From contig NC_082713.1 in the NCBI RefSeq assembly GCF_030144855.1, positions 163,990,001-164,054,000 of the forward strand: a stretch of DNA of 64,000 bases, read 5' to 3'. The stretch comes from Hypanus sabinus (Eukaryota). A program made the position numbers and the translations under genes. Shown here in pieces: positions 1 to 64,000 of the stretch (positions are counted from its first letter, which is position 1; each line of letters starts with the position of its first letter). The notes below the pieces were generated by a model, which did no database searches, was not told where the DNA came from, and saw only the letters and a list, made by a program, of their open reading frames with translations.

Positions 1-99
1 AGAGCAGAAACAGATTCTTGCTTAAGTCAGTACAAACATGCTAAAATCTCCCTGGAGATAAAACTAGAAAGGAGTGAAAAGCTGGGAAAGCAGACAGTA

Positions 100-3000
100 A
101 ATGAACAATAGAATAGAGGAACTAAAAATCTGCTGAAGACAGTAAATAGAAGTTAGAGCCAAAGGTGTAGTGTAGGCAGGATGGTAATTAAGGCAGTGAA
201 ATGCTCCTCCTGGAAGTTGTGGGATTGCAGGGTACATAATGATCTCTCTGATGACCAAGTGCACACAACTTCAGCTCCTGACTGACAAGGTTAAGGAATT
301 GGAACTGGAGCTGAGTCTACTACCTGCTGGCTGAGTCTTTTACTGAGGTAGTCACACCCAGAGTTCAGGCTTCAGATAGTAGATGCAGAAGTAAAGAGAG
401 TCGATAGTTAGTGCAGGGTTTTCCCGGTGGCCATACCCCTCGGCAACAAGTATACCACTTTGGATACTGCTGGTGGAGGAAGTTGAGCGATCAGAGCACA
501 ATAACAGCCAGGCCAGTGGATCTGTGGCCAGCTCTGCAGCTCAGCAGGGAAGGGTCAGAAAGGGTGACTGCGATAGGAGACTCGGTAGTTAGGAAGATGG
601 ACAAGAAACCCTGTGGCTGCAAAAAAAAAGATGCCAGGATATCATGCTGCCTCTCAGGTTCTAGGGTCAAGGATGTCTCAAAATGGCTGCAGAATATTCT
701 CAAGATGGAGGGTCAGCAGCCAGTGGTTATGGCACATATTGGTACCAATGTCACAGGTAGAAAAGGGGAGTGCAGCGAGCATAGGGAGCTAGGGAAGAGA
801 CTGGAGAGCTGGACCTCCAGTGTAGTAATCTCCGGATTACTTCCTGAGCCATGTGCTAGTCAGGACAGGAATAGGATGATAGTACAGATGAACGAGTGTT
901 TGAGGATCTGGTGCAGGGGGCTGGGTTTCAGGGGTGTGGAACTTTGAGATATCTTCAGGGGAAGGTATGACCTGTGTAAAAAGAAAGGTTTATATCTGAT
1001 GTAGAAGATGTTGAATCCTTGTGAGCAGAGATAAGAAATTGCAAGGGTAAAAGACCCTGATGGGAGATAGAAATGGCATGTAAAAAAAGGCAGGGTTAGG
1101 ACAGTCATGGGGGATCTCAATACGTAGGTAGATTGGGTAAATCAGGTTGGGGCTGGAACCTAAGAGAGGAAATTTGTAGAACCGCTACAAGATGGCTTTT
1201 GAAAACTGCTTGTGGCTGAGCAGACTAGGGGAATGGCAATTCTGAATTGTGTGATACATATTTGATTAGTGGGCTTCAGGTAAAGGAACCTTTAGGAGGC
1301 AGTGATCATAATAATAGAATTCACCCTGCAGTTTGAGAGGGAGAAGATAAAGTCAAATGCCTCAGCAGTATTACAGGAGAGTGAGCATGAGAGAGCATGA
1401 GAGAGCAGCTGGTCAAAGTTTTGAATTTACAAAATGTAACAGAATGCAGAGCACCAATGGTTGGAGTTTCTGGAGGTAATTCGGAAGGCACAGGAGAGAA
1501 ACATCCCAAAGATGAAGAAGGTGAGGCAACCATGGCTGACAAGGGAAGTCAAAGACAGCATAAAAGGCGTATAATGCAGCAAAAATTAGTGGGTAGGTAG
1601 AGGACTGGAAAAGGTGTAAAAATCAACAGAAGGCAAACTAAAAAATCCATAAAGAGAGAAAAGGTGAAATATGAAGTAAGCTAGCCAAAGCATAAAAGAG
1701 GATACAAAAAGTTTTTTTCAGGTAAACAAAAAGTGAAAAGAGAAATGAGATTGGATAGCAGACCACTGGAAAATGATGCTGGACAAAGTAATAGTGGAGG
1801 AACTAAATAGATGTTTTGTGTCAGTCTTCATAGCAGAATGCCAGAAATGCGAGAATGTCAGGGGACAGAAGAGAGTGTTGCTGCTATTACAAAGGAGAAG
1901 GTGCTTGGGAAACTGAAAGGTCTGAAGGTAGACAGGTCACCTGGACCAGATGAGTTACACTGCAAAGTTCTGCGAGAAGTAACTGAAGAGATTGTGGAGG
2001 CATTAGTTATAATCTTTCAAGAATCGCTAGATTCAGGAATGGTTACAGAGGACTGTTTGAGGGACAGAGCTAAAGATGGCTTTAGCCGACTTCTCCTGGC
2101 CCATCTGGGAAACAGTTTAACTTCTTCTTCTTTCCAATGCCTCTTCTTTCCTTTTGAGGATAGCTGGGTATGTTGGAGAGTGCGACCTACAACTGCAGAT
2201 CTTCATGTAGGTGGGTTTTCATTCTTGGAGCTTGCCGATCGGCCATGTTCTGCTGTCTCCAGGAGTGGCCTGGAAGTAGGACACCTTTCAGCTGTGGCCC
2301 TGCAGCCCTGTGGAACCAATTTCTTGCTGATGTCACCAACTGAGGCATCGCGGGAGATCAGGGCATGGAGACAGCAGGGCAGCTGTCGGAGAACCCTCCA
2401 CTTGAGCAACCTCTCCTTCTCCCTCGCTGTAGATTCTCGAGTGGGAGGAAACTCGACATGAAAGCGGCGCTGCAGACTGTAACATTGAAGCAGTGAGGTG
2501 TTTGTCTCCCCCTCACTGTGGAAGGAGCGATATCTCTTTCCCCCTTGTTACTGAGAGACATACTATGGTATGTCAGATTGTTGGGATGACTGTTGACCAT
2601 GGTCTCTTTTTGAGAGCTTTGCTGTTTGCATGGTGAGGTGCATGTGCTTCCTGTTGAAATGAGGGGGGAGGGTTGATGGTTTTGCTGCCAATTGTACTTG
2701 GGAGTGGGGAGTAGGAGCTTGGTGGATCTAACATCTTTTCTGTCATTCATTCTTTGGGTTTTTTCCTGTTTCGTGGATGTCTGTGGAGAGTAAGAATTTC
2801 AGGATGACTATTTTATACATTCTCTGATATTAGGCAGAACCATTGAATCATTGACTAGAAAATTACACATATCACTCCACTCTTTTAGTATTATGAGAGG
2901 CAGAAGTAAGGAAATTATAGGCCAGTTAGTGATTGGGAAGATGTTGGAGTCTATTATAAAGAATGAGGTCTCTGAGTACTTGGATGAAATAGACCTGGTT

Positions 3001-3105
3001 TCAGCATGGTTTCCTTAAGGGGAAGTCTTGCCTGACAAATCTTTTGGAGTTCTTTGAGGAAATAACAAGCAGGACTAAAAAAGGAAAGTCAGCGGATGTT
3101 GTGTA
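100..3105 (+). mobile_element. Degraded CR1 LINE: ORF1 (SGNH esterase) remnant plus ORF2 endonuclease/RT fragments, interrupted at ~2056-2852
   Basis: ORF 411-947 has the IGDSVVR and HIGTN SGNH-esterase motifs typical of CR1 ORF1. ORF 1811 has KLKGLKVDRSPGPDELH..VLREV, and QHGFLKGKSCLTNLLEFFEE is readable near 3002-3062. Many stops and frameshifts. Confidence 0.85.
2056..2852 (+). mobile_element. Unclassified non-LTR/SINE-like insertion inside the CR1
   Basis: CR1 text breaks after ...gaggactg and resumes at ctagaaaattac. The insert ends in a short tandem tail (accattgaatcattga), like LINE 3' ends elsewhere in the window. Confidence 0.55.
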
Positions 3106-6100
3106 GTTGAATTGAATTGACTTTATTTCTTGCATCCTTCACATACATGAGGAGTAAAAATCTTTACGTTATGTCCAAATGTGCAATATGCAATCACAGT
3201 AATTTATAGTAATTTATAATAAATAGAACAGTTAATGTAACATAGAATACGCTCAAGTCAGCGTGAGTTAATCAGTCTGATGGGCTGGTGGAAGAAGTTG
3301 TCCCAGAGCCTGTTGATCCTGGCTTTTATGCTGTGGTACCGTTTCCTGGATGCTAGCAGCTCGGATAGATTGGGGTCTGGGGTGACTTGGATCCCCAAAG
3401 ATCCTTCGGGTCCTTTTTTCACACCCGTCTTTGTAAATGTCCTGAATCATGGGAAGTTCACAACTACAGATGTGCTGGGATGTCCGCACCACTCTCTGCA
3501 GAGTCCTGCGATCAAGGGAGAAACAGTTCCCATACCATAATCTGGTAAATTGGATCAGTGAACTTGCTGATGATACAGATATTGGAGGTGTAGTGGACAG
3601 TGAGGAAGGTTTTCAAAGCTTGCAGAGGGATTTGGACCAGCTGGAAAAATGGGCTGACAAATGGCAGATGGAGTTTAATGCAGACAAGTGTGAGGTATTG
3701 CACTTTGGAAGGACAAACCAAGGTAGAACGTATAAGGTAAGTGGAAGGACACTGAGGAGTGCAGTAGAACAGAGGGATCTGGGAATACAGATACAAAATT
3801 CCCTAAAAGTGGCATCACAAGTAGATAGGGTCATAAAGAGAGCTTTTGGCACATTGGCCTTTATAAATCAAAGTATTGAGGATAAGAGTTGGAATGTTAT
3901 GGTGAGGTTGCATAAGACATTAGTGAGGCCGAATTTGGAGTATTGTGTGCAGTTTTGGTCACCTAATTACAGGAAGAATATTAATAAGGTTGAAAGAGTG
4001 CAGAGAAGGTTTACAAGGCTGTTGCCCGGACTTGAGAGACTGAGTTACAGAGAAAGGTTGAATAGGTTAAGACTTTATTCCCTGAAGCATAGAAGAATGA
4101 GAGGAGATTTGATAGAGGTATATAAAATTATGATGGGTATAGATAGAGTGAATGCAAGCAGGCTGTTTTCACAGAGGCTAGGGGAGAAAAAAAGCAGAGG
4201 ACATGGGTTAAGGGTGAAAAAGGAAAAGTTTAAAGGGAACATTAGGGGGAACTTCTTCACACAGAGAGTGGTGGGAGTATGGAATGAGCTGCCAGTTGAA
4301 GCGGTGAATGCAGGCTCACTTTTAACATTTAAGAAAAGCTTGGACAGGTACATAGATGAGAGGTGTATGGAGGGATATGGTCCAGGTGCAGGTCAGTGGG
4401 ACCAGGCAGAAAAATGGTTCAGCACAGCCAAGAAGGGCCAAAAGGCCTGTTTCTGTGCTGTAATGTTCTATGGTTTTATGGCTCTACCAGGCAGTGATGC
4501 AGCCAGTCAGGATGCTCTCAATTGTGCCCCTGTAGAAAGTTCTTAGGATTTGGGGCCTATACCAAACTTCCTCAACTGTCTGAGGTGAAAGAGGTGTTGT
4601 CATGCCTTTTTCACCACACAGCTGGTGTGCACAGACCACGTGAGGTCCTCAGTTGTTTATCTTTTCAACCCCAGATCCATTGATGTGAATAGGGGCTGAC
4701 TCCATTCTTCCTGTAATCCACAACCAGCTCCTTTGTTTTCGCGACGTTGAGGGAGAGGTTGTTTTCTTGACACCACTGTGTCAGAGAGGTGACTTCTTCC
4801 CTGTAGGCCACCTCGTTATTGTTTGAGATTAGGACAATTAATGTAGTGTCATTGGCAAAATTAATTAGCAGATTGGGGCTGTGGATGGTGACATAGTCAT
4901 GGGTATACAGGAAGTAAAGGAGGGGACTCAGTACACAGCCCTGAGGGGCTCCTGTATTGAGTGTCAGAAGGTTGGAGGTGAGGGAGCCCACTCTTACCAC
5001 CAGCTGGCGATCTGATAGGAAGTCCAGGATCCAGCTGCACAAGGCAGAGTCAAGGCCAAGGTCTCTGTTTCCTGTCGAGCCTGAATGGAATTATGGTGTT
5101 GAATGCTGAACTGTAGTCCAAGAACAGAATTCTCACATTAGCATCCTTCTTCTCCAGATGTGTAAGAGCAGTGTGTTGAGCTGTGGCTATTGTGTCATCT
5201 GTCAGTCGGTTGTGTCGGGAGGTGAATTGTAGGGGGTCCAGTGTGGGTGGTAGCAAGCTGCAGATGTAATCCTTGACCAGCCTCTCAAAGCATTTGCTTA
5301 TTATTGAGGTGAGTGTGACTGGACGCCAGTCATTCAGACATGTTACCTTGGTCTTTTTAGGTATAGGGACAATGGTGGATAATTTGAAGCAGGAGGGCAC
5401 TCTACACTGGGAGAGGGAGAGATTAAAAATGTCTGTAAACACACCTGCCAGTGGTGCTGCTCACATCCTGAGAACTCACCTTAGGATGCCGTCCAGTCCC
5501 ACGGCCTTGCGACTGTCCACTCGTTGGAAACAACTGTGTACCTCAGCCTCAGAGATGACCAGGTTGCAGGTTGTGGTGGTGGCTTTCCTCGGAGGCTCAG
5601 AGTTAGCGACATCGAACTGAGCGTAAAAGCGATTGAGCTCATCTGGGAGAGAGGCCGCGATGTTGGCGGCACCGCTACGTTTGGCTTGGAAGTCTACGAT
5701 GTAGCCCTCGCCACAAGGCACGTGTGCTATTCGTTATGAATCTTGACTCAATCTTGTCCCTGTCTTATTGTTTCACAGCCTTGATAGCTTTGCGCAGATT
5801 GTATTGGCTTTTCTTGAGCTCCTGCTGATTGCCGGCAGCGTAAGCTCTATGTCAGTGCTGCTCACACGGAACTATTGATCCAGGGTTTCTGGTTCGGGAA
5901 GACCCTGACTGACATCAGGGAGACATCATCAATGCACTTTCTGGGTGAAGCACGCGACTCCATCTGTGAACTCAGAGACATCCTCATCGTGGAAGACATT
6001 CCAGTCGACGTCCTCGAAGCAGTCCTGCAGCATGGAGTCCGATTGGTCGGACCAACAGTGGACGGTTTTAACTAGGGCCGCCTCTTGTTTCAGCTTCTGC

Positions 6101-6445
6101 CTGAAAGTCGGCAGAAGCAGGATCGAAGAGTGATCCGATTTTCCAAAAGCTGGGCGAAGGAGAGCTTTGTAAGCGTTGTGGAATGACGTGTAGCAGTGGC
6201 CAAGTGTGTTATCTCCATGAGTGCTCACCTGGATGTGCTGACAAAACTTCAGAGAGACTGTCATCAGCAATGCTCGATTAAAGTCACTGGCAACAATGAA
6301 GGCGGCCTCTGGGGGTGCAGTCTCCAGCGTGTTGATGGATTCTTACAGTTCCTAGAGAGCTAGGTCAGTATCAGCCTGTGGCAGAATGTACACAATATGC
6401 TGATAACAGCAGTGAACTCCCTAAGCAGCCAGTAGGGTCTTCACA
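3106..6445 (-). mobile_element. Rex1/Babar-type LINE, large degraded copy (endonuclease + RT + 3' tail)
   Basis: Minus-strand ORFs contain [54 protein letters not shown] and AFGKSDHSSILL. A (TCAAT)n tail lies at ~3106-3121. Confidence 0.85.
3538..4484 (+). mobile_element. Young 5'-truncated CR1 LINE (RT C-terminus + 3'UTR) nested in Rex1
   Basis: Stop-free frame ADDTDIGG...QMEFNADKCEVLHFG...RPNLEYCVQFWSP...NFFTQRVV. Tail ttctatggttttatggctc. Flanked by TACCA (3533-3537, 4485-4489). Confidence 0.9.
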
Positions 6446-6668
6446 GCTGTAGAAGTACAGCCAAGTGATCAGACTTTCTGAAATGAGGGCATGGAATAGC
6501 ACGGTAGGCATTCCTGATGGTGGTGTAACAATGTCCAGTGTGTTGTTTCCTCTGGTGCTACAAGTGATTGGTTGCTGATAATTGTTTAGCGACTTTTTCA
6601 AGTTGGCCTGGTTAATATCCCTCAAGATGATGGTGAAGGTGTCAGAATGTGCTGTTTCATGCATGTTG
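6446..6668 (-). mobile_element. Endonuclease fragment of a second Rex1-like family
   Basis: ORF 6371-6664 contains QANLKKSLNNYQQPITCSTRGNNTLD, paralogous to the STHGDNTLGHCY segment in ORF 5929-6270. Confidence 0.6.
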
Positions 6669-6940
6669 ACACAGCCTCAGAATAGAGGGGAATCCATCTA
6701 GAACAGAGATGAAGAAACATTTCTTTAGCCAGATTCTGGTAAATATGTGGAATTCATTGCCACAACAGCTGTGCAGGTCATTGGAACTTGACAGGTTCTT
6801 GATTAATCACGGCGTTAAATGTTACAGGGAGAAGGCAGGACATTGGGGTTGAGAGGAGTAATAAATCAGCCATGATGGAATGGCAGAGCAGACTTGATGG
6901 GCTGAATGGCCTAATTCTGCTCCTACGTCTTATGGTCTTA
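6669..6940 (+). mobile_element. CR1 3' end
   Basis: acagcctcagaatagagggg...ttctttagccag...gatgggctgaatggcctaattctgctcct, the same family 3' end as at ~21020-21305. Confidence 0.8.
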
Positions 6941-7120
6941 AAGTTGATCCTTATCCTTCTAAGGCAGGTCAAAAGCCTATCTTGGACAAGGTAAGTACAA
7001 TATGACGCACGTTTACCTCACATCAGGACAGACTTTCTCTGAACAAAACAAAATTCTGTAGCTGGGTCTTGCTTTAACGGCACCAAAGGATATTTGGCCT
7101 CTCGTGGTCAGAACAAATTA

Positions 7121-7139
7121 CAGCCACTAGAGGGAGTGC
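7121..7139 (+). promoter_or_regulatory. Candidate CTCF site
   Basis: CAGCCACTAGAGGGAGTGC closely matches the CTCF core CCASYAGRKGGCR and lies in an apparently non-repeat stretch. Confidence 0.35.
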
Positions 7140-7289
7140 TCTCACAACCTGAATTGCTTCTGTTCCAACATTCAACTGTTAAGTGCTCTGATTTATTCCC
7201 CTTGCGGCTGATCGTTGGCCTCTCAGAGATTTTGACCAAACCCACTGACAAGCAGCTGAATACAACTTTACAGTCAAGGCACATTTGGA

Positions 7290-7730
7290 ATATTGTCAGT
7301 TCTTGTCACAGAAGGAATGTGGTTACTTTAGAGATGATACAGAAAAGATTAACCCCGATGTTGTCAGGATTGAAATGCATAAGCTATAAAGAGGTTGGAC
7401 AAACTTGGATTGTTTTCTACAGACTGAGGGGCAACCTAATGGGAGTATATAGGATCATGGAGGCTTAAATAGGGTGCATGGTCAGAGTCCTTTCTCCCAA
7501 CGTGGAAAAGCCATAGCTTGAAGGCGAAATGGGCAAAATTTAAGAGATTTACAAGGTAACTGCCTAGAACATCCTACCAGGGGAGGTGATAGAATCAGAT
7601 ATGATAATAATACTTAAGAGACATCTAGATGGATACTTGTATAGGCAGGAAATGGATAGAAGCCGACCATGCGGCAGCAGGTGATTGCACAGAAGTGATG
7701 GGCTGAATGGCCTGTTCCATTGCTGTACTT
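7290..7730 (+). mobile_element. Old CR1 3' fragment
   Basis: End of ORF 7094 reads LEMIQKRLTPMLSGL..SYKE...RLRGNLMGVYRIM, followed by a gatgggctgaatggcctg 3'UTR. Confidence 0.7.
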
Positions 7731-7929
7731 TTTAAGGTGTAAGTGATAATTCAAAACAAATTATCCTGCTTTCTCATTTTTCTTTACAAGAAGCAGGCCA
7801 TTCAGCCCATCGGCTATGCTTGTAGACCAGTCCCACTAGTTCCATGTCATTCATTTATTTCCCTATAATCTATTCTTTCTCAATTTGCCATTTGCCAGTC
7901 TATCCTACCACCCAAAGCATGAAAGGTAT

Positions 7930-8280
7930 TTTGTTCATTCATTGGTTATGTGCTGTGCTGAATGATGTAATCATTGTCTTATCCATGATCATATTTGTTC
8001 TTGGTAAATTTATCTACAGAAGTGGTTTGCCATTGCCTTCTTCTGGACAGTGTCTTTACAAGTTGGGTGTCCCCAACCATTATCAATACTCTTCAGAGAT
8101 TGTCTGCCTGGCATCAGTGGTGGCATCACCAGGAGCAGTGATATGCACCAGCTGTTGTCACATCTTTACGTGATCCTGTTCAGGGGGCTAAGCAGGTGCT
8201 ACACCTTGCCTAAGGGTGACCCGCAGGCCGGCAGAGGCAAGCCTTACACCTCCTTTGATAGAAACTTATCTCCACCCTAC
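7930..8280 (-). mobile_element. SINE with RTE/Bov-A/Sauria-SINE-like motif, nested in a tRNA-derived SINE (~7790-8470)
   Basis: The minus strand has GAAGGCAATGGCAAACCACTTCT. Flanks carry the acggggagaatgtgcag..ccacac SINE text. Confidence 0.55.
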
Positions 8281-8851
8281 AACCCAGTTATCTACAGTAA
8301 TTAATTAACATTATATATTTTTGGAGTCAGGGCTGGAGTCAGGGCAGCAAGCAGGAACATCGAAAGGAAGTCCGTGTGATTACGGGGAGAATGTGCAGAT
8401 ACCACACTGACAGCGTCAGAGATCTGAAATGAACCAAGGACAGTGGAAATGTGAGACAGCAGCACTATTTCACCATTCAAACTTTTCTGTTTTCATGCTG
8501 TATTTCTGCTACTTTTCTGGCCTTTGGATAGTTTAGAGTCTGCACGATATTTGAATTACTACTATTTTAGTGTGCTGGGCCACTCAATTTCTGTTCCTGA
8601 AATGCAGTAAGGATATTCCACTTGATAAACTCCCAAAACGTATTTTATTACATTTGTTTTTATTTCAGCATTCTGATTGTCAGTGTTATCTATTGATCCT
8701 CCTTTAATTCAGCTGTACCACTGCATTTTTCAGTTTCCTGAACTTCAGTGGTTAGTAGGGCAAAGTCTAACCATGGGAGAATAAGCCCACAGGGAGGCCA
8801 GAGGCACTACCTGGAAGCTCTAATCAGAGAAAGTTCAGATTCAGATTTTCG

Positions 8852-9371
8852 CTCAGTGGCCATTTGATTAAGTATACCTGCTTGCTAATGTGAATATCTC
8901 ATCAGCTAATCATATGGCAGCCTTGCAATGTATAAAAGCATGCAGATATAGTCAAGAGGTTCAGTTGTTGTTCAGACCAAACATCAGTTTGGGGAAGAAG
9001 TATGATCTAAGTGACTTTGTCCATGGAATGGTTATTGGTGCCAGACGGGGTGGTTTGAGTATTTAAAAAGCTGCTCATCTCCTGGCTTTTTCATGCACAA
9101 CTGTCTCTATAGTTTACTGAGATAGGTGTGAAAAACAAAAGACATCCAGTGTAGCAGTTCTGTGGCAAAAACACCTTGTTAATGAGGTAGGTTAGAGAGG
9201 AATATCCAGACTGGTTCAAGCCGACTGGAAGGTGACAGTAACTCAAATAACCACGCATTACAATGGTGCTGTACAGAGAGCAGCATTCTCAACATATTGA
9301 ATCTTCAAGTCGATGGGCTACAGCAACAGAAGACCACAGAAATACATTCAGTGGCCACTTTATTAGGTACA
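8852..9371 (+). mobile_element. Non-autonomous Tc1-like DNA transposon (paired-like DNA-binding N-terminus remnant)
   Basis: TIR-like ctcagtggccatttgattaagta at the start and cagtggccactttattaggtaca at the end. Encodes degenerate GKKYDLSDFVHGMVIGARRGGLS..AAHLLAFSCTTVS. Confidence 0.85.
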
Positions 9372-9659
9372 GTAGGGAAAGTTCCAGATTCTTCTCATAA
9401 CTGTGTCTAATCACCGGGAGTTAAAAACCATTGGACAAGTGTAGGAGAGGGCCTGGAAACAGACTGGTGAAACACTGAGGATATTTGGATGCCAAAGCTG
9501 AAAGAGCTGATCTGATGATTGTTACTTGCAAGTGCTTCAAATATTGAGGAACTTCTCCCTCACTCACCTGAATAAAATGTTGTGTTGTGGATTTCTATGC
9601 ATCTCAATGTATGTCTAATGGAAGAAAGAGGTCATTATTTGATCTTCTACCTCAGTTTC

Positions 9660-11200
9660 ACTTTGCCTCACTGTCTCCACATCCCTTGATTCTTTTAATA
9701 GCCAGAAACGAAGTTTGAATGAATTCAATGACTAAACCCACACTGCCCTCCTTTGTAGATTATTCCTCAAGTGAAATAAATTTCCTGCAGTGAATAAATA
9801 TTTCCCCATTTTGGTCCAAATTGGCCTATCCAGATTTGAACAATAGGCTCTCTGAGCTTAGACTCCACAGCCAGATGAACTATCATCCTTGCATCCAATC
9901 TGTAAGTTTTGATGAGACCTCCTCTCATCCCTGTGATCTCCAAAGTGTGCAGTCTAGTCTATACAATCTTTCCTCATGGTGCAAATCTGCCAACCCTAGA
10001 ACTAGTCTATAGATTTTCTCTGTAGCAATATGTTCTTTCTTAGGTATGAGGACCAAAACTGCACACACTTCTCCAGGTATGGGCTCACCAGTGTCCCATG
10101 TAATTGGAATAAAACTTTCTTACTCCTGTATTCAAAGACTCTCTTAATGAAGACCAACATACCATTTGCCCTCCTTGTGTAGACAAACACCCGACATCAA
10201 AGGCAAAGTAAATTTATTACAAAGTACATAGATGCAGCAGACATATACTACCTGGAGATTCATTTACTTGTAGGCTTTTACAGGAAAATAAATGAATACA
10301 ACAGCATTTATGAAAACTGTACATGAATAAAGATTGACAAACGACCATTGTGCAAATGAACTCAAATGTGCAAATAAAAAAGTAAGTAACTTTAGAAACA
10401 TGAGTTGTAGACTTTGTAGATGCCTTCAAAGTGAGTCTGTAGATTGTAGAATCAAGTTCATAGTTGAGGTGAATGAATGTCTCTTTGCTCATCAACACTG
10501 TCACTTTCTATTCATTTAACACATACTCTGCTTTCCTGTCTGGTGCCACAATGTAGATCTTTAAACTTTATAGTCTATCTCTTGTGTTTTCTCTGATCCA
10601 CTCAGCTGCACCACAGCACTTCGACTCCCCTTTACATTCTGTGCTGCGCTCATGCTCCAACCTGATATCAGGCAAGCTTGGAAACATGACTTCTCGTTCT
10701 CATAGAAAACTCAATGATTTGTGAGTAACTGTGGTCCAAGCATCAATCCCTGCAGAGCCATATTGTCACAACCCACCAATCTGAGAACAATGTGTTCATT
10801 CCACGCTTCTTTGCTGTCTAATAGCTAGTTCTCAATCTATATCAGATTAGTGTCCCAAATTCATGCTGTATAACCTTGTTGACCAATTACTTATGTGTGA
10901 CTTCTTCAAAAACTTTTCAAAGATCCAAGCACATCACATTCACTCTATCAAGCCAGACTTCAAACTCCAATAGATTAGTTAACCATGATTTGTATAACAA
11001 AAACCCACTTTGTCCCTTTTTCATCCTATTATTCTTTTCAAAGTGTCTGATCTTGCATCCTTCATTATAGATTCCAGAGTTTGCCTTGCCCACTGATGTT
11101 TGGTTATCAGGTCTGTAATTCTGTTTTCTTCCTTCTTTCCAAATTTGGCCATATTTGCCACCCTTTTTTAGATCAATTGGGATCATTTTTTTCTTTTCCA
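9660..11200 (-). mobile_element. Old CR1 ORF2 fragment, interrupted by a LINE 3' piece (~10195-10500)
   Basis: ORF 10002-10190 has LVSPYLEKCVQFWSSYLRK. ORF 10917-11201 has QSGFL..KSWLTNLLEF. Confidence 0.7.
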
Positions 11201-11592
11201 TTTGTTTTCTTGTGATTTGCTATCTCATTTTTAAAGTCTCCTTGCTGAAGATCTATTTCATGGAGGTCCATTCCATCATTCCAATGATGTTTCTTTATGA
11301 GTGTGACTGGATACTGAACGCTGGGGCGATATTTTCTCATGGAGGAAAAAGCATATGATTTCCAACTCCGTTCTGATTTTCCACTCACATGCATATGCAT
11401 GAGCTGATGAACAATAAACACCCAAGCTAATTTCCTTCTCTACACTTGAGGTGCATCAAACAAATTATAACAATCTTGCCTCAGCTGCTGATTAGCTTCT
11501 GAAACAATGCTGAATAACCTTGCAGTTTCTTTTATATATATGTGATATATTCCAAATATTTGCATTGGCTTTCCCAGGAAGAAATGCTATAC

Positions 11593-11945
11593 ATATTAGC
11601 TACACCTGTACACTTGTTCACTAATGCAAATATCTAATCAACCAATCGAAGGACAGCAGCTGAATATATCAAAGCAATCAGATCTGAATGAGGAAGATAT
11701 GTAATCTACAGTATGTGACGTATTGTATTACAGTATGTAATCTACAGTATCATGGAATGGTTGTTGAAGCCACACAGGGTGGTTCAAGTATTTCAAAAAC
11801 TGCTCAGCTCCTGGGTTTTTCGTGCACAACTGTCAATAAAGTTCACAGAGGATGGTGTAAGAAACAAAAAAAATCCAGCGAGTGTCAGTTCTGTGGGCAA
11901 AAGTTTCTTGTTAATGAGAGATGTCGGAGGAGAATGGCCAGACAT
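11593..11945 (+). mobile_element. Second, truncated copy of the Tc1-like element
   Basis: ORF 11688 has GMVVEATQGGSSISKTAQLLGFSCTTVNKVHRGWC..SSECQFCG..LVNERCRRRMAR. Confidence 0.8.
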
Positions 11946-12409
11946 TTATATGCTCATGTCATATTGACTATGTATGATTCTGACCTCTTTGCTTCATTTA
12001 AAGGGAATTTCAAAAGCAGCTGGAAGTTGCAGCTGTAATTACAAACCCCCCTTAGTACTCCTGATCCATGCTGAATTTCCAGCCAACATACAAGATGTCA
12101 ATGATTGTGAATTTCCTCTTCACTGGAAATTGAATCCCAATTTATATATATTCGGGCGCAATAATTTTTCAATTAAATGATCCGAGATTTTGCTTTTTAC
12201 TTCTCTTGGAAGAGACTATTTGAAAGTTGCATTGAGAATCACCCATCATAAAAGTAAGTGTCCTATTTTTTTTCATTTCAGCAAAATGAAGATCCGGCAG
12301 TGAAGAATACCCAGAACATTAGTTGAAAATCAGTTCAATTTCTCAAAGAGTTTTTATCCTTATTTTAATAAATTTTTCAAAACAGCAAAAAATTAGTTGA
12401 TATTTGAAG

Positions 12410-12600
12410 TTACACATCATAAATGCTGGAATAAGTCAGCAGATCAAGAAGCATCTATGGAGAAGAATAAAGAGCTGCCATTTCTGGCCAAGACCCTTCA
12501 TCAGGACTGCAAAGGACAGGGGAAGAAGCCAGAATAAGAATGTGGGGAGAGCTGAAGAAATACAAGCTGGAAGGTAAGAGGTACAACTAGATGAGGGGAA
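12410..12600 (-). mobile_element. Penelope-like element 3'/pLTR fragment with degenerate hammerhead motif
   Basis: The minus strand reads cagtcCTGATGAagggtcttggccaGAAAtg, the same family as 17881 and 30775. Confidence 0.6.
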
Positions 12601-12983
12601 ATATTTTAAATTGACATTTGGAGTAGACCTGGAGATGCCTTCAGTGAAGAGGTGTGTTAGCTTTTCACTATGAGTGCATTAGATGAGATTACTTTCCACA
12701 CACTGGATGAATGACTCAAAGGCATTATACATAGTAATAATCCAAGAAAGTAAATTCTTTCTCTTTGAATGGAAAGTTAATGATTCAGCCAGTTCATATC
12801 ATCTTGATAGTGCAACAGATCCATAATTCAAAACAGCATTCGGAGTAGATGTGGGGCCTGGCAAGTACAACTACCCAGACCTCCTTTTAATTTACAAAGA
12901 GCACATTGACTTTAACTGCACTGGGTAGTTTTACATTATTACTACAGCCATTTATATTTTGATTAAGGGCAGCACTTACTGTG

Positions 12984-13593
12984 ACAGGTCTCAACTAAAT
13001 TACCTGTGTATTACTCATTGTGTAATATGATTACGGACAGTGTGGTTATTGCAGTTTCTTTGCATTAATGTATAAAGATTATACAGTAAGCAGAGTGGAA
13101 AAGTAACCTGAGCTGTATTGAAGCTTTTAAATACTGCTTTCATCAGGTTGCAAAACAAAATTTATCTGGAAATCATAGCACTGGAAATTTATAAGGCATA
13201 ATGGATCCACACCAGGTGTCGAGTCAAGTTTTATTAACCCTTAGACTTCCCTTGTAAAATAAAGTAACTAAAATAAAGTAAAATAGAGTAATCACTCTCC
13301 ATAACTTTCTTTACACTTTCCCTTTATCATCCTACCTTTATCCCCCACCTCATTCCCATCCTCTTTACCTCAGCAACCATATCAGTGAGTTAACATTACG
13401 TCTCAGGAATGTGCCACATCTTAAAGTATGGAGCTGAAATGGCAGACTGAGCAATTATATGCAAATTAAATATTATATCTGCTAACTTTGATTAATGAGC
13501 TGACAATGCACTGGGCTTTATTAATCAGACAATTCGAAAGTTAAATTGAGAGTAGCTGGACAATAAATAAGACACTAACTGTGAGCTTACTAG
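12984..13593 (+). repeat. Left arm of long inverted duplication
   Basis: Reverse complement of 15398-16044. 13108-13195 matches 15833-15920 exactly (88 bp). Confidence 0.95.
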
Positions 13594-14546
13594 TCCAGAG
13601 CATGTTGTTAATGGAGAGGCACACAAAGTTGCCACAGCCTGTGTAATAGGTAGGACTTTACCTTTCCCTCATTAAGAAACATCTCTCAGGCCATTGTACT
13701 CCAGCATGGAGAGGGGACAAGCCAAACCTTCAATGTCATATCATATCATAAAATTAAAACAAGCTCCATCCACGAAACTTCAGACAAAATTTTATCACCC
13801 AGCTGCAAACTTAATAACTTAGCTGTGTGTCAAAGCGTTCAAACAACTAAATGTTCCTGGATACCAGTGATGTTCAAAAATGTGGAAAAAATATTTAAAA
13901 AGTATTGAAAATGTTCAAACTGTTAAAATGAAGAAAGCGTTTCAAAATACCTATGAATACTTTTAAACAACTTAAATGACTAAATAAATTCAAATACATT
14001 AAGTAGATTTAAATAGGGTAAGTGAAGAAAAGTAATTCAAGATAAGGAATGGTTCAAGATCTAAGGATACAAGTGTTAAATATTGGGCAAAAAGGTACAA
14101 GGTGAATGTGGGGTAAATCTGTCCTAGTTATAGTCTTAGTCATTGAGTTCAAAGCACAGAAACAGGTTCTTTAGCCCAACCAGTCTATGCTGTTCAAATC
14201 ATCTGGCTAATCCCATCTATCTGGATCCAGCCCATAGCTGTCTAAACCCCTTCCATCTATGTACTGCACCTATCCGGATCCTCTGTGCAGAGGAATAAAC
14301 AGTTGAGGTTTCAAGCTGAGGCCCTTCTCAGCCCAATACATTCACTGATTATTCCTTTCCATAGAAGCTTCCTGATCTGCTGAGTTCCTCCTGCATTTTG
14401 TGTGTATTTTTTTTCTTGGATTTCCTGCATCTGCAGTATCTCTTGTGTTCCTGTACCTAGCAGTTTGTTCCACACTCACACCACCTTCTGAGTGAAGAAC
14501 TTGCCCCTCAGGATTCCCTTAAGTATTTCATTTTTTAACCCTAAAC

Positions 14547-14626
14547 CGGGGTTCCCAACCATCTTTTATGCCACGGACCCATGCCATTAAGCAAGGGGTC
14601 CATGGACCCCAGGTTGGGAATCCCTT
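14547..14626 (+). mobile_element. 80-bp hAT (Buster/Charlie-type) MITE
   Basis: TIRs cggggttcccaacc / aggttgggaatccctt. 8-bp TSD ccctaaac (14539-14546) / ccctagac (14627-14634). Confidence 0.85.
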
Positions 14627-15397
14627 CCCTAGACCTGTGAGATCTACTACAGAGAGTAGTTAGAACCTGGAACTCTCTTCAGGGATGGTGGAAATAGAAT
14701 CAGTCAATGTCTTCAAAATAGAAGTGAATAAGGACTTGAAGGAGAATATTTTGCAGGACTATAGAGACAGCGAGGGTGAATGGAACTAACAACATTGTTC
14801 CACAAAGAGCTGGAATAGATTCAATAGGCTGACTGTCATTTTTTTTTCTGAACTACAATATTTCTATGATTCTAAAACAATATAAATCACCATATTATCA
14901 TTGTCCCTTTTGCACAACTTCATCCCATTGAAATGGATGGACTTCCTGGGTCTAATCTCAACAACCAGATTTCTCCACATAGAAGTTCAGAGTTTCCTGA
15001 GGTTCATCTTCCTCTGCCGCAGTCCAGTGTCAGCACCTTTGGGATATCACCAGAGAAAAGCAACCAGCAATTTCCCCTACATTTTCCGCTTTGAAACAAT
15101 GGCACTCGCTCACATTCCCCAGTCAAATATTGGACATTAATGCACCAACAGCAAATAGTTTTTACATTTATCTCACAACATCAAGAAAAATGTGAATAAC
15201 ATCATCTATGCATCATGTTGTTTATCTGCACGATATTGTTTGAAATGCAATTTTTTTAAAATTTAATAATTAACAGAACACATTCTGATGGGACTATTCA
15301 TGTTGTATTTACTAACTAAAATGTATTTTGTCTTTCTGTACTTTCACTTAGAAGAATGTTCTTCAAGGGATGGGATTAAGACCTGTTAGTTATTTAC

Positions 15398-16044
15398 CTA
15401 GCAACCCACAATAAGTATCTTACTTATAGTCCCCCACTCTCAATTTAACTTCCTAAGTATCTGATTAATACAGCCCAGCACACTGTCAGCTCATTAATCA
15501 AAGATATAAAATTTAATTTGCTGATAATTGCTCAGTCTGCCATTTCAACACTGTATTCTAAGACATGGCACATTCCTGAGATGCAATATTAACTCACTAT
15601 CACATTTGCTGAGGTAAAGAGGGTGGCAGTGGAGTGGGGGAAATAGTAGGAGGGTGAAGGGAAAATAAAAATAAAGTTATGTAAGGTAGTTACTGTAATT
15701 TACACGATTAATGCTTGATCAATCTTTCAATTTTGTCTCTTCTCCAGATGACTCAGAGGTCAAGTAAACTTATTTTACAGGGGAAGTCTAAGGGTTAAAC
15801 TTTGCACAACACCTGGCGTGGATCCATTATGTCTTATAAATTTCCAGTGCTATGATTTCCAGATAAATTTTGTTTTGCAACCTGATGAAAGCAGTATTTA
15901 AAAGCTTCAATACAGCTCAGATTACTTTTCCACTCTGCTTACTGTATAATCTTTACATATTAATGCAAAGAAACTGCAATAATCACACTGTCCATAATAA
16001 TATTACACAATGAGCAATACATGGGTAATTTAGATGAGACCTGT
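15398..16044 (-). repeat. Right arm of long inverted duplication
   Basis: Reverse complement of 12984-13593, with an extra segment at ~15700-15765 that has no counterpart in the left arm. Confidence 0.95.
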
Positions 16045-16389
16045 ATTATTTGGATTTAATGCCTGTTAGCCATAAGAATAGGATTGCGAGGCCTACTCAA
16101 GAACTTTTGCACAAGGTTTGGCTGTGCTGGCAGACATTAATGAGGGCAAGCAATATTAAAGCACTAGTCTAAGGATTTTTAAATATTTATGATTGGCTTT
16201 ACTGTCACATGTACATTGAAACACGGAAACACACAGTGAAATGTGTCATTTGTCCACAACTCACTAACTCTAACCTGTACATTTTCGAAATGTGGAAAGT
16301 TTGTTTAGTGTGCCGCAAATCAAAGCCAACCTGCTTGTTTCAGATGGATCTTTAAAATGCCATGTTGATAAAATATCTAATATTTCAAT

Positions 16390-17005
16390 AACACCAGAGA
16401 TTCTACAGATGTTTGAAATCCAGAGTAACACCTTCACAATTCTGGATGAACTCCGCAGGTCAGGCAACATCTATGGAGTGGAATAAATATCCATAGTTTC
16501 AGGCCGAGACCCTTTTTCTGGGCTAATATTTCAATTATTGATGACATTATGGTGCATGGGAATAAATGCTATGTAGAAAACATGAAAAGGAAATACATTT
16601 CTACACTTTCAGGAATGTATGCAGTCCCATAGTATGCCAGGTAAATACTTAAAGGAAATAATCTTTCCTTCCCCTTCCCCTTTCTTCTATTCCCCACTCT
16701 GGCCTCTTCCTGCTTCTCACCTCCATATCACCTCCCCCTTTGTTTGCACCTCCTTCTCTTTCTCCCATGGTCCACTCTCCTCTTCTGTCAGATTCTTTCC
16801 TTTCCAGCCCTTTATGTTTCCCACCCACCTGGCTTCACTTAACACCTTCTAGCTGTCCTCCTTCCCCTTCACCCAACTTCTTATTCAGGAATTTTCCCCT
16901 TTCCTGTCCAGTCCTGGAGAAGGCTTGGCCAGAAATGCCGATTGTTTATTCATTTCCATCGATGCTACTTGAGCTGCTGCGTTCCTCCAGCATTTTTGTG
17001 TGATT
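16390..17005. mobile_element. Inverted pair of Penelope-like pLTR fragments (- at ~16390-16520, + at ~16660-17005)
   Basis: ctggatgaactccgcaggtcaggcaacatctatgg is the inverse of tcgatgctacttgagctgctgcgttcctccagc. Both copies carry degenerate hammerhead text. Confidence 0.6.
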
Positions 17006-17246
17006 TGTTTTTAGGAAATAGTTACTTTTGTTATGGAGGGGAATAATCTGTCAATTTGTGTGCAGCAATGTCAGACAATGAGGCAAATACCCACCCAATC
17101 CAGTGTTAGTGATTATTAGTCAGTGGGACACCTTTCGCTAGTTATGAGATAGGGGGCAGAGGCTAGTTAACTCACACAAGAACCAGTCTTCAAATAAAAC
17201 CTCTTTAGATGTAACCTGGTCACAATCATCAAACAGACACCATTGC

Positions 17247-17461
17247 TGATGCACCATCAATAACTCACTCTGAGACGTAAAGGCGAGATATCGGCTTTTA
17301 TTGACTGGAAGAAGGAACCAGCAGTGAGTGACCACCATACTACATCCTGGAGACTGAGAGGCCGGGCCCAGGCTAAGATCGCCTTTATACAGGGGCCTGT
17401 GGGAGGAGCCACAGGAGCAGTCTGCAGGGGGCCTGTCCAGACAGGCATATAGTTCACCACA
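17247..17461 (-). mobile_element. Solo LTR (215 bp)
   Basis: TG...CA ends and a perfect 5-bp TSD ATTGC (17242-17246, 17462-17466). On the minus strand TATAAAG (17383-17389) precedes AATAAA (17297-17302). Confidence 0.9.
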
Positions 17462-17880
17462 ATTGCTAACATCATAGGGCTTCGGTTCACCATGAGAATC
17501 TGCATAAGATTTTGGCTTTGGAAACTGACAAGACAAACTCTTCTATTAATGCTTGAATGATACCTCATCAGACTAATGAGGTTAACTTAGATGGGCATCC
17601 TGGGGAGCATGGAAATGTTGGTTCGAAGGGCTTGTTTACATGGTGTGTTACTGTTCTGCCTTTCAGTTAATTGGTTTAATTTTACTATATGATTAAGCAT
17701 GTTCAGTTTTAATTCTGAACTGAGCAGTATCAGATCTGTATAAGGTCATTTCCTGTGCAGTCAGGAAGTGGTGAGTAAGAAAACACTTTGGCTGGCAAAA
17801 AGCCAGAGGTTTATGTTAGGACTAACAGATCTTTCTATCTAAAGCCATCCGACTGTTTCTTACTATCTCTTCTTTCAGTT

Positions 17881-17916
17881 AGTCCTGACGAAGGGTGTCG
17901 GCCCGAAACATCGACT
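17881..17916 (+). ncRNA. Minimal type-I hammerhead ribozyme motif in a Penelope-like repeat
   Basis: AGTC-CTGACGA-A-GGGT-GTCG-GCCC-GAAAC-ATC-GACT: stem I AGTC/GACT, CUGANGA and GAAA boxes, stem II GGGU/GCCC, NUH = AUC. Confidence 0.65.
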
Positions 17917-18799
17917 CCAGCATTTTGTGTGTGCTACTATTTCATCGACGGTTGATGTTATATTGTTTAGAAATTAATCTAAAGGTATCAATAAGCTTTT
18001 GCTGAAATGGAATATTATTTTTCACTTTATTAGACACTAACTCAGATGATAATGGTTTGCACATACTATTTACTTGTAACACTTATTTGTCAGAATCTTA
18101 TAATATTTACCTGGAGGAAACTTAACTGAGCTCTTACCTATCTATGAGTATTTACCTGCATGAGTGGAACAACATGATAATTGCACTGTATTTTGTTGTT
18201 TTTCCATTTTCACTCATTATTTACTCTGGCATTATGTGGAATCTTCAATTAAAAAAAAACCAAAGAGCTAAGAGGCTAAACCCTGACTCTTATATAATTT
18301 TTCAATGGTGTTTGGCTGACTCTCTAGTTGATGTTACAACACGTTAACAAGGGCAGTCCAGTTACTCTATGACTCTAAACAATATAAACACTGAAACTTC
18401 GAGGCCATTGAAACCAGTCATTGAGTGTCTGGCATTCTGGTTCTGTGCCATTGTAACTATGCAGGAAAAGACAAAAAGATAAATATATATGGTAAGTGGC
18501 AATCATTGATATTCAATGTTCAAAGTATATTTATTATGGTATTTGTTTGTTATTATTAATATTTTTAATTATCACAGGGCAAAGCTTGCCTTGAAGCCTC
18601 TTGGCAAGATCAGGGAAAGAATTAACTGTCCATCTTCTGTGTTAATAAATTGTTAAAGACATATCTCTGATGCTTAATAGCACTGCAACAGTGACTATCC
18701 AGCAAGCAATCCCTCGACACCGTAATAAAAGTTATTTATTTTGGGTGTCTGGTGTTTTTTGCTCAGAACCCCTCAGGCCTGCCTGCAATACTTGAATTT

Positions 18800-21305
18800 C
18801 AAAGGTAAGGAACTGCTAGGGTAAAAAAAATAACCCTGATGGAAATGGTATACAGACCCCCAAACACTAGTAAGGATGTGGCCTACAAATTACAACAGGA
18901 GATAGAAAATGCATGCCAAAAAGACAATGTTATGATAGTTGTTGGGGGGTGGGGGGTGTGCTTCAACATGCAAGTAGATGTGAAAATCAGATTGTTGCTG
19001 AATTACAGGAGGGTGAATTTCTAGAGGGCTTACAAGATGGGTTTATAGAACAGCCCGAGTTTGAGTCCACCACAGGATCAGCTATTCTAGATTGAGTGTT
19101 AAGCAATGAACCAGAATTGCAGAGCTTAAGGAAAAATAACCCTGAGGGGTAAGTGATCATAATTTGATTGAATTCACCCTGAAACCTGAGAAGGCAAAGA
19201 TACAGTCAAATGTATCAGTATTAGAGCAAAGAGAAAGAGGTAAAGGGAATTACAGAGGCATGAGAAAGGAGCTGGCCAGAATTGATTGGAAAAGAACACT
19301 GGCAAGGATGATGGCAAAACATTATTGGCTGGATTTTTTGGAAGCAATTCGGAAGGCACAAGATATATGCATCTGAAAGAGGAAGAAGTATTCTAAAGGC
19401 AAAATGACACAACCATGACTAACAAAAGAAGTCAAAGCCAACACAAAAGCCAAAGATGGAGCATATAATAAAGTAAAAAATAGTGGAAAGTTAGAGGATT
19501 GGGAAGCTTTTAAAATCCAACAGGAGGCAGTTAAAAAAGTCATTAAGAAGGTAAAGATGGATGTCAGAAATATAGTAATGGGGGAGAACAAAATGGTGGA
19601 AAAAATGAACAAGTAATTAGCATCTGTCTTCACTATGGAAGACATTAGCAGTATGGTGGAAGTTCCAGGTTTGAAGGGTTCTCAAGTGTGTGAAGTTACC
19701 ATAACTGGAGAGAAAGTTCTTGAGAAACTGAAAAGCCTGAAGAGAGCTAAGTCACCTGGACCAGGTGTACACCCCAGAGTTCTGAAAGAGGTGGCTGGAA
19801 ACATCGAGAAGGAATGTGAATGCTCAAAAATCACTAGATTCTGGAAAGGTTTTGGAATATTGGAAAATTGAAGATATCACTCCACTCTTCAAGAAGGGAG
19901 AGATGCAAAAAAAAAAAAGGGGAAACTATAGGCTAGTTAGTCTGATCTCAGTGGTTGGGAAGATGTTGGAGTCAATGAATAAGAATGAGGTCTCAGGGTA
20001 CTTGGAGGCACATGATAAAATAGTCCATAGTCAGCATGGTTTCCTCAAGGGAAAATCTTGTCTGACAAATCTGGTGGAATTGTTTGATGAAATAACAAGT
20101 AGGATAGACAATGGAGAATTGATTGATGCTGTGTACTTAGATTTTCAGATGGTCTTTGACAATGTGCCACACATGAGGCTGCTTAACAAGCTACAAGTCC
20201 ATGGTATCACAGCAAAGATTCTAGCATGGATAAAGCAGTGGCTGATTAGCAGGTGGCAACGAGTGAGAATAAAGAGATCCTTTTCTGGCTGGCTGCCAGT
20301 GACTGGTGGTATTCCAACAGGGGTCTGTGCCATGACCAATTCTTTTTAAATTATATACTAATGAGTTGGATGATGGAATTGATGGCTTTGTTGCAAAGTT
20401 TGCAGATGATGTGAAGATAGCTGGAGGGGCAGGTAGTTCTGTGGAAGTCAAAGGGCTACAGAAGAACAGACAGATTAGGAGAATGGGCAAAGAAATGGCA
20501 GATGGAATTCAATGTTGTGAAGTGTATGGTCATGCACTTTGGTAGAAGAAACGAAAGGGTTGACTATTTTCTAAATGTTGAGAAAATACGAAAAAAACTG
20601 AGGTGTAAAGGGATTTGGGAGTCCTTGTGCAGGATTCCCTAAAGGTTAATTTGCAGGTTGAATGGTGAGGAAGGGAAATGCAATGTTAGCATTCATTTCA
20701 AGAGATCTCGAATATAAAAGCAAAGATGCAACGTTGAAACTTTATAAAGCACTGGTGAGGCCTCATGGAGTATTGTGAGCAGTTTGGGGCCCCTTATCTG
20801 AGAGAAAATGTGCTGAAACTGAAGAGGAGGTTCACAAAAATGATTCCAGGATTGAATAGTTTGTCAGATGAAAAGTGTTTGATGGCTCTAGGCCTGTATT
20901 CACTAGAATTCAGAAGAATGAGAGGTGATCTCATTGAAACCTATTGAATGGTAAAAGGCCTTGATAGAATGGATGTGGAGAGAATGTTTCCTATGACACG
21001 ACAGTCCAAGACCAAAGGACATAGCCTCAGAATAGAGGGCATCCATTTAAAATGAAGATGAGGAGGAATTTCTTTAGCCAGAGAGTGGTGAATTTATTGA
21101 ATTCCTTGCCACAGGGAGCGTTTGAGGCCAAATCTTTATGTATATTTAAGGCGAGGTTTATAGATCCTTGATTCTTCAGAGCACGAAGGGATACAGCTAG
21201 AAGGCAAGAGATTGGGACTCAGAGGAAAATTAGATCAGCCATGATGAAATGGCAGAGCAGACTCACTGGGCCAAATGCCCTAATTCTGCACTTCCATCTT
21301 GTCTT
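18800..21305 (+). mobile_element. CR1 LINE, most of ORF2 to the 3' end, degraded
   Basis: VYRPPN, SPGPGVHPRVLKEV, GNYRLVSLISVVGKMLES, QHGFLKGKSCLTNL, YLDFQ, FADD and EYCEQFGAPYLR, followed by a CR1 3'UTR. Confidence 0.9.
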
Positions 21306-21369
21306 TTGACTTGTACTTCCATGGTAAACGTGCAATTCTACAAATTTACTTGTCCACCCAAGACTTCGA

Positions 21370-21540
21370 AGTAACTGGGGGACTGCTTCATCAAGCACCT
21401 CCACTCCATTTGTCAAAAGCAGAACTTCCCAGCAGCCAAGCATTTTGTTTGCAATTCCCAATCCCTTTCCAACATGTCAGTCCCTCAGCCTGGAGGAGCA
21501 ATACCCTATATTACGTCTAGGTAGTCTCCAACCTGATAAA
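21370..21540 (+). mobile_element. Penelope-like GIY-YIG endonuclease C-terminal fragment
   Basis: Degenerate LGDCFIKHLHSIC...PAAKHF...LEEQYPILRLGSLQPD. Confidence 0.6.
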
Positions 21541-23539
21541 TAATTTCTATCATGAGTTAGATATAGGAATTGATAATGAAAAATAATGCATACAATTTTA
21601 AAGAAAGATAACATTTCCTAAAATTACATTCTCTACCTCCATCCAACAAAATTTCTCTGATGATTTAACTTGGTCTTTCTATGTAACTGCAACATGAGAC
21701 CTACATGTTAGAAATAAGTTTTTTCTGACATCTTTCCATCCAAGAGTCTCATGTCCATGTGTCTTCCTCATCTCTACATTCACTGTTGCATGTCTAGGGG
21801 CATCTGCCTTGTCAAATTCTTAATCACATTTCTTTCCCACTGACATGACAGGCTGTGGTTTTATGGTTACACACCAGTGGGTGTTGTAAAGCAGATTCGT
21901 CAATGTTTTATCTGTGCTGGGCCTTGGAGCTTTGAATCACACCTGTGCATTCCAAGTATTTGTGGTTTTCATTATTTTACGGAATAAAGAGTCTGTAGAA
22001 TCGGGACCCATTGATTAGGAAGCGTTTACCTGTCTCTTTTCAAAATTATTCAAAATAAAGTGGAGAGTGAATGTTCAAATTTTCTTTATTTCATCTGAAC
22101 AATGAATTTGTTTAACTGAAGAGATGTGCTGCTCATTGATGAGGTACTACCAGCAAAACAAAAACAACTTGTTTATACAGAACCAGCTGTATGCTTGTGA
22201 GTGACAGCAGTGGAGACATGAACAGCTCTTTCTGGATTTTGTAGATGATTAGAGGGGAAAGCAGATTGTTTATAGTAAATGAATCTTCCATCGATCATTG
22301 TCTCAATTGTTGATATTAAAATGAAGAAAAAAAGTTTGAGGAGCTTGGGCATGGTTTAATAAAACAGGATATCATGTTTATACACAGGTTTGAATATGTG
22401 AAAATTATTCCTGGTGCGTTACTAAAAATGGTCAGGAATGCAGAAAATGTTTACCTTCAAAACACCAGTATACGAAGGGCTGAAGATAATGGAACCTGTT
22501 GGGAGAGAACAGTGGATCATGGAATAAAGGTGTGGATGGGAACTAGTGAGAGGAGTTCTGTCCCTTCAGGCCCTTGTCACTTTTCCTATCACCTCCCAGT
22601 CTCCAACATCATTCCCATTCTCACTCCTCCCTCAGCAATCACCCACTCACCTGGATCAACTTATCACCTCTCAACTCTTCTTCTGTCAATATTACCTTGA
22701 TATTAATGTTCCCTCTAAGATGTGTGTGTGTGCACATGCACACATCTTTTGCTACTAGTGTACAAAGGAATTTAAACTGTGCACAAAAGGTTATCACCCT
22801 CTATCTCATTGGCATGTTAAGTATATTCACAATCGTACACAATCACATTTTCTTTTCCAGTTTCTGATGCGGACGGTGTTGACAACACAAAACTTTGCGA
22901 TGATTTGTCTGCAGATTTTAGAACTGGCTTATTAATACTGCTTTTAATGCAGAAATTATTCAGTGCGCTCATATTGTTGTCACTGGGAAAAGAAATTGCA
23001 CAGCACAAGATTTTTGAGCATACTGGTCATTGTAAATTAGAGGGAACATTGCTTGTTGTCTGGTTCCATGCCAAGGAGTCCCTTCCTCCCACTGATGACC
23101 TCTTTGCCTTTTCCCACGAAGAAGAGGAGTCCAAAATGCCTCTTCATCTTGACTACTCCTGGCCTTTCAGCCTCTCTTAACCTATTTCATTTCCGGTTGC
23201 CAACAAATCATCCACATTTACTTCTCCACTACCCTCACCAACTCCAATCATAAGACTAAAGAGCTTAAGACATAGAGGTAGAATTAGGCCATTCAGCCCA
23301 TCATTTAATCATGGCTGATTAATTTTCCATTTTAACCCTATTTAGGGCTCCATGGACTCCAGTTTGGGAATGGCTGCTGAAATCCTTGATGTCTTTACTA
23401 ATCGAGAATCTATTAAAAAACAATTTCAAGTTTACCTATGGCAATCAATTCCAAAGGTTCACAACCTTCTGGGATGTCCTTTTGTTTTGAGGCTGTGACC
23501 TCTGGTCCTACATCCTTCTACTATTGGAAACATCCTCTC

Positions 23540-24060
23540 CATTCACTCCTCATCAATCCCAATTTCATCATCAACTCCTGATTCATCCATTTCCTCATGC
23601 TCACCCCCTTCCCCTTACCACCACCCTCCCCACAATAACCCTGTTTCCCAGTTTCTTGTCCTTTTCCCATCAAGTTCCATCTGCTCCTCACCCTCCCATT
23701 TTACGCACTCATTCCCCTCCCCTCACTATTCCCCTTCTACCAGCATCCTTCCTTATCTGGTTCCATTCATCACCTTCTTCCCAAATCAGATGTCACAATT
23801 TGCAGCCCTTTGTTGCCTCCATCTGTCACCTCCCAGCCTCTGTCACTACCTCCATACCTCCCTCCAACACTTGACTCTTTCTGCCCAGCTCTCATGCTCA
23901 CCTGGATCCACCTGTCAGCCCCTTCCTCAAACCTCCTCCTCACCTCATGTACTATCTCTCCTCCACACTCTCAGTCCTGATGCAGGATCTTGACTCAAAC
24001 GTCAACTATTCCTTTCCATCAACAGATAGGGTGGACCCACTGAGTTCCTCTAGCAATATA
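23540..24060 (+). mobile_element. Pyrimidine-rich Penelope-derived 3' fragment
   Basis: Ends in cagtcctgatgcaggatcttgactcaaacgtcaact...ctgagttcctctagca (hammerhead-like with a CTGATGC variant). Confidence 0.5.
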
Positions 24061-24787
24061 CTTTTGCAAGCACAACTAGTGGATGGTGATGACCTGCTGT
24101 TCAAAGAGGACAAATGAAAATTTATAGTCTACTTCACCTGGCCCCACTTTCTACAATGATTTAAGCTCTATGTTTCAATGGTTGCAAATTGCAAATCCAG
24201 CTATTATTTAATTCTCCAACTCTAAGGCTTGTTTAATCTCATGATTGTCTTCATCAAACTTCATTTCCAGAACCTTCCAGTAATTAGCATCCCTTTTTCA
24301 TAATGGTTCCTTGAAACATGATTCAATGAACCTAGGATCTGTAAGTATCCTACTGCACCTAACGATCAGTCCGATGCTCATAAACCTTGTGTCTCTAGAC
24401 CTGTACTCTCAGATCCCATGAACAGCACCTCAGCACATGTTTTTTCTCTCTTTTCGTAATACTTACTTAATTTAGTTCTGTTATTAGTTATTGCTATGTG
24501 CTACTGCTGCATAACAACAAATTTCACAACCAGTACGCCAGTGATATTAAACCTGATTCTGAATCTGATCCAGATTCCCAAAGGCATCCCCACTACCAAC
24601 AAATGTTGATAAACTATGCTGCACCTGAAACATTGCCTCTGTTTCTCTTCCCACAGAAACCACTTGAATATTAGCAACTAGTAACTTTCAACTCATCTTT
24701 TTATATGGGTCTGCCTTAATTGACACTTCAACAATCTAGAATTTCATGAACCTCTCAAACTTAATGCCCCTGCCGCATCCTTTAAAC

Positions 24788-24858
24788 CAGGTGCTCCCAA
24801 CCTTTTTAATGTCATGGGCCCTTACCATTAACTGAGGACCCCAGGTTGGGAACACTTG
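24788..24858 (+). mobile_element. 71-bp hAT MITE (same family as 14547)
   Basis: TIRs caggtgctcccaacct / aggttgggaacacttg. Perfect 8-bp TSD ctttaaac (24780-24787, 24859-24866). Confidence 0.9.
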
Positions 24859-25440
24859 CTTTAAACAGTCCCTAATATTACTTTGATCAAACTTTTGGTC
24901 ATCTGTCCTTATATGATTTACTGTCAAGCCTTGTTTAATAACATCTTGGGATATGTTATGATGTCATATAAATTCAAAAGAGTGCTGCTGTATCACTCTC
25001 ACCTTTTCAAAAGGCATGCAATATTTGTGCCTGTGCTGTCATTTAATAGAATACCGGTTTGAAATTTCTTGGAAAATGATGATTAGTTGCTCTGCATTAT
25101 CATTGTAGTCTGAATTTCAATTGACTCCTTGAAAGACATAGTGCCAGAATGTTACTTAATAGTATCACTCAACTCTGAAGAAGAAATATTTGAAACAAGC
25201 TGCAAACAGGCAAATGGAGAAAAAAGTGGCATAACTTTCTTGTTGAGTGTCAGGTGATAATAACTGGAATGTGCACACATGAGTTCACTTAATGCTTCGC
25301 ATATTTACTTCACATGGAAGGGCCCCATTTTGTCAAGGGGGTATTTGGCTAGCTCTCAAAGCAATCTCATTAGTCCTTTTCCCCAGTAAACTGCTCTTAC
25401 ATGTCCAGTAACTCCATCTGAATCATGTATCCCCACCAAC

Positions 25441-25855
25441 GTTTTTCTTTTGCCCATTATGCCACTGGCGTTTTGGGCATCAATGAAAGCCCTCCATCTC
25501 TGGTGGTGTTCACACCTTCCTTTGTCATGTCAGTAGCTCCCTCTCAGTTTATTGTCAGTCATGCAGTCAGACGGAGACTCAGAAATACCATCACACTCAG
25601 ATGTAGAAGGATTCTTCATAGCTGTTTCCGCAACAGTTTTGTTTGACAAATCAGGGTTGTTAGCCGTGAGCTGAACCCCCAAACCTGGAGGACCAGTGGA
25701 TCACTCTTAATCTGACCTCTACCCTTTGACCTGTTTGGCAAGAATGACCATACTATGAACCAAGGCATGAAGCCCTGACTCCAGTCAACATAGCTCTCTG
25801 GGTTATTAAGGCACGCAAGTCTACAAACTATGATAGGGTTGTGGTCCTCTTGGGG
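25441..25855 (-). mobile_element. Non-autonomous RTE-derived element nested in a SINE
   Basis: RTE-type 5'UTR text aacccccaaacctggaggaccag...ccctttgacctgtttggca. Possible TSD cccaccaac/cccacctac. Confidence 0.5.
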
Positions 25856-26409
25856 AACCCACCTACATATTAGAGGTAATAGACCAGAGATAATTCACTT
25901 CCGAATTAGCATACATTTAGCAGGTGGGAGTCGACAGCAGGCCCATACAGTCATTCTAAGAATGTGCAAGCTCCATGCACATTCAGGGTCAGGGTCGAAC
26001 ACTTTTCACCGGAGCTATGAAGCAGCAGCATAGCCTGTTTCTCCAAATAACACCTTATGTGCCTTTTGATTCAGAAGAAAAACTGTCCATGTCTCCATGT
26101 AGAATCATATCATACTTTCATTCTGAAAAGTAGTGGAAGTACTATCCATTTTCACAAAGATCACACAAACAGCACCAAGATAAGTGGACTGGGTTTTTCA
26201 GTGATCCAATCAATGTGGTTAAATGCCCTTCTAGATACCTGTACTGTTGAAATCATATCTCCATGTTGTACAAAATGGATGTACCTATCCAATTTTATCT
26301 TAAATGCTGAAATCAAACATGTCAACATTTCCATCAATCAACATTCATCAAATAATACAACACTTCTGCTGGCAGCTCATTCCACACTCTCAACACCCTC
26401 TGAGTTAAG

Positions 26410-28720
26410 AAGTTCTCCCTCACCCTTAACCCATGACCCTTAGTTTTAATCTCACCCAACCTCAGTGGAAAAGCCTGCTTGCATTTGCTCTATCTAAACT
26501 CCTTATAATTTTGTATACCTCTATCAAATCTCCATTCATTCTCCTACACCTTAGGGAATAAAGTCCTAACCTATTTAAACTTTCCCTATAACTTTCCTTG
26601 AAGTCCTGTCAACATCCTTGTAAATCTTCTCTGCAGTCTTCCAGTCTTAATGACATCTTTTCTGTAGGTGGGTGACCAAAACTGCACACGGTTCTTCAAG
26701 TTAGACCTCGCCAGTGTCTTATACAATTTCAATATACCATCCCAACCTCTGAATCCCAGACTTTGAATTATGAAGGTCAATATGTCAAAAAGCTTTCTCT
26801 CCAACCCTGTCAACCTGTGACACTACTTTCATGGAATAATGGATCTCTGTTCACAGATCCCGCTATTCTACTGCGTGAACAGTACCCTACTGTTCTGTTC
26901 CTCACTAGGAACAGTGCCTCAGTGCCCTACTGCTCTCCATGCAAGTTCTAGCTGGGTGTGTCCTCCCAAAGTGCAACACCTCACATGAGTCTGCATTAAA
27001 TTCTATCTTCCATTTCTCAGCTTATTTTATTTCCAGCTGGTTCAGATCCTGCTGCAAGTTTTGATAGCCTTCCTCACTATTCACAACACCCCTAACCTTG
27101 GTGCCGTTCGCAAATTTGCTGATTCAATTTACTACATTATCATCTAGATCAATGATATAGATGACAATGATCTAGGTCAGGGATGGTCAACCTATGGCGC
27201 ATTGAATGATGAGAAGTGATACATTGCACCCCAGTGATAATAATAAAAAAGTCAGCCTACTCATGCAAAAAGTATTAACCAAAAACCGATTTGTAGAAAA
27301 AAATCTGTAACAGGAATTCAAGTAGCTTAGAGCCAGAGATGGGTTTTACTGAGAATAAATTTAAATTTAGCAATTATTTTTAGTGATTTTATTATTTCGT
27401 GCACATCTTTTGGCGATATAATCTTTCACATTAATCTGTTTTCAATTTTTAAAAAATGTTCAATGAGCCAAACTAGAACTTTTGTTCTGCAATCGTTCAA
27501 TACATGTTTGATACTTGTTTGATCCTAAGGCACCAGGCTTCTGCACCAGCGGTGCGTCGCAGGTCTTTGCCAGTCAGTTTACAATTGACACTTGTGCACT
27601 ATGGAGTTGTGCTTTGTTCGTCCTTTGTGAACATCTGCAGTTTTGTACTTTTTCGAAAATTAAGCCTTGTTTTTACATTCAGTTACCCATCACAGTGCGA
27701 AAGAAAAGCAGAAAGTGATAGTAATCGTAAATTCAATGAACAGTGGGAAAATGAGTTCTTATTTATAGCGGGTCCGTCAGGAAAACTGTTGTGCATTGTT
27801 TGTGAAAAAGCTATCTCATAATAGAAGACATGATCTTAATAGACACTATAAAACACAACATCAGACTGAAATACAAGGAAAACTGAAGCTAGTGCTTGGG
27901 TCTGAGTTATGAAAAGAATATGTGATTAAGAAAAAGGAAGAAATCAAAAGAAGACAAAATATATTTGTTAGAAGTCTCATTAAGGTAAGTAGTGTTTATC
28001 TCATTTTTATATTAAATCAATATATTATGTAAAAATGCTAAATATATCTATATTAACATAAATTTACAAGAATTGAATAGGGGTACAAGAGTTGTATGGT
28101 GCATCTGAACTGGTGTGTGAAAAAGTTGATGCATGGAATGTAAAAGGTTGGCCACCCCTGATCTAGGTGATAACACGAGACCCAGCACCAATCCCTGTGG
28201 CACTCCACTAATTCTGCAGTCAGACAGGCAACCACTTACTACCATACTCTGACTTCTTCTGCAAAGCCAAGATCAAATCCAATTTACTACTCCTCCTGAA
28301 TGACAAGTGATTGAACCTTCTTGACCAACTTCCCACGTGGGAGCTTGTCAAAGGCCTTGCTAAAGTCCATGTAGACAACATCCTTTGTCTATCCAAATAC
28401 TTACATATCTAGTCCCTTAGAACACCTGACAATAACTTACCCGCTACTGATACTAGGCTCACCAGCCTATGAGTTCCTGACTTATTCTTAGATAATTTCT
28501 TAAACAACGGAACAACATTAGCTGTCCTCCAATTCTCCAGCACTTGAACTGTTGGCAAGGATGTTTTAAATATCTCTGCTAGGGCACCTGCAATTCCTGC
28601 CACCCACAAAGTCTGTGAGAACATCTTGTCAGCACCTGGAGACTTGTCCACCCTAATTTGCATCACGGCAGCAAACAGTTCTTCCTCTGAAATTTGGATA
28701 TGGTCGCTGCAGAATGACCA
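26410..28720 (-). mobile_element. CR1 ORF2 fragment interrupted by the hAT element
   Basis: ORFs 28409 (VDKSPGAD..NWRTANVVPLFKK), 28048 (SGVPQGLVLG) and 26586 (LYKTLARSNL..VQFWSPTYRKD). Confidence 0.85.
27178..28160 (+). mobile_element. 983-bp internally deleted hAT (Buster/SPIN/GTF2IRD2-like) transposon retaining the N-terminal zinc finger
   Basis: TIRs CAGGGATGGTCAACCT / CAGGGGTGGCCAACCT (rc). Perfect TSD atctaggt (27170-27177, 28161-28168). Reads RKFNEQWENEFLF..LCIVCEKAI, then after a frameshift HNRRHDLNRHYKTQH...KRRQNIF. Confidence 0.92.
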
Positions 28721-30699
28721 CACAAGTAGCACAGAGATAAATGGAAGGAGCTTCTGATTAATCCAATCTATGTGGGTAAAATTCCTTCTAGATGCAAGCA
28801 GCCTTCTTCTGTTGAAACTATATCTCCATTTTGTGATCTTATTGTATTCTTTATTTGCTCCTTGTGTTCTTTTTTTCTGGTGCCTTTTTAGTTACTTTTA
28901 ACATCAGCTTTACACCAAATCAGGTTTTAGGAATTCTCCTGATGGCTCAGTAAATGTATCCAGTGAGAAATAAATCATAAAAAAAACAATACCCTGCCAA
29001 CTGTCACTGTCACAATATGGTAAAGTAGGCAAGGGGAATGTCTATAGCAGAAAGGAAATGAAAGGAAGAGGACAAAGCAAAGTAAAGAGAATGGGTGGAA
29101 CTACTGTTTGCAATCCACTTATAGCAGGAACTTCATAGTTTCCAGCCATCAAAACTGTGTAGTATTGCACTGAGAATTATTTATTTGTTGCTGCTATTTA
29201 TTTGGTTTCTGCCATTCTGAAAAGGACCAGCCATTCTGCAACCAGAATGTTGTTTGCATTTGGCCTCCATGTGTTGTAACTAGAGATATTCCAATCACTT
29301 CCCACATGCTCCTTCACTATTTTGAGTTGTCATGGGCCAAGGATTCCTATGAGTCAGTGAAGATGTTACCATTTTTTACATAATTTTTTGTTTCCATTCC
29401 TTTCTTTTCAGTGTTTTCTCTGACAACCTGCAAATTGCTTGCTGTGCTCGGAATATTGAGTTTGTTTCAGGAATCTGATGTCAGTTGTGTGAATAACGTG
29501 ACCCATTCACCACAGCTGACTGAGCATGATTGAGAGTTGATATGGGAGAGGATGCTACATTGGCCTATCCTGCTCATGGATTTTGTAGAATTATGTAAAC
29601 ACCTCTCCAACACTTTTAGGTGTCTACTATATATTGGCCATGTCTCCAACTTCTAGAGCAGGCGGGGATTGCTCCTGCTTTGCAGTTCATATACCATCAA
29701 GGAGAAGCTACAGGAGCCTGAAGACACACACTCAATGTTTCAGGAAAAGCTCTGCCATCAGACTTCTGAATGGACAATGAACCCATAAACATTTTCTCAG
29801 TACTTTCCTCTCTATTTTAGCACTACTTATTTATTTTTTATATATACTTCATGTTGTAATTTATAGTTTTTACCTCTATGTATTGCAATGCTTCTGCTGT
29901 AAAGCGACACACTTCATGACATATGCTGGTGATATTAAACCAATTCAGATTATAGTTTTGACTTTTCTGAGTGTTGCCAAAACTGTACTTAACCAGTCAA
30001 ATAAGGAGTATTCCATCACAGCTGTGACATGGGCTTATGGTCAGACTTTGGTGACTTAAGAGAAGAGTTACTCCATCTGTCCTTTGATTTAAACTATTGT
30101 AGCAGGAATATTGCTGGGGATAAGATGAAGTACTGAGACATACTGTACCTTGTCTCAGTGATACAGTCTTGTTGGACCCTTAAGTACATTGGGTTTTGGT
30201 CTGTGGTGAATCGTGATATGTATTCATGAAACAGACAGAAGATGGTGACATATTTTTGGAGACAATAAAGTTTAAGAAAAATCCTCTATGGTCCTTCTCT
30301 AACTTTGAAGTTTAAGAACTTTGTGGGTCAAAGAAAGCTATATGAAGTGACAGTACTATTCCTCATATGTTCCTTGGACTTGTCAGATTGTGAAAATCAT
30401 GTCTATTGTGTTTCTTTATGGGCAGAAACCACATTGAGACTGTGGAAGGAAATTCACATCTACTGAGAAGATTCAGATTTTTTTTCTTTGAAGGTGGTCA
30501 TAACAGTGATTTTTCTGTGATTCCCTGCATGTCTTCTCTTTGCAGTTTAAGGAGATGAGGATCATGAATTCACATTTAAGGTACTTTTTACATCAATATT
30601 TACTGAGGAAAAGAATAAGGGGTGTATAGGAAAACCATTGTGGGTCATTCTAATATTCTAGGTATGTTGAAATAAAGAAGGAGGTGGCAAATCCTAAAC

Positions 30700-31105
30700 T
30701 CAAGAGATTCTGCATGTTGGAAATCCAAAGCACCATACACAAAATGCTGGTCAGGCAGCATCCATGGAAATGAACAGTCAACATTTCAAGCCAAGATCCT
30801 TCTTCAGGACTGTAAAGGGATAAAAAGGTGGGTAGAGGAGAAGAAGGATAGCTAGAAGATGATAGCTGAAGCCAGATGAGTGGAAAAGGTAAAGGGCTGG
30901 AAATGAAGGAATCTGATAGGAAAGCAGAGTGGACCACAGGAGAAAGGGAGGGAGGAAAAGGAAGGCGAGGTGATAGGCAGGTGAGAAGAGTAAAGAGATC
31001 AGAGTGGGAAATAGAAGGAAAGGGTGGGGGAGGGATTTTTTTTACCAGAAGGAGAAATCGATGCTCATGTCATCAGGTTGGACTTAACCCCGACAAAATA
31101 TAAGG
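30700..31105 (-). mobile_element. Penelope-like element 3' end with hammerhead motif at 30775-30812
   Basis: The minus strand has the ...QPDDMSIDF ORF end, a pyrimidine-rich UTR, then CAGTC-CTGAAGA-...-GAAAT-GTT-GACTG. Confidence 0.65.
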
Positions 31106-32569
31106 GGGAAGAAGGAGGTGTGTTAAGTTTCTTAAAGAACATTAAGGTGCATTAGCCTCCAGGGCTTGATGTGATATATCCCAAATTACTGAGACAGACA
31201 AGAAATGAGATTGTTGAGGCCTTGATCAGTATCTTTGTATCCTCCTTGCATTTAAGTTAAGAGGGGCTCAGTTCAGAGGAGATATACAGGGCATTTTTTA
31301 ACACAGAGCAGTGGGTGCCAGTAGAGGTTATGGTGACAAATACAATAGAGGGGCTCAAGAGTCTCTTAGATAGGCACAAGAATGTGCAGGAAATGGAAGG
31401 ATATGGACATTGTGTCAGCATAAGGAAATAGGTTAGTTGAGCATTTGATTATAAATTTAATTAGCTTAGCATAACATTGTGTGCAGAATGATCCATTTCT
31501 GTGTTCTATATTCTGTATACCACTCAAATCAAAATTATTCCCACCTCTGTGTATTCAATACTTTTGGCATTTCAAGACCATGCCCTTCCCAAACGTTCTT
31601 ACATGTATAATCAAATGGATTGAAACACTGCAACTCAGAGTTTTTAAACTGAAATGTACTTCAGTCAAGGTCAATTGAGAATGATATGGCTTGGCTATAC
31701 CTAGATTCAGCTAAGATGGATGGTTCTGAGGAATTTGTGAGCTTGAAAAATGATGAGAATTTCAGTAGCAATTTCTGAAGCTGGAACTGACATTTAGCAG
31801 CTTCCTTCTTGGCATTTTGCCTGGTCTCACTTCTAGCACACTGCCACTGGGAGATGCTTATTTCACCCAATCCCCATTGAGAACTTCTAAGAACCAGATG
31901 TGCCATTCTCTATGGGAGAATGTTTTCACCATTGCAGAGAAAGAATGAAGTAAGATCCAGTCTGGAGAATGGACCCACCAGGATGGCCTTCCCCACAGTG
32001 GCCAAACAAGGACACTATTAAATTAATATTATTCAGAGGAGCACACAACATGAAAGATGCATTAAGACAAATCTATTATCATCTCTTGAAATCTTGCTGT
32101 TGATTATATATTCTCCAGATATGATTAGATAGCTACAAATAGAATCTAGTACAGATACTCTACTTTGGCTGGACATAGTTCAGTAGTTCTTCAACAAGTT
32201 TCCAAGTGTAGGCTGACATCCTGAGTTGAGATGATGTTATAGCTAAGGCTTATGCTTAATTGAATCACTAGCACATTGGCAACTTAGTCGACTTCCATCT
32301 TTGTTTAAACTTCCATTAATGCCAAACTTCGTTGAACATGAATGGAAGTCAACATACTTATCCTGAGGACTAAGGCCTCACTGGTGTCTAAATGAACCTT
32401 TTGTGTCTCCTTGGTGCGATGCAAGGGTCGACATTAAAGTAAATGGTTCATTACTCATGCTCCATAGGAGGTCCGTGTGACCGATAAGTCCTTTGCTTTT
32501 GGCTACACCTTTGGATTTGTAACAGGACCAGTCGGGAGTTCGGTAGTATCAGCCCTTGTGTGTAGGATC

Positions 32570-32760
32570 CTAGTAAGTAAATTAAGGATTCAAGTTCAAT
32601 TCCAGGAATTTGTACTCAGATACGTCAGTGCTCAACTGTGGGAGAAGTACACTGTCAGATATGCATCATTTCAGATGAGAGTTAAAACACAGCACCATCC
32701 TTAATCTGGTAAATATAAATGGTCCAATCGATTTGCTAAAGAGGGAGTGAGGAGCTATCT
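32570..32760 (+). mobile_element. Ancient Deu-domain SINE (SacSINE1/AmnSINE-like)
   Basis: cagtgctcaactgtgggagaagtacactgtcagatatgcatcatttcagatgagagttaaaac resembles the Deu-domain consensus as I recall it. Confidence 0.5.
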
Positions 32761-34229
32761 TGTGGATCTTTAAATCCAGATCTTTACTTCATACTCCTGT
32801 ATTCCATTGCATTGTTTGGGTGAGTTGGGTGGAGGTGCCTGCTCCTTGCATTACTACCTTGATTGGCTGTAGGTATTAGCTTTCCACTGTGCCTGAAATT
32901 CCATCTCTATACGTATTTGGATGGGCTTTGTGCTATAGTGGAAATTATCAGTTCTCAGATTGCAAAGCACACACTTCTTAAAGAAGACTATCCTAGAGGT
33001 TCTGATGAAATTGCCATAAAGTTGTCATATTTTTGCTAATCTATATCTTTGCAATCTCTTTCAGAAACATAAGGGTCTTGTATTCATTTCTGAGCATGCA
33101 CATCACAGCCATGATTCCACTCTGCTCAACAATGCATCCATATAATTAACACAAACATAAGGGATAAAACAAGGTTTATGTATTATGTTGCTGAAAGTTC
33201 CCTTAATTGTGCTTTTAATGAAAAGCATCCCTTAGAACCTGCAAAAGGAGCATTCCATGTTGGGAAAATTGCAGTTGTGAGATGTCACCATAAATCTTTA
33301 GGAAGTTACAGACTAAACTAGAACCAATTCCTATTGCCCCAGCCTCAATATCTTCCATAGCAGAAGCAGGCAGCCTCACTGCGAACTCCATAGTGGTTTA
33401 CTTTGGAGACTGTGTGGTGACTGAGACTGCAGATGCAACTTCCTCCCCATCAGGACCTCACTGGCATGCCACACCATTTTGACCCTAAATCAGATGCGAT
33501 TGACCCATATGAAATGAGGACTATGTAAATGAGCCAGTGCCAAAATGGCAGGGAAGATGGAAGCAAGAGACATGATGTTTTTAGTCTTTTAAAGTGGAAG
33601 AAAAAGTTTCGCAATTGTTTATGCGCATAATTGTTCTTAAAGAAGTGTATGGTTGCCCATAAGCTTCTAAGTTCTCTTTAGCAAGAGATCAAAGTTCAAA
33701 GTAAATGTTATTATCAAAGTACATATATGTCAGCATATACAACCTAACCCTGAGATCCACTTTCTTGTGGGAATACTCAACATATCTATAGAATGGTAAC
33801 TATAATAGGATCAATGAAAGACTGCCCAACAATGGCATTCAATCACATTGCAGAAGGCAACAAGCCGTGTAAATGCAAATATAAATAAATAGCAATTAAT
33901 AATGAGAACACAAGAGTACTTGAAAATGAGTCCATTGGCTGTGGGAACATTTCAATAATAGGGAAAATGAAGTAGATTGAAGTTATCCCCTTGTGCATGT
34001 TTTGTTTTATAGCCGTTATTTTTAGTGGGTGCTCAAAGCATGAGAAAAGAAGCTAGATGGTGTTATTTCAACTGCTCTGTTCCTATTCTAGCATTTTCCT
34101 GTGGTTCTGGAACTAAAGGTTACAGCACCACGTCTCTCCCCTTGGCATTTAACTTATTCAATAGGCTCCCTACTACTTATATTTAGCATTTTATCACCTT
34201 CTGTTATGTTACTGTGAATGGCATGTCCA

Positions 34230-34810
34230 GGTCAGAATCAGAGTCAGGTTTATTATCACCAGCATGTGTCGTGAAATTTGTTAACTTAGCAGCGGCAGTT
34301 CAATGTAATATATGATAATATAGGAAGAAAAAGTAAGTATGGAAAGAATATGTATATTGTATAGATTAAAAGTAGTGCAAAATCAGAAATAATATATATT
34401 TTAAAAAGTGAGGTAGTATTCATGGGTTCAAGGCCCATTTTGGAATCATGTGGCAGAGGGGATAAATTTGCTCTTAAAACGCTGAGTGTGTGCCTTCAGG
34501 CTTCTGTATCTCCTACCTGATGGTAACAATGAGAAGAGGGCATGTCCTGGGTGATGGGGGTCCTTAATAATGGATGTCATCTTTCTGAGGCACTGCTCCT
34601 TGAAGGTGTCTTGGATATTATGAAGGCTAGTATCCAAGATGGAGCTGACTAATTTTACAATGGTCTGTAGTTTCTTTCAATCATGTGCAGTAGCACCCCC
34701 TCCACCCCATATGAAATGGTGATGTGGCCTGTCAGAATTCTCTCCACAGTACTTCTATAGAAGTTTTCAAGTGTTTTAGTTGATAAACCGAACCTCTTCA
34801 AAGACCTAAT
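34230..34810 (-). mobile_element. Rex1-type LINE 3' fragment
   Basis: ORF 34446 has SIIKDPHHPGHALFSLLPSGRRYRSLKAHTQRFK. (TCTGAT)n-type tail. Related pieces at ~29650-29950, 33690-33990 and 36190-36600. Confidence 0.8.
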
Positions 34811-37800
34811 GACCTACACCTGTAAAATATTAGCATCGGTTTTGTGTGGGATGCATCTGAAATACAATTTTTCTTTGTATATAAATCTCTTGCTACAAGT
34901 GAAGATTATGTAGAGCATAGAGCATTACAGTATAGTACAGGCCCTTCAGTCCACAATGTTGTGCCAGTCTTTTAACCTACTCTAAGATCAATCTAATTCT
35001 TCCCTCCTGCATAACACCCCTTTTTCCCATCATCCATGTGCCTACCTGGTAAATATGAATCACATAACCTGAAAAACATTCTGAGGTTTCAAGATTCTCC
35101 TCCCTTCTTTACAGACCCTCCATATTCTTCCTGCACACATCCCTAACATTCTCATATATCTTGGTGAATGCCAAGAACATTTCAGGGTTTGCTCTCTGAG
35201 TATAAACATACAAAAGCAACATCTGAAGACTATAGACTCACAACTCAGATCCTCAAACGTTGATTCTAGAATACAATGAAGAAAACTGAACAGTTTTCAG
35301 CTTATGTTTGCAACAGATCCAAACAACCTGATGGCTGTGTAGGCCAAATAATTCGGGTATATTTAAAGAGGTTTAAAAATAGGTTCTTGATTAGTAAGGT
35401 TGCAAAGGATATGGGGAGAAGGCAGGAGAATGGGGCTGAGAGGGATAGTAAATCAGCCAAGATGGATTTGATGGACTGAATGGACTAATTCTGCTCCCAT
35501 ATCTTATGATCTAAAACAATTAAGTTTATGATCAGATTCTGAACATCCTGGTCAATCAAAATGGTCCTGGGGTCTACTGGTAGAGAAACCAAACATCTCT
35601 GGATGGCTATAAATCACAACGGGAAACAAACTGATTCTACAGCTACTGTTGGTTGGGAGTTGTCACATTGTCTGAGCTTCCTTTCTGGAGACTTTACACC
35701 CTTCGATATGGATCTTCCAGAACCCAAATGAACAGTATGTCTTCAACATTATTAATGATGAGAATTTGCAAGGTGTTGTGGTGCAGGGAGGTGGTAGTGA
35801 AGTAGGTTGAAGAGGGAGCTGATGCAGAAATAGTGAGTGACCCATCCAGAGACTAACTGGGAAACTGATCATCTTTCCGGGCTTGACTTAAAACCTGGTG
35901 CTCTGTAAAATTACTGCACCTCCAGAACATCAAAATAAAATTGTAGGAGTTGTAATTCCAAAATAAAAAACAGAAAACGCTGGGGGGAAAAAACCCTCAG
36001 CAAACAGAACCACCTGGCAAAGAGGAACATTTCAGGTCAGAGACTCTTCTTCAAATTAGGATCTTTATAGGTGCTTCCTGAATTGCTGAAGCATTTTCAG
36101 GACTTTCCATTTCTATCAGAGTATCTCCTATCTGTTACACTTTACCATCCATGTTGAGTGTCACATTTAGATTATCGGGTCACACATGAGAAAACGATCA
36201 GAATTAGGTTTAATCAAACCAGCAAGTGCCGTGATATTTGTTGTCTTTGCTGCAGTAGTACAATCCAAAACATAACAATAAAAATAAAAATTGTGAATTA
36301 CAGTATGTATAGAATAGTTAAATTAAATAAACAGTGCCAAATGGATTTTTTTTTAAAAATGAGTTGGTGTTTCCAAGGGTCAATGTCAGTTCAGAAGTCG
36401 GATGGCAGAGGGGGAAAGAGATGTCCTAGACGCTGAAAAGGCTAGTGCCCATGATGGAGCTGACGAAGTTTACATCTCTCCGCAGCTTACTGAGATTCTG
36501 TGTAGTTAGACCTCCCGCCCTCTCCCCCCACCCCGCCCCATACCAGACGGTGGTGCAGCCAGTTGAATGCTCTCCACTGTACATCTGCAGAAATTTGTTA
36601 ATAAATGTGATCATCTACAGGTTTGTAGAACATGAATAATCCACGGTTGAGTTCTGACTTCAGCTTTCACTTAGCAACCAGACGTTGTGACTTTACAATG
36701 ACACTTTTAAGTAATTTAGTCCTCATCCAACAATTACTCAAAGATATCTTCATTTAATCATGGGAATTTTGTTTGCGCTTTAAAATTACACAGAGCTGGA
36801 AAGCTCAGAGGAAAAGGTGGGGGTGGGAGGGGGTGTGGAAGGTGGTATCCCTATCGCACTGAGAGGGAACGAACTGCATAATTGCTGAAACCATTGACCT
36901 AGATCCAAGTCCAATGCTTATTTTGTGCAACCAGGGGTTTCAGTGGGACTTAACTTGCCGGCTTAATTTCTCACATCCCATTAGCTTTCACATTCTGAGT
37001 TCATATTTAGAAATAATTTATGTGGTTTCCTATCTCCACTGGCAAGACGAGTATTAGCTGTATTTAGGGCTTCTTAACAGAACCGTGGAATGTGTTGCGA
37101 AGGCCTATTAATAACAGCTGACGATGGGCGGTGTGAATTTCAACAGTATTCTGCAACTGATGCTCCGCTGAACGAGCGGGCCGCATAGAAATTGAGCCAC
37201 CATCACGCTCGTTCATAAAGTGTGGGATCAAATGCATTGAAAAAGGCGAATCCTTTATTGTAATACCAGTGCAGGCCGCCGCGGGTTGGCAACAACTCAC
37301 CTGTAGCTAGAGGCCGCTTTGCCTCCATCTGTTGAGCCGGCAGTCTGCTGCTTGGGAACTACCAAAGTTTAACACTAACGGTCGCTACAGGGTTAACAAA
37401 CATTGTTTTTTAATAATATTCTGATATGTGCTAAGCGAGACTCCCGACATATATCGTTGTTTTAATTCATATTTTAGTGGAATCCTCCATTGAAGGTTTC
37501 CGTATAAATCGGCTGTGGTTTATACAGTCATTGCAAAGGGTAGTGAAACACTGGCATCTTACACAAACAATGCGTGTACCTCGATAGGCAGTTTAGGAAG
37601 CGGGTGTCTCTCATGAATAGACCGCGATCTCAAAGGTGAGCAGGAGTGACTGGTAGTGGAGGGAAGGGGGTTAACGAGGGGGGAAAAAACGTGCGTAACG
37701 GTCTCAATCCAACAAGTTGTCGGGTGTTAGTTCAGCTTTGACAATAGCCCGGATACCATCAGGACTTAAACATCTTTGTGCAGCCAATATTATTATTTTT

Positions 37801-38222
37801 TCAACAAAAAAAAATGCTTGGTCCGCTCTCTGCACCCATGCTCTCATTGTCAGCGACCTTCAGAGGCAATTTGTAAATAACAGGAAGAAGTGATGCTAAA
37901 ACATAACACCGAGGCATTACGTGGGCTTCGGGAGCAGGGTGTTGTCTGCCGCCTTCTCCCTGCAAGGAAAACACGGTCACGTACTTTCAGAAAATAAGGC
38001 GATCACTTTCCTCGCTCTTTCACTCTCAGAGGTCGATCGCACTCCCAAGGAGGGAGGAAAGGGAACTGGTCAATACTGAGCAGCAGTGTCATTCCGTTTG
38101 CCTTCACCTGCTCGCCTCGCTGTCTGCATGCGGCGACCGGGAACGCCACAGAAGGGGGCTCAGCGTTCAGCTTTGCCATCGATTTGGCCCTGGTTTGCCG
38201 CGGGAAAACATTAGCAGGCGAA

Positions 38223-38246
38223 AACAACAACAACAACAACAACAAC
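38223..38246 (+). repeat. (AAC)8 microsatellite just upstream of the KCNC2 ATG
   Basis: aacaacaacaacaacaacaacaac, followed by A-rich and (GA)n tracts. Confidence 0.95.
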
Positions 38247-38353
38247 AAAAATCCCATTTTACCCCTCCCCATTCCAAAGAAAAAAAAGAGAGAGAGAAAG
38301 AAATATTTCACTGCAGCGGGTCTCTTTTTCCGAGTCATGTCTGAGCCGGAGAG

Positions 38354-50710: not shown

Positions 50711-52429
50711 GAGGTACTATTCGTCCTAAAGAGATCTTAAAACTTTCCAGTCCCAATGTTCCTACTCCTTTCCTGGGCACAAATACCAATACCCCTCCCT
50801 ACTCATTCCCTACCAAACCTTGGATCTGTATACTACATTGCCATTCTTATTGGCCACCCTTCATATCACCCTCCCGTATTACTCTACAGGTGTTGGGTTT
50901 GTGGGATATGTTTGGTTTGTGAGGCTCAAGAGGTAAAGGTTTTATTTTGGGAGTTTAGGCCAATGCTCATTGCTTATCCAGAAATAAAAATCTTGGTATT
51001 GTGAATATCATTGAAGCTTTTGGAAACATTTTGACATGTATTTAAATCTTTATTCCCTCACATTTTCCTCATCTATATTTTAATGAGTTCAGTCCTAATT
51101 TTCTGATGAAAATCATTTTCATAAATATTAAACTTTCAGAAGAACCAACAATTTGCTTAAAGCAATTTCATCTTGTACATGGTTTAGTCATCATACTGAC
51201 TCAGTATTAATAATGGTATAGCTTCTTCGGTAGTTTTGCAACTTCTGTCATTTGCTTTGTTGGCTTTCAAAGTATCTAGTGCACGTGAAAAGCTAATCAG
51301 AAAGTCTGATACTCAGATATCATGTGGACCAGACTATGGCTTGAAAACTCTTTAATTACTTTTAAATTGTATAGGGAGTCATGACCAAAGAGGACTTGTG
51401 ATCTGACAACAGGACACATTCACTGAAATGGTTTTGCTAACTGAATGTGGAAGCACTTCATGGACAGAAAAGAATTAAAAGTAGAAGTATTTTCATAATT
51501 GACTTTTTAAGCACAGGAATTTTAACTTACTAGACAGATTAGTATGTACACTAAAATGAATCAATAAGCATAATAATTTCATAACCTTGTTTATAATTGA
51601 TGGAAGCAGACATTTTTACTGACTGGTGAGTTATGGTTGGGCTCCTTTCTAATATTGTACTTATTATCAAGAGTTATCATCAAAAATTTCCTGAGGCAAC
51701 TCGTATCTTTCCAAGCACCATTCATAGTACAGAGTGCATTTGTAAAAAGAAATGTTTGTCAAACCTTATTTCTTCCTTTTTAAAGTGTGTTGTGGAGATA
51801 AATGAATCACATCAAATACATTGACACATCCCTTGTTCATGACATTGTCATAGCAACAATTACCTGCAGATTTTCTGAAATTTATTCTTGATGAAAGAAT
51901 GAGACTAACTTTGGCAGAGATTCCCATTTGGTTTGTGCTTTGACTAAAATGATTAGGCCAACGTCACTTTCTGATGATGAATGCAAATTTCCTCAAGTGT
52001 TATCCTTACTGAATCATTGTATACAGTCAGTAGGTTTTAGCACCAAAAGTTGAACGACAAAATGAAAATAAATCCAAAAAGTAGGAAATTTGTATTAAGA
52101 GATTAAAGCATCTTGATTCACCATGAGTAGGTTCATATTATAAGTTTTCTAATGGTTCAATAAGAATGTAAGTAAGCATTATTCTTAAGTAATACGTGCT
52201 TGTATTAAACACGCAGTAACAACTTTATGGTAACTCTTGTGTAGGACACATGGTTATTGAATGGTACTCTTTAGTTACGTGCATTATTAGTAAGCAAGCA
52301 TTGTTACAGATTCATCAATGAAGAATCAAATCATATCTTCAGGCAAGTATTTTTCGAAATACTTCGCACTTAGCTATTACCCTGACCCTATTTTTTTGTG
52401 ATTTCCTCTACTATTTTTAAGATATCTGA

Positions 52430-53715
52430 TAATTGTTTGTACAACATCCTTTGCCAGATGAACAAAATTCATCTTGTCCCCAGTCAGCGATTCCATTGCT
52501 TTCTCTGGCAACCATGTGAAACAAAACCAGATGGTTCACAACCTTGCTGTCTTATTTGACCCCACGTTGAATTTTGGATCTCACCTCCCTGCCATTGTTT
52601 AGATTTCCTATTGTCAATCCTGCAATGTCCCTCAGTTCATCTGCTTCTGAAACCCTCATGCATGCTCTGTTATATATAACTTGGCTAATCCGGTACATTT
52701 CTGACAGGCCAATTCTACAGCCTGTACTTGTGAGCCAGTGTTGGTCCCTAGTTAAGTAGAACCATACTTTAAAAACTTCCATCATTGTTTTCAAATCCTT
52801 TCTGTTTTCACGCCATCCCATCGCAATAATCCCTTATAACCCTTAGTTCTCTGAAATACAGCCTTGTATAGAAACACCAATGCCCTTGAATGGGAAATTC
52901 TACAAAAAGTAGTGGATAAGGTCCAGTCCAACACAGGTACAGCCCTCTCCACCCATTAAGCACATCCACATGAAATGTTGTCGTAAGAAAGCAACATCCA
53001 TCATCAGGGATCCCCACTACCCAGGACAGGCTCTCTTCTCGCTGCTGCCATCAAGAAGAAGGTACAGGAGCCTCAGGACTCACACCAGAAAGTTCAGGAA
53101 TTTATTACCCCTCAACCATTAGGTTCTTAAACCAATGAGGATAACTTCACTCACCCTCACATTACCCCATCATTGAAATAGTCACACAGTTTATGGACTC
53201 ACTTTCAAGGACTCTTCATCTCATGTTCTCGATATTTATTGCTTATTTATTATTATTTATCACCTTTTAAATTTGTACAGTTTGTTGCCTTTTGCGCGCT
53301 GGTTGAACGCCCAAGTTAGTGCAGTCTTTCATTGATTTTACTATGGTTATTATTCTATTATGGATTTATTGAGTATGCCTAAAGGAAAATTAATCTCAGG
53401 GTTGTAAATGGTGACAAGTAAATTTAATTTGAACTTTGACTGCATTCTTCTAATCCCAGTCCATGAAACCACCCCCCCACCACCAAATATAACTGATTTA
53501 CAATGGTCACCATGTCTTAGGCCTCAAGCATTAGAATTTCATCCTAAACCTTTTTGCTTCTGTTGTTCATTTAAGATGTTTCTTAAAATCTAACCTTTTG
53601 ACTAAGCTTTTATTTATCTACCCTAATATTGCTATTTGTAGTTTAGCATTAATCAAGTTGTTTCACAGTGCTCCTGTGAAGCACCCTGAGATATTTTATC
53701 AACACTAAAGAGCCG
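52430..53715 (+). mobile_element. Old L2-like fragment split by a Rex1 3' fragment (~52855-53440)
   Basis: L2-like text (NLAVLFDP, SASETLMHA). The insert reads SIIRDPHYPGQALFSLLPSRRRYRSLRTHT. Confidence 0.55.
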
Positions 53716-53717
53716 CA

Positions 53718-54870
53718 TATACTCAATGGCCTCTTCAATAGGTGTCCTAATAAAGTGACCACTGAGTGAATGCTCATGGTCTTCTGCTGCTGGAAGACCA
53801 TCGGCTTCAAGGTTCGACATGTTGCACATTCAGAGATGCTCTTCTGCACATCACTGTTGTAACATGTGGTTCCTCAGAAGGCTGGCGTCATTCAATGTTT
53901 GTAGTGAGATGCTGAAGATGTTCTATCAGTCAGTTGTGGAGAGTGCCCTCTTCTTTGTGGTGGCGTGCTGGGGAGGCAGCATTAAGAAGAGGGATGCCTC
54001 ACGTCTTAATATGCTGGTAAGGAAGGCGGGCTCTGTCGTGGGCACAGAACTGGAGAGTATGACATCGGTGGCATAGCGGAGGGCGCTGAGTAGGCTACGG
54101 TCAATCATGGAAAACCCTGAACATCCTCTGCACAGCACCATCCAGAGACAGAGAAGCAGCTTCAGCGGCAGGTTGCTGTCAATGCAATGCTCCTCAGACA
54201 GGATGAAGAGATCATTACTCCCCAACGCCATTCGGCTCTACAATTCAACCACCGGGGCAAGACATGCTAAAGTGCCGGGGTTAGGACTGAGCTTAAATTA
54301 CCACTCAATGCACTTTAGTAAACTATTTAAGAACTTTTTAAAAGCTATTTATTAATACTTTTTGGGAGGGTGACTTTAGATGCATATCATATTTATACTG
54401 AGTTAAATACTGTATGTAATCAGTTTTGCTACAGTAAGTGTATGGGACACTGGAAAAATGTTGAATTTCCCCTTGGGGATGAATAAAGTATCTATCTATC
54501 TATCTATCTAAGTTATTGCCATCTTCCTGTCAGCTTGAACTAGTCTCTCATTAACATGGCAATTTCACCTACAGAACTGCTGCTCACAGAATGTCTTTTG
54601 TTTTGTTTTGCACTGTTCTCTGTAAATTCTAGAGACTATTATGGGTGAAAATCACAGTTTCTGAGATACTCGAACGGCCCTATCTGACATTAACAATCAT
54701 ACCACAGTCAAAGTCATAAAGATCTAATTTCTTCCCCATTGTGATGTTTGGTCTGAACAACTGAACCTCTTGACATGTCTTCATGCTTTTATGCATTGAG
54801 TTGCTGCTACTTTAGATACTTACATTAAAGAGCAAGTATACAGCTGTACCTAATAAAGTGGCCACTGAGT
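53718..54870 (-). mobile_element. Tc1-like element (third copy), split by a Rex1 insertion
   Basis: TIR cctaataaagtggccactgagt at ~54849-54870. Double-TIR hairpin at 53718-53768. Body is the reverse complement of 8852-9371. Confidence 0.85.
53871..54510 (+). mobile_element. Young Rex1/Babar 3' fragment with (TATC)n tail
   Basis: LRRLASFNVC..MFYQSVVESALFF...HPLH...PNAIRLYNS with a single stop. CpGs retained. Ends gaataaag(tatc)n. Confidence 0.88.
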
Positions 54871-55584
54871 TGTTGAACAAACCTAGCCAGGCAAGTAGAC
54901 AAATGAATGAAATGTATTTAATTCTTAATCATAGTTGCTAATTAAAGTGTTTTAAAAGCATATTGCTTTACCACTATTTGCAATATGGATCACTAAAGGT
55001 AACTTAATATCAACTTATTCACCACTTTGCCATTATTCATTGTAATGGGCTTTGAGCAGACAATCTGGTCTGGACCATTTCATCATATCTACTGAAACAG
55101 AATATTTGAAGTTAAGTAAAGACAAATGTTGAAGGGAATGATAAAAGTTTGCTTATCAAAGGAAAGCAAATAGCATCAAAGATGTCTATGCAACATTAAA
55201 CAAATATAAAACATTCTTATTTAGTGAAAATCAAGACACAAAAAATCCTGGCACTTAAAATCTAAAATAAAAACAGAAAATACTCAGCAGATTGGGCTGC
55301 ATCTATGGGAAGAGAAACAGAGGTCAAAAGATTCAGATCAAAGACTTTTCATAACTGGGATGGACAAACTACAGTGGGATCAGTCCCTCTGGTAAATTTG
55401 TCTGGTGCATTTTCAGATACCCTCATTCCAAGCATTTCGATCAGTCTATTGATATTGGGAAAAGTAATTGTGGATTATCCATTAGCTTATAAATTAGCAA
55501 CTTATTCAATTCTCTTTGGACCCTTAGAATATGTATTAGTCTGTAATGATCAAGTTCAAGTTTAATTGTCATTCAACCATAGGT

Positions 55585-56295
55585 GGATGGATAGGTAGAC
55601 AGATAGACAAATACTTTGTTGATCCCAGAGGAAACTACAGTGTCACAGTACCATTACAAGTTCGCAGCTATACAATATTAGAAGAGTAGAAAGAAGAATA
55701 AATTACCGCAAGCAGCCTAACAGGAGGGTCATCACTTCCCCTGCTATAGGTTATAGAGCTTCATGGCCGAGGTTAAAAATGGCCTCACATAGCACTCTTT
55801 GGAGCAGTGCAGTTGTCTTAATTTGTTACTGAAAGTGCTCTTCTGTTCAGCCAAGGTGGTATGCAGATGGTGAGAAATATTGTCCAGAATCGCCGAAGTT
55901 TTCCAAAGAGCCTTCTGTTCCACCACAGGCTCCACTGTGTCCATTTTGACTCCTATAACAGAGCCAGCCTTTCTAACACATTACTGAGCCCATTGGAATC
56001 ACCCATGTTGATGCCATTGCCCCAGCACAGCACTGTGTAGAAGATTATACTGATGACAACAGACTGGTAGAACATGTGAAAGAGAGGCTTGCATACTCCA
56101 AAGGACCTCAGTCCCCTCAGGAAGTAGAGGTGACACAGCCTCTGTGTTCGTGATGTGATCAAGTCTGTCGTCCAGGTGCACCCCCAGGTACTTGTAGGTC
56201 CTCGCCACATCAATGTCCTCCCCATCAATGGTAACAGGGTGCAGTTCCGGCTTAGTCTTCCTAAAGTCCATCACCATCTCCTTTGTCTTAGAGAT
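55585..56295 (-). mobile_element. Rex1/Babar 3' fragment of a related (TATC)-tailed family
   Basis: KTKEMVMDFRK, YKYLGVHLDDRL, LYFLRGLRSFGVC..MFYQSVV and SAMKLYN. Confidence 0.8.
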
Positions 56296-57814
56296 GTGAA
56301 TAGCCATATATAAACACCTATAAGTACAGCCAAATGAAACAGCGTTACTCTGGGGCCAAGGTACAAAACATAGTACCACCAGTCGTACACAGCATAAGGC
56401 ACAAATATCATATATAAGATAGTAAGCACATATAGAATAGCTGCAAAATACAATCACAAAAAGATTACAGTCCAAGTCCCTGAGTCTGTCAATGTTGCAG
56501 CACAATACAACTTGATTTCTGCTTAGTGAACATGGGGGTGGGGTTAGGTGGGGCCAGCACCAACCTTAGCTTTGGTGTTGCACCACACTGCTTCCAGTAC
56601 TCTGGTGGAGCTTCAGATCTTGGCTTGAGGCCTAGTTCTCGCTACAACTGAGGCAATACAAGTCCAGCACTGTCTGACCCCACCATTCATCAGTAAACCA
56701 ATGATATCAACTTGCAGCATTCCACACAACCAATGACCGACAGGGTCTCGCAAGCACAAGAAAAGCAATTAAGACGATCACTTGCTGTTGGACTGCGTAC
56801 CTCCATGCACTGATGCCTCTGTTGCAGGCTGTATCACAGTCTTCACCAAGTCTAGCTCCTTCAAGTTCTTTGCAAATGAGGAACTTGTTGATGAGGTAGG
56901 CCTGCAGTACTTCAAGTTCTTAATGTCCAGTGGAGTCTTACGCTTGTAAAGAATATATTTAAAAAAAGACAATAACATCTTTGGATCTTTGGTTGACCCC
57001 ATAGAAGTTGATGCATCTGAGCACGCCGATACGTTACTGTAAAATGTGATTGTTTTGGGATGCCCTCTTTTCTAGTAGATCCATTACCAGAAGTGAAAGG
57101 TAGAGGTTTATTCTTCATGGTTTTAGAGAGAGTGATTAGCTTTATTTGTCACATGTACATCAAAAAATCGTTTTGTGCCAATTCCATTTAAATCAGATCA
57201 GTTTTCAAGTGATACCACTTTATTTTCCAATGCACTTTGCCATCCACCCTATATGAACACAGTAAAAATCTATTTTTTAAAATTTATTTAGAGAGACAAT
57301 GCGAAACAGGCCCTTCTATCACAATGAGTCGTACCACTCAGTAATCCACCTGTTTAATCCTAGCCTAATTATGGGATAATTTATAATGATCAATTAACTT
57401 ACTAACTGGTGCATGTTTGGACTCTGGGTGGAAGCCCATGTGCTTATGGAAAGGGCATACAGGCAGCGTTAGAATTGAACTCCAAACTCCGATGCCCCGA
57501 GCAGTAAGAGAGCGTCACACTAACAGCTACGCTACCTTGGCGTCGATTTTATTATGAGTATAATAAGGATATTCTTGGAGATAATTGTTAGTTTAGTGAG
57601 CAGTCAACTGACACAGCACAGTTGAAAGATGATGCATGCTTTGGTCATTTGCAGTTGTTACTCAGCCTTGAGCTATAGCATTGTTTTTTATCCCCCGCTA
57701 TGCATAGGACTGACCATTGTCCAGACTGAGCAGGGTGATTCACATGCACAGAGATTCTTGCATGTTCTTCATTCTCATAACTGTCCACTGATAACCGCAT
57801 AGTGTTCAGTTCTA

Positions 57815-58110
57815 TTCATTTTCTCTAAACAGAAGAGGGCACAGTTTTAAGCTGCTTGGAAGTAGGTACAGAGGAGATGTCAGGGGTAAGTTTTTTTATG
57901 CAGAGAGTGGCGAGTGCATGGAATGGGCTGCTGGTGACAGTGGTGGAGGTGGATACAATAGGGTCTTTTAAGAGACTCCTGGACAGGTACATGGAGCTCA
58001 GAAAAATAGAGGGCTATGGGTAAACCTAGGTAATTTCTAAAGTAAGAATATGTTTGGCACAGCTTTGTGAGCCAAGGGGCCTGTATTGTGCTGCAGGTTT
58101 TCTATGTTTC
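57815..58110 (+). mobile_element. CR1 3' end
   Basis: ttttatgcagagagtgg...tttaagagactcctggacaggtacatg...ggcctgtattgtgctg..tttctatgtttc. Confidence 0.8.
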
Positions 58111-59899
58111 AAATGCAACTGTCCACAGAGTATGTTGTGAAATCTGGACAACATTTCAGGCATTAGATGACAATAGCTAACAATTATGCCACAATAGTAT
58201 CAGACAATGAGTGTATCTAACAACTTTCAGTAACAGCAATGGGAATCTTGCAAAATGTCACAACCGTGTCACACAAATCCTGACTTGAAACTATCCTTTG
58301 ATACTTGTTCTATCTTTGAACTCCCTCCCCAACTATACAGTATTGTGTGATGTATGACTACCATGAATCACAAATAGCTGCAATGGCTCACAAAGGCAGG
58401 TTATCATATATTCTTGAGGATGGTTAGGAACACTGAGGCTGCCGGTGTCCCTCTCCAATAGTTTTCCATTCCATATCCCTCCACTAGCATGACAGGCAAT
58501 CGTCATATTATGGCCATTCGAGTAATGAAAATTCATATGCACAGAATGCATGAAACACTACTCAGTAGTTAGAGATATGGAATAAAATTAACTCTTAAAA
58601 ATAAGTGAAAAATAGTAAACAAATATACTATATTTCTTGAAGCATGTGCAGATGATGAGGTTTTGTTTCATGGAGAAACAAAATAACTTTTTTAGGAACA
58701 CAACTAATCATCTCCCTTTCAATAACATAGGTGTCACCTCTAATGCATGAGGTGCCATGGTAAAAACATGGTCATCCACACTTTCGGCTGGTCCTATGCA
58801 TTCAAAGGGCACTTGTAGACTACTGGGTAAAATGGTTTGTCTTGGCTAATGGATTCTATAATGATCCTTTCACAGATTTCAAATCCAATTAAAATTCTTG
58901 TAAATATTCCAGGAAATAAAAGAGCATTATAGCCAGGATGGAATTTTGATGTAATGGGTTAGTTTCAGCCCTCACCTTATAACAGTTTCTCACCTCTCCT
59001 TTTCCTCCAATTATGACAAAAAAATCTAGGATCTGTACTATATAGTCTTCTTGAGGTTGTCAATGGGTTTCACATATGCTGCAAAAGGGATTCTTTAATA
59101 CTACTTTATTTCTGTGAAGCAAATTGTAGTAATAGCAGTTTTGTTTTTCAGTGCCAGGAATTGTTTCATGCAATTTCTATTTTAGAGTTTCAATGAGGAG
59201 ATTAGATAGGAGTGGTTCTGATCTATTCACCATGGTATTGAAACATTTTAACAGGCAGTTTAAATTTCTGATGTGTTGAAGCCAACTCTGTAAAATGATG
59301 TTAGATGAATTCTGGCAGCATATATCTCCTTTATTAGTGAAAGTTTACTTAGCTTATTGAAACATATTAGAGGATAATGGAATATTCAGTTTAATTAGCT
59401 ATCCTAATTTTTAACATACCAAAATTCAAGGAAATAGATAATGCTTAACATGATTTGTTAGTTTCTGGGATTACTGTAGATAATCTGAATGGCTACTAAC
59501 CAGTTGCAACCAAGGGTAGTGTCTGCATGTGTGTAGGAATTGTGAGTGAGGAGGTAATTTCATTTTAAACTGTTCAATTCTCTCATCTTGCAGCAGTAAA
59601 CAAACAGTTATAAAGCAGCAAACAACCCTGTATCCAGCCAGGTAATTATCTAAGTTGCCGAAACTGGTTAAATGAAATCTGCTGATTCAATTTGTGGAAC
59701 CTAGAAAAGTATTTGGTGGTAGGAGTTCAAGGATGAATCTGTTTAACAACACTGTTTCTGTTATAGACCCTACTATAGATATAGTAAGTGTGTGAGTAAC
59801 TGGGAAGTGTATCATGATGCAGTAGTGGGGAGTGATCAGTTAAATGGGTATTTCAAATTGTAGGCCAGACATTCTTGACATTGGACAGCAACAATTAAG

Positions 59900-60425
59900 A
59901 CTGCAGGGTCCAGGCTTGTAAATCTAGTTCTGATGGTTCCCTCCCCTTGTTGGGGTTGAAGTAAAGAGGTGGCTGACATTCTAGCCAAGCAATCGCTTAA
60001 AATTAAGGATGTAAATGTAGCGGTGGCTTTGTGTAAAAAGGAGGTGACAGCCATATTTAAAAAGTCTATTTGACCGTTGTGGCAACAAAATTGGGATAAG
60101 GAAAAGAAAGGACGGCATTTGACAAGAAATGGTGCAGCATGTATGGTTTGAATGCAGTTCCTATGAGGTGCAGAGTAAACCTCTATTTGCTAAATTGAGA
60201 TCAGACACAGTTTAACATAGCAAGTTTTTTAGGATATCACTGCCATCATAATGTATATTAGTGTGTATCTGAATTTCTGAAAAGGATTAGGCTTTGATAT
60301 CATGAGTTTATTTGGGGGGGGGGGATTTAGTGGGTATATTTCCTGTTACTTTGCTCCACACTCCGACTGAGTAGGTAACAGTAATGCATCTTGTGTTGGT
60401 CTCCCAACCACCATTAAACTTTACA
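59900..60425 (+). mobile_element. I-group (Nimb-like) LINE fragment with RNase H and 3' end
   Basis: Degenerate WVPS.VGVE...VADILAKQSL...LWQQNWDK. 3' stem text cacactcc..gagtagg..gtaatgca..gttgg..ccaaccaccattaaac. Confidence 0.6.
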
Positions 60426-60429
60426 AGCA

Positions 60430-63240
60430 GAAGAACTTGTGGAACTGGGGGATTTCAGTCTGGATTCTTCTAAGGTAAGGCATGGATTTTCTTTTAGATA
60501 CAGTGTACATAGAGTGTTACCTTTGAGTGAGCAGTCAATTTACTCAATAGTACTGAAATAATATAAACAATTTGAAGCTTACGGGTTTAAACATAGTCAT
60601 GAAAGTAATAATATTTAGATTACTAACTGTTAAATGCAGATAATGTTAGATCAATAACAGCAGAGAACAGAATATGTGGCTCACAGACTGGTGTGGGAGA
60701 AATGAGTTTACATTTATAGGGCATTGGCACCGTTAGTGGGGAAAGAGGAAACTCTTGTGTTGGATTATATCAGAGAAGTTAATAACTAGGGCTGTAGGAA
60801 AGGCTTCCACCCACTTCTTTGGGGTAGGGAGGAGAAGATTCTGGTTTAAGGAAAAGGCTAAGGTAAATGGGTCATGATAACCAATCTAAGGGACAGAGCA
60901 AGCAGCCATGAGAGTGAGCATAACTCCATTTAGTGGAGCAAGGAAAAATGACAAACTAGAATATTCTGTATCTGAATGCATGCTACATTCATATCAGGAT
61001 AGATGAATTTACAGTAGAAGTAGAAATAAATGGGATCTAACAGCTATTATTTAAATATTTGACAGGCTACAAAGTGTCCCAGATTGGGAATTAAATTAAC
61101 CAGGAGGCTTGACATTTAGAAGAGATGGTCTAAAACAAGAAGGGTAGCCCTGATAATAAAAGATGAAATAGGAAGCAAAAAAAAATTGGAAAATTAATTA
61201 GAATGGACCTAAGAAACAGCAGGACAGAAACCATTATTGAGAGTTATATATATACCTCCAAACACTAATGGTAAATGGGGCAAAGTATAAGTCAGAAAAT
61301 CAGTGACATATACAGCAATGGTGTTACAATAATCACGTGTCCTTTAATCTACACAGGGACCAGACAATTATGCTTAGCAGCAATTTATGGAGTGCTTAAG
61401 ATCAGTATGTTGAGGACCAAAACAGAACAGACCATTTTGATCTTGAGTTGCGCAATAATAAAGGGTTAATTAATGACCTGGAAGTTAAGAAGCCTTCAGG
61501 GAAGAGTCATGATGATAATGCAATAGAATTTTATATAAAAATTGAAAGTAATTTAATTCCACTAAAGCCACTGCTGTACATCTCAACAAAGCGAACTCTG
61601 GAGGTATAGGTTGTGGGTTGAATGTGGTAGACTGAGAAATCTTATTAAAAGTAATGGTAGCAAACAAGCAAAGGCTAGCGTTTAAGGAATTAATTGTGTT
61701 GTGTAGAGAAAATAAATAACCCTTATAAGGTTATTTAACCCAGCAGGGAAAAGCTTTGGCTAATTAGTAAAGTTAATGATGATAGTAGATCGAATGCAAA
61801 AGCCTGTAATGTAGCTAAAAGGAGCTGTAAGTTTGGGCATGGGGTGTGTATAAGGGATTGTCAGCAGAGGTCAAGTCAGCAAAGAAGGACCAAGAAATAG
61901 TAAAGAAAAGGAAAGAGAACTGAAAACATGATAAGTATTGAGGGGTATAGAAACTGTAGGAGGTTGTAGAATTAAATATAACTCAGTGAGGAAATAGAGA
62001 AAGCAAGATTAAAGAGAAATTCAAAGCCTTTTATAAGTATATTATGAGCAAGAGGGAACTGGGGAAAGAATAAGGCCCATTAGAGATCACGGAGCCAATA
62101 TCATCAGTGTGGAGCCAGAAGACGTAGATGAGGTCTTAAATTAATACTCTTTATCATGGTTGGAGATTTCAGGGAGACAAGGGGGCAATTCCAGATGTAT
62201 TAGCTTTACAGAAGAGGAGAATTCGGTGTCTTTAACAGGTTTAAATATGGATAAATCTCCAGGGCTTGATATAATATATACTGATGGTGCAATGGAAAGC
62301 AAGAGAGAAAACAGTGCGAGCCCTAACAGGGAACTTTTACATTTTTATTGGTTAGAGTGAGATATGGATACTTTCAAGCTCAGTAAAATGTGGGCAGTTT
62401 TGTTCAAGATCAAAGGGGATACAGTAAACCAGTTAATTACTTGCCTATGGAGTCTAACATTAGTTGTAAGAAAGTTATTGAAAAAGTATCTCCAAGAACA
62501 AGATTAATCTACATTTTGAAAAAATATGGATCAGTCAAAATATTCAGCATGGACTTATTATGGTGCTTGACCTATCTGAACACTGATAGATTTTTTTGAA
62601 GTTAACTGAATCTGTTGATGAGAGTGCATGTTGATGTAGTGTGTCTTGTGTATGGATTTCAGGATTTCAGTGAGACATTTGGTATGTTTGGCATGGTTCC
62701 ATATGTTGGTCCAAATATTCAGAGCTGATAGCATCCAAGGCAAGTTTGCAAATTGTTTACAAAATTAGCTTGATGGTACAAGGTTGCAAGTGTTTTTATG
62801 ATTGGAAATCTGCGAACAGTGCTGCACCACAGAGATGAGTGTTGGTACCTTTAATATTTGCCATATACATTCATGGTATGGATATAAATGTAAAAAAGGA
62901 TGATTTTAAAGTTTCAAGATGACATGAAAATTATGGGTATTATTCACAGTGAGGAGGAGTCTTGGTTTACAGGGAGATCAGTTAATAAAATGAGCAGAAC
63001 AATGACAGCTGGAATTTAATTTTGACAGATATGAAATTTGGGCAATCATTCGAGAATAGGAGGGTCCTAGAGAGTACTGAAGAGCAGAAGGACATTGGTG
63101 AACTAGTCCAAAAGTCCCTGTAGGTGGCAGCACAAGAAGATAATTTGGTGAAGAAAGTGTATGGGACATTAATCTTCATTGAGGTGGGAGGGGTAGACAA
63201 CGTTGAATGCAAAAGCCGGGGTATTATGGTGCAGATTTGT
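60430..63240 (+). mobile_element. Old, heavily degraded CR1 (late ORF1 to RT)
   Basis: YLNACYI, YIPPN, GKSHD, NSKPFYKYI.SKR, MDKSPGLD and NYLPM remnants. Confidence 0.7.
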
Positions 63241-63289
63241 ATCATATATCCATAAGGACTCAGCTATAAGACCTTAAGACATACGATAG

Positions 63290-64000
63290 CAACAGAATTA
63301 GATCATCTGGCACATTGAGTACACTCCATCATTCCATTATGGCTGCTTTGTTATCCCTCTCAACCTGTTCTCTTGCATTTGCCCTTACTAATCAAGAGCT
63401 TATCAACTTCCACTTTAAATATACCCAATGTTTTGTATGTTATGCACTCTTCTAAGTTCCAGAGGGTACAGGCCTAGAGCCATCAAAGGATCCTCATACT
63501 CTTAATTCTGTCATACGCAGAATCATTCTCGTGAACCTCCTCTGGATCCAATCCCATGCCAGCACATCTTTTCTTGGATAAGAGCCGAAAACAGTTTACA
63601 GTACTCCAAGTGCAGTCTGACCAGTGCCTTATAAAGCCTCTGTGTTATACCTTTGCCTTTATGTTCTAGACCTCTCGAAATGGATGATAACATTGTAATT
63701 GCCTCCCTTACTGCTGATTCAACCTGTGAGTTAATCTTTAGGGAACCCTGCACAAGGACCTTTGCACCTTTGATTCTTGAATGTTCTCCCTATTTAGAAA
63801 ATAGTTATCGCCTTTATTCCTTTTACCAAAGTGCATGACCATGCAATTCCCTGCACTATATTCCATCTGTCACTTCTTTGCCAATTTTGCTAATCTAAGT
63901 AATTCTGCAGACAGCCTGCTACTTCAACACTACCTGCCTCTCCACCTTTCTTTGTATCATCCACAAACCTGGCTACTAAACCATCAATTTCATCATTCAG
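63290..64000 (-). mobile_element. CR1 3' part running off the window end
   Basis: ORF 63523 has SLKINSQVESAVREA..ISRGLEHK..LYKALVRLHLEYC. Confidence 0.8.

Follow-up and report, generated by a model that had tools for sequence, protein, structure and literature searches.

A short identity island in an old, single-copy inverted duplication upstream of a Kv3 channel gene of Hypanus sabinus, and its possible maintenance by arm-to-arm gene conversion

The 64-kb stretch of Hypanus sabinus DNA analysed here (the window) carries an old, local, single-copy inverted duplication upstream of a Kv3 potassium-channel gene. Its two arms are unevenly alike, and a kernel of 123 bp within their outer part stands out as an island of near-identity. 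We suggest, with a probability of about 0.5, that this island has been kept by arm-to-arm gene conversion within the old duplication. Conversion is the most likely cause of the uneven identity, judging from a contrast between the outer and inner parts of the arms when arm-to-arm differences are set against between-species differences. The features are listed in Table 1.

Table 1. Positions of the duplication, its parts and the inserted element within the window.
Feature	Positions	Strand	Description
Left arm	12984-13593	+	610 bp; repeat search, gapped local alignment, blastn
Right arm	15398-16044	-	647 bp, reverse complement of the left arm; repeat search, gapped local alignment, blastn
Spacer	13594-15397	.	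1804 bp, without arm homology; no inverted match inside
Core, left copy	13048-13219	+	172 bp; 5 transitions vs 15809-15980
Core, right copy	15809-15980	-	172 bp
Kernel, left copy	13073-13195	+	123 bp; maximum-likelihood low-divergence segment; sole mismatch at 13107
Kernel, right copy	15833-15955	-	123 bp
Private deletion site	13269-13277	+	about 60 bp; left arm of this genome only
TE block, high-copy	14128-14643	.	within the spacer, separate from the duplication; common to species A, G, H and N

The repeat search returned four inverted pairs, 12984-13231/15797-16044 (248 nt, 94% identity), 13336-13480/15502-15646 (81%), 13472-13553/15436-15517 (84%) and 13278-13345/15636-15703 (74%), which merge in a gapped local alignment into a single arm pair, 12984-13593 against 16044-15398. 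With blastn the whole arms align at 78% identity over 661 columns (E ~1e-164). The outer ends of the arms are sharp, the inner parts are 74-84% identical with indels, and the mismatches over the full arms divide 44:26 between transitions and transversions. The alignments thus bear out the initial annotation of this DNA, which had described the arms as reverse complements around a 1.8-kb spacer, with inner parts about 80% identical and interrupted by indels. The window is free of N.

A recount of the core confirmed the five mismatches, all transitions, that the initial annotation had reported (at 13070, 13072, 13107, 13196 and 13211), as well as an exact arm-to-arm run of 88 bp at 13108-13195. 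The excess of transitions, five out of five against the 44:26 of the whole arms, is not significant (P ~0.1). In contrast, the unevenness of identity along the arms is significant by every measure applied: mismatches occupy 5 of 172 core positions and 65 of 421 in the rest of the arms (Fisher p 4e-6), and permutation of the mismatch positions gives p 5e-5 for a 172-column window this clean and p 3.5e-4 for an exact run this long. The kernel has 1 mismatch in 123 positions, as against 69 in 470 elsewhere in the arms (permutation p <= 0.003), and its edges are abrupt, with four mismatches within 13220-13225 and an adjoining 4-nt indel. These tests uphold the earlier argument that uniform neutral decay cannot yield the observed identity profile.

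The placement of contigs from four other species, designated A, G, H and N, establishes the age and copy number of the duplication. The left arm lies in the same flanks, at single-copy depth, in species G, H and N, and the right arm in the same flanks in A, H and N; contigs of all four species join arms to the same flanks and spacer, and those of species N, which is about 8% diverged from the window, run through both arms completely. In each of the four genomes (2.1-2.7 Gb) an arm is matched, at a likeness of at least 80%, by a single contig with a depth like that of the flanks, and true repeats in the same stretch exceed the arms in depth by 1e4-1e5-fold. Since the arms are present as single copies within matching flanks in four other species, the duplication must antedate those splits, that from species N included, and does not derive from independent insertions of a repeat. 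The view that the arms belong to no repeat family also stands in the window itself, where blastn found no other copy of them. One difference is specific to this genome: species A, G and N retain a further 61-65 nt at 13269-13277, matching the right arm at about 15707-15760, and at this left-arm deletion site a contig joint, 13277/15707, joins opposite strands.

The spacer has since received a high-copy insertion. Summed contig depth over the TE block is 1e3-7e5, compared with about 10-25 in single-copy sequence, and is weakly raised beyond it, to about 14900. Contigs of species A, G, H and N enter the block from both sides, and blastn finds further copies elsewhere in the window. The initial annotation had assigned roughly 0.8 kb of the spacer to transposable elements, which holds approximately, the measured extent being 0.5-0.75 kb. 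Since it is common to all four other species compared, the insertion is old. We also considered whether the duplication might be the remnant of a larger palindrome, given a 74% inverted pair at 12413-12604 and 16814-17002; this pair instead belongs to a high-copy family, with more copies at 14349-14406, 16438-16514 and 30751-30818, and the DNA between it and the arms has no homology.

The evidence that bears most directly on the cause of the uneven identity comes from a ratio test, in which the number of arm-to-arm differences was compared with the number of between-species differences in the outer and inner parts of the arms, for species G and H. Constraint that acts site by site and does not vary over time affects the two counts in proportion and therefore cannot shift their ratio, whereas the ratio can shift if the two outer arms share a more recent common ancestor. 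Among the differences listed, the outer left arm (13033-13269) shows 13 arm-to-arm and 13 between-species differences for species G, as against 32 and 8 in the inner left arm (13287-13460; one-sided p 0.011 for the contrast). For species H the corresponding counts, again among the differences listed, are 8 and 14 in the outer right arm (15720-15891) and 52 and about 23 in the inner right arm (15398-15703), with p 0.006, or 0.028 once scaled for gapped columns. The two species combined give p ~0.003, on small counts from the differences listed. By these counts arm-to-arm differences are no more numerous than between-species ones in the outer arm and 2-4 times as numerous in the inner arm. In the region compared with species G the arms differ by 5.6% in the outer part and by 19% further in. 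The outer left arm of this species differs from the window by 5.5%, equal to its background of 5.7%; because it diverges at the background rate, no constraint is visible there. Between-species divergence of the spacer is likewise at the background level.

The exact arm-to-arm run differs in length from lineage to lineage. In species A the kernel is represented by one 123-bp contig, at a depth of 38 compared with 17-20 in its neighbours, and this doubled depth implies that both arms are identical there; the adjoining contigs extend 30 nt beyond 13196/15832 and 15956. The exact arm-to-arm run is thus 123 bp in species A and 88 bp in this genome, and contig ends at the homologues of 13123/15905, together with 15891, imply a run of about 73 bp in species H. 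The left-arm changes private to this genome are at 13107, 13211 and 13222, and the mismatch at 13107 is a derived state of its left arm. With two of these changes inside the 172-bp core, and a background of about 1%, substitution there has run at approximately the neutral rate for that branch.

These observations could be accommodated as follows. A local inverted duplication arose before the divergence of the species compared, probably by a fold-back or template-switch repair event, its arms of about 610-650 bp enclosing a spacer of originally some 1.1-1.3 kb. Most of each arm has since drifted to about 80-88% identity, while the outer 250-290 bp, and the kernel above all, would have been brought back into agreement by non-reciprocal conversion, with one arm serving as the template for repair of the other, probably repeatedly and in short tracts. 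Conversion requires near-identical sequence and would therefore recur where identity is already highest, which may explain the nested tiers of about 99% in the kernel, 89% in its shoulders and 80-85% in the inner arm. A modest additional slowing of the kernel between species may come on top. A low-divergence segment of 123 bp with abrupt edges fits the length of short conversion tracts. Running counter to conversion, the 123-250 bp of near-identity are short for recombination to be efficient. The GC content of the core (0.33-0.34) is not above that of the inner arms (0.35-0.37), so that no signature of GC-biased conversion is seen.

The closest known counterparts of such a process are the palindromes of mammalian sex chromosomes, which are held alike by arm-to-arm gene conversion (PMC8600007, PMC8327919, PMC8981503, bioRxiv 10.1101/800185). 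Like them, the duplication has inverted arms around a unique spacer, occupies an orthologous place in several species, and shows arm identity above that expected from its age, here in part of the arm; in both cases the process proposed is repair within the chromosome, non-reciprocal and templated by the other arm. The differences are of scale and content. Sex-chromosome palindrome arms exceed 8-10 kb, are more than 99% identical over their full length, carry testis-expressed genes and undergo GC-biased conversion (PMC8600007, PMC8327919, PMC8981503, bioRxiv 10.1101/800185), whereas the arms described here are 0.6 kb long and non-coding, with 123-250 bp kept alike and the rest at about 80%; identity of 99% is confined to the 123 bp, and the GC content of the core is not raised.

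The initial annotation had offered selection on both copies and conversion as alternatives. The contrast between outer and inner arm in the ratio test supports conversion more directly; selection on both copies, the less probable alternative, draws on the slow change of the kernel between species. Under selection, the kernel or core would have a non-coding function, most plausibly in cis-regulation of the Kv3 gene, and after being copied by the duplication would have been kept by purifying selection in both copies while the rest of the arms decayed, a reading that we regard as a serious candidate but a rather doubtful one. The first exon of the Kv3 (KCNC) channel starts at 38354, which places the duplication 22.3-25.4 kb upstream, in agreement with the 22-25 kb originally given for a gene putatively assigned to KCNC2. 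The core is non-coding, as had been noted for the arms: the only frame open in both arms is 47-48 aa long, changes 4 residues for 6 nucleotide differences, and has no Pfam match and no homologue. In size (120-170 bp) and GC content (0.33) the candidate element resembles typical vertebrate conserved non-coding elements.

In favour of selection is the slow change of this region between species. Between species A and the window the kernel shows no difference in 123 positions, and the right outer arm together with 241 bp of unduplicated flank differs at 3 of 453, compared with 2.9% elsewhere (p 0.003); the adjoining unduplicated right flank alone differs by 0.8%, against the background of 2.9%. 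Over the four arm lineages since the split of A and the window, neutral evolution should have left 5-7 changes in the kernel, compared with the 1 observed (P 0.005-0.04). Core 31-mers are found more often than stretch-average words in 12 of the 12 organisms with both shares listed, the share in species H being 0.60 compared with 0.09, and species H seems to retain an exact arm-to-arm run at the same place. This excess of core words is in part trivial, as every word can match in either arm, and a segment collapsed to double coverage is easier to assemble from thin data. Conversion acting with neutral evolution would leave between-species divergence unlowered, and the 123-bp kernel may therefore also be under some constraint or lie in a local cold spot for mutation.

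Several observations are hard to reconcile with steady selection. The outer/inner contrast in the ratio test is one that steady constraint cannot produce, the outer arm of species G evolves at the background rate, and the left core of the window has gained its private substitutions at about the neutral rate. Core words are few in species N (2 of 15), F (3), and J and K (4 each). At least one core 31-mer occurs in 20 sequencing runs from 15 related organisms, among the runs searched, and since the matches are limited to these related organisms, the core is no ultraconserved vertebrate element at the 31-mer level. An orthologue protein search and a metagenome pattern scan were blank, in collections other than vertebrate genomes, and therefore have no bearing on conservation. 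Strong constraint on both of two redundant enhancer copies is, moreover, rarer than loss of one of them.

Duplicated conserved non-coding elements provide the natural comparison (CONDOR database, PMC2020477; retention of elements after duplication, PMC1896008). As in those cases, a non-coding segment of 120-170 bp is present twice, is more alike than its surroundings and lies near a neuronal gene. The elements described mostly flank paralogues produced by whole-genome duplication, and their conservation extends from fish to mammals (PMC2020477, PMC1896008), whereas the pair described here consists of local inverted copies at a distance of 2.6 kb, conserved among about 15 related organisms, and its rate tests do not readily fit steady constraint. 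A broader version, in which the core is a functional element (a Kv3.2 cis-regulatory module or a regulatory dsRNA stem) selected in two copies clade-wide in cartilaginous fishes, with conversion keeping the copies matched, strikes us as tentative and somewhat unlikely.

Uneven identity could also reflect a two-step origin, with the outer part duplicated, or duplicated again, after the inner part, or a mutational cold spot in the kernel combined with faster change in a CT-rich inner arm. The lowest identity (72-77%) and numerous indels do coincide with a CT-rich low-complexity tract at 13290-13370, and the unduplicated right flank is likewise slow between species A and the window. However, the inner arm outside this tract is still only 83-93% alike, compared with 99% in the kernel, and a later partial re-duplication exactly in register is mechanistically equivalent to gene conversion. 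We consider this explanation improbable.

Yet another proposal is that transcription through both arms yields a long hairpin RNA with a functional stem of about 250 bp, serving as a source of endo-siRNA (hpRNA) or as an ADAR substrate, with selection acting on the pairing. Loci of this kind consist of long inverted repeats, as in the hpRNA loci of flies and the endo-siRNA sources of mouse oocytes, and are usually young and target a parental gene. The geometry is similar, in that a long, spacer-interrupted inverted repeat could form several hundred bp of dsRNA stem; if transcribed, the stem would measure 248 nt and be 94% complementary, with a near-perfect centre of 172 nt, and the five core transitions are able to give G:U wobbles. 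Unlike in those loci, the wobbles follow no consistent strand: the + transcript would have 2 G:U and 3 A:C pairs and the - transcript 3 G:U and 2 A:C, a near-even split that favours neither strand. Between species, selection on pairing would not preserve the likeness of the kernel in the absence of compensatory changes, of which none are observed. None of the Rfam families passes its threshold, and no word of the stretch occurs in the RNA runs searched, which as few and small runs constitute weak evidence. The hairpin proposed in the initial annotation thus gains no positive support, and we judge it very unlikely. As for structured RNA within a single arm, fold z-scores range from -1.4 to +0.5, and the sole Rfam match, SNORA81 (RF01241, an H/ACA snoRNA), concerns the left arm only, at 22.8 bits (E 0.49), half its gathering score of 45.

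Finally, we hold it to be scarcely credible that the arms represent the terminal inverted repeats of a DNA transposon or two separate insertions from a single family of repeats: the inverted geometry with sharp outer ends does resemble that of long-TIR DNA transposons and MITEs, and the surrounding genome is rich in transposable elements, but there is no target-site duplication at 12984/16044 (one 3-nt chance match occurs at shifted offsets), the arms are single-copy in five genomes, where real repeats reach depths of 1e3-7e5, frame and homologue searches found no transposase-like frame or transposase remnant in the spacer, and a family older than about 20% divergence, which would escape the copy test, could not explain a 99% kernel.

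If the selected-element reading were true, a neuronal potassium-channel gene would have a duplicated regulatory element kept in two copies. If arm-to-arm conversion is the correct explanation, the locus would be a small, autosomal-style counterpart of the giant sex-chromosome palindromes, in which an inverted duplicate of 0.6 kb can hold a short identity island while the remaining arms lose 15-20%. High-identity or seemingly conserved patches in old duplicates would then need not imply function. Under either conversion or selection, the locus is a compact test case.

The inverted duplication reported in the initial annotation was recovered by a repeat search of the window, by gapped alignment and by blastn. 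The repeat search returned an outer inverted pair and three further inner pairs (74-84% identity), which gapped alignment joins into a single arm pair, 12984-13593 versus 16044-15398, scored by blastn at 78% identity across 661 columns (E about 1e-164). The counts claimed for the core of about 170 bp are exact: five mismatches (13070, 13072, 13107, 13196 and 13211), all transitions, and an uninterrupted 88-bp run. Identity is also uneven beyond chance, as had been proposed, with mismatches at 5/172 in the core versus 65/421 in the rest of the arms (Fisher p 4e-6) and mismatch-position permutation giving p 5e-5 for the cleanest 172-column window and p 3.5e-4 for the longest exact run. A two-rate segmentation isolates a kernel with 1/123 mismatches versus 69/470 elsewhere, and three tiers can be distinguished: the kernel at about 99%, its shoulders at about 89%, and the inner arm at 72-93% with indels.

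Features of the inverted repeat and its surroundings (positions within the window; left / right arm where paired)
Feature	Position	Strand	Observation
Left arm	12984-13593		
Right arm	15398-16044		reverse complement of left arm
Outer inverted pair	12984-13231 / 15797-16044		248 nt, 94%
Core	13048-13219 / 15809-15980		172 bp
Exact run	13108-13195		88 bp
Kernel	13073-13195 / 15833-15955		123 bp
Shoulders	12984-13072, 13196-13269		
Outer left arm, species G	13033-13269		arm-to-arm 13 : between-species 13
Inner left arm, species G	13287-13460		arm-to-arm 32 : between-species 8
Outer right arm, species H	15720-15891		arm-to-arm 8 : between-species 14
Inner right arm, species H	15398-15703		arm-to-arm 52 : between-species about 23
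SNORA81 (H/ACA snoRNA) match	13012-13157	+	weak, full-length, left arm only; 22.8 bits (gathering 45), E 0.49
Spacer repeat block	14128-14643		composite, high-copy; summed depth up to 7e5 in each of four species
MITE-like unit in spacer block	14548-14624		77 bp; 13-nt inverted ends GGGGTTCCCAACC ... GGTTGGGAATCCC
Contig breaks	14349, 14405, 14564, 14620-14625		hundreds of contigs per species
High-copy repeat shortly to the right of the right arm	16192-16430		includes copy 16438-16514
Other copies of the 16438-16514 family	12413-12604, 14349-14406, 16814-17002, 30751-31035		
GC-rich island	17150-17600		about 1.1 kb right of repeat; GC 0.48-0.50 (window 0.40)
Open frame in island	17138-17536	-	132 aa
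Kv3-family (KCNC) first coding exon	38354-38800	+	BTB_2/T1 domain, E 4.5e-28; best PDB match Kv3.1, E 3e-69
Reverse-transcriptase-like, LINE-type frames	411-7468, 19816-20349, 44876-46717, 55999-56505		many frames; translations judged by eye
LINE-type retroelement debris	left 12 kb		most of the segment, judged by eye

Contigs of four other species, here A, H, G and N, were placed on 12580-16430 at divergences of roughly 2.5%, 8%, 6% and 8%, respectively. In G, H and N they connect the left arm with the left flank and spacer seen in H. sabinus, in A, H and N they connect the right arm with its right flank, and in N two long contigs cover both arms. Since these flanks agree across species, the duplication predates every one of the splits, and so does the TE insertion in its spacer. 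A number of the differences between the arms are young and lineage-private: among the differing places listed, the H. sabinus left arm carries the derived state at 13107, 13211 (a CpG site) and 13222; it alone has lost about 60 bp at 13269/13277, which A, G and N retain; and in the right arm, H. sabinus and A share a 4-nt loss at 15796 that H and N lack. The left core carries 2 private substitutions in 172 bp, about neutral for the branch (about 1%).

To weigh conversion and constraint we compared arm-to-arm (paralogous) with between-species (orthologous) differences over identical columns. Steady site-specific constraint scales both counts alike, so that their ratio should everywhere equal duplication age over speciation age. 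Instead, the ratio is lower in the outer than in the inner arm in G (one-sided Fisher p 0.011) and in H (p 0.006, or 0.028 scaled for gapped columns), with a combined p of about 0.003 on small counts; the outer arm of G diverges from the window by 5.5%, against a G background of 5.7%. We infer from the lower ratio that the outer arms go back to a more recent common ancestor than the inner arms do, as gene conversion produces. Of the two causes originally offered for the clean core, conversion thus gains from the test, and steady selection by itself is disfavored. We give gene conversion between the arms a probability of about 50%, and all the data agree with conversion in a kernel that is itself somewhat slow.

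A k=31 assembler breaks contigs where both arms turn identical, so contig ends serve as a second line of evidence. One 123-bp contig of A coincides exactly with 15833-15955, at double depth (38 versus 17-20) and with 0 differences, and the contigs next to it end 30 nt past 13196/15832 and 15956; the arms of A are thus identical across the same 123 bp, with bounding differences common to A and H. sabinus. In H, contig ends at 13123 and its homologous point 15905, together with one at 15891, imply that about 73 bp within the kernel match exactly between the arms, while contigs of N run through both arms, which implies arms without a common 31-mer. This assembly behavior suggests that kernel identity varies by lineage.

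A selected duplicated element, for which duplicated CNEs are the nearest match (PMC2020477, PMC1896008), is a possible but less probable explanation. Consistent with constraint, the kernel shows 0/123 differences between A and the window, and 1 change against 5-7 expected across the four arm lineages since that split; A differs at 3/453 positions across the right outer arm plus unduplicated flank versus 2.9% elsewhere (p 0.003); and core 31-mers occur more often than the average word of the stretch does in each of the 12 organisms with both shares listed. However, part of this signal, though not all, is trivial, since each word has two target arms and a collapsed double-coverage segment assembles better in thin data; shallow local coalescence between close species is possibly a partial cause; and the ratio test is at odds with steady constraint as the sole cause. 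Moreover, any core 31-mer occurs in only 20 of the runs searched, from 15 related organisms, so at 31-mer stringency the core is no ultraconserved vertebrate element. The segment 15926-16285, which combines the right outer arm with 241 bp of right flank outside the duplication, lies 0.8% from A versus 2.9% for the rest of the stretch; evolution may be locally slow here, or coalescence shallow, past the limits of the duplication. The Kv3-family exon start at 38354 confirms the earlier placement of the repeat 22-25 kb upstream; the N-terminus looks like Kv3.2, the candidate paralogue.

That a two-step origin or mutational heterogeneity produced the uneven identity is improbable in our estimation. 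A hairpin RNA, whose one point in favor is the inverted geometry, is very unlikely: no RNA run in the thin RNA data contains the sequence, the core transitions would give 2 G:U and 3 A:C on one strand and 3 G:U and 2 A:C on the opposite one, and 5/5 transitions is not significant against 44:26 arm-wide. Folding of single arms was not better than that of shuffled sequences, and an Rfam search of the arms returned SNORA81 only, a sub-threshold match most likely due to chance. No Pfam match was found in open frames of arms and spacer, and the sole frame open in both arms, considered as a coding exon, shows the behavior of non-coding sequence, and no homologue of it was found.

Least credible is a transposon with the arms as terminal inverted repeats, given the lack of a target-site duplication at 12984/16044 and the single-copy depth in all four species, where each arm is covered by one contig at unique-flank depth (about 5-25, versus summed depths of 1e3-7e5 over the spacer block and 1e3-5e4 over 16192-16430). 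Arm homology ends sharply at the outer and inner ends, and blastn found no further arm copies within the 64-kb window. The arms are accordingly single-copy and significantly uneven, and not the high-copy repeat or transposon termini with chance heterogeneity that the initial annotation had named as the contrary case. A larger original palindrome via 12413-12604 / 16814-17002 was rejected, this 74% inverted pair being unrelated and part of a high-copy family that also occurs elsewhere in the window.

The inverted repeat is a known kind of structure, correctly observed, and the inverted duplication probably had a repair-born origin of the ordinary sort. Sex-chromosome palindromes, with arm-to-arm conversion, are the nearest known system (PMC8600007, PMC8327919, PMC8981503). 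The locus resembles them in geometry, cross-species persistence and proposed mechanism, but falls short of their size and whole-arm identity. By this analogy, the H. sabinus repeat would work like the sex-chromosome palindromes without belonging to them.
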